Shown piece by piece: positions 1 through 32,000 of a stretch of DNA of 32,000 nt. Position 1 is the stretch's first letter, and every line of letters starts with the position of its first letter. The DNA lies in the NCBI GenBank assembly GCA_039809905.1, contig JBDHVY010000001.1, forward strand, positions 750,001 to 782,000, given 5' to 3'. Both the position numbers and the translations under genes were made by a program. The notes beneath the pieces are model-generated. The model did no database searches. It was not told the origin of the DNA and saw only the letters and a list, made by a program, of their open reading frames with translations. The DNA comes from Candidatus Babelota bacterium (lineage in GTDB: Bacteria; Babelota; Babeliae; Babelales; Vermiphilaceae).

Positions 1-31
1 GTAAAGCACACTAATTATTTTATACATTTTG

Positions 32-1357
32 CTATGGTGCTGATGCTGGCGTTGGTTGAAAATATCTATCGATAGGTAAATAAGTATCTTTATATGTTGT
101 TGGTGTCGACATTGGTGTTGGTACTTTTCCTACTGGCACTGATGCAGGTTTTGATTGCGGTGTTGTTGTTGGCGCTGGTGCTGAATAATACCAATCTCTA
201 AATCTGTCTATAACATCTTTTTGTGGTGGAGTTGCTGCTGTAGATTGTGATGTTGGTGCAGGTGGCGATGATTGCGCTGGAGTTGGTATTGGTGCAGATG
301 CTGGTTGAGCTGTTGATGCTGGCGTTGATGTGAACCATCCAAAAAAACCTTTTTGTGGTGGAGTTGCTGCAGGTGGCGATGATTGCGCTGGAGTTGGTAT
401 TGGTGCAGATGCTGGTTGAGCTGTTGATGCTGGCGTTGATGTGAACCATCCAAAAAAACCTTTTTGTGGTGGAGTTGCTGTGGTTGATTGTGGTGCTGGT
501 GCAGGTGGCGATGATTGTGCTGGAGCTGTTGTGGGCGTTGGTGTGGCTGTTGGTTTTGACAATGGTTGAGGTACTGAGGGTTGATTTGTTGTTGATGTTT
601 TTGGTGCTTGGCTTGAACCACTTCTTTTGGGAGTTATTTTTTTAGCATAATCTGCAAATTTCTCTTTCCAAGACATAGGATGTTTTGTTTGTTCTGATGG
701 ATAAGCCCAGTTGCGAAGTTTTTCTTTTAGTTTTCCATACCAATTTAATGTGGGAACAGGTATTTCATTTGGTGAGGGAGCAGGCGTTCCATCAATTTTG
801 CTATTTGTTGTTGTGAAATATTTTATACCAACTCCAACAATAACAGCAGTAATTCCTAAGCCAGCCAATATTTTAATGGCATTTTCCATCTGGATGCTAT
901 ATGGTTTTCCTGTTTTGCGTTCTAATTTTTCAATTTCGTTTTTTATAACTGCTAAATCTGCATTAAGTTTTGTTAATTCGCTATTAGCTTTTATATAATC
1001 AGCTTGTTGTTTTTCGGTTGTTCTAAAACCAAAATAACCATAATCTATATGATGTATGTCTTGTTCTTTTTTATTAATTTTTTCTAGTAACTTATCTCGT
1101 TCAACGATTTTTGCATCCAGTTCTTGTTGATCAGATGTTTTATCAGGATCAGTTATTGTTTCGATAAGTTTTTTTGCTGCTTCTGTTTTTTCTTCCTCAG
1201 TTTTTGCAACTTCTACTTTTTTAGTTGCTTGTAGTATTTCTCTTGATGTTACAGGAGTAGACATTGATCTTCCTCTCGTTCCTTTTTTTGCTTCAAGGAT
1301 ACTTATCACGGTGCAAGAAAATATGATTGTTATACATAGAGTTAAGATCTTTTTCAT
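32..1357 (-). CDS. Secreted/membrane-anchored coiled-coil protein with Pro/Thr/Ser/Ala/Gln-rich repetitive tail (function unknown)
   Basis: 441-aa ORF. Signal peptide (MKKILTLCITIIFSCTVISILEA), K/E-rich coiled-coil region, one TM helix (ILAGLGITAVIVGVGI). Low-complexity tail with repeated PPQKGFFGWFTSTPASTAQPASAPIPTPAQSSPPA units. Same architecture as ORF 1539-2444. Confidence 0.7.
   Translation of the reverse strand: MKKILTLCITIIFSCTVISILEAKKGTRGRSMSTPVTSREILQATKKVEVAKTEEEKTEAAKKLIETITDPDKTSDQQELDAKIVERDKLLEKINKKEQDIHHIDYGYFGFRTTEKQQADYIKANSELTKLNADLAVIKNEIEKLERKTGKPYSIQMENAIKILAGLGITAVIVGVGIKYFTTTNSKIDGTPAPSPNEIPVPTLNWYGKLKEKLRNWAYPSEQTKHPMSWKEKFADYAKKITPKRSGSSQAPKTSTTNQPSVPQPLSKPTATPTPTTAPAQSSPPAPAPQSTTATPPQKGFFGWFTSTPASTAQPASAPIPTPAQSSPPAATPPQKGFFGWFTSTPASTAQPASAPIPTPAQSSPPAPTSQSTAATPPQKDVIDRFRDWYYSAPAPTTTPQSKPASVPVGKVPTPMSTPTTYKDTYLPIDRYFQPTPASAP
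258..479. repeat. Perfect 2 x 111-bp in-frame tandem repeat inside CDS 32-1357
   Basis: 258-368 and 369-479 read identically by eye (gcaggtggcgatgattgcgctggag...ttgtggtggagttgct). Degenerate partial units lie at about 218-257 and 501-530. Confidence 0.9.
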
Positions 1358-1416
1358 GAAATTCCTTTTTTAATCGTATTAATGCAGTAATAATTTGAGT
1401 TAATACTGCTATATTA

Positions 1417-1447
1417 ATAGTAACAAATAGAATTTCAAATTGTCAAT
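1417..1447 (-). promoter_or_regulatory. Putative sigma70-type promoter of CDS 32-1357
   Basis: The minus strand reads ATTGACAATTTGAA (TTGACA = complement of 1441-1446), with a TACTAT-like box 18 nt downstream. The same 14-mer lies upstream of the paralogue at 2566-2579. Confidence 0.35.
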
Positions 1448-1478
1448 GATTGAGGTTGTTTAAGAATATGGATGGGGT

Positions 1479-1513
1479 TAAAATAAAAAGGGCAGCATGA
1501 TAACATGCCGCCC
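1479..1513 (-). terminator. Rho-independent terminator of CDS 1539-2444
   Basis: The minus strand reads GGGCGGCATG-ttat-CATGCTGCCC (10-bp stem with one G-U pair), followed by TTTTTTATTTT. Confidence 0.75.
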
Positions 1514-1538
1514 ACTTTTAAGCTTGTTGTAATGTATG

Positions 1539-2444
1539 TTACATATCAGATAAATCTGCAGCTCTTTCCATAGTCATAGGAGCTCTTGGTGTTCTTACTC
1601 TAGGTACATCGTAAGTTTGTCCTGCTGGGAATTTTTCTGCAGTAGTACCAGCTTTTTCAGCAAGCCATCTTTTTGTTCTACCATATACATTTTCTTGCAC
1701 TGCTGGCTCTGCTGGTGTGCCTCTTAAGCCTGCTGGAAGGTATGATTTAGCACCTGCGTATGCTTGAGCGCCTTTTTCTGTGAGGTATGCTCTACCTTTA
1801 CCATCAAATTTGTAAGCATCAACTGCAAGAGCAACACCAGCTGCAGCTGCTATAGTTACTGCACCAACAGCGCCTTTAATTGCGCTTGCATATGATTTAC
1901 CAGCAATAACAGTTTGATTTTTGATTGCTTTCTCAATATTGCTTTTTCTAGTTTTAAGAGTTTTTAAGTCACCAGAAAGTGTTGCATGTTCTTCTTTTTT
2001 GTCTTTTTGTACAGAATTCCATAGATAACCTTTATCCATGAGAGCATCTATAGATGTTTGTTTTTGCTTGATTTCTGCATCAACGTTCACTAATTCTTTG
2101 TTTAATAATTCTAGTTTATCACCAGCTGTTTTTATTTGCTCTTCAGTATAGCCACGTAAGTCACCAGACCAATCTCTTTGGTGAAGAGACGCAAGTAATT
2201 CTGCTACTGCATCGGCAGCTTCTTGTTTTGCTTCTGGTGTTGAATCTACTTGTACTTGCTTAACAACTTCTTCTACTCTTTTAGTATTTTCTCGTATTTC
2301 CTGAGTGGTACCCATATTGTCAGCTGTAGCAGCTGTGCTAGCTGTACGAGATCTTTGTACTTTTTGTCCTCTTTTTGCTTCAACAGTGCTTACCATAACA
2401 ATTGACAAAGCAATTGCTGTAAGCGTTGTTAACATTTTCTTCAT
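1539..2444 (-). CDS. Secreted/membrane-anchored coiled-coil protein, paralogue of 32-1357
   Basis: 301-aa ORF. Signal peptide ending VEAKRG (compare LEAKKG in the neighbour), coiled-coil region, one TM helix (AVGAVTIAAAAGVALAV), short tail. RBS-like ggaga sits before the ATG. Confidence 0.7.
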   Translation of the reverse strand: MKKMLTTLTAIALSIVMVSTVEAKRGQKVQRSRTASTAATADNMGTTQEIRENTKRVEEVVKQVQVDSTPEAKQEAADAVAELLASLHQRDWSGDLRGYTEEQIKTAGDKLELLNKELVNVDAEIKQKQTSIDALMDKGYLWNSVQKDKKEEHATLSGDLKTLKTRKSNIEKAIKNQTVIAGKSYASAIKGAVGAVTIAAAAGVALAVDAYKFDGKGRAYLTEKGAQAYAGAKSYLPAGLRGTPAEPAVQENVYGRTKRWLAEKAGTTAEKFPAGQTYDVPRVRTPRAPMTMERAADLSDM

Positions 2445-2548
2445 AGAAAATCTCCTTTTTTTGAACTATTAATATTCCTTTTTTTTGTACTTATCAATTA
2501 CCTCGGTTGCATGCTTGTAGCCAAGGCACTTTTATATGTACTACCTTT

Positions 2549-2579
2549 AAAGTAAATTAAACGAGTTCAAATTGTCAAT
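2549..2579 (-). promoter_or_regulatory. Putative sigma70-type promoter of CDS 1539-2444
   Basis: The minus strand reads ATTGACAATTTGAA (complement of 2566-2579), with a TACTTT-like box 18 nt downstream. The box is shared with 1434-1447. Confidence 0.35.
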
Positions 2580-2671
2580 AAAACACCACTTTTTTTAGAA
2601 AAATGATCAAGAATGTTCATAAAAAGCATAAGAAAAGACGCTGTTTTTATTCAATAGATGAAGCAATTGAA

Positions 2672-3343
2672 TTATGGAACAAAAAGGGTAACGAGGTAAT
2701 TTCTTAAGATATAAAAGAAGAATACGGCAAAAAGAATTCCATCAAATCTATCCAAAAAACCGCCATGGCCAGGTAAAAATGTGCCAGAATCTTTCAGATG
2801 AGCGCGGCGTTTGAGCCATGATTCAAAAAGATCTCCTAAAAGGGATAGTATGCATACAATGAGCGTAAATATACCAATGAATGTCCATGAAAGCTTATAT
2901 CCGTATTCAAAAATGATAAGAAAAAAGCCAATGAACGCGAAAATATAACCACCGAGCATTCCTTCCCATGTCTTTTTAGGGCTAACTGAACGGCAAATAT
3001 GATGTTTTCCGAGTAAGGTTCCCGTTACATAACTGCCGGTATCAAAGCTAAAGACGATGATAAAAAGTATTAAAAGTAATTCATGATAGAGTACATCATG
3101 ATTAAGTTTAATTAACATTGTGAAAGGTAAAATAAGGTAAGGAGGCATTAAAAGCCAAAACAAAGGAGTATCAATTGAAAAAAATCGTGTCCATTCATAC
3201 ACGACAATGAGGAGAAAAATAACAACTAAGATAAGAGAAAAAAAGAACGGAGGCAAATAAAAATATACGCCCCAAAAACCTATCCCAAGAGCAATGCCTG
3301 TCATCAGACGATTAAGAAATTCAGTCGAAAGTTGTAAATGCAT
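2672..3343 (-). CDS. cdsA: Phosphatidate cytidylyltransferase (CDP-diglyceride synthase)
   Basis: Polytopic membrane protein with the CdsA signature SWLKRRAHLKDSGTFLPGHGGFLDRFDG near the C-terminus. The start may instead be the internal Met at 3304; the ORF overlaps the yraN stop by 23 nt. Confidence 0.85.
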   Translation of the reverse strand: MHLQLSTEFLNRLMTGIALGIGFWGVYFYLPPFFFSLILVVIFLLIVVYEWTRFFSIDTPLFWLLMPPYLILPFTMLIKLNHDVLYHELLLILFIIVFSFDTGSYVTGTLLGKHHICRSVSPKKTWEGMLGGYIFAFIGFFLIIFEYGYKLSWTFIGIFTLIVCILSLLGDLFESWLKRRAHLKDSGTFLPGHGGFLDRFDGILFAVFFFYILRNYLVTLFVP

Positions 3344-3701
3344 TGGATATATACTGCAAATTTATAATATTATTATTTTCTTCTACTAATGCTACATCAA
3401 AACGGCATACAAAATCTTCATGAGTATGCTTTGATAAAAATTCTTTGGCAATAGCTATGATTTTTTTTTGTTTTGAAGGCCTTATCAGTTCTGCTGAATC
3501 AATGAGGGGATTATGCCGCCATTTAACTTCAACAAAAGCAATAGTATCTTTATTTCGTGCAATCAGATCAACTTCTCCAAAACGTTTGCGATAATTTTTA
3601 CTGATAATTTTGTAGCCTTCTTTTTGAAGATGTTGTGCTACAAGCAGCTCTCCTTCTTTACCTTTTTCTATGCGGTAATTCAACTTGATCCTTATGTGCA
3701 T
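3321..3701 (-). CDS. yraN: YraN/UPF0102 family endonuclease-like protein
   Basis: 126 aa with the family pattern GELLVAQHLQKEGYKIISKNYRKRFGEVDLIARNKDTIAFVEVKWR. Confidence 0.8.
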   Translation of the reverse strand: MHIRIKLNYRIEKGKEGELLVAQHLQKEGYKIISKNYRKRFGEVDLIARNKDTIAFVEVKWRHNPLIDSAELIRPSKQKKIIAIAKEFLSKHTHEDFVCRFDVALVEENNNIINLQYISNAFTTFD

Positions 3702-3704
3702 CAG

Positions 3705-4646
3705 CTAAAACCGATTTGCCATATGCTTTGCTTTTGCATTTTGCGCGAGTTCCATGTTTTTAGCATTTAATAGTTCTACTGCTTTTTTCTGCTCAATAAG
3801 TTCTGTTTCTAAAGCAATAATATCTGGTTCAAGCGTGGGTAGTTTTGGTAACCAGAAGGAACGTATTTTATGTAAGCGTTTTTCAGCTGCTTTTAAACTT
3901 CCTTTATGTAAATAAAAAACACAAATGTTACATTCGCTTGCAGCTAATTGTTGGTAACATTGTTGCTGTATGGTGCTTACCGCTTGCTGATATTCTTTAA
4001 AATGATCTTGTTTTAAAAATAATTCAGTTAAAGCGAGTGTTTCTTCTGTTTTGGATTGATCTCTATCAATAGCTAATATGCATTCAAATGAGCTTGCAAT
4101 TGTCTTATACAGAGCATATTCTTGCTTTTCACTACCTGGGTATAGTGCACAATATTGGCTATATAACAACGCGGATTTTGCAAATTGCCTATCATCAAAG
4201 AATGTATCGGCAAGCTCTAAGAAATACTCTGCAAGCAGGGTGATATCAGTCGTCATTTTCAGCAATTGCTCAAGATATTTTATAGTGGCAGTAGTGTTTC
4301 CTTGAGCTTTTTGTGCATCTTTCGCTTTTACTAGTTGCTCGTGTTCCATATCAAGATATGTTCGTACCTTTTTTTGTTTTGCTTCTTTTTTAGTTGATTT
4401 GCGCATGCGTTTTTTACGCGAAGGTTTTTCTATTGAGGGAAGTTCTACATCAAATTGTTGAGCTGTTGTTTGTTTTTGTACATTTTTATTCATCGCTGTA
4501 TTGTCTTGGCATACGCTTGTATTGATGAGTAATGTGATGAGTAAAAAAGTTGATAGAATAACGTGGTTTCTTGTTTTTATCACGATAATATGCCTATCAT
4601 TAAAATATTTAAAAATTTGCTGTTTCAGGATTAACGCGTAATACAT
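3705..4646 (-). CDS. BamD/YfiO-like TPR lipoprotein (outer-membrane assembly factor candidate)
   Basis: Hydrophobic leader ending in Cys (LLINTSVC). TPR-like helices with ALLYSQYCALYPGSEKQEYALYKTIASSF, reminiscent of BamD. First gene of an operon with yraN and cdsA. An alternative GTG start at 4583 gives a more typical lipoprotein leader (MIKTRNHVILSTFLL...). Confidence 0.45.
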   Translation of the reverse strand: MYYALILKQQIFKYFNDRHIIVIKTRNHVILSTFLLITLLINTSVCQDNTAMNKNVQKQTTAQQFDVELPSIEKPSRKKRMRKSTKKEAKQKKVRTYLDMEHEQLVKAKDAQKAQGNTTATIKYLEQLLKMTTDITLLAEYFLELADTFFDDRQFAKSALLYSQYCALYPGSEKQEYALYKTIASSFECILAIDRDQSKTEETLALTELFLKQDHFKEYQQAVSTIQQQCYQQLAASECNICVFYLHKGSLKAAEKRLHKIRSFWLPKLPTLEPDIIALETELIEQKKAVELLNAKNMELAQNAKAKHMANRF

Positions 4647-4735
4647 GCAAACAAGATCAACAGTTATTATTACGCGCCAGTATAAAAACTAGTATACTGG
4701 TATCATCATAAAATAGAAGTTTAAGATTCTTTGTA

Positions 4736-4775
4736 CCCCATTGCGTTCAACATGGGGACACCGGTAAAGAAGCGC
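4736..4775 (+). other. GC-rich hairpin/pseudoknot-like motif, copy A
   Basis: CCCCAT(4736-41)...ATGGGG(4752-57) followed by ACACCGGTAAAGAAGCGC. GCGTTC (4743-48) can pair with GAAGCGC (4769-75). Lies about 55 nt upstream of the gspE/pilB start, in otherwise AT-rich spacer. Confidence 0.3.
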
Positions 4776-4827
4776 TAAACTGACACGAGAAAACATTGTT
4801 AAGAAATAGGGTTAAAAGGATACTCTG

Positions 4828-6537
4828 ATGAAAAAAAATAATGGTGACTTACTCGTAGAACTTGGTCTGGTTACTGCTGCACAATTAACTGCCTGTCAGC
4901 AAGAAACAGAAAAAACTGGTGCTGCAGTTGTTGATTGTCTTATTGAAAAAAAATTTGCTACACAAGAAGATATCGCAAAAGCATATGCCAAGCATGCAGG
5001 ATTAGAATATATTGATACGGTAACAGATAAGACAGCAGATCTTGATCTTTTGGCAAAAGTACCATTAAAGTTTTTGCGTGATAATGAAATTATGCCAATT
5101 ATGGTTGATGGCAACATTATTATTTTGACGGCAGATCCTTTTGATTTTCAACCACTTGATGAACTAAATATGTTGCTTGGCGGTGGAACACGATACGCTG
5201 TTGCGCCCCTTTCAGTTATTATTAACGGTATAAACCGTTACTATCCCCTTGAAGGCACCGAGCGAATGATGAAGGAACTTGAAGAGGAAGAAGAAGCGCC
5301 CAAAGAAGTAGCATTTGAAGAAATAGAAGAAAAAGATATTTTGGGCATGGCTACAGAAGCGCCTATTATTAAATTAGTTAATAATATTTTTTTTCAAGCG
5401 GTCAAACGAAATGCTTCTGATATTCATATTGAACCTTTTGAAAAAGAAATACGAGTTCGTTATCGTATTGATGGTGTAATGTATACTGCGATGAATCCAC
5501 CTAAACGTATTCAAGGTGCGCTTATTTCTCGTATCAAAATTATGGCGCATTTAGATATTGCTGAAAAACGCATTCCACAAGATGGAAGAATTGCTATCAA
5601 AGTTGGTGATAAGCCGTATGATATTCGTGTTTCAGTGCTTCCTGTTGCATTTGGTGAGCGTGTGGTGATGCGTTTGCTTGATAAATCACGTACCTTTACG
5701 GGATTGAAAGATATTGGCTTTAGTGACCGTGATTATGCAGTTATTGAAAACAATATTAATCGTCCGAATGGTATTATTTATGTTACAGGTCCAACTGGTT
5801 CTGGTAAAACAAGTACATTATATTCAATTTTAAATCAATTGAACCGTCCTGAAGTTAATATTGTAACGGTAGAAGATCCTATTGAATATCAGATGGCGGG
5901 AGTTGGACAAGTTGGTGTCAGAGAAAAAGTTGGGTTGACTTTTGCTGCAGCATTGCGGTCAATATTACGTCAAGATCCAGATATTGTTATGATCGGGGAA
6001 ACACGTGACCAAGAAACAGCACAAATTGCAGTGCAAGCAGCTTTAACAGGACATCTTGTTTTAAGTACATTGCATACTAATAGTGCGCCAGCATCAATCA
6101 CGCGATTAATTGATATGGGTATTGAACCATTTTTAATTGCATCTTCAGTGGTGATGGTTGTTGCGCAACGATTAGTACGTAAATTGTGCCCTCATTGTAA
6201 AAAAGAATATCATCCGAATAAAGAATTGCTTCAACGTATTGGATTATCTGCAAAAGAAGCAAAAGAAGCTAAACTTTATGAGCCAGTAGGATGTGATGAA
6301 TGCAATAAAACAGGATATCGTGGCCGTGTTGCGATTTTTGAAATTATGGAAATGACACCTGCAATTGCAAAACTTACTATGGAACGTTCTGAAACTGGTA
6401 TTATTCGTGAACAAGCCATTAAAGATGGAATGATTCCTTTAATTAAAGATGGCTTGCGCAGAATTAAAGATGGTTTAACAACCATAGAAGAAGTTCTTGC
6501 GGTAGCAACTGTTGAACAAGAAACAATTGAAGAATAA
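4828..6537 (+). CDS. GspE/PilB-family type II secretion / type IV pilus assembly ATPase
   Basis: 569 aa. N-terminal GspE_N/MshEN-like domain, Walker A GPTGSGKTS, Walker B/Asp box, His box, and tetracysteine CPHC...CDEC motif. RBS aagga. Confidence 0.9.
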   Translation: MKKNNGDLLVELGLVTAAQLTACQQETEKTGAAVVDCLIEKKFATQEDIAKAYAKHAGLEYIDTVTDKTADLDLLAKVPLKFLRDNEIMPIMVDGNIIILTADPFDFQPLDELNMLLGGGTRYAVAPLSVIINGINRYYPLEGTERMMKELEEEEEAPKEVAFEEIEEKDILGMATEAPIIKLVNNIFFQAVKRNASDIHIEPFEKEIRVRYRIDGVMYTAMNPPKRIQGALISRIKIMAHLDIAEKRIPQDGRIAIKVGDKPYDIRVSVLPVAFGERVVMRLLDKSRTFTGLKDIGFSDRDYAVIENNINRPNGIIYVTGPTGSGKTSTLYSILNQLNRPEVNIVTVEDPIEYQMAGVGQVGVREKVGLTFAAALRSILRQDPDIVMIGETRDQETAQIAVQAALTGHLVLSTLHTNSAPASITRLIDMGIEPFLIASSVVMVVAQRLVRKLCPHCKKEYHPNKELLQRIGLSAKEAKEAKLYEPVGCDECNKTGYRGRVAIFEIMEMTPAIAKLTMERSETGIIREQAIKDGMIPLIKDGLRRIKDGLTTIEEVLAVATVEQETIEE

Positions 6538-6543
6538 GAAAGT

Positions 6544-6822
6544 ATGAAAGTTAAAAGAGAAAATTATATGAAATATTATGTATTATTTTCGGCGATTGTT
6601 TTTACTACTATTTCATTGGCGATGCGTAACCCAGAACAAGAGAGACAATCTTTGTTGGAACATTATAAAATTGAATTCTATAGACTGAAGACTGAAGAAT
6701 TAAAGGCAAGAAAAAAAGCGAGAGAAGCAACAGAAGCTGCAAAAGATAAAAAAATTTTACTGCAAGTACCGGAATCTGTTGGTGAAGTAAAATTGTCTAA
6801 GATCCCACGGCCCAAATTATAA
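6544..6822 (+). CDS. Small secreted protein ending in -PKL
   Basis: Probable start at Met 6568 (MKYYVLFSAIVFTTISLAM signal-like leader), charged helical middle, C-terminus IPRPKL. Sits between the secretion ATPase and the pseudopilin. Confidence 0.45.
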   Translation: MKVKRENYMKYYVLFSAIVFTTISLAMRNPEQERQSLLEHYKIEFYRLKTEELKARKKAREATEAAKDKKILLQVPESVGEVKLSKIPRPKL

Positions 6823-6833
6823 AAAAAGAAAAG

Positions 6834-7139
6834 ATGATGATTGCACAAAAAAAATATTACATGATCATATTGTTGAGCATTAGTGGTTTTTCTTACGGAA
6901 TGGATAAATATTTTGAAACCGATAAAGAATGGTTGCAAGATCCATTAGTTTTGCATGCTACTCTCAGGCACTTAGAAATACAAAGAACAACATGGGAAAT
7001 AAATGCTTCACTTAAAGAAGTTTCAGCGGGTTCAAACGGATATTATGAAAAAGTTGAACGACGTGGAGTGATTACGGTGGTTAGACAAACAAATAATATG
7101 CTCGAGCAGAGAAAAAATAATATAATGCCAAAGTTATAA
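6834..7139 (+). CDS. Small secreted protein ending in -PKL
   Basis: Leader KKYYMIILLSISGFSYGM is similar in style to the preceding ORF. C-terminus NIMPKL. Confidence 0.45.
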   Translation: MMIAQKKYYMIILLSISGFSYGMDKYFETDKEWLQDPLVLHATLRHLEIQRTTWEINASLKEVSAGSNGYYEKVERRGVITVVRQTNNMLEQRKNNIMPKL

Positions 7140-7142
7140 AAC

Positions 7143-7640
7143 GTGCATAATAAAAAAGGTTTTACGTTAATTGAAGCGATGGTTGTTATCTGTTTGTTTG
7201 CTTTGATTTCAACATTGGCAATTATGCAACTATCTTTTTTGGATGAAATCATTGCGCGTTCACAAATGGATAAGCTTGCAGCTGTTTGTTCCTACTTAAG
7301 GCAAAAAGCAATTGCAACAAACTGTGAGCAAAAATTAGTTTTTGATCTTGAAAAAAATGAATATCGTTGTGGTGATGTATGTGAAACATTACCGCAACGA
7401 TATTTGTTTGGTTTTATGGAAAAAGCTCTCGGGCCTCCTGGCTCACCTTCGCAAAAAATTAAAAAAGCTATAACTTTTCCCGGTAATATAATACATTTTT
7501 ATCCAACAGGTATTATTTCTTCTGGTACCGTGTATGTTGTTGATAAGAAGAAACAATATATGTATGCATTGAGTAATGCTGTTTCTCAATTTTCTTATTT
7601 ACGCATTTATCGCTACGAGGGTAAGTGGAAGTTACTTTAG
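7143..7640 (+). CDS. Type IV pilin-like pseudopilin (GspH/FimT-like)
   Basis: GTG start. Prepilin leader and N-methylation motif MHNKKG/FTLIEAMVVICLFALIS. 165 aa. Confidence 0.75.
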   Translation: MHNKKGFTLIEAMVVICLFALISTLAIMQLSFLDEIIARSQMDKLAAVCSYLRQKAIATNCEQKLVFDLEKNEYRCGDVCETLPQRYLFGFMEKALGPPGSPSQKIKKAITFPGNIIHFYPTGIISSGTVYVVDKKKQYMYALSNAVSQFSYLRIYRYEGKWKLL

Positions 7641-7697
7641 CCCCATGCTCCACTTCGTTTTGCACGGGGACCCCGGCGTAGAGAAACGAAGCTGGGG
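7641..7697 (+). other. GC-rich hairpin/pseudoknot-like motif, copy B
   Basis: Order of elements: CCCCA(7641-45), CTTCGTTT(7653-60), GGGG(7666-69), ACCCCGGCGTAGAG, AAACGAAG(7684-91), CTGGGG(7692-97). Shares the word GGGGACNCCGGNNWAGA with copy A. Lies between the pseudopilin stop and the tamB start. Confidence 0.3.
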
Positions 7698-7730
7698 ATA
7701 AAAAGATACAAACACATAAATTGTATTGCT

Positions 7731-10433
7731 ATGTTCAAAAAAATAACCTTATCAATCATCATTGGTATTCTGGCAACGTTCTATTACGCCCAATATGATG
7801 CATGGACACATAAAAAAATTATTCAGTACATGCAAAAAGTTGCTCAAGAATCGCTTGGTGGTACTGTATCATGTACTATTCAATCGATGAGTTTTTTTTC
7901 TCCTTCTTTTGCAATGCATGATGTTGAGGTAAAATCTCTTAATCGAGATCAATGGATGTGGCGATGTAAAAGATGTGAAATTCACTGTTCTTGGTTGCAA
8001 TTATTGTTTAAAGGTGTGCTTGATCAGCACATGATTATTGAAGGATTTGAAAGTAGCTCTCATTTTGCTGATTCTCATTTTTCTATTGAGCCACATATCA
8101 TGGCAATGATGGATCAATCATTTATGCCATTTACTACAGAATTAAAATCGATTGTTTTTAAAAATGGTTTTTTATATATACGCAATAAAGAAATAGACGC
8201 AGATATATCCCTTTATTTTAATAGCTCTTCATTAAGAATTGGCAAGCAGATTAAAACAACGGTATCTATTGGCGATGGAAACATTACTCATAATAAACGC
8301 ATGTATGTTGAAAAATTGGCAGCGGACGTATCATTTATTACTGAATATGTTGGAGATTTATTTAATTGTACTATGCAATTAGCCGGAACATGTGTGTTAC
8401 CGCATATGGGAAATGAGGGAAGTTGTTATGTTTCCGGAGTTTGGAATAATGATCGAGGAAGATTTTCCCTGCGTAATGCCTATAATTCTTTGATCATAGA
8501 TCCTATTGTTATTACTAATCGTGAATTGCGTATAAATGGACATTTTCCTTTATCATATGCAATGCAATGTTTTGCAGATTCTTGGGTTGATCAGATGATT
8601 GGCGGTATAGCACATTTTTCAACAACAATAAAACGAGATGAATCACTTAAAGCTGATGGGCATATAATTGTTGAAGATGTAAGCGTTAACCAGTATGTTG
8701 TGTGCGATGTTGGAAAAATCATTTTTGAATGTCGTGATGACAATTGGAAAATGCATGTGGGAATTAGTCATCATAATCAAGAGTGCAAAGGAACTGGTTA
8801 TTGGCATCCATCAACACAACAAGGGGGATTATCTCTTAAAAATAGTACTGATTTATCTACCAAAGCTTTCAATTATTGGCGTATTAAGCCTAATAATTTT
8901 TTTACACATCTCACACTCAATCAGGGAACAATAAAAGGAAATTATGAAGCAATTGCAACTAACTCTTTGAGTCAAACGCATCATTGCGTGAAAGGTCTTT
9001 TGTCCTATCAACAAGGAATATGCATAACTCATGGTTCAATTGATACTGATGAATTTAGGATAGAAGGCGCATTTTTGCCTGAGTGTGCTATTCATCATTG
9101 TTCATATAAAGATAAAGACAAGAGAGAATTGATTGCATTGAAGGCAAGTGAAGATAAAAAGTTAGTTGGATCGATAGCATTCCCTTTTATTCGTTCAATG
9201 ATTAATAATGTTGCTCATTATGATGTACAGGGAGAAGGAAGTTTGGAAGTTATTGCATCGGTATCTTTACCGCACGTAATCATGGATTTTTCTTTAAAAG
9301 ATGCTACTATTCGATTGCCGCAAACGTATAATTTTATTGATGGCTTCACTGTTCATTGTGTTGGTGATATTGGACAAAAATCAGTCATTTTTCATGATAT
9401 TAATCTCTCTTTGCATACGGGAAATATGAATTGTTTGCGAGCAACAAGCTATTTTGATGATAAAGGTTCGTTATTATTTATGCACGCGCCATTTATACTT
9501 GATCGATGTCTTTTAAATATAAAAAAAGATCTTTTTGCCATTGTTTCGGGAAATCTTTTACTTGCAAAAAATAGTCAGTTACCTGCTCAAGTGAGTGGAA
9601 CGATTATTATCGATAAGGCTCAGTTAAAAGAAAATTTATTTTCTGAGGTTATTCAAAAACAGTTACTATCATATACACATTCAGTATTTTCTTTGCCTGA
9701 TACTCCGCTTTATTGTGATCTTACTCTTGAAACAAAGTCCCCTATTGTTGTTGATACGGGATTTTTTAAAACAAAAGCTTATCTCAATGTGCGAGTAAAA
9801 AAAGAACGGCATGAGCCTTCAATTAGCGGATCAGTTGTATTGCATTCAGGAATGCTCAATTTTCCGTATAAACCATTATATATTTCCAAAGGTATCATTA
9901 CCTTTATGCCTGAACAATTGTTTGATCCTACCATTGAATTTGTTGCACGTAATAAAATAAAAAAATATGATGTATCTCTTCAAATTGAAGGATCTTTGCT
10001 CACGCATCACATTGCTCTTGATGCAACACCGCCACTGGCCGAAGAACAAATAGTGGGACTTTTATTGGTGGGTTCAGAAGAAAATTCTTTAAACAGTATG
10101 ATGCCAGCATTAATTGTTCAAAATCTCAAAAATCTTATTTTTAGTAATAATCAGGTATCTTTCTTTGATAAATATTTTAAACCATTGCTTGGAACATTGA
10201 ATATCAATTTGGTACCAAGCTTTACTGATCAAACAGGAAGAGGAGGTTTGCGTGGCGCATTGGAAATTACCGTTGATGATCGATGGCGCGCGGTAATTCA
10301 GAAAAACTTTAGCTTAACCGAAGATACCAAGTTTGAATTAGAATATCTTTTTTCTGATGATATTACATTTCGCGCTATTCGCGATGAACGCCGGGATCTT
10401 GGGGGAGAAGTTGAGATGCGCTGGAAGTTTTAG
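7731..10433 (+). CDS. tamB: TamB/AsmA-like translocation and assembly module protein
   Basis: 900 aa. Single N-terminal TM anchor, long beta-rich body, DUF490-like C-terminus (...TFRAIRDERRDLGGEVEMRWKF) typical of TamB. Confidence 0.7.
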   Translation: MFKKITLSIIIGILATFYYAQYDAWTHKKIIQYMQKVAQESLGGTVSCTIQSMSFFSPSFAMHDVEVKSLNRDQWMWRCKRCEIHCSWLQLLFKGVLDQHMIIEGFESSSHFADSHFSIEPHIMAMMDQSFMPFTTELKSIVFKNGFLYIRNKEIDADISLYFNSSSLRIGKQIKTTVSIGDGNITHNKRMYVEKLAADVSFITEYVGDLFNCTMQLAGTCVLPHMGNEGSCYVSGVWNNDRGRFSLRNAYNSLIIDPIVITNRELRINGHFPLSYAMQCFADSWVDQMIGGIAHFSTTIKRDESLKADGHIIVEDVSVNQYVVCDVGKIIFECRDDNWKMHVGISHHNQECKGTGYWHPSTQQGGLSLKNSTDLSTKAFNYWRIKPNNFFTHLTLNQGTIKGNYEAIATNSLSQTHHCVKGLLSYQQGICITHGSIDTDEFRIEGAFLPECAIHHCSYKDKDKRELIALKASEDKKLVGSIAFPFIRSMINNVAHYDVQGEGSLEVIASVSLPHVIMDFSLKDATIRLPQTYNFIDGFTVHCVGDIGQKSVIFHDINLSLHTGNMNCLRATSYFDDKGSLLFMHAPFILDRCLLNIKKDLFAIVSGNLLLAKNSQLPAQVSGTIIIDKAQLKENLFSEVIQKQLLSYTHSVFSLPDTPLYCDLTLETKSPIVVDTGFFKTKAYLNVRVKKERHEPSISGSVVLHSGMLNFPYKPLYISKGIITFMPEQLFDPTIEFVARNKIKKYDVSLQIEGSLLTHHIALDATPPLAEEQIVGLLLVGSEENSLNSMMPALIVQNLKNLIFSNNQVSFFDKYFKPLLGTLNINLVPSFTDQTGRGGLRGALEITVDDRWRAVIQKNFSLTEDTKFELEYLFSDDITFRAIRDERRDLGGEVEMRWKF

Positions 10434-10945
10434 AAAAAATATGCACCAATACTGACGCTGAATGCAATCAGTGTAAGTGTTTGGCAAAAAGAAAAAGAGT
10501 ATTTATTTTTTTCTTGTAAAAGTTCAACTTCCATAATTATTGCTTCTTGTTCTAGCCGGATTTTTCTGCTGTCTTCTAATATAACAGCAGATTGACGTAA
10601 ATTTTCCTTGCATTTTTTTGCTTGTATTTTCAATGTTTCTGGTAGTAGGGTATCAATTTCTTTTTTATAGAAACGATTAGCATTAATTATATTTTCTAGT
10701 TGGTTTGTTTTTTGATCTAAATATAATCTTAGAATGCTTGTTTCAGGACATGCATCACCTATCATTGGTAAAATCTGTACCAGGTCTTTTAAGATTTTTT
10801 TTTGATGGTCAAATATTGAAACAAGATCTTTTGGATTTTCAACGGAAAGAGGATTTATTTTGGTAGGAACAAGAGCTGTTTCCATAGAAAACAGTGAAGA
10901 TTCTAAACAGAGAACAAAGAAAAAAAATTTTATTAATAAATTCAT
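10430..10945 (-). CDS. Hypothetical secreted coiled-coil protein with C-terminal TM anchor
   Basis: 171 aa. Signal-like leader MNLLIKFFFFVLCLESSLFS and C-terminal hydrophobic segment LTLIAFSVSIGAYFF. Convergent 4-nt overlap with tamB. Confidence 0.5.
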   Translation of the reverse strand: MNLLIKFFFFVLCLESSLFSMETALVPTKINPLSVENPKDLVSIFDHQKKILKDLVQILPMIGDACPETSILRLYLDQKTNQLENIINANRFYKKEIDTLLPETLKIQAKKCKENLRQSAVILEDSRKIRLEQEAIIMEVELLQEKNKYSFSFCQTLTLIAFSVSIGAYFF

Positions 10946-11047
10946 ATATTTTCCATATGCATGAATGTCGTAAATAACTTTTGTTAGTTTATAGTATATA
11001 TGTATACTTGCAATGAGTTCTTATCTTAATAGCAAACAGGGGTTTTT

Positions 11048-11707
11048 ATGAAAAAATTGCTTTTATTGTTATTTTTTGCTTTTGATACAGCAGCTATGAC
11101 GACAACATTGAATAGAGCGAGCTCTTTTGGTAGAACCCATTTTATTCGTGGCTATCATCACTCGCCTATAGTCCAAACACAAAATATTCCGCCTCGAAAA
11201 CGGCTTTCACAGTCATTTTTTGGACCACAAGACAATCTTCTTTCAAAAGTTTTAAAAATAATTGAGGAAGCACAAGGAACTATTGAAGTTGCAGCTTTTG
11301 CGTTGACTGATAATCGCATTGCAAATCATTTAATAGATGCGCATAAACGAGGAGTTAAGGTGTGCATCATTATGGATAGTAGCAACATGAAAAACAATCA
11401 TAGTAAATCACAAAAATTGATTAATCATGGCATTACCGTGCTTCGCTATGAACCTTCACTGAGACCGAATTATAAAAAAAATAATTATGAACCATTGATG
11501 CATCTCAAATGGATTATAACCGATGATAGACTTATAACAGGATCAGCAAATCTTACCCGTTCAGCACAAAGTGGAGATAATGTAGATAGTATTACTATTT
11601 TCGAATGTCCAGAAGAGATAAAAGACCATCGACAAGCATTTCAAAATCTTAAACAATTTTGTGTTGAATGCAAACCAGCATCACCAGTTTCAAAAACTAA
11701 GCAATAA
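11048..11707 (+). CDS. Phospholipase D / Nuc-family (single HKD) protein, secreted
   Basis: Signal peptide. HKD motif HLKWIITDDRLITGSANLT. Its size is typical of Nuc-like PLD nucleases. Confidence 0.8.
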   Translation: MKKLLLLLFFAFDTAAMTTTLNRASSFGRTHFIRGYHHSPIVQTQNIPPRKRLSQSFFGPQDNLLSKVLKIIEEAQGTIEVAAFALTDNRIANHLIDAHKRGVKVCIIMDSSNMKNNHSKSQKLINHGITVLRYEPSLRPNYKKNNYEPLMHLKWIITDDRLITGSANLTRSAQSGDNVDSITIFECPEEIKDHRQAFQNLKQFCVECKPASPVSKTKQ

Positions 11708-11871
11708 TAATAAAAATAGTCCAACAGCGCTTCTTTTGTTGGAAATTTTAGATAGAAATGTGATGTGCTGTGAGGTTAAAAAGCTTCATTACTACAATTC
11801 CTTCTTAGCTCGCTTCAATGCTACTGCGGATTAAAAAAAAATGCAAGAGCAAAAAAGAATGAAAATGTGCT

Positions 11872-12864
11872 TTATTTTTTTGTGCTGAAATTATTACGTA
11901 ATTGATTGATAAGTTGTTGAAAATCATCAGGTAATTCATCAACGAATGTATATTCTTTTTGATCAAAAATAAAAGATAAGCTTTGTGCATGAAGAGCTTG
12001 ACGATCAATAAGTGGAGATTTTTTTCCATACAATTGATCTCCAATAATTGGATGACCAATTGCAGTCATATGAACACGAATTTGATGCGTGCGACCTGTT
12101 GTTGGTTTTACTTCTATTAATGTTGCATCATCAAAATATTCAAGAACTTTATAATCTGTTTTTGCATGACGCACTTTGGTGTTGCCAATTTTCCCTGTAG
12201 AATCAATGAGTTCAGGATCAAAATGTGCCATTTTAAGGCGATTGATAGGATTACGGCCAATAGCAAGCGTAATGGTACCTTCTTTTGGGGGATGCCCAGC
12301 AACAATAGCTTTATAGGTTTTGCTGATATTTCTTTCTCTAAAAAGCGATCCTATTATATTATGGGCGTAATTTGTCTTGGTAATCAGTAAAATGCCGGAT
12401 GTTTCTCTATCTAGTCTATGAATGATGCCGGGTCTATCGGCAGTTCCTACTGATGTAATATCTCCATAATTATGACGAATCCAATCAACTACCGTAATAG
12501 CGTTACTTGCATTTGATGGGGCATGTACGAGTAAGGTAGCTGGTTTATGGATAGCAATAAAATGATCAGTTTCAGCGATAATGCGTATTCCCATCGTTCT
12601 ATCGATGATATCATGAGATTCTACAATGCGCTGGGAAGGAAAAATGATGGTGACGGTGTTTGTTGCATAAACAAGATTGCTTGCTTTTTTAGTTGGAATA
12701 TTGTTTATTGATATGCCACCGGCAGCAATGATTTTTTGAAAATAGCTACGTGAATAATCAGGAAAAAAATCAGCAATATAGCGATCAATACGGCACGGAG
12801 CACTATTTTCTGGCATAGTAAATGAAAAGGTAGTAGTTGGTGCAATATGGCCTTGCTTGATCAT
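11872..12864 (-). CDS. rluD: 23S rRNA pseudouridine synthase, RluA/RluD family
   Basis: N-terminal S4-like domain (RIDRYIADFF...), catalytic motif HRLDRETSGILLITKT, and C-terminal conserved HQIRVH. Confidence 0.85.
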   Translation of the reverse strand: MIKQGHIAPTTTFSFTMPENSAPCRIDRYIADFFPDYSRSYFQKIIAAGGISINNIPTKKASNLVYATNTVTIIFPSQRIVESHDIIDRTMGIRIIAETDHFIAIHKPATLLVHAPSNASNAITVVDWIRHNYGDITSVGTADRPGIIHRLDRETSGILLITKTNYAHNIIGSLFRERNISKTYKAIVAGHPPKEGTITLAIGRNPINRLKMAHFDPELIDSTGKIGNTKVRHAKTDYKVLEYFDDATLIEVKPTTGRTHQIRVHMTAIGHPIIGDQLYGKKSPLIDRQALHAQSLSFIFDQKEYTFVDELPDDFQQLINQLRNNFSTKK

Positions 12865-13103
12865 ACAGAATCTCTTTTTTTGCTATTGATAAAAAATAGT
12901 GAATTAAGTCTTTATTTTAAGTGTCATTCATAATAGTCTTAAAGTCAAATGGCAATTTTAGTTGCATCTCTTTACAACAGCGTCTAAACTGAAAGAGTTG
13001 ATAGTCAATTTATAACTTTTTATTCCCATTGACCGTTGTTTTTACCAGGCATGCCATGTAAATCAAAGCGGAATAATGGGTAAAAACATGGGGAGAAAAG
13101 CTC

Positions 13104-14459
13104 ATGGATGTAAAAGATTTGCTTTCTGAAATCCAAAATAACATTGATGAAGTAATTTCGCAAAAAGATCCGGTAGGGATTAGCTTATGGCATGAATTGC
13201 TTAAGATTCATCCGGTTGATATTGCACAATTGTTTAAAACATTAAAAAAAGAGCATGTTATACTTTTGTATAATGCTTTACCTAAACATGTTCAATTGGA
13301 TCTTTTCCATGAATTATCAGATAAATTAAAGGTCGTTGTTCTTTCTTCTTTAGATGATCATGATCAAGCTGAAGCTTTTCAATCTCTTTCCACTGATGAA
13401 TTGACTGATTTATTTGATATTTTTTCTGATGAAGAACTTAAAAGGTACTTGGAATCATTGAACAAGCGTGTGCGTGAAAAAGTTATTAAAATGCTTACGT
13501 TTGAACCGGAATCAGCAGCAGGTATCATGCACACTGATGTGCTTACCCTGATGGAGGATTTTACGGTTGAAAAGAGTATTCAATTGATGCAGCGATTACG
13601 ACCGAGTAAAGATGTGCATCAATTAATTTTTGTGGTGAATAAAGATCATCATCTTGTTGGTTTTGTCTATTTAGAAGATCTTCTTTTTAATAAACCAAGT
13701 ACACGCATTTCTTCTTTTATGCATAAAAATGAATTAATCGCCAAAGCCCATGAAGACCGTGAGACTATAGCAAAAGAGATGGTGCACTATGGAGTGACAA
13801 CTGTTCCTGTTATCGGCAACAACAATATTTTTCTTGGTGTTATTTCAGGAGATACGTTGGTGGACGTTTTGGTTGAAGAAGCATCAGAAGACGTTCAAAA
13901 AATGGCAGCAATGTCTCCGCTGACACGTCCTTATTTTGAAACTCCTTTTTTCCAATCTGTGTATGAGCGTAGTTATATTTTAGTGATATTATTATTAGCT
14001 GGATCGGTTTCAACCACTATCATGCGTATGTATGAAGCAACGCTGACCGAAATGCTTTTGTTTTTTGTTCCAATGCTTACCAGTGTTGGAGGTAATACGA
14101 GTAATCAAACATCAGCTGTTGCAATTTGCGGTATGGCTTCTGGTGAATTTGATCATACAACAGTAAAAATGTTTTTACGGCGTGAATTGATGATGGCAAC
14201 ATGTTTATCTTTTATTCTTGGATTAACTGCATTTATACGTGTGTATTTAACCAGTGGCGTATTATGGGAAAGTCTTGTAGTAAGTTTTACGCTCGCAATA
14301 ATTGTATTAGTGTCCGTTACTCTTGGTAGTGCAATGCCATTCATTTTAAAGCGTTTCAAGATAGATCCGGCATTTTCAGCGGGCCCATTCCTAGCGACAA
14401 TTATGGATATTGTGGGAATATTAATTTACTGTACTAGTATTAAGATTCTTCTTTTTTAA
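13104..14459 (+). CDS. mgtE: Magnesium transporter MgtE
   Basis: N-terminal MgtE_N domain, tandem CBS region, and 5-TM C-terminal domain with the conserved PFLATIMDIVG motif. Confidence 0.9.
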   Translation: MDVKDLLSEIQNNIDEVISQKDPVGISLWHELLKIHPVDIAQLFKTLKKEHVILLYNALPKHVQLDLFHELSDKLKVVVLSSLDDHDQAEAFQSLSTDELTDLFDIFSDEELKRYLESLNKRVREKVIKMLTFEPESAAGIMHTDVLTLMEDFTVEKSIQLMQRLRPSKDVHQLIFVVNKDHHLVGFVYLEDLLFNKPSTRISSFMHKNELIAKAHEDRETIAKEMVHYGVTTVPVIGNNNIFLGVISGDTLVDVLVEEASEDVQKMAAMSPLTRPYFETPFFQSVYERSYILVILLLAGSVSTTIMRMYEATLTEMLLFFVPMLTSVGGNTSNQTSAVAICGMASGEFDHTTVKMFLRRELMMATCLSFILGLTAFIRVYLTSGVLWESLVVSFTLAIIVLVSVTLGSAMPFILKRFKIDPAFSAGPFLATIMDIVGILIYCTSIKILLF

Positions 14460-14489
14460 ATATTTATGTAACGAAAATATTAATTTTCC

Positions 14490-14516
14490 TTGACAAATTA
14501 ACGTTATAACTATAAC
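14490..14516 (+). promoter_or_regulatory. Possible promoter for the tRNA-Lys/tRNA-Glu pair
   Basis: TTGACA (14490-95) and TATAAC (14511-16), but the spacer is only 15 nt. About 85 nt upstream of tRNA-Lys. Confidence 0.3.
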
Positions 14517-14599
14517 TTTTAATACTGAATTATGTCCTTGTGATTGTTTTTTTGCATCGACATATTCAGCAAAAATTGAAATACAGATAAAAAATTAGT

Positions 14600-14675
14600 G
14601 GGGCGCTAGCTCAGTCGGTAGAGCAACAGCCTTTTAAGCTGTGGGTCGTTGGTTCGAGTCCAACGCGCCTCACCA
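14600..14675 (+). tRNA. tRNA-Lys (anticodon UUU)
   Basis: Cloverleaf read by eye. Acceptor GGGGCGC/GCGCCTC, D arm GCTCAGTCGGTAGAGC, anticodon loop CTTTTAA, T arm GTTGGTTCGAGTCCAAC, encoded CCA. Confidence 0.9.
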
Positions 14676-14759
14676 GCCTACGCATAAAGCTACGGCTGGC
14701 ACGCCATACTTATCGCGTTAGCGATGGTTACTGTGTCTTTTACAATTCTTGAAATTTAT

Positions 14760-14837
14760 GTCCTCATCGTCTAGCCTGGTCTAGGACATCGCCCTTTCAC
14801 GGCGAAAACAGGGGTTCAAATCCCCTTGGGGATGCCA
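14760..14837 (+). tRNA. tRNA-Glu (anticodon UUC)
   Basis: Closely resembles the canonical bacterial tRNA-Glu. GTCCTCA acceptor, anticodon arm CGCCCTTTCACGGCG, T arm AGGGGTTCAAATCCCCT, encoded GCCA end. Confidence 0.9.
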
Positions 14838-16286
14838 TTGTATACAATCACCTGAATTGGCGATTAAATCAAATGGCGAAAGCAGCTCCCAATGCAGCTT
14901 TTCTCCAATTATGCGTAAGTTCGATAGTACGGTTTTAATAAGAAGCCTTTTTTGCCCAACTTCTGAACTCATAAAAATATCATATGCTCTATCAGCCAGC
15001 TTCAGCAGCATCTCTGCGGTAATATAATAATTAGTTTCTGCTTCTTGTAATTGTTCCAAACGAATAGCGGTATCAGTTGCTTTATCTTTTAGATTAGTGA
15101 AAAACTTGTCATATTGAGCGTCAGTAATACTCCCTTTCAATTTATCCATGTAAAGATTATCCATCATCACTGTAGTGGTGTTTTGTTCTTTTAGGAGTTT
15201 TTCATTTTCTTGTTTATGAAATTCAACTTTATTTTTATGTGTTTCGGCCAAAACATCGATGATATCTTGTAAGATATTTTTTGGCATCTGCAAGCTCAAA
15301 AAAAGATTGCCTAATTCTTCAGTTATTTTTTCTTCACGGAACCACGTTGCCCCATGTTTTCCTTTTGCTTGGGTACAATGATAATAGACGTGTCCTTTTT
15401 GTCGTTCATGTGTTATTGCAAGTCCACAATCACCGCATCGCAATAAACCGCGATATAAGACATCTTCTTTACCTTTATAGCGTTGAACATTCTTGCCATG
15501 TTTCTTTCTGATTTCTTGTACTTCCTGGAATAGTGCTTGGGAAATGATGGGTGGATAATTATGAGGATAGGTTTTGCCATTGATGCTCATGATGCCGTGA
15601 TAAAAAGTGTAATTTAATATTTTATCTACATTGCTGTTTGCCCATTCAACGCCATAGTCATTTTTAATTTTCTTGCATAAGGTGCTGAAAGAAAAAGCAC
15701 CGGTTGCATATAATTCAAATGCTTTGCGCACCACTTCTGCTGCAAATTCATCTACAATGATGGTAGTCTTATCACCACCTAAGGAAATATTTTTATAACC
15801 ATAAGGTGCTTTTGCAGGCCATTCACCTTTGCGTAATTTTTGTTCAATTGCACGTTTAACGTTATCGCTGATGGCATCGGAATAATATTTTGCTAATCCA
15901 AGGCTGATGCCGAATTGAAATTTCTCCACTGCGGAAATGTTGCTATTGATAATCTGCCCATCGGAAATGAAATGCAACTCAAGCTGATCGCTCAGAGCTT
16001 TTTCATACAGGATTGATATACGCTTATCGAATGTATTTCGCGATAATCTATCTACTTTATCACAGCAAATGACGACCTTTTCTTTCTGATTGAGGGCGTA
16101 ATCAATAATCGCATCAAATTCAGAGCGGTTATTGGTATAAGCACTTTCATCAAAACTGCAGGTACGCAATACGGTAAATCCTTTATTGCGGCAGTATTGT
16201 TCGAGGCGACTGATTTGTGCTGGCAATGAATTGCCGGCTTCTTGTTGCTCTTGGGTGCTGACACGGGCGATAAGAATCGCTTTCAT
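14781..16286 (-). CDS. Large serine recombinase (integrase)
   Basis: N-terminal resolvase catalytic domain (MKAILIARVSTQEQ with Ser nucleophile; VDRLSRN). Recombinase domain. Zn-ribbon CGDCG...YYHC. C-terminal coiled-coil. The last 18 codons plus stop (14781-14837) are the antisense of tRNA-Glu. Confidence 0.85.
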   Translation of the reverse strand: MKAILIARVSTQEQQEAGNSLPAQISRLEQYCRNKGFTVLRTCSFDESAYTNNRSEFDAIIDYALNQKEKVVICCDKVDRLSRNTFDKRISILYEKALSDQLELHFISDGQIINSNISAVEKFQFGISLGLAKYYSDAISDNVKRAIEQKLRKGEWPAKAPYGYKNISLGGDKTTIIVDEFAAEVVRKAFELYATGAFSFSTLCKKIKNDYGVEWANSNVDKILNYTFYHGIMSINGKTYPHNYPPIISQALFQEVQEIRKKHGKNVQRYKGKEDVLYRGLLRCGDCGLAITHERQKGHVYYHCTQAKGKHGATWFREEKITEELGNLFLSLQMPKNILQDIIDVLAETHKNKVEFHKQENEKLLKEQNTTTVMMDNLYMDKLKGSITDAQYDKFFTNLKDKATDTAIRLEQLQEAETNYYITAEMLLKLADRAYDIFMSSEVGQKRLLIKTVLSNLRIIGEKLHWELLSPFDLIANSGDCIQWHPQGDLNPCFRRERAMS

Positions 16287-16345
16287 CCATGAATCCTTCT
16301 GTTTTATGGGTGTTTTTTGTTGAGGATAGTGTAACAGAAGTAAGA

Positions 16346-16379
16346 GGGATTGCTATTGTCTGAAGCAATATGCAATCCC
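16346..16379. promoter_or_regulatory. 34-bp near-perfect palindrome upstream of the recombinase gene
   Basis: GGGATTGC-t-ATTG-tctgaag-CAAT-at-GCAATCCC. Lies between the Ank-RBR stop (16437) and the recombinase start (16286), with no U-tract on either strand. Confidence 0.5.
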
Positions 16380-16436
16380 ATTATATATTTGATAGCTTTA
16401 TAAATGTTTTATCTGATGTGTTACGAATGCTGTGTC

Positions 16437-22748: not shown

Positions 22749-24587
22749 ATGGGGAGATCTTATCAGTCGAGATTTTTTAAATTCTTTCTTTTTTCTTTTG
22801 TTTGGGTGTCGATATTCGCAGAACATCATTATGCAAGATTCGCAATAAATTATACTCGGTTAGATGATAAATCTGTTAAAGAGTATAGATCAAGTAGTGA
22901 TTTTTCCCATGATAAGAAATGGTATCAACATAATATATTTTGCACCAACCAGTCTCTTTTTAGTAATTATACAGCTCATGATTTTAAGAGTCATTTTACT
23001 ACACGAGGATATACAGAATCAGAAATTCTGAATCAATCTTGTTTATACATGTCGGATGAATTTGTAAAACATGCACAAACATATTCAGGTTATAAAAATA
23101 AAATACGAGAAATGTATGTTGAATTAAAAAATCTTAGCGTAATTCAAAAAGCTTGTCGTGTAGTGAATGGAACTTACTGTAGAAAATTACAAAAGCGGAT
23201 TGGGGATCTTTATAGATCATTAGACGCAATTAAAGAAGAACCACAGATCAAAGGATATTATAATCCGATTAATGCTGCAGAAAAAACTTTTCATCCAACT
23301 ATTTCTGAACATTTTGCAGAATATGAAACATTAGAATCTGTTTATCAATCGCATACGCCAAATCTGTCAAAAGCAATTAATGCGCGATCAGTTATATATA
23401 GAAATAGTGCTGCTAATAATTCTTGGCTTCAGCCAATACAGAAATCCTACAATCTCGATGATAACATTAAAAAATTACTATCTCGATATGGCCATAAGGC
23501 TGATTCTTTTACTCATTGTTATGGCAATCAATTGCAGCAGGTTATTCATCAGGAATCATTAGATATCCTTAGCCATGTAGATAATCTCCCTCCGCATTCC
23601 GTTTTGTATGATCATCAAGAAGCTCTTATTGATATGGCTGCATCTATTGTTGACTATAATCACGCAGATATGCCAGATAAAGCGATGGTTGTTGCGGATT
23701 TTTGTTGGACGTTGCTTGATTATGGCCAAGCAATTGCTGAAGGTGCAGCTTTAGGATTATATTCTGCTGCACATGATATTCTGACCAATCCTATTGAAGC
23801 AACAGTATCTATCGTTGCAGGTAAGCAAGTTCTTGCATTCCAATTATGCAAAGTCCTTTATAATGTTGCTGATATTGGAGCAACAGCGATACATGATTTT
23901 AAAACAGCTCAAGACAAGTGGGATAAGTATACTGAGCCTTTGAATACTATTATCGATGCTATCAACAAAAAAGAAATTGCTGTAAGAGATGCAATTAAGG
24001 CTGGTACCGCTTTTGTGGTGGGTTATAGAGCTCAGGGGAAGTTGCTTGGAGGATTGGGCAAATTTTGTAATACCATTAAGCACAAAAGTATTAGCTTTGT
24101 TAAAAATAGTCCGTTGTTTAGTCCACAGGACTATTTAACAACGCCAGAAGGCTTGCTGTTTAAGGTTGCAAAACTAAATCAACTTGAGCATCCAAATAAA
24201 GCTTCATATTTAAAAGAATCTATTGAAAACCGAATAGGAACAGTGTGGGATACTATTAAACCTACTGATCTTATGTATCCGGGGACAAAAATTCCTAAAT
24301 CATTTGAGCTTACTTTGGGAAATCAGAAACTTTGGGTTGCTCCCAATGCAACTAAACACATGACAGACTATGCGGTAAAACATCTTGAAGTTACACATTC
24401 TGTTCCTATGAATAGCCAAGCCTTGCTTACTAGTTTTAAAATTGCTGTGGAGCAAGCTGTATCTAAAGGTATACTATATGACACAATGATTAGAGTTGGT
24501 TGCTGGGAATTTAGATTTGGCATGCCTCGAAAAGCCGGTTTATTACCAAGTATTTATCATGCAAATTTTAAACCAAATGGATGGTAA
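22749..24587 (+). CDS. Polymorphic-toxin-like secreted protein 2 (conserved body + C-terminal module CT2)
   Basis: 612 aa. aa 1-472 are paralogous to toxin 1 and end in YLTTPEGLLFK. The unrelated 140-aa tail (24165-24584) carries LWVAPNATKHMTDYAVKH...CWEFRFG. Confidence 0.75.
   Translation: MGRSYQSRFFKFFLFSFVWVSIFAEHHYARFAINYTRLDDKSVKEYRSSSDFSHDKKWYQHNIFCTNQSLFSNYTAHDFKSHFTTRGYTESEILNQSCLYMSDEFVKHAQTYSGYKNKIREMYVELKNLSVIQKACRVVNGTYCRKLQKRIGDLYRSLDAIKEEPQIKGYYNPINAAEKTFHPTISEHFAEYETLESVYQSHTPNLSKAINARSVIYRNSAANNSWLQPIQKSYNLDDNIKKLLSRYGHKADSFTHCYGNQLQQVIHQESLDILSHVDNLPPHSVLYDHQEALIDMAASIVDYNHADMPDKAMVVADFCWTLLDYGQAIAEGAALGLYSAAHDILTNPIEATVSIVAGKQVLAFQLCKVLYNVADIGATAIHDFKTAQDKWDKYTEPLNTIIDAINKKEIAVRDAIKAGTAFVVGYRAQGKLLGGLGKFCNTIKHKSISFVKNSPLFSPQDYLTTPEGLLFKVAKLNQLEHPNKASYLKESIENRIGTVWDTIKPTDLMYPGTKIPKSFELTLGNQKLWVAPNATKHMTDYAVKHLEVTHSVPMNSQALLTSFKIAVEQAVSKGILYDTMIRVGCWEFRFGMPRKAGLLPSIYHANFKPNGW
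23705..24164 (+). repeat. High-identity block shared with toxin 1 (partner 20828-21287)
   Basis: See the partner feature. Identity ends abruptly one codon after ...GLLFK. Confidence 0.8.
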
Positions 24588-24614
24588 TTTTTAAATTATA
24601 AAAGTCAAAATAAG

Positions 24615-25124
24615 ATGTTAAAACTCAAAAATATTTCACCTATTACTAGAGAAATTTACAATGAATCAGATTGTTACATTAAAATTAGATTGCTATTTAA
24701 GCAGCTAGAACCTTCAGATGGTGTGTGCTATTGGAATGCTTATGGGCAAGCAAGTTCTTTAACAGAAATTACCTTGTACAATCCAACGGGAGCCATTTAT
24801 GATCTGACAATTTTTTTTGCTGTCTCTAATATTAAACGGAAAGATATATCAACAATAAAAAATGAGGCGATTGAAAAAATTGGTTTTCCCTTATTTGAAA
24901 CTTATATAGAAAAATACCAAGAAGGATATTACCATCTGCCGGAAGAAAAAATTGACTTTGAGATTCATGTTGGGGAAAAAGATACCACTATTTTATTTTC
25001 ATCGAATTCAGTAGTACTTCACGTTAATAATGAATCAGTTATTTTTGGTTTTGATTGTGATAATGACCTATGCTATATCCATCTGAAAAATATGACTTTA
25101 AATGAAGAAGGTTTTTTGAAATAA
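24615..25124 (+). CDS. Immunity-like protein for CT2
   Basis: 169-aa ORF 27 nt downstream of toxin 2, same strand, no signal peptide. Confidence 0.55.
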   Translation: MLKLKNISPITREIYNESDCYIKIRLLFKQLEPSDGVCYWNAYGQASSLTEITLYNPTGAIYDLTIFFAVSNIKRKDISTIKNEAIEKIGFPLFETYIEKYQEGYYHLPEEKIDFEIHVGEKDTTILFSSNSVVLHVNNESVIFGFDCDNDLCYIHLKNMTLNEEGFLK

Positions 25125-25172
25125 AAATAGTTAACCTCTTCAACCTCTAAAAACTTCAAATAAAGAGTACGT

Positions 25173-25505
25173 ATGATTAAGGATTCTTTTATTAACATAC
25201 AAGAAATAGAAAGTGAACTAAAAAATATGTTAGAGATAGCGGAAATCTTTAGCATAAAATTTGCATTAATGAGTCAACAAGTAGCATATATCTTTTCTCA
25301 ATTAAAAAACTGTAAAACATATGAAGATGTGGATTGTTATTTTAAATGCTTAGATATAATCCAAGGAGATTTAGCCCGTTTATCTTACGAATATAATGTA
25401 GGATTACCTGATCGGTTGATGAGATTTGTGCATGATTTTGATAATTTTGAAGAAGCAAAAAAATATTATTTTCCAAAAATAAAAAGTGGAGAATATTCAT
25501 TTTAG
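25173..25505 (+). CDS. Second small immunity-like/orphan ORF
   Basis: 110-aa helical, acidic ORF, same strand. Lies between immunity 2 and the orphan CT1 fragment. Confidence 0.4.
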   Translation: MIKDSFINIQEIESELKNMLEIAEIFSIKFALMSQQVAYIFSQLKNCKTYEDVDCYFKCLDIIQGDLARLSYEYNVGLPDRLMRFVHDFDNFEEAKKYYFPKIKSGEYSF

Positions 25506-25514
25506 TGCAGCTTA

Positions 25515-25638
25515 AGAACTAAGGTCTAGCTACATTTGTGGGATGTTCAATTATCAAAACAAGATATACAACAAGTAGGATGGATGACTCGTGATAATAG
25601 TCATCTTAATGTTAGTTTAGATGGCAGGGTAACTCATA
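25515..25638 (+). pseudogene. Orphan fragment of the toxin-1 C-terminal module
   Basis: Homologous to 21540-21663. The last ~100 nt are nearly identical, encoding WDVQLSKQDIQQVGWMTRDNSHLNVSLDGRVTH. A diverged patch introduces an in-frame TAG. There is no start codon or body. Confidence 0.8.
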
Positions 25639-25710
25639 TTTGTAGGGTTTTGTTTTGAAATAATATCAGATGATAGTGTAACAAAATGAAAAAAGATTGC
25701 TCATTTGCTG
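25639..25710 (+). repeat. Patchwork scar: copy of Rep-gene segment (19114-19149) fused to copy of recombinase-upstream segment (16325-16362)
   Basis: TTGTAGGGTTTTGTTTTGAAaTAATAtCAgaTGATA matches 19114-19149 (4 mismatches). GATAGTGTAACA...GATTGCT...CTG matches 16325-16362. The two overlap at TGATA. Confidence 0.6.
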
Positions 25711-25867
25711 TTCTTTAGACCTTTTTTAATAGAAATAGGCTCATAGATAGCAGATATAGCTAAAAAATTAATCCATAGATGTTTTTCTATAAAAATGACC
25801 ATTTGATTATTTATTTGTGTGTGGTACGCTAATAACAAGGCTAAAATATTACAAACATAGAGGTTTT

Positions 25868-26434
25868 ATGAAAACATTACGAAAACATGCGATTATTGCT
25901 TTTTTATTAGTTGCAATGACTACAATAATTCCTATACATGCTAATTCAAATATTAACTATCAAACTAAAGCGGAAGAATTATTGATTGAACTCAAAAAAA
26001 CTGAAGCTCCCTGGTATAAAACATCCGAAGGACTTAAGGATTGTGCGAGTACTATCGGGATAGTTGCAACATGGGTATCTTTTCCTTTTGTATTCCATTC
26101 TTATGTAGATGCAAAGATGGGACTTGAAGGAAAACCCAAAAACCAGACTTCTCTGTTAGATGAGATCAAGAAATGGTCAAAAGAAGCCACGGCAACTGAG
26201 AGAGTCGGTATAGGATTTATTTCGCTGTCTTTTATTGGATTGCTTTTTTCTCTGCCGGTAATGACAGGAAATAGTAGGTCGAAAAAAAGTGAAATTCCAT
26301 GGTATAAAAAACCTGAAGTGCATAAGGATTGTAAGGATTTTGCAGTTATTGCAGGAGCAGTAGCGGGATGGGCGTCATCTCCATATATATTCTATGCATG
26401 TAAAGATCAGATCAAGAAATGGCTAAAGATATAA
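25868..26434 (+). CDS. Small membrane protein with internal duplication (family shared with 28031-28270)
   Basis: Start at Met 25868 (RBS agagg). Signal leader. Two repeats of the form PWYK..E..KDC + TM helix + IKKW. Confidence 0.6.
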   Translation: MKTLRKHAIIAFLLVAMTTIIPIHANSNINYQTKAEELLIELKKTEAPWYKTSEGLKDCASTIGIVATWVSFPFVFHSYVDAKMGLEGKPKNQTSLLDEIKKWSKEATATERVGIGFISLSFIGLLFSLPVMTGNSRSKKSEIPWYKKPEVHKDCKDFAVIAGAVAGWASSPYIFYACKDQIKKWLKI

Positions 26435-26570
26435 TTGTAAATAATCTCTATCTCAGTAAGCAATAAACTCGAAGATAGTCTTGCTTGCGAGGAAGAATTC
26501 CAGGCTGAATTTGAAAGAATGAGTGCGCAGAAAAGCGACATCAAAAAGAAGAGCAGATAAAAAATATTTT

Positions 26571-26598
26571 TATAGGGCATAGATTTCCATGCCCTATA
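26571..26598. terminator. 10-bp perfect hairpin, possible bidirectional terminator
   Basis: TATAGGGCAT-agatttcc-ATGCCCTATA, flanked by an A-run upstream and TTTCCT downstream. Confidence 0.45.
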
Positions 26599-26708
26599 TT
26601 TCCTAAAAAACAGTAATTTTATTTGATATAATTTTTGAGTAAAGCATGCTGTTTTCATTCGTATATGAAAAAATAGATTATTGGTTTCATATCTTTTATA
26701 TTATTCTT

Positions 26709-27494
26709 ATGAAGAAAAATTTAAAAAAAGGTCATAAATTTAATGGCCCTTTATTGAGTTCTGTAAGGTTCAATCCTTCTGAAGAAATAAATAATTCTGC
26801 TTATCCTTTTTGTTTAGAAATTATTCAGAATTTAAAAGAAATAGACTTCTCTTCGCCAGTTACTTTCTTTGTGGGCGAAAATGGTACAGGTAAATCAACG
26901 CTGCTTGAGTCAGTTGCCTACCATGCCGGTTTTGGGTCAGAAGGAGGGAGTAAAAATATTTCTTTTAAGACATCCAAGGATGATACCTATTCAGGTGTTC
27001 AAGGTTTAGCTGATCAGCTCATTCTTTCGTGGAAACAAAAGCCTAAAGATGGGTATTTCTTTAGGGCAGAAACTTTTTACAATATTGCAAACCATTTAGA
27101 CTATCTTAATGATGAGAGTGGTGGAGCTTATGCTTCATATGGTGGCAAATCTTTGCACCATCAATCTCATGGTGAAAGCTTTTTATCTTTTTTTAAAAAT
27201 AGAATGGGTAAAGGCGGATTTTTTATATTAGATGAGCCTGAAGCCGCGCTTTCGCCGCAGCGTCAAATTGCTTTGTTGTTGGTTATTCATCAATTATGCA
27301 AAGATTCCAATACTCAGTTTATTATTGCAACTCATTCGCCCATTTTACTTGCTTATCCAAAAGCAGTTATTTATTCGTGTGATGAAAAACAGCTAAAGCA
27401 AATTATGTATACAGAAACAGCTCATTATAAAATAACTAAAGATTTTCTTAATAATCCTGATCTCTATCTAGGAAAATTATTCTCTATGGAATAA
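26709..27494 (+). CDS. Stand-alone ABC/SMC-like P-loop ATPase (COG3910-like, from memory)
   Basis: Walker A GENGTGKST, signature-like SHGES, Walker B FFILDEPEAALS, H-loop IIATHSP. Met 26709 is the likely start. No TM or partner domain. Confidence 0.8.
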   Translation: MKKNLKKGHKFNGPLLSSVRFNPSEEINNSAYPFCLEIIQNLKEIDFSSPVTFFVGENGTGKSTLLESVAYHAGFGSEGGSKNISFKTSKDDTYSGVQGLADQLILSWKQKPKDGYFFRAETFYNIANHLDYLNDESGGAYASYGGKSLHHQSHGESFLSFFKNRMGKGGFFILDEPEAALSPQRQIALLLVIHQLCKDSNTQFIIATHSPILLAYPKAVIYSCDEKQLKQIMYTETAHYKITKDFLNNPDLYLGKLFSME

Positions 27495-27541
27495 TAATGT
27501 AACAAGGCAAAAGAGGATAACGATGTTATATTTTTTGTATC

Positions 27542-27886
27542 CTACTTATGGCTGCTATATAATTCGAATAAATTTCCCGTAACCATTAACCAACACAAAA
27601 TAGTTCCTAATATTTTATCACCTAACATAGGCTGAGGGTCAACTGGTTTTTTCTTATAATATATATCGTGCATAGTACGATATGTTACTGTAGAAGAAAT
27701 AGTACCAAGACTACTCCATAAAAGCGCGTTGTAAATTCTATTCTTGAAGGGTAGTCTAAAATCATCACTATTCCATGTAACTGCTTTAAAAGTTCTAGCC
27801 TTGACTGTTTCTTTTGATGAAGTAGCTATATTTAATGCGGGATTTGCGCATACCAGAGCACTTAAAAGAAATACTGCTTTGTTCAT
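27542..27886 (-). CDS. Hypothetical small secreted/membrane protein
   Basis: 114 aa with signal-like leader MNKAVFLLSALVCANPALN and a C-terminal hydrophobic helix. TTGACA-containing upstream region. Confidence 0.45.
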   Translation of the reverse strand: MNKAVFLLSALVCANPALNIATSSKETVKARTFKAVTWNSDDFRLPFKNRIYNALLWSSLGTISSTVTYRTMHDIYYKKKPVDPQPMLGDKILGTILCWLMVTGNLFELYSSHK

Positions 27887-28030
27887 AATAACCCCTATTT
27901 AATTATTTTTTATAACTCTAACTGTAGCAATTTTTTACTTTTTGTCAATATATAAAATTACAAATTGACTATTTGCTTATGTGTGGTACGCTGACAACAA
28001 GACTAAAATATCACAAACATAGAGGTTTTT

Positions 28031-28270
28031 ATGAAAATATCACGAAAACATGCGACTATGGCTTTTTTATTGATTGCAATGGCTGCAATAGTTCCTGTAT
28101 ATGGTAACTCAGGCATTAAGGATCAGGCTAAAGAAGTAGAAATATTGGTTGAGCCTAAAAAATCTGAAATGCTGTGGGTTTATGCAAAATTAGGATTATT
28201 ATTTTGTGTAATCGTTGCCTATGGGGTATCAAAGCCTGGAGGAGATAGAGATAATATACGACAGCCTTAA
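28031..28270 (+). CDS. Truncated paralogue of membrane protein 25868-26434
   Basis: 79 aa. The upstream region and the first ~55 codons are homologous to 25812-26015 (MKISRKHATMAFLLIAMAAIVP vs MKTLRKHAIIAFLLVAMTTIIP). Confidence 0.5.
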   Translation: MKISRKHATMAFLLIAMAAIVPVYGNSGIKDQAKEVEILVEPKKSEMLWVYAKLGLLFCVIVAYGVSKPGGDRDNIRQP

Positions 28271-28388
28271 AATGTTTTTAGGGAATCCCGGATTATCTTG
28301 AATACCAGTTCATAAGTATCTGTTTTTGCTCTACAATCACAAGATAATTATCATTGGTAACTTAGTTTTTGAGGCATTGAGGTCAAAT

Positions 28389-29348
28389 ATGAATAAATTA
28401 AATCAAGTGCTTTCTGTTCTAGTAGTGACAACTGTCATATTTCTTCCGTTGTTTGGTAGGATGGATGAGATAAAAGATAAGTTGTATAAGTCTATTGAAA
28501 GACCAACTATTTATAATGCTGGTGTGTACACAATTGATAAAACAGCGAAGTTTCTATCAAATGGTATTGTATTATTGGCCCATATTACTGATAAAAAAGA
28601 ACTTGCTTTGCAAAAAATTGATCGTAGGCTTGTCAAAATTGAAGAAAATATAAAGAATGATGAATTAAATGCCATTAATGCATTGTACCAAGAATTTAAT
28701 GTTTCTGGTGAAGACCAACAAACAATTAATTCAATTTTAAGACAATATAAAGAGTTGCAGAAGCAAATTCTTTTATCTTCTGTCCAAAAAGGATGTAATA
28801 CTTTGGAATGTGCGTCTTCTGAAATTTTATCTTTTTGTGAACAAGTAGGTATTAATCCGAATGCAATACAAGTAAAAAAATCTGATACATCCAAAAGTCT
28901 TCTTGCTGATGCTAGAGGGTTACGAGCAACCTATCAATTCGAAAATAATGCGCTAATCATAAATGATGACGATATAATTAGTTATCCATCAGTTATACTG
29001 TATCCTGGTTTTTTTGAATTATCTTATGACGAGGAAAATGCTTGCCTTGCGCATGAATTAACTCACCTTGCTTTGCAACATCATACAGTTATAAATATAT
29101 TGGGTAGGGAAATAAGTTATTTTACGGGAGCAAAAAAAGAAGAAATTATCAAAAGTAAAAACTGGAAAAATTTAGAAATCATTCATGAGCGGCAAGCAGA
29201 AGTTCTTCTTAAAGATGCTGAATGGGCATCAAGAATGAGAGATAAGCGTAATGGTGGATATTATCCAGATCATTTATTTCTTAAGCATTATGCACAACTG
29301 ACCGAGATTGATGAATTACATAGATTAAAAGAAAAGCTTAAAAAATAA
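28389..29348 (+). CDS. Membrane-anchored HExxH protein (putative zinc metallopeptidase)
   Basis: Start at Met 28389 (RBS gagg). N-terminal TM helix. Motif CLAHELTHLALQHH with a downstream IHERQAE. Family not recognised. Confidence 0.55.
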   Translation: MNKLNQVLSVLVVTTVIFLPLFGRMDEIKDKLYKSIERPTIYNAGVYTIDKTAKFLSNGIVLLAHITDKKELALQKIDRRLVKIEENIKNDELNAINALYQEFNVSGEDQQTINSILRQYKELQKQILLSSVQKGCNTLECASSEILSFCEQVGINPNAIQVKKSDTSKSLLADARGLRATYQFENNALIINDDDIISYPSVILYPGFFELSYDEENACLAHELTHLALQHHTVINILGREISYFTGAKKEEIIKSKNWKNLEIIHERQAEVLLKDAEWASRMRDKRNGGYYPDHLFLKHYAQLTEIDELHRLKEKLKK

Positions 29349-29399
29349 AAACATAGATGCGAATTGACAAGTTCAAAGAACAAATTATACAATCAATGT

Positions 29400-30269
29400 A
29401 TGCTTATTAAAAAAAAATTATGCGTATGGATTTTGTTCTTGTGTACTCAATCTATGTGTACAATTTCTCTCAAAGAACAGTTCAGCCAGTTTGGCTATCT
29501 AGAAATATGCGATAAAGATCATAGTATAGCAACCTATGATGCTCTTTACGCATCTTTCGATGAGCTTATAACATTTTTTCGGGAAAATCCGACGTGGGCT
29601 CAAAAATTATATATTGCAAAAGAACGTTTTATCCGCTCAGAAGATAGAAATTATTATTCGACTGATTTTTTTGGTTTCTATGATGAATCAGAAAGAAAAG
29701 AAAGAAGCCAAATTTCTTTTTATTATTCAGAACATTTTCACCATTTTATTTTTCATCATTATCCAGAATTTAAACAAGCTTTGCCAATCATCAAGTTTTT
29801 TGAAATGTGCTGTGCGATACAACAATCAAGCAGAAATGTATTCAATGAAGCTGCAGCACAGCTAAATGTGGAAACTATTTTTTTTTCAAATTATGGACAT
29901 CCTCCGACGCTTTTAAAAATAATAAAATATCTTCCGTCTTATAATGTCTCTCGACCTCATTATGATGGAACTGTGTTTTCTCTTTTTCTTGATAGTACTG
30001 ACAATCAATTACTTCTGCTTTCTCCTTATAAATCTGTATTTACGGATAATGATTTTTCTTCTCCTTTAAGAAAGTTTTCAAGGTCTTATAATCAAAATTC
30101 TATTGTGCTTATTCCGGGAACGCTTCTCACGGAGTTTTCTCTGTATCCAACTCCTCATATTGTTCAGCAAAGCGGAAAAATTCGATACGCTACCATTGCA
30201 TTTGCCATGAGACCTCATTACACGTCTCAAAAAAATAATTTTTCAGTTTTACCTGACGTTAAATCTTGA
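29400..30269 (+). CDS. Secreted 2OG-Fe(II) oxygenase-like protein
   Basis: Signal-like leader MLIKKKLCVWILFLCTQSMC. HxD...H...R pattern with typical spacing (PHYDGTVFSLFL ... YPTPHIVQQSGKIRYATIAFAMRP). Confidence 0.5.
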   Translation: MLIKKKLCVWILFLCTQSMCTISLKEQFSQFGYLEICDKDHSIATYDALYASFDELITFFRENPTWAQKLYIAKERFIRSEDRNYYSTDFFGFYDESERKERSQISFYYSEHFHHFIFHHYPEFKQALPIIKFFEMCCAIQQSSRNVFNEAAAQLNVETIFFSNYGHPPTLLKIIKYLPSYNVSRPHYDGTVFSLFLDSTDNQLLLLSPYKSVFTDNDFSSPLRKFSRSYNQNSIVLIPGTLLTEFSLYPTPHIVQQSGKIRYATIAFAMRPHYTSQKNNFSVLPDVKS

Positions 30270-30337
30270 ATTTATCTTCAAAAGAATATAATGATGAAAA
30301 ATAATTCTATAAAGAAAAAAGTAAGGTAGGATATGCT

Positions 30338-32000: not shown

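Follow-up and report, generated by a model that had tools for sequence, protein, structure and literature searches.

The window analysed here is a stretch of 32,000 nucleotides on a 1.23-Mb contig of a Candidatus Babeliales (Dependentiae) bacterium. It contains an MgtE gene (13104-14459, plus strand), tRNA-Lys (14600, plus strand) and tRNA-Glu (14760-14837, plus strand), followed by three genes on the minus strand that encode a large serine recombinase (14781-16286), the last codons of which overlap tRNA-Glu, an ankyrin/IBR (Ank/IBR) cargo protein (16437-18008), and a Rep-like protein (18068-19249). The genes that follow are on the plus strand: toxin 1 (19851-21668); the small gene imm1 (21665-22039), which overlaps the toxin 1 stop codon (ATGA); a GIY-YIG gene (22335-22586); toxin 2 (22749-24587); p169 (24615-25124); p110 (25173-25505); p205 (25868-26434); and an AAA ATPase gene (26646-27494). 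The patch with which this work is concerned occupies 25515-25710, between p110 and p205.

The toxin locus

Toxin 2 has the same N-terminal body as toxin 1, but a different tip. Together with the toxin of the related locus L007, the two proteins are conserved up to the sequence YLTTPEGLLFK (about residue 479) and divergent after it, and a conserved body combined with divergent tips is a hallmark of polymorphic toxins (PMC3482391). At the DNA level, the bodies of the toxins are 88% identical (12.3% divergence). Residues 508-604 of toxin 1 match the Pfam family Ntox17 at 3.2e-25, above the cut-off; no Pfam family was found for the toxin body, and no family for the tip of toxin 2. Small genes are located downstream of both toxins, and in L012-L014 the toxin 2 tip is accompanied by p169. 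Based on their position, and in the case of p110 also on a precomputed CdiI-like match, p110, p169, and imm1 are putative immunity genes. Relatives of the toxins are sparse in what was surveyed: there were none in a scan of one genome per species, and a metagenome scan returned only four short contigs.

The resident integrative element and its family

An intact integrative element resides at ~14.8-22.2 kb (14760-22226, minus strand). Its parts are arranged in the order tRNA-Glu/recombinase 3' end, recombinase, Ank/IBR cargo, Rep, a small upstream ORF, toxin 1, and imm1. Since the island is a single integrative element, toxin 1 and imm1 belong to its cargo. The recombinase, whose gene adjoins tRNA-Glu, is composed of Resolvase and Recombinase domains and a Zn ribbon. 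At the opposite boundary, a conserved distal arm of 115 nt (22084-22197) ends in GGATGCCA, identical to the last 8 nt of tRNA-Glu. This repeat is too short to be significant alone; the hairpin after it directly follows intact tRNAs in L015 and L081. The possibility that the distal arm is a pseudo-tRNA-Glu was considered and rejected, with a global alignment no better than those of shuffled sequences and no Rfam tRNA match. The tRNA-Glu region is not repeated elsewhere in the window over more than 15 nt, and there is just one detectable distal arm in the window.

The Rep-like protein has 1205 homologues, of which the named ones are from Babeliales. No Pfam match was obtained for the protein of the window, which does match PHROG 702 ("replication protein") with an E value of 4e-4. 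Some of the 1205 homologues carry a precomputed match to PF05144 (Phage_CRI, rolling-circle Rep), marked as weak for P0003. Among related loci, 65 have the recombinase gene on the same strand as Rep, and in nearly all of these it lies downstream of Rep. About 40 loci were checked for tRNAs, and in most of them the recombinase reading frame terminates within a tRNA gene (for Glu, Asp, Arg, or Gln). The recombinase-cargo-Rep order beside MgtE and tRNA-Glu is kept in L007 and L009. In L081, a module consisting of the hairpin and a GIY-YIG gene takes the place of the recombinase from codon 18 to the tRNA; in L015, the sequence runs from tRNA-Glu through the hairpin and GIY-YIG gene to the AAA ATPase gene, with neither element nor toxins. 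A tblastn match in L015 that might represent a recombinase remnant was not counted, as it is probably carried by the overlap with the tRNA. The element family appears to be undescribed so far, and we found no paper that links Dependentiae with serine recombinases or mobile genetic elements.

Segment 1: the tail of an Ntox17 toxin

The first of the three segments that make up the patch (25515-25638, plus strand) corresponds to the last 41 codons of an Ntox17 toxin, out of ~97 for the complete domain, and has its intact counterpart in the 3' end of toxin 1 (21540-21663, plus strand). It starts 10 nt past the p110 stop codon, has no start codon, is interrupted by an in-frame TAG at 25527-25529, and ends two codons short of the toxin stop, with no immunity gene after it. 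In frame from 25515, the protein match extends over the 41 codons with 88% identity to toxin 1 residues 564-604. The similarity is unevenly distributed at the nucleotide level. Between 25538-25638 and 21563-21663, 99 of 101 bases are identical (98%; E 1e-46), and at 25538 the identity steps sharply, with 25515-25537 being only ~57% identical to toxin 1. This poorly matching start, up to 25537, could be filler instead of relic. Given the 12.3% divergence of the bodies, the chance of finding no more than two mismatches in 101 bases is 2e-4. We infer that the core of segment 1 was probably homogenised with toxin 1 by gene conversion, or is younger, and either would account for the 98% identity of the relic although the toxin bodies differ by 12%.

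A corresponding Ntox17 tail is found directly behind the immunity gene of a foreign cassette in the relatives L007, L012, and L014. The gene in front of the tail is CdiI-like in L007; in L012 and L014 it is a homologue of p169, and these homologues occur together with a tip of the toxin 2 type. In all three loci (3/3), the tail continues into an imm1-like gene, and what is retained is 20-odd tail codons plus this gene; taking the window into account, 20-41 terminal codons are left after cassette replacement. The breakpoints, in toxin 1 coordinates, are different (about 21612, 21604, and 21540/21563), so replacement of the Ntox17 tip seems to have occurred more than once. Only in the window is the tail cut before the stop codon and joined to other sequence, and the tail relics of the relatives come without any Rep or promoter pieces. 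From comparison of these sequences, segment 1 is the vestige of an Ntox17 tip displaced by a new toxin-tip/immunity cassette.

Segment 2: a fragment of a Rep gene

Adjoining the toxin tail, 25639-25675 (minus strand) corresponds to about codons 34-46 of Rep and reads ..SSDIISKQNPT. The intact counterpart is at 19103-19149 (minus strand), inside the Rep gene. When 25639-25675 is compared with 19113-19149, 33 of 37 bases agree, and extension of the match to the hexamer TAACTC gives 47 nt at 85% with one gap. The score of 47.3 bits is to be compared with 36.2 for the best of 600 whole-window shuffles, and with 32.5 for the best of 1000 shuffles of the island only. At the protein level, the ~12 residues are not significant (E = 14 with the Rep protein profile), and they include IISKQNPT, the best conserved of the N-terminal motifs in the Rep family. 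Among the alleles fetched, segment 2 is closest to that of the window itself (4 mismatches versus at least 9), and this holds in the less conserved flank. Besides segment 2, protein searches and a profile of 120 Rep sequences detected no other fragments of Rep or recombinase in the window. A match of 15 residues upstream of toxin 2 (22650-22694; E 1.4) was examined as a possible further Rep relic and taken as chance.

Segment 3: the upstream region of a recombinase gene

The third segment (25669-25703, minus strand) overlaps the Rep relic by TGATA and is a relic of the region upstream of the recombinase gene, where the intact promoter region spans 16293-16364 (minus strand). It includes a conserved extended -10-like box, TGTTACACT, running from 25683 down to 25675 on the minus strand. 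Taken alone, the pairwise match to 16322-16357 is not significant (23.3 bits, E 1.4), and 6-7% of shuffles, as well as 11% of real 42-mers elsewhere in the window, reach the same score. From these pairwise and shuffle statistics, segment 3 was first concluded to be a chance match, a conclusion that was later reversed.

The core of the segment is a conserved box, TGTTACACTATCATC, that is located 40-50 nt upstream of the recombinase start in L007, L009, L046, and L081. As an exact 15-mer, the core GATGATAGTGTAACA occurs upstream of the recombinase in L007, L009, and L046 (~1.4 Mb of related loci searched). The 12-mer TGTTACACTATC has six copies in 2.8 Mb (both strands), five of them upstream of recombinase genes and one in the patch. 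A TGnTAnnnT box is present at this position upstream of the recombinase across the element family, and with the sigma-70 extended -10 consensus as a guide we take it to be the predicted recombinase promoter. A profile was constructed from the recombinase upstream regions of four other genomes, with the window excluded from training. Within the window, it identified the resident upstream region (16293-16364; E 4e-10) and then 25669-25703 (17.6 bits, E 7.8e-5), and no further match was better than E 2.8. Off-target matches above 10 bits were absent from the 1.4 Mb of related loci (2.8 Mb counting both strands); the two matches above this score outside the training set were in L017, downstream of Rep at the expected site of the recombinase, and at the relic promoter of L007. 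Segment 3 is nearer to L081 (29/33, from a later comparison of the elements) than to the resident copy (26/33); in the search with the patch, the match to L081 was 27/30. Because the same box is present upstream of the recombinases of other genomes, and because the independent profile matches at this position, we accept segment 3 as real.

Edges, order, and junctions of the patch

On the left side, a linker (25506-25514) follows the p110 stop codon, and homology to the p110-like genes of L007 and L011 stops at 25504-25508. On the right side, 10 nt (25704-25713) have no assigned source. The p205 gene with its upstream region (25714-26469, plus strand) then forms one homologous block with L015 2259-2994 (80% identity), and since the p205 homologue of L015 aligns as a single block from 25714, this position sets the right-hand limit of the scar. 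The sources thus account for all of the patch except 9 nt (or up to 32 nt) at the left and 10 nt at the right.

All three segments are real, and each is oriented as its island counterpart. On the plus strand, they follow one another as toxin end, Rep start, and promoter, whereas the plus-strand order in one element is recombinase, promoter, cargo, Rep, toxin, and immunity gene. At each step, the patch order thus runs backwards within the element unit, which means that each step crosses a unit boundary, and more than one deletion in a head-to-tail array would be needed to produce the reversed order.

Junction 2 is a true overlap of 5 nt, TGATA (25671-25675). Junction 1 is different: the toxin sequence is followed through CATA (25638), the Rep sequence starts with TTTG (25639), and there is no microhomology at the switch point 25638|25639 itself. 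The hexamer TAACTC, which is present in both parents, lies 3 nt to the left of the switch point; a shared hexamer this near a junction has a chance of ~1.5%. A scan of 25100-26000 for promoter and terminator consensus sequences gave nothing above shuffle expectation. Nothing suggests current activity, and the patch appears to be junk DNA without present function.

Most of the structure proposed in the first-pass annotation stands up to this analysis. The copy of the toxin 1 3' end (21540-21663) with an internal TAG is confirmed, with 98% identity over 25538-25638, as is the copy of 19114-19149 from the Rep gene with four mismatches, which scores far above shuffled controls. The shared orientation and reversed order of the segments, and the TGATA overlap of 5 nt at junction 2, are also as described there. 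Junction 1 had been placed at TAACTC; the hexamer does occur in both parents, but the crossover is 3 nt away and lacks microhomology. Formal local alignment is significant for segments 1 and 2 and fails for segment 3 in pairwise form, so that the proposed copy of 16325-16362 survives as a relic recognised by the profile and not as a significant pairwise alignment.

Decayed element copies in related genomes

We searched the relatives for second copies of Rep with a profile built from 120 Rep homologues. L007 has a frameshifted Rep pseudogene (4436-4925; profile positions 246-373), L009 has a Rep relic (7432-7587) located between two distal arms, L015 has one (3041-3256) right after the p205 homologue, and small Rep fragments are present in six further genomes. 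The decayed second Reps of the relatives have the same orientation as the intact gene, and are on the side away from the tRNA. The two distal arms in L009 (8427-8571 and 5892-5994) bracket a decayed element copy, and this locus is a true head-to-tail tandem pair. In L007, the canonical order is preserved: the Rep relic is followed by a cargo gene, the relic promoter (5830-5891), and a GIY-YIG gene in the place of the recombinase. The idea that the patch represents one ancestral Rep copy interrupted by p110 and the toxin tail, an arrangement that would be common to L007, was not adopted, since a deletion model based on the canonical order explains L007 with one deletion. No closely related strain in an intermediate state was found, and other assemblies of the region are all 100% identical.

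Origin of the patch

The patch is probably a composite scar, in which a displaced toxin tip is combined with the collapsed remains of older element copies beside tRNA-Glu. It is shown directly that the pieces are real, that there is a displaced-tip pattern, and that the relatives contain relics. Comparison with these loci shows, as a first step, that toxin 2 once ended in an Ntox17 tip like that of toxin 1, and that a foreign block (new tip, p169, and p110) replaced this tip, leaving 25515-25638 behind. The present cassette of toxin 2, p169, and p110 spans 22749-25505 (plus strand).

For the second step, we infer a series of deletions, and the number of copies lost, from orientation, order, and relatives. 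Older element copies in the same orientation would have been located beyond toxin 2. One deletion would have begun at the penultimate toxin codon, taken in the old immunity gene, and ended at about codon 46 of Rep in the next copy. Another would have removed the sequence from about Rep codon 34 across the start of this copy and the following recombinase gene, and would have stopped just downstream of the -10 box of that recombinase, at the TGATA overlap. Because the Rep relic is found beyond toxin 2, and not at the Rep site of toxin 2's own element, an additional copy has to be assumed; with no other Rep or recombinase fragments in the window, the extra copies are deduced from scraps of 37 nt and 35 nt. 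Serial decay of this kind requires that two or more copies were lost and that two or three deletions took place. The p205 gene may be cargo of the last lost copy; in L015, its homologue precedes the 3' end of a Rep relic, which is where cargo would be expected. In a third step, the 101-nt core of the toxin relic may have been gene-converted against toxin 1 at a later time, unless it is younger. The 98% identity of segment 1 is a feature for which serial decay requires gene conversion as an extra assumption.

Repeated site-specific integration at tRNA-Glu, and not a replicative concatemer, is the most likely source of the array. For a large serine recombinase, we note that repeated integration at a hybrid att site is not obvious.

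The first-pass annotation had likewise regarded the scar as the record of a former extra element copy beside the toxin locus, and had proposed serial deletions in a tandem array as one way to produce it. The Rep relics of the relatives and the L009 tandem lend support to the former idea, and the reversed segment order together with the relics of L007, L009, and L015 to the latter. We take its suggestion of a replicative intermediate or concatemer as the source to be less likely than repeated integration. Nor do we retain the view that the pieces were copied from the present island. Relative to the resident copy, segments 1-3 have 2/101 (2%), 4/37 (11%), and ~8/36 (~22%) mismatches, respectively, and the difference in divergence between segments 1 and 2 has a Fisher p of 0.04, or 0.005 with the extended 47-nt match. 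Because they have diverged unequally from the resident element, the pieces should be relics of sibling copies rather than fresh copies of the island.

The same unequal divergence is an obstacle to the alternative that one microhomology-mediated template-switching event copied three stretches of the resident island into a break downstream of p110. Such an event would fit the short segments of the same orientation, with sources within 4-9 kb, as well as the 5-nt overlap at junction 2 and the shared hexamer near junction 1. We nevertheless consider it unlikely. Segment 3 agrees with the relatives at positions where the resident copy differs, and the switch point of junction 1 lacks microhomology. 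In the relatives, the toxin tail relic occurs without Rep and promoter pieces, and their large Rep relics cannot be templated insertions.

There is also only a small chance, in our view somewhat smaller than that of template switching, that the toxin tail is the sole true relic, and that the Rep-like and promoter-like stretches result from coincidence or convergence, for instance as a minus-strand promoter. The insignificant pairwise match of segment 3, the ~12 residues of segment 2 with E = 14 in the protein profile, and the general resemblance of promoters to each other would be in line with this. It is difficult to reconcile with the 47 bits of segment 2 against a shuffle maximum of 36, and with the better fit of its non-conserved part to the window's own allele than to others. 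For segment 3, it would have to accommodate a profile E value of 8e-5 with no off-target match above 10 bits in 2.8 Mb, and the confinement of the 12-mer to recombinase-upstream sites and the patch; as for a minus-strand promoter, there is no gene downstream on that strand.

A present role of the scar, with the -10 box hypothetically firing leftwards to give an antisense RNA over the toxin relic and p110/p169, or with the patch insulating p205, is very unlikely. The TGnTAnnnT box is indeed intact in the relic, but no -35 element was found with it, the consensus scan gave neither promoter nor terminator at the site, and conservation is absent beyond identical assemblies.

Finally, an artefact of assembly was judged unlikely, and a chimera formed at the 101-nt repeat shared with toxin 1 is hardly credible, even though the short-read contigs break inside segment 1 at 25594/25595: the breaks fall only between the two SNPs of this segment, the SRR27308757 contigs hold each SNP in phase with unique flank (L001 stops at 25594, and L004, which begins at 25595, extends over both junctions), L002, the one SRR27308745 contig to enter segment 1, stops at 25594 and has the left-hand SNP in phase, and the alternative joining would form a loop (toxin 2 ... 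relic, imm1, toxin 2 again). The contigs from these public read sets are 100% identical to the window, which may itself have been assembled from the same reads, and no SRR27308745 contig extends across the junctions.

Discussion

As a historical record, the patch tells us that toxin 2 once had the Ntox17 tip of toxin 1, and indicates that more copies of the element were once present at this site. Together with the relatives, it points to cassette replacement and repeated landing of elements at one tRNA as sources of toxin/immunity diversity in Dependentiae, which are intracellular and have been little studied. The patch is a new example of known processes, with no new mechanism, and amounts to ordinary genome decay. 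The element family is a more interesting lead than the patch, and a survey of it would be worthwhile. A wider interpretation, which we put forward tentatively and with some doubt, is that the scar could be the visible tip of an undescribed system. The patch would then be the collapsed boundary of at least two extinct generations of elements, and elements with Rep and a large serine recombinase, the gene of which runs into the target tRNA, would be common across Dependentiae, would be stacked at one tRNA over several generations, would ferry toxin/immunity cassettes and eukaryote-like effectors from one of these intracellular bacteria to another, and could be disabled when the hairpin and GIY-YIG gene replace the recombinase.

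Comparison with known systems

The junctions described for MMBIR/FoSTeS resemble the patch in that short nearby pieces of the same orientation meet at one junction, and in the single overlap of 5 nt. Unlike in those cases, the pieces of the patch are not identical to the nearby templates, they have unequal ages, and one junction is without microhomology; the comparative data favour decay of real copies.

Displaced orphan toxin tips are known from CDI and Rhs loci (PMC9086364, PMC3967940). As for CdiA-CT/CdiI and Rhs-CT/RhsI orphans, the locus studied here has paralogous toxins with a common body and swapped tips, and a fragment of a former tip that lacks a start and is located downstream of the current toxin and immunity genes; in both settings, the explanation given is that an incoming cassette displaced the tip (PMC9086364, PMC3967940, PMC3482391). 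In classical orphans, the complete tip is preserved along with part of the conserved pre-toxin region and the immunity gene, and they can therefore be re-activated. In the patch, only the last 41 codons are left, with a stop codon and no immunity gene, although the relatives keep theirs. Further differences are the host, which is an intracellular Dependentiae bacterium, and the toxin body, which has no Pfam family.

For the elements, the relevant comparators are the tycheposons of Prochlorococcus, the ssrA islands of Dehalococcoides, which have a large serine recombinase, and accretion of the ICESt1 type. Several features set the present locus apart from these tRNA/tmRNA accretion systems. The recombinase reading frame itself enters the tRNA gene, no more than 8 nt of the tRNA end are repeated, and the replication gene may encode a distant relative of Phage_CRI-type Rep proteins. 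Of the older copies, only scraps of 35-37 nt survive in the window, and mobility is so far a prediction. In accretion systems, newer elements push older ones away from the tRNA and leave fragmented remnants (bioRxiv 10.1101/2020.12.28.424599, PMC3146451). Here, too, a recombinase gene adjoins the tRNA, the far boundary has what may be a short copy of the tRNA 3' end, and cargo accumulates; the newest elements would remain nearest to the tRNA, with the older ones outward from it as fragments.

An apparent family of tRNA-associated elements

The serine recombinase and the tRNA gene that it overlaps occupy positions 14760–16286, and were compared with the related loci L007, L009 and L019–L093. 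The end of the recombinase reading frame is contained in a tRNA gene encoded on the other strand, which is tRNA-Glu in the window and tRNA-Asp, tRNA-Arg (with three anticodons) or tRNA-Gln in most of the related loci that were checked. The Rep-like gene and the serine recombinase co-occur on the same strand in 65 loci, and in nearly all of these the recombinase is located downstream of Rep. In our searches, no paper connected Dependentiae with serine recombinases or mobile elements, and the Rep and serine recombinase loci appear to be a hitherto undescribed family of integrative elements that target tRNA genes in this group.

In the region 22084–22226 (in L007, 6521–6663), a conserved arm of 115 nt terminates in GGATGCCA, which equals the final 8 nt of tRNA-Glu, and a hairpin comes next. 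The arm is present as a tandem pair in L009 (8427–8571 and 5892–5994), and its hairpin is also situated directly 3′ of intact tRNAs in L015 and L081. The conserved arm and hairpin are probably the element's distal attachment junction; a reading of the arm as a pseudo-tRNA was rejected.

The tRNA end is adjoined by the hairpin and a small GIY-YIG gene; the regions concerned are 22198–22586 in the window, 12640–13300 in L081, 50–443 in L015, and 3972–4029 and 6122–6365 in L007. In L081, the recombinase gene gives way at codon 18 to the hairpin and GIY-YIG gene, and in L007 the 3′ end of the GIY-YIG gene is repeated (60 nt) immediately ahead of the AAA ATPase gene. The pair may represent a selfish module capable of inactivating Rep/serine-recombinase elements.

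Duplication and possible exchange in the neighbouring genes

The CdiI-like gene p110 (region 25149–25508) has homologues in L007 (4051–4409) and L011 (3074–3411) with DNA identities of 88–90%, whereas the neighbouring genes reach 72–80%. The final 93 nt of p110 are common to a different CdiI-like gene in L007 (7169–7261). This identity pattern suggests either a recent exchange, or a common 3′ end that would serve recombination.

A second copy of the upstream region and 5′ end of the gene p205 (25788–26005) lies downstream of the AAA ATPase gene (27949–28168, 80% identity), where it includes a truncated p205 copy of 79 residues. L015 has a single p205 homologue, positioned after the ATPase gene. 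Within p205, a 51-nt repeat is present (25994–26044 and 26282–26332). A near-perfect tandem repeat (252–480; 111 nt, 2.1 copies, 99% identity) is contained in the minus-strand ORF 32–1357.

Cargo and window-end proteins

Between the recombinase and Rep lies a cargo gene (16437–18008) whose product has ankyrin repeats and IBR domains and is similar to a eukaryote-like RBR ubiquitin ligase. The same position is occupied by unrelated genes in L007 (687-residue protein) and L009 (395-residue protein). The end of the window (30338–32000) is GC-rich with a strong G skew and gave no Rfam match; it holds the start of an 857-residue protein that is extremely glycine-rich, carries GGAI and FxxN-like motifs, and resembles chlamydial Pmp-type autotransporters.
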